Below are positions 1 through 8,634 of a DNA stretch of 8,634 nucleotides, piece by piece. Position 1 is the first letter of the stretch. Each line of letters begins with the position of its first letter. This stretch comes from Chlorokybus atmophyticus. Lineage: Eukaryota > Plantae > Mesostigma and Chlorokybus algae. The position numbers and the translations under genes are program-made. The stretch covers positions 1-8,634 of the forward strand of contig RHPI01001178.1 of NCBI GenBank assembly GCA_009103225.1, in the 5' to 3' direction. The notes under the pieces are model-generated. The model was not told the DNA's origin, searched no databases, and was given only the letters and a program-made list of their open reading frames with translations.

Positions 1-868
1 GAGTTCGGCACATACACGCTTGCGGATGTCTTCAAGGTGGCCGAGACGGCAGAAATTCAGCATGAGTACCTCAAGAACATTGACCAGCAGCGTTGGGGGT
101 TGAAGTTGCTTGAGATTTTGGAGGAGAAGAGCTCTTCCAAGTCCGCGGCGAGATCGGCGGCAAGCAAGGCAGCTGGTGGGAAGCCGAAGGAGTTCAAGCA
201 CGCCAACAACGCGGTTGTGAAAGGTGTGTCGGGTGCCAAATGCTGGTCGTGTGACGAGCAAGGCCATATTGCAAGGGATTGTGGGAAAGGCAAGAAGGTG
301 GTGTGCTCTCATTGCAAGAAGGGCGGGCATGTTGATGCCAAGTGTTGGAGTAAGCATCCGGAGCTGCGTCCACAACAAGGAGGGGCAGTCGGAGCTCACT
401 CGAGTGTGAGAGCGGAGCCATCAATGTCGGAGGTGACAAAGGCATTGGCGGCAATGCAATCGGAGTATGCATCGTTGAAGAGCATGCTCGAGCGAGGGAA
501 ATGGCCCGAGAGAGGAGCGGAGGATAAGCCAAGCAGCTCCGGAGGTTACCTCGCGTATAGTGCGCTCTCCGGAGGCACTAAGGTGGCAGCGGTTGCGACG
601 ACGAGAGCGTCGGCACGCCGAAACGCTGCACCAGCTCCCCCGACTAGGATGGTTGAGGAGGAGGCCGCGCCCGTCCGCGAGGAGGGTGTGGATCATGATA
701 GGATGCGGGCACCAGCTGCACGCATGCCTATGTCATTTAAGTTGCTGCCAACAACCCCGTTGGAGCAAGAGAGTTCGCGCTCGGAGGGTGCGAAAGTGCA
801 GCCGACTGCTACGGCAACGGCGCGACATGATGTCGGCATCGGTGGCGGTGGTGAGCACAAGAGAGTGG
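1..868 (+). CDS. gag: Gag C-terminal part (end of capsid, nucleocapsid, downstream spacer), first copy; open at the 5' window edge and interrupted by the N gap
   Basis: Frame 1 is open from base 1 (EFGTYTLADVFKVAETAEIQHEYL...), so the GTG at 37 is not the real start. It contains two zinc knuckles and has no stop before the gap at 869. Confidence 0.85.
141..868 (+). repeat. Duplicated segment, copy A (copy B at 1180-1918)
   Basis: Manual alignment of 141-868 with 1180-1918 gives about 27 substitutions in 728 nt (about 96% identity) plus an 11-nt insertion in copy B. Confidence 0.95.
241..345 (+). other. Two tandem CCHC zinc knuckles (nucleocapsid), copy 1
   Basis: CWSCDEQGHIARDC (241-282) and CSHCKKGGHVDAKC (304-345) both match CX2CX4HX4C. 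Confidence 0.95.
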
Positions 869-1179
869 NNNNNNNNNNNNNNNNNNNNNNNNNNNNNNNN
901 NNNNNNNNNNNNNNNNNNNNNNNNNNNNNNNNNNNNNNNNNNNNNNNNNNNNNNNNNNNNNNNNNNNNNNNNNNNNNNNNNNNNNNNNNNNNNNNNNNNN
1001 NNNNNNNNNNNNNNNNNNNNNNNNNNNNNNNNNNNNNNNNNNNNNNNNNNNNNNNNNNNNNNNNNNNNNNNNNNNNNNNNNNNNNNNNNNNNNNNNNNNN
1101 NNNNNNNNNNNNNNNNNNNNNNNNNNNNNNNNNNNNNNNNNNNNNNNNNNNNNNNNNNNNNNNNNNNNNNNNNNNNNNN
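869..1179. other. Assembly gap (311 N)
   Basis: Run of N from 869 to 1179. Confidence 0.99.
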
Positions 1180-1918
1180 GCCCGCGGCGACATCGGCGGC
1201 AAGCAAGGCAACTGGTGGGAAGCCGAAGGAGTTCAAGCACGCCAACAACGCGGTTGTGGAAGGTGTGTCGGGTGCCAAATGCTGGTCGTGTGGCGAGCAA
1301 GGCCATATTGCAAGGGATTGTGGCAAAGGCAAAAAGGTGGTGTGCTCTCATTGCAAGAAGGGTGGGCATGTCGATGCCAAGTGTTGGAGTAAGCATCCGG
1401 AGCTGCGTCCACAACAAGGAGGGGCAGTCGGAGCTCACTCGAGTGTGAGAGCGGAGCCATCAATGTCGGAGGTGACAAAGGCATTGGCGGCAATGCAATC
1501 GGAGTATGCATCGTTGAAGAGCATGCTCGAACGAGGGAAATGGCCCGAGAGAGGACTCCGCTCGGAGCGGAGGATAAGCCAAGCAGCTCCGGAGGCTACC
1601 TCGCGTATAGTGCGCTTCACGAAGGCACTAAGGTGGCAGCGGTTGCGACGACGAGAGCGTCGGCACGCCAAAACGCTGCACCAGCTCCCCCGACTAGGAT
1701 GGTTGAGGAGGAGGCCGCGCCCGTCCGCGAGGAGGGCGTGGATCATGATAGGATACGAGCACCAGCTGCACGCATGCCTATTTCATTCAAGTTGCTGCCA
1801 ACAACCCCGTTGGAGCAAGAGAGTTCGCGCTCGGAGGGTGCGAAAATGCAGCCGACCACTACGGCAACGGCGCAACATGATGTCGGCGTCAGTGGCGGTG
1901 GTGAGCACAAGAGAGTGG
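1180..1918 (+). repeat. Duplicated segment, copy B (copy A at 141-868)
   Basis: Offset from copy A is 1039 nt before the 11-nt insertion at 1556-1566 and 1050 nt after it. Confidence 0.95.
1280..1384 (+). other. Two tandem CCHC zinc knuckles, copy 2
   Basis: CWSCGEQGHIARDC and CSHCKKGGHVDAKC. Confidence 0.95.
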
Positions 1919-2414
1919 AGGAGCTGCTACAAATGTGTGTAAAGCTTCTTGAGGGTGCCAAGATGCTTTCCCAACAGCCCGCAACTCAAGCCAATGAAGA
2001 AAACTTGGGGTTGACGGCGCCGTTGGAGAGCGTTGCGGCGGAGCTGGTCGGGCAGCCGCTTGTTCGCTTGAAGGACCTTGGAGTCAGCAAGGAACACGTG
2101 GTGGAGCTGTTGCAAAGTGCTCTAGACACCAAAGACTCGCCTCGACAAAGTCTCATGATCATGTGAGCAAGTCTCATGAAGATATGGTGGCGCAAACAGG
2201 CCATATGGCTGCGCGCACGGAGCTGGCGGCGTCGGAGGGGTCGGCGTCGGCGTCGAGTTCTCTCACTCAGCTTGGAGACAAGCTAGAGGAAGGTGTGGGG
2301 AGTGTAGGAGGGATGTTGGCACAGCTTCCCGCCACTCGGCCGGCCTTGAGGCAAAAGATATCGCCAAATGTGGCGATGGTGGACAACCGAGGGGGGCACA
2401 TCAGCCTAAATGGC

Positions 2415-2720
2415 TTCGTGCCGGATGTTGTCTTGGTGGATACAGGTGCCCAACCTGTCATTTTGGGTGCTAGAGCTGTCAAAGGGATGGGCCTCAGCCC
2501 CAAGGAGTGGGAGCCATGCCCGGTCATGATCAATACCTCGGCGGGAACCGTAGAGGCCGTGTGTGGCATAACGGTGCAGCCAGTGGACATATGCTTGACT
2601 GCGTTGGGAGGTGCTACCACGACCTTCAAGCTTCGATGCCTCATCACGGATGCAAAGGGGTATGATGTGCTGCTCGAACAAGACTTCTTGTTCCCCGTCG
2701 GCGGCGGCGTTGACAATTGG
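2415..2720 (+). other. Retropepsin-type aspartic protease domain
   Basis: Active-site VVLVDTGAQ (DTG at 2439-2447). The C-terminal YDVLLEQDFL corresponds to the usual D-h-h-L-G-x-D-F-L motif, with E in place of G at 2676-2678. Domain limits are approximate. Confidence 0.9.
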
Positions 2721-3170
2721 ATTGAGCAAGGGTTCTTTCGGCCGCATTGGCGTGTGGGAGGAGGTGAGAAGGCCTACTTTCCGTTGAGCATCACGCAAGG
2801 GGGTGTTGAGAGGTCTCCAACATCCGCATCTGCTGTTTGGGCGTGCTTGAGTCGCTGTTCAGTCAAGGGATGGCTTGGTGACAGCACCGACATGTACTAT
2901 GACCATGTGGAGGAGGGGGAGAGTGTCTCCACGCACATAGAGGAGGGGAGACCTCCGGAGCTGGTCTATATGGCTCAAACTCAGTCGCAAGAGCTGGAAA
3001 TGGCTGCACAACACCGTGCTCAGCGGCAACAAGAGGCTCGAGACAAGGTTAGCCAAGCATGGATGAAGGATGTGATGGCATTGGAGCCGCCGTTGCTGCC
3101 CGAGGGTGTGAGAGCTGTTCATCCGCCTATCAACTACAACACCATCGAGTGGAAGGTGCCCGAAAATGGT

Positions 3171-4112
3171 GTCGTGATGGTGGAGCTGTTTGGTGGCATT
3201 GCAAGTGGGCTTGCGGCCGCGTTGAATGCCGGCATCAAGGTGCGGCGCTACGTCTATGTGGACCCTTCGCCAATGGCACAACATCATGTGAGGATTTTGT
3301 TGAAGAAGTATCCAGATCTGCTACATGAGGGTGCGGTGAAGGGCTTTCAAAGCACATGGCCGCAAGACATTTGCTTGGTGGGGCCACATCATCTCGCGGC
3401 AATCGGCCATGTGGATTTGCTTGTAGCGGGGTGGGAATGCCAAGGGCATTCACGGGCTGGTCATGGCAAGGGATTGATGGATACGCGCTCGTCATTGTTT
3501 TGGGAGTTGGTGCGCGTCATCAACATGATTCAGCAAGGCCAAGAGCAGCCCATGGCGTACATCATTGAGAACGTACCAGCTGAAGACGACAAGCGCAAGC
3601 GCGTGCGAGAGGACTATCAGCTGGTGAGACATGTGCTAGGTCATGAGCTGGTCATGGATGCCGCACGGCATGGTTCGCGCGCGCATCGGCTGCGTGTGAA
3701 GTGGACAAACCTCGCGCCGGTTGAGTTGCTTCGCACGGTGCAGCAAGAGTACTCTAGACCGCAAGGTTTGACAATCAACCAAGTGTTGGAGCATGGGCGC
3801 ACGGCACAACAGGTCAGCAAGGCTGATCGGCCGCCTCAGGAGGTGGTGAACCAGGTTGGACACGACATGGCGGCGTTGCCGACATTGGTAACATACCCAT
3901 GCTCTTATGCATTCCGCAAGGGAGGGCCAGGGCTGATGTGGGACTCACGAAACAGCAGGTTGGAAGAGCCAACAGCTGGTGAGCGCGAGCGTGCGATGGT
4001 GTTCTTGTCCGGTGCAACAGCGGCGCCATGACAAAGTGAATAACAGCGCCGAGTGCTGCTAGGACAAGCCATGGACCAGAATAGCATGGTGTGGCTTATG
4101 GTTGTCTGCTTG
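3171..4112 (+). other. C5-cytosine DNA methyltransferase catalytic domain, DNMT3-like, in frame within Pol; interrupted by two stops before motif X
   Basis: Motif I VELFGGIASG (FGGIASG 3189-3209). Motif IV VDLLVAGWECQGHSRAG (Cys 3438-3440). Motif V region DTRSSLFWELVRVI. Motif VI YIIENV (ENV 3567-3575). Motif VIII MDAARHGSRAHRLRVKWTNL (3654-3713). Motif IX ERERAMVF. Motif X QRRVLLGQAM (4044-4073). All are in the canonical order. Confidence 0.93.
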
Positions 4113-4466
4113 GCGGCACAAGAGTTGGTGGCAAACATCATGCCGATGCGACAGCAAGCGCGTCGGGAGCCTGCGTCTCTGTCGAGGGTGTGGGAGCATG
4201 ATGTACATCATGAGGAGAGTAAGGGGGTGTCTTTTTCGCCTGTGACAGCTGCAAGTGGCAAGAAAGCGGCTGTGGATGGTGCCTTGAAGCAGGAGAAGGC
4301 CACCGACCGGCCCATGGAGTGGTGTATAGGCGAGCATGTGACACCAAATGAGCGTGAGTGGCTTGAGGCATTACTGGAGCGTAAGCGTGACTGCTTCGCC
4401 TACTCTACCAAGGAGTTGGGAGTCTGCAACTTCTACACAATGGACATTGAGTTGACCTCTCCTGAG

Positions 4467-5090
4467 CCCATCTTTCGTCGGCAGTATCGGCTGAGCAAGG
4501 TGGAGAAGGAGTTTGTGGCAGAGAAGTGTGCGGACTTGTTGGAGGCCGGACTCATTGAGGAGTCAACCTCGGACTTCGCGGCGGCGACAGTGTTGCCGTT
4601 GAAGAAGGATGCACAGGGAAACTGGACCTCAAGGAGGATGTGTGGTGACTATCGGCCATTGAATGAGAAGACCAAAGCTGATCGGTACCCTATGCCTATC
4701 CCTGAGGCCATCTTTGATGACATCGGTGGTGCAAAGGTGTTCTCCATCGTGGACTTGAGGCAGGGTTTCCATCAGATAGCCATCAAGCCAGAGGACCGTG
4801 GCAAGACAGCGTTTTGGGGAGTGGATCAGCTCTACCTTTGAAAGGTCATGCCGTTAGGCTTGATGAATGCACCTGTGAAGTTCCAGCGTGTGATGGACCG
4901 TGTGCTTCGTGGTCTACCCTTTGCACGGTGCTACATCGATGACATATTGGTGTTTAGCCACACGATGGAGGAGCATCTTGTACACTTGGAGCGCGTGTTC
5001 GAGCGCGTGCGCGAGAGCGGCATGAGGTGTCACCCGGAGAAGTGCTTGTTCGGAGCTGATCACATCCCTTATCTCGGCCATGAGATAGTG
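4467..5090 (+). other. Reverse transcriptase domain (one internal stop at 4839-4841)
   Basis: PIFRRQYRLS, RMCGDYRPLN, DRYPMP, FSIVDLRQGFHQI, KTAF, LYL*KVMPLGLMNAP, catalytic YIDD at 4932-4943, and YLGH. Confidence 0.97.
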
Positions 5091-5363
5091 CCGGATGGCG
5101 TCCGTGTGCAGCAAGCAAAGGTGGATGCCTTGGTGCAAGTGCCTGCACCGACAGACATTAGCCGACTACGGGCGTTTCTCGGCTTGGCGAACTACTATCG
5201 GAGGTTCGTGGAGGGGTATAGCAAGATTGCAAAGCCCTCGAACGAGTTGTTGAAGAAGGACAAGGCCTGGTGCTGGTTGGAGGAGTGCCAACGTGCCTTT
5301 GAGCTTCTCAAGGAGAAGCTATGCACCGCGCCGGTGTTGAGACGGGCGGACTACAACCGTCCC

Positions 5364-5723
5364 TTCATCCTACACACGGATTGGAGCCGGTTGGGCATTG
5401 GGGCCGTGTTGTGTCAACATGACGACAACGGGAAGGAGTACGTGGTCGCATACGGCAGCCGAAGCAACAACAACGCTGAGGCGAACTACAGCTCCTACGA
5501 GGGGGAGTGTTTGGCAGTAGTTTGGGCCATTGTTCACTTCAGACCGTTCCTCTATGGCCGTCCCTTCACACTTATCACCGACCATCAGCCCTTGAAGTGG
5601 TTGATGACCAATGACAAGCTCACAGGGAAGCATGCCAGGTGGGCGCTCATACTACAGGAGTATGAGTTTAAGATTGAACACCGAGCTGGTGTTGACAACA
5701 TGGACGCGGATGGGCTGAGTAGG
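5364..5723 (+). other. RNase H domain (Ty3/Gypsy type)
   Basis: FILHTDWSRLGIGAVLCQ, NYSSYEGECLAVVW, FTLITDHQPLKWL, DADGLSR. Confidence 0.95.
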
Positions 5724-6139
5724 AACCCTAACCCTTAATTGTTGGATGAGAGTGAGGCGAGGCATGACTATGGCATGCCCGTGGCTGGGTTTTTGGCCTA
5801 CCGTGTGGCCTCTTTGCTGGTGTTGGCGGGTTCGGTGGAAGCATGCGCATCCACGCGCGCAAACGCAGCTGAAGAGAGCGACAATGATGGTGCGATGCCG
5901 CCTTTGGAGGCTGCACCAGCCCCAACGGTTAATGACATTGAAGGGGAGGAAGCCGAGGCTTCAAAGGACATTTGGAGGGATGAGCAAGTGCTTGCTCACC
6001 TCAAGACCGGGCTGTTCCTGGTTGCAGCACGGCGACGCGAGATCGCGTGTGGCAACGCGCGCAACGCTATCGGTGGGAGGGAGACCACCTTGTGCGCTTG
6101 ATGCCGGATGGTGGTGTGAGGACTGTGCCTCAACCACAT

Positions 6140-7060
6140 GAGAGGAAGCCACTTGTGGAGCTGCTCCATGAGAAGATGGGCCACTTTGGTGTCAAGAGGA
6201 CACTTGGGCTCGTGCAATCAGCATATTGGTGGGCTGGCATGCAGTCTACCGTGGCGGGAGTTGTTGCAAGTTGTGTGGAGTGCGACAGGGTGAAGGCAAG
6301 CTTCAATACCAAGCACCCACAGCTGCACCCTCTGCCTATCCAAGGACTATTCTATCGGTGGAGCCTAGATTTGGCCGGAGATCTACCAGTCAGCAAGAGA
6401 GGCAACCGCTATGTGCTCGTGATGATAGAGCACTTTTCAAAGTGCGTCGAGGTCGTGGCGCTGCCATCGAAGGAGAGCAAGTTTGTAGCTGAAGCTTTCC
6501 TTGACCAAGTACTGAGCAGATTCGGTGCTTGTGCTGAGGTTCTCACTGACCAAGGCACCGAGTTTCGTGGCCAGTTCGATGGCTTGTTGGCGCAAGCCTT
6601 CATCGACCATCGAAGGACTTCCGGTGACCATCCTCAAGCCGATGGGCTTCCTGAGAGAATGGTACAGGTGGTGAAGAAGGGGCTTCGCAAGTACTGTCTC
6701 AACCACAACAAGAGAGACTGGGACTTGGCGTTGCCATGGTTGGCGATGGGCTATCGCCTGACGCGGCAGGCTGCGATGAGCTCATACAGCCCCTACTTTT
6801 TGTTGTATGGGAGAGAGCCTATACTGCCAACATCAATCCGGAGACAGGTTGAGCAGGAGCTTGACTTGGAGGATCCCACTGTGTGGGAGAAGGAGATGGC
6901 GAAGCGTGCGGAGCTGTTTCGGCGTGTGATGCCAATCGCACTTGGCAACTTGCAAGTGGCGCAACACCGCGACACGTTGCGCTATGCCAGGGTGAGGAGT
7001 GGCTTCTACAAGCCAAGACTGCAGAAGTTTCAGCCAGGTGACTTTGTCTTCCTGCAGAGA
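6140..7060 (+). other. Integrase: HHCC zinc-binding domain, DDE catalytic core and GPY/F-like region
   Basis: H6167, H6182, C6272 and C6281 form the HHCC motif. Catalytic WSLD (D 6368), VLTDQG (D 6548) and DGLPE (E 6653). Also YFLLYGREP and KFQPGDFVFL. Limits are approximate. Confidence 0.95.
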
Positions 7061-7255
7061 AAGACCAAGGACACGCTGGATACGAGTGCGAGTCGCACCA
7101 TCCTTCGTGTGAAGAGGGACGACGGTGTGTTGTTGTTGGAGGGAGCTGATGCCAGGACCACCAAGGAGCACATGAAGAGCTGCGCTCCTTGCCATCTGCC
7201 AAACGTGGATGACAGTGTGGATCCGGCTCTGGCAATACCAGATGTGGGTCACCGT

Positions 7256-7390
7256 TGTGAACGGTGTGGCCGAGCAGAGGGCTGGGACACCATGCTTCTA
7301 TGCGACAGGTGTGTTGCCGGTTGGCACATGGAGTGCCTTCGTCCACCACTTGAGGAGATCCCTGATGGAGCATGGTACTGTCCGGCGTGT
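7256..7390 (+). other. PHD finger at the integrase C-terminus
   Basis: CERC...MLLCDRC..GWHMECLRPPLEEIPDGAWYCPAC gives a complete C4-H-C3 pattern with the typical CL-x-PPL-x-x-hP-x-G-x-W-x-CP-x-C second half. It is in frame with integrase and ends five codons before the stop at 7406-7408. Confidence 0.95.
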
Positions 7391-7455
7391 ACGAGGACTA
7401 CGCAATGAGCGTGTGAGTCAGCTGAAGGCGCACGAGGGCGTTGGCGCTCAGCTGC

Positions 7456-7464
7456 AGGGGGTGG
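7456..7464 (+). other. Candidate polypurine tract (plus-strand primer)
   Basis: AGGGGGTGG lies about 50 nt after the pol stop and is immediately followed by TG (TGACACG), the expected PPT/LTR arrangement. It is short and has one pyrimidine, so this rests on position. Confidence 0.55.
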
Positions 7465-7868
7465 TGACACGCATCTTTCACTATGTGTGTCTACCATGTG
7501 ATGAGAGGCAGTGCATGAGACAGCATGACATGGTCTCATGGTGTACAATAGCATGCCGACATGCATGACAAGGTGGTTTACAACGAGTTCGAGCCACGAT
7601 AAGGGAAGGCACGACAGCTGTCATGCGCGAGCATGTAGTGTCATGTGCATGGTGCCCTCGGGGCTGGCGGCATGGATGGACCTTGGGATTTCGGCTCTCG
7701 TAGCCATTTTACAGGGTTTATGTGTTGGGTTTTTGTTGGGAACTCATGTTTGGGTCCTCATGGACGTGAGGGAGGTGTGTTCGAGGCGTATCTACAGTCA
7801 GATACCGAGCTGACAGCATATTTGAGTCATTATAGTGTCCCGCGCAGCTGTTTTGGAGTTGTGACTTT

Positions 7869-8130
7869 GAGAAGCCATAACTTACAGTTGGAGTGGCGGT
7901 TTGGCCGTGGGTTGGCGTCAAAAGATGCGTCTTGAAGTGTACTTGAAGAGGATAGGCTTGGATAAGCCTTTCCTAACCGTCTACCGTTACTTATCAACGC
8001 CATCATGACTGTTACTATGCTGGTGCAGACTGACAATTAGGGCAGTTGGAGAGTTGGTTGGGCTTGGGCTCAACGGTGGTATATAAGGCTTTGCTAGCTT
8101 GTTTCCTAGTTTGGTTGGATGCAAGTTGGC
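7869..8130 (+). repeat. 262-nt duplicated segment, copy A (copy B at 8133-8394), flanking a single N
   Basis: Offset 264 nt. Four substitutions were found by eye (7890/8154, 7978/8242, 7984/8248, 7987/8251). Confidence 0.95.
8080..8086 (+). promoter_or_regulatory. Candidate TATA box in the putative LTR (repeated at 8344-8350 in the duplicate)
   Basis: TATATAA stands out in otherwise GC/GT-rich sequence and lies within the putative LTR. There is no transcription start data. Confidence 0.45.
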
Positions 8131-8132
8131 NC

Positions 8133-8394
8133 GAGAAGCCATAACTTACAGTTCGAGTGGCGGTTTGGCCGTGGGTTGGCGTCAAAAGATGCGTCTTGAA
8201 GTGTACTTGAAGAGGATAGGCTTGGATAAGCCTTTCCTAACTGTCTATCGATACTTATCAACGCCATCATGACTGTTACTATGCTGGTGCAGACTGACAA
8301 TTAGGGCAGTTGGAGAGTTGGTTGGGCTTGGGCTCAACGGTGGTATATAAGGCTTTGCTAGCTTGTTTCCTAGTTTGGTTGGATGCAAGTTGGC
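8133..8394 (+). repeat. 262-nt duplicated segment, copy B
   Basis: Starts two bases after the N at 8131 and matches 7869-8130. Confidence 0.95.
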
Positions 8395-8634
8395 CTACTG
8401 GAGTGCAAGCAACACCTTTGGCAAGAGGTTTTCGGCTGAGCGGATGCTTGTGCACATGCTTGCATGTATGGTGTGTGTGCACGTGTTCGTCGCTGTGCAT
8501 GAAGGGGTGTGTGTCACTGTTGCGACTTTGATGCACCATATGGGCTGCTTTAGCATGTACATTGAGTGAGGATTGAGTTTGGACTGCTCTACACGAGTGA
8601 ACGGCTGATTGCAAGTCAAGTTGTGGTCATCTTG

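What the first reader, a model, noticed from the sequence alone, without database searches (positions are those of the whole stretch)
3171..4112. DNMT3-like cytosine methyltransferase embedded in the Pol polyprotein between protease and reverse transcriptase
Seen: an ordered set of C5-MTase motifs in the same frame as PR upstream and RT downstream, with no intron-like break. Established: the segments resemble the animal DNMT3A catalytic domain as I recall it. The pairs are LFGGIASGL vs LFDGIATGL, GIKVRRY vs GIQVDRY, MDAARHGSRAHRLRVKWTNL vs IDAKEVSAAHRARYFWGNL, VLEHGRTA vs CLEHGRIA, ERERAMVF vs EMERVFGF, and QRRVLLGQAM vs RQRLLGRSW. Standard Ty3/Gypsy Pol has no such domain. Retrotransposon-borne DNMTs were reported in charophytes and dinoflagellates by de Mendoza et al. 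2018 (Nature Communications), so this may belong to that charophyte class; it would be new if the host or element lineage differs. Inference: the enzyme would be packaged in the virus-like particle and could methylate the element's own cDNA before integration.
Basis: partly seen in the sequence, partly recalled or inferred. Interest (0 to 1): 0.9.

Follow-up and report, generated by a model that had tools for sequence, protein, structure and literature searches.

The report
Retrotransposon carrying a DNMT3-like DNA methyltransferase
This is a broken copy of a green-algal Ty3/Gypsy retrotransposon whose pol gene carries its own DNMT3-type DNA cytosine methyltransferase. The kind was described in 2018 in the alga Klebsormidium, but here it proves to belong to a large, selected lineage found across green algae and a liverwort, with the enzyme at two different places in pol.

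Summary
Window 3120-4112 encodes a C5 cytosine methyltransferase domain in the pol frame, between protease and reverse transcriptase.

- **Domain identity:** PF00145 scores 41 bits against a cut-off of 22. The best solved relatives are DNMT3A/3C/3B. The AlphaFold model (pLDDT 95.9) matches only DNMT3 structures in its top 50.
- **State of this copy:** it is dead, with in-frame stops at 4029, 4041, 4839 and 5736, a frameshift between 5984 and 6099, and a Gly-to-Val change in motif IX.
- **Not a one-off:** contigs from many other copies cover the whole domain. The scan has noted this family dozens of times in this genome, which earlier notes call Chlorokybus.
- **Wider lineage:** 199 protein clusters match at E<1e-30, many of them intact polyproteins of 1500-3400 aa, with the catalytic Cys conserved. 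dN/dS on the DNMT is about 0.07.
- **Two layouts:** relatives are either PR-DNMT-RT-RH-INT(-PHD) (window, Closterium, Marchantia) or RT-RH-DNMT-INT-PHD (Haematococcus, Monoraphidium, Scenedesmus). DNMT and RT trees agree on the split, and the whole lineage is one Gypsy clade.
- **Verdict:** a new member of the published Gypsy-DNMT3 kind (de Mendoza 2018). The wide host range and the relocated domain were not found in print.
- **Open:** enzymatic activity and self-methylation of the cDNA remain untested.

The parts
37..868 (+). gag fragment (first copy) with CCHC zinc knuckles, cut by the N run
   Evidence: ORF 37-1392. PF00098 zf-CCHC at residues 68-82. Repeated at 1182-1863 with 95-97% identity.
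869..1179 (.). assembly gap (311 N)
1180..2166 (+). gag (second copy). The frame changes near 1540. It ends at stop 2164-2166, in a -1 relation to the pol frame.
   Evidence: ORFs 560-1942 and 1540-2166; repeats D1 and D2
2163..3119 (+). start of the pol frame with the aspartic protease (core about 2400-2690, DTG motif)
   Evidence: PF13975/PF13650 at residues 81-176 of ORF 2163-4031. phmmer matches to PR of relatives.
3120..4112 (+). DNMT3-like C5 cytosine methyltransferase domain.
- Motif I: 3186-3209.
- Motif IV (GWECQG): 3429-3446, catalytic Cys at 3438-3440.
- Motif VI (ENV): 3567-3575.
- Motif VIII: 3678-3710.
- Motif IX: 3981-4004, with Val where the family has Gly.
- In-frame stops: 4029-4031 and 4041-4043.
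- Motif X: about 4047-4076.
   Evidence: PF00145 E 2.1e-10. DNMT3A/3C/3B are the best PDB sequence hits. AF2 pLDDT 95.9. Foldseek top 50 are all DNMT3. Motif table. Family consensus across the stops.
4113..4559 (+). linker between DNMT and RT, with no recognised domain
4560..5090 (+). reverse transcriptase (YIDD box), broken by a stop at 4839-4841
   Evidence: PF00078 on both pieces; stop list
5274..5663 (+). RNase H domain of the Ty3/Gypsy type. A stop follows at 5736-5738.
   Evidence: PF17917 E 2.6e-39, PF17919 E 2.2e-36
5984..6099 (+). interval in which the reading frame shifts from frame 3 to frame 2
   Evidence: Stop maps of the frames. Contigs of other copies differ in length by four letters at 6017.
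6134..6619 (+). integrase (H2C2 zinc-binding domain plus DDE core)
   Evidence: PF17921 E 4.4e-15, PF00665 E 4.5e-10
7256..7390 (+). PHD finger at the C-terminus of the integrase ORF. It is a hallmark of the whole lineage.
   Evidence: PF00628 E 2.1e-9. Present in type A (P0212, P0263, L007) and in most type B relatives.
7869..8395 (.). 264-nt unit repeated twice in tandem, downstream of the coding region. It may be part of the element's terminal repeat system.

Best explanation
The window holds a decayed copy of a Ty3/Gypsy-type retrotransposon laid out gag - PR - DNMT - RT - RNase H - INT - PHD. The DNMT is a DNMT3-class C5 cytosine methyltransferase domain. It is a standard, purifying-selected module of a whole retrotransposon lineage of the green lineage, not an accident of this copy.

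Shown:
- domain identity, fold and class;
- presence in other copies of this genome and in all close relatives;
- conservation of catalytic residues, and low dN/dS in relatives;
- monophyly of the DNMT/PHD-bearing Gypsy lineage;
- two fixed positions of the DNMT in pol.

Inferred: in intact copies the enzyme is translated as part of Pol and stays with or next to the RT-RNase H module, the only neighbour it keeps in both layouts. There it would methylate the element's own newly made DNA, or the DNA at the integration site, de novo. The PHD finger on the integrase would read histone tails. This particular copy can make no enzyme.

The confidence given is for the identity and family status. The mechanistic part alone I put at about 0.4.
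For: Domain:
- PF00145 at 41 bits against a cut-off of 22.
- PDB phmmer: DNMT3A 1.6e-10, against HhaI 1e-3 and DRM 0.03.
- Family profile: DNMT3A 1.2e-25, 3B 1e-22, 3C 2e-22, DRM 2e-14, HhaI 8e-10, DNMT2 5e-7, DNMT1 not listed.
- AF2 pLDDT 95.9 and pTM 0.92. Foldseek top 50 are all DNMT3A/B/C, with TM 0.60-0.74.

Family trait:
- 164 and 121 contigs from two runs lie on 2163-7408 at 85-100% identity. All bins are covered and no joint removes the DNMT.
- 66 notes of the scan on this genome mention the same thing.
- 199 clusters at 50% identity match at E<1e-30, many of them 1500-3400 aa ORFs.
- Layouts: 57 type A and 151 type B proteins.

Selection:
- The Cys is invariant in 39 type A and 131 type B rows, and the ENV Glu is invariant.
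- 167 of 206 rows keep 8 key residues.
- DNMT identity to relatives (42-54%) is higher than that of PR (27-37%).
- dN/dS for P0198 against P0199: DNMT 0.07, RT 0.04, RH 0.06.

Phylogeny:
- DNMT tree: the A|B branch has SH-aLRT 100.
- RT-RH tree with 15 other Gypsy elements as outgroup: the lineage has support 100 and the B clade 99.

Published precedent: KnitGypsy-Dnmt3 (PMC5890265).
Against: - No enzymatic activity is shown for any member. The K. nitens domain gave no methylation in yeast; the authors call this inconclusive because DNMT3B also failed.
- The canonical Pro before the catalytic Cys is Glu here and in two thirds of the family.
- Motif X is weak.
- No RNA run was available, so expression is unknown.
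- The host name rests on earlier scan notes only.
- No cellular DNMT3 or K. nitens sequence could be put in the tree.
- The window shows no LTR pair.
Confidence: 0.85

Rival explanations
1. The domain is kept for something other than DNA methylation. It could be a catalytically silent DNA- or chromatin-binding module that tethers the pre-integration complex, or an RNA m5C methyltransferase acting on the element's RNA.
For: Glu replaces the canonical Pro before the catalytic Cys in 130 of 206 domains. Motif X is poorly conserved. KnitGypsy-Dnmt3 gave no DNA methylation in yeast. De Mendoza et al. raise RNA methylation for the LINE-borne DNMT.
Against: A pure binding role does not explain why the Cys, the ENV Glu, the motif I glycines and the motif VIII arginines are all invariant. 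A third of the family has the canonical Pro-Cys, and the two forms switch at least 18 times on the tree, as if they were equivalent. The closest structures are DNA enzymes, not DNMT2.
Confidence: 0.2
2. The DNMT acts mainly on host chromatin or on resident copies rather than on the cDNA. It might lay down CG methylation that mimics gene-body methylation, or it might slow the family's own transposition, which would benefit host and element.
For: De Mendoza et al. offer both ideas. A PHD reader on the same polyprotein suggests action on chromatin. CpG o/e is 0.78, with a TpG/CpA excess of 1.4 over the element.
Against: Nothing here separates this from cDNA methylation. In both layouts the DNMT keeps only RT-RNase H as a neighbour, which fits coupling to DNA synthesis better. 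The CpG figure has no genome baseline.
Confidence: 0.15
3. This lineage captured its DNMT independently of the published K. nitens elements, so it is only convergent with KnitGypsy-Dnmt3.
For: No K. nitens protein appeared by name among the hits. The paper describes the acquisition as occurring in the K. nitens lineage.
Against: The host group, element superfamily and DNMT class are the same, and motif X is weak in both. The lineage found here spans Chlorokybus, Closterium and Marchantia, which bracket Klebsormidium among streptophytes. Most database entries carry no name.
Confidence: 0.1
4. It is a one-off chimera: a host DNMT3 gene fragment, or an assembly join, placed inside this single copy.
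For: The window contains an N gap and a duplicated gag, so the assembly is imperfect here.
Against: The gap is 2 kb upstream. The domain is in frame with PR and RT. Other copies in two sequencing runs cover it. More than 200 relatives carry it.
Confidence: 0.01

Closest known systems
KnitGypsy-Dnmt3 of Klebsormidium nitens (de Mendoza et al. 2018, Nat Commun 9:1341, PMC5890265)
   Same: An intronless, non-rearranged DNMT3-like domain inside the Pol ORF of a Gypsy-type retrotransposon of a streptophyte alga. The catalytic motifs are conserved, motif X is weak, and the DNMT is under purifying selection.
   Different: - The host differs: Chlorokybus according to scan notes.
- Direct sequence comparison was not possible.
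- The paper does not mention a PHD finger (0 occurrences), hosts beyond K. nitens, or a second position of the DNMT in pol.
- Its DIRS-like A-coding-B-A-B repeat layout cannot be checked, because the window lacks the 5' end.
Cellular DNMT3A/3B/3C (animal de novo methyltransferases; PDB 6w89, 2qrv, 6u8p, 8tci)
   Same: The catalytic domain fold and the linear motif order I-X. These are the best sequence and structure matches.
   Different: Only about 21-25% identical. There are no PWWP or ADD domains. Glu stands in place of Pro before the catalytic Cys. The domain is embedded in a retrotransposon polyprotein.
SymbioDIRS-Dnmt3 of Symbiodinium (same paper)
   Same: A retrotransposon-borne DNMT3-class domain within Pol. 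Two structures with different domain orders coexist, which parallels the two layouts found here. De novo CG methylation was shown in yeast.
   Different: It is a DIRS element with a tyrosine recombinase rather than a Gypsy element with a DDE integrase. The host is a dinoflagellate, and the paper treats it as an independent capture.
Chromoviruses (Ty3/Gypsy elements with a chromodomain after the integrase)
   Same: A Ty3/Gypsy backbone with a histone-reader module fused to the C-terminus of the integrase.

Membership tests
C5 cytosine DNA methyltransferase (Pfam PF00145) | Profile match above the curated cut-off | tested here: met
   41 bits against a cut-off of 22, E 2.1e-10. Relatives score 20-46 bits.
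C5 cytosine DNA methyltransferase (Pfam PF00145) | Catalytic motifs: I (FxGxG), IV (Pro-Cys), VI (ENV), VIII (RxR), IX and X | tested here: inconclusive
   Motifs I, VI, VIII and IX and the catalytic Cys are present and family-invariant. The Pro of motif IV is Glu, as in 130 of 206 relatives. The motif IX Gly is Val in this copy. Motif X is weak and follows two stops.
C5 cytosine DNA methyltransferase (Pfam PF00145) | Methyltransferase fold | tested here: met
   AF2 pLDDT 95.9. Foldseek E 8e-16 to DNMT3A, TM about 0.7.
DNMT3 class | Closer to DNMT3 than to DNMT1, DNMT2, DRM or bacterial enzymes | tested here: met
   Profile against PDB: DNMT3A 1.2e-25, DRM 2e-14, HhaI 8e-10, DNMT2 5e-7, DNMT1 absent. 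Top 50 structural matches are all DNMT3.
DNMT3 class | Linear, not circularly permuted, motif order (unlike plant DRM) | tested here: met
   Motifs I-VIII and then IX-X align collinearly with DNMT3A.
DNMT3 class | Placement inside the DNMT3 clade in a tree that includes cellular DNMT1/2/3/5/DRM | not tested
   No cellular DNMT sequences could be obtained. For K. nitens elements this was shown in PMC5890265 Fig. 4a.
Ty3/Gypsy LTR retrotransposon | PR, RT, RNase H and DDE integrase in that order, with a Gypsy-type RT/RH | tested here: met
   PF13975, PF00078, PF17917/PF17919, PF17921 and PF00665. The RT-RH tree places the lineage among Gypsy elements.
Ty3/Gypsy LTR retrotransposon | Flanking long terminal repeats | tested here: not met
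   There is no repeat pair flanking the coding region in the window, which starts inside gag. Only a 264-nt tandem at 7869-8395 was found. The family is reported to have DIRS-like split repeats instead (scan note s1-078763).
Gypsy-DNMT3 retrotransposons (KnitGypsy-Dnmt3 kind) | DNMT3-like domain in frame within the Pol of a Gypsy element | tested here: met
Gypsy-DNMT3 retrotransposons (KnitGypsy-Dnmt3 kind) | DNMT is a conserved part of the element family, under purifying selection | tested here: met
Gypsy-DNMT3 retrotransposons (KnitGypsy-Dnmt3 kind) | Clusters with the K. nitens elements in DNMT and RT trees | not testable with these tools
   No K. nitens sequence was returned by name.
Gypsy-DNMT3 retrotransposons (KnitGypsy-Dnmt3 kind) | De novo cytosine methylation activity | not testable with these tools
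   It is also unproven for the K. nitens domain.

The most novel reading that the evidence does not exclude
The Gypsy lineage that carries both a DNMT3-type writer and a PHD reader stems from one ancient capture in the green lineage, not from an event within the K. nitens lineage. It then split into a streptophyte form (PR-DNMT-RT-RH-INT-PHD) and a chlorophyte form (RT-RH-DNMT-INT-PHD) by a single relocation of the DNMT within pol. It has persisted under selection ever since. That would make it one of the oldest and most widespread retrotransposon-borne epigenetic toolkits. It would also supply two natural experiments for what the enzyme does: the Glu-Cys versus Pro-Cys forms, and the two positions, both next to RT-RNase H.
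Probability: 0.4. Interest if true: 0.65.

Novelty: new member of a known kind. Interest (0 to 1): 0.45.

Why it matters
DNA methylation is the main weapon of hosts against transposons, so a transposon that carries its own de novo methyltransferase is a paradox whose function is still unknown.

This copy itself adds only a new host to a kind described in 2018. The relatives gathered here show more:
- The kind is not a curiosity of one alga. It is a large, selected lineage in streptophyte algae, a liverwort and chlorophytes.
- It always goes with a PHD finger.
- The enzyme sits on either side of the RT-RNase H module.

That gives many natural intact enzymes to test, and a concrete hypothesis to test: coupling of methylation to cDNA synthesis.

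Tried and rejected
- **Stops not repaired.** The pieces were searched apart, and 3120-4028 alone was enough for Pfam, PDB and folding.
- **K. nitens link not established.** I looked for K. nitens sequences through three homologue searches, the representative search, two cluster look-ups and the paper's supplements. None came back by name.
- **Host not confirmed.** An exact look-up of a window ORF found nothing, and the run names are coded. The host name Chlorokybus therefore rests on earlier scan notes.
- **Expression unknown.** No RNA run holds the stretch, which is not evidence of silence.
- **Stops at 4029 and 4041 in other copies.** Read laying lists only the 40 best-supported differences, so what other copies read at these two stops could not be seen.
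- **DNMT tree not rooted.** No cellular DNMT3 could be fetched. With outgroups, the RT tree leaves the type A lineages unresolved at the base, so the ancestral position of the DNMT is open.
- **Literature.** Searches for Chlorokybus, Marchantia or chlorophyte Gypsy-DNMT3 found no report. The library is incomplete, so this is weak evidence of novelty.
- **dN/dS.** P0060 against P0194 was uninformative because the sequences are identical over the shared part.
- **Rejected readings.** A bacterial Dcm-like origin is rejected, as is a one-off insertion.

Full report
**What is in the window.** The 8634-base window is almost entirely one retroelement on the + strand.
- A gag with CCHC knuckles occurs twice, at 143-813 and 1182-1863 (95-97% identical), on either side of a 311-N gap.
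- From 1998 a long frame opens. It reads protease (DTG; PF13975/PF13650), a C5 methyltransferase domain (PF00145), reverse transcriptase (PF00078, YIDD) and RNase H (PF17917/PF17919).
- After a frame change, it reads integrase (PF17921, PF00665) ending in a PHD finger (PF00628).
- The frame is broken by stops at 4029, 4041, 4839 and 5736, and by a shift from frame 3 to frame 2 between 5984 and 6099.
- Downstream lies a 264-nt unit repeated twice in tandem, at 7869-8395.
- No flanking LTR pair is in the window, which begins inside gag.

**Checking the observation.**
- Pfam PF00145 matches at E 2.1e-10, 41 bits against a gathering score of 22.
- phmmer of 3120-4028 against all solved structures ranks DNMT3A first (E 1.6e-10), then DNMT3C and DNMT3B. 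M.HhaI follows at 1e-3 and plant DRM at 0.03.
- The two stops are point changes with no indel. The family consensus TAAPGxxExxRxxxLGxxMD runs straight through them, so motif X follows in frame at about 4047-4076.
The domain begins near 3120.

**What class of enzyme.**
- A profile of 59 family domains gives DNMT3A 1.2e-25, DNMT3B 1e-22, DNMT3C 2e-22, DRM 2e-14 (partial, because DRM is permuted), HhaI 8e-10 and DNMT2 5e-7. DNMT1 is not listed.
- An AlphaFold2 model of the window's 303 residues, built with that alignment, has mean pLDDT 95.9 and pTM 0.92.
- Its 50 best Foldseek matches in the PDB are all DNMT3A, 3B or 3C, with E down to 8e-16 and TM 0.60-0.74.
- The motif order is linear, as in DNMT3 and unlike DRM.
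- A tree with cellular DNMTs could not be built, because none could be fetched.

**Is it a one-off?** No.
- Contigs of two public runs were laid on 2163-7408 at 85% identity or more. They gave 164 and 121 pieces, spread from over 99% to under 90% identity.
- They cover all 30 bins, and no joint removes the DNMT.
- Every contig that crosses 4837-4841 reads other letters than the window's stop.
- Contigs differ in length by four letters at 6017, inside the interval where the window changes frame. Some copies carry twelve more letters, in frame, at 3275.
- The scan's own index holds 66 notes on this genome with the words gypsy, methyltransferase and pol, one of them on a copy called intact (unchecked).
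- Earlier follow-up notes name the genome as Chlorokybus. I could not verify the host.

**The wider family.**
- An exhaustive HMMER search of 1.84 billion representatives found 199 clusters at E<1e-30 and 611 at E<1e-10. All 150 best hits score E<3e-36, and many are 1500-3400 residues long.
- Word-indexed searches added names: Closterium spp., Marchantia polymorpha, Haematococcus lacustris, Monoraphidium neglectum and Scenedesmus sp..
- I located the window's own PR, DNMT, RT, RH, INT and PHD segments in every fetched protein. Two layouts appear and never mix: type A, (gag-)PR-DNMT-RT-RH-INT(-PHD), in 57 proteins, and type B, RT-RH-DNMT-INT-PHD, in 151 proteins.
- The window is type A. Its nearest relative is P0207, from a metagenome contig with the same layout and a PHD ORF behind it (53% in the DNMT, 66-75% in RT and RH).
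- Named type A hosts are all streptophytes: Closterium and Marchantia, plus the window. Named type B hosts are all Chlorophyceae. That is three genera on each side, so the split is tentative.

**Phylogeny.**
- In a FastTree of 206 DNMT domains, the A/B label needs a single change.
- In an IQ-TREE (LG+C20 PMSF) of 66 domains, the branch separating A from B has SH-aLRT 100, and the window lies in A.
- The RT-RH tree has 61 lineage members and 15 other Gypsy elements. The outgroups are the nearest ones a search of the whole database returned.
- In that tree the DNMT/PHD-bearing lineage is one clade (100) and type B is one clade (99). The type A lineages are unresolved at its base.
- The only DNMT-less protein inside is a truncated Haematococcus model.
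- Two PHD-bearing proteins in the A grade (P0351, P0353) show no DNMT.
- The simplest reading is one capture by an ancestor of this Gypsy lineage and one relocation of the domain within pol. Which position is ancestral is open.
- Domain reordering was also reported for the Symbiodinium DIRS-Dnmt3 elements.

**Selection.**
- The catalytic Cys is invariant in 39 type A and 131 type B rows. The ENV Glu, a motif I Gly and the two motif VIII Arg are also invariant or nearly so.
- 167 of 206 rows keep eight key residues.
- The window's DNMT is 42-54% identical to relatives. That is more than PR (27-37%) and somewhat less than RT, RH and INT.
- Between two intact type A relatives (P0198 and P0199), Nei-Gojobori dN/dS is 0.07 for the DNMT, 0.04 for RT, 0.06 for RH and 0.10 for gag. 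dS is close to saturation.
- The window's copy has lost the motif IX Gly (to Val), as expected of a dead copy.

**An oddity.** The residue before the catalytic Cys is the Pro of the Pro-Cys dipeptide in nearly all C5 methyltransferases (my own knowledge). Here it is Glu, as in 130 of 206 family domains. Pro is found in 65, and the two switch at least 18 times on the tree. I have no explanation.

**Mechanism.** What the enzyme does is not known for any Gypsy-DNMT3.
- De Mendoza et al. proposed that retrotransposon DNMTs methylate the newly reverse-transcribed DNA. They showed de novo CG methylation for the Symbiodinium DIRS enzymes.
- The K. nitens Gypsy enzyme gave none in yeast. They call this inconclusive, because human DNMT3B also failed.
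- The data here add three things: strong constraint on the catalytic residues, a constant partnership with a PHD finger on the integrase, and the fact that RT-RNase H is the DNMT's only constant neighbour in both layouts.
- I therefore favour methylation of the element's own new DNA, coupled to its synthesis, at about 40%.
- The rivals are a non-catalytic or RNA-directed role (about 20%) and action on host chromatin or resident copies (about 15%).
- CpG o/e over the element is 0.78, with TpG and CpA at 1.4. This is compatible with methylation but has no baseline.

**Comparison with what is known.**
- The kind was published in 2018 as KnitGypsy-Dnmt3, described as an acquisition in the K. nitens lineage. 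The survey behind it held one charophyte and five chlorophytes.
- Papers of 2025 and 2026 still cite it as the streptophyte Gypsy-DNMT3.
- I found no paper reporting it in Chlorokybus, Closterium, Marchantia or Chlorophyceae. None reports the PHD partnership together with the DNMT, or the second position in pol. The searchable library is incomplete, so this is weak evidence.

**Verdict.** The finding itself is a new member of a known kind, already seen many times by this scan in the same genome, and this copy is dead. The family-level picture is the part worth following up.

Noticed in passing
window 143-813 and 1182-1863, N run 869-1179: gag is present twice (95-97% identical) on either side of the assembly gap. 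This is either a scaffold join of two copies or a partial tandem duplication. The second gag also changes frame near 1540.
   Followed up: partly
window 7869-8395: A 264-nt unit is repeated twice in tandem (98% match, single N at 8131), downstream of the integrase-PHD ORF. It may belong to the split-repeat termini reported for this kind of element.
   Followed up: partly
window 1998-2166: The gag frame ends at 2164-2166 while the pol frame is already open from 1998, a -1 relation. Intact relatives (P0060, P0212) have gag and pol in one ORF. So this may be a mutation rather than programmed frameshifting.
   Followed up: no
window 3435-3440 and family alignment: Glu instead of the canonical Pro precedes the catalytic Cys. 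Across 206 family domains it is Glu in 130 and Pro in 65, with at least 18 switches on the tree, although the change needs two base substitutions.
   Followed up: partly
relatives P0057, P0074, P0097, P0240, P0059 versus P0060, P0212, L007: The same DNMT sits at two places in pol: after PR in type A and after RNase H in type B. Named hosts are streptophytes for A and Chlorophyceae for B.
   Followed up: yes
P0351, P0353: These are PHD-bearing Gypsy polyproteins that fall in the type A grade by RT, but show no detectable DNMT or PR in the 800 residues before RT. This could be a loss or a replacement of the module.
   Followed up: partly
P0004, P0055: Proteins named as Candidatus Obscuribacterales and Spirochaetia MAG proteins are pieces of this eukaryotic retrotransposon family. 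The contigs were probably mis-binned into bacterial genomes.
   Followed up: no
window 7256-7390: A PHD finger ends the integrase ORF. The same finger is found in most type B relatives and in several type A relatives, so writer and reader travel together in this lineage.
   Followed up: partly
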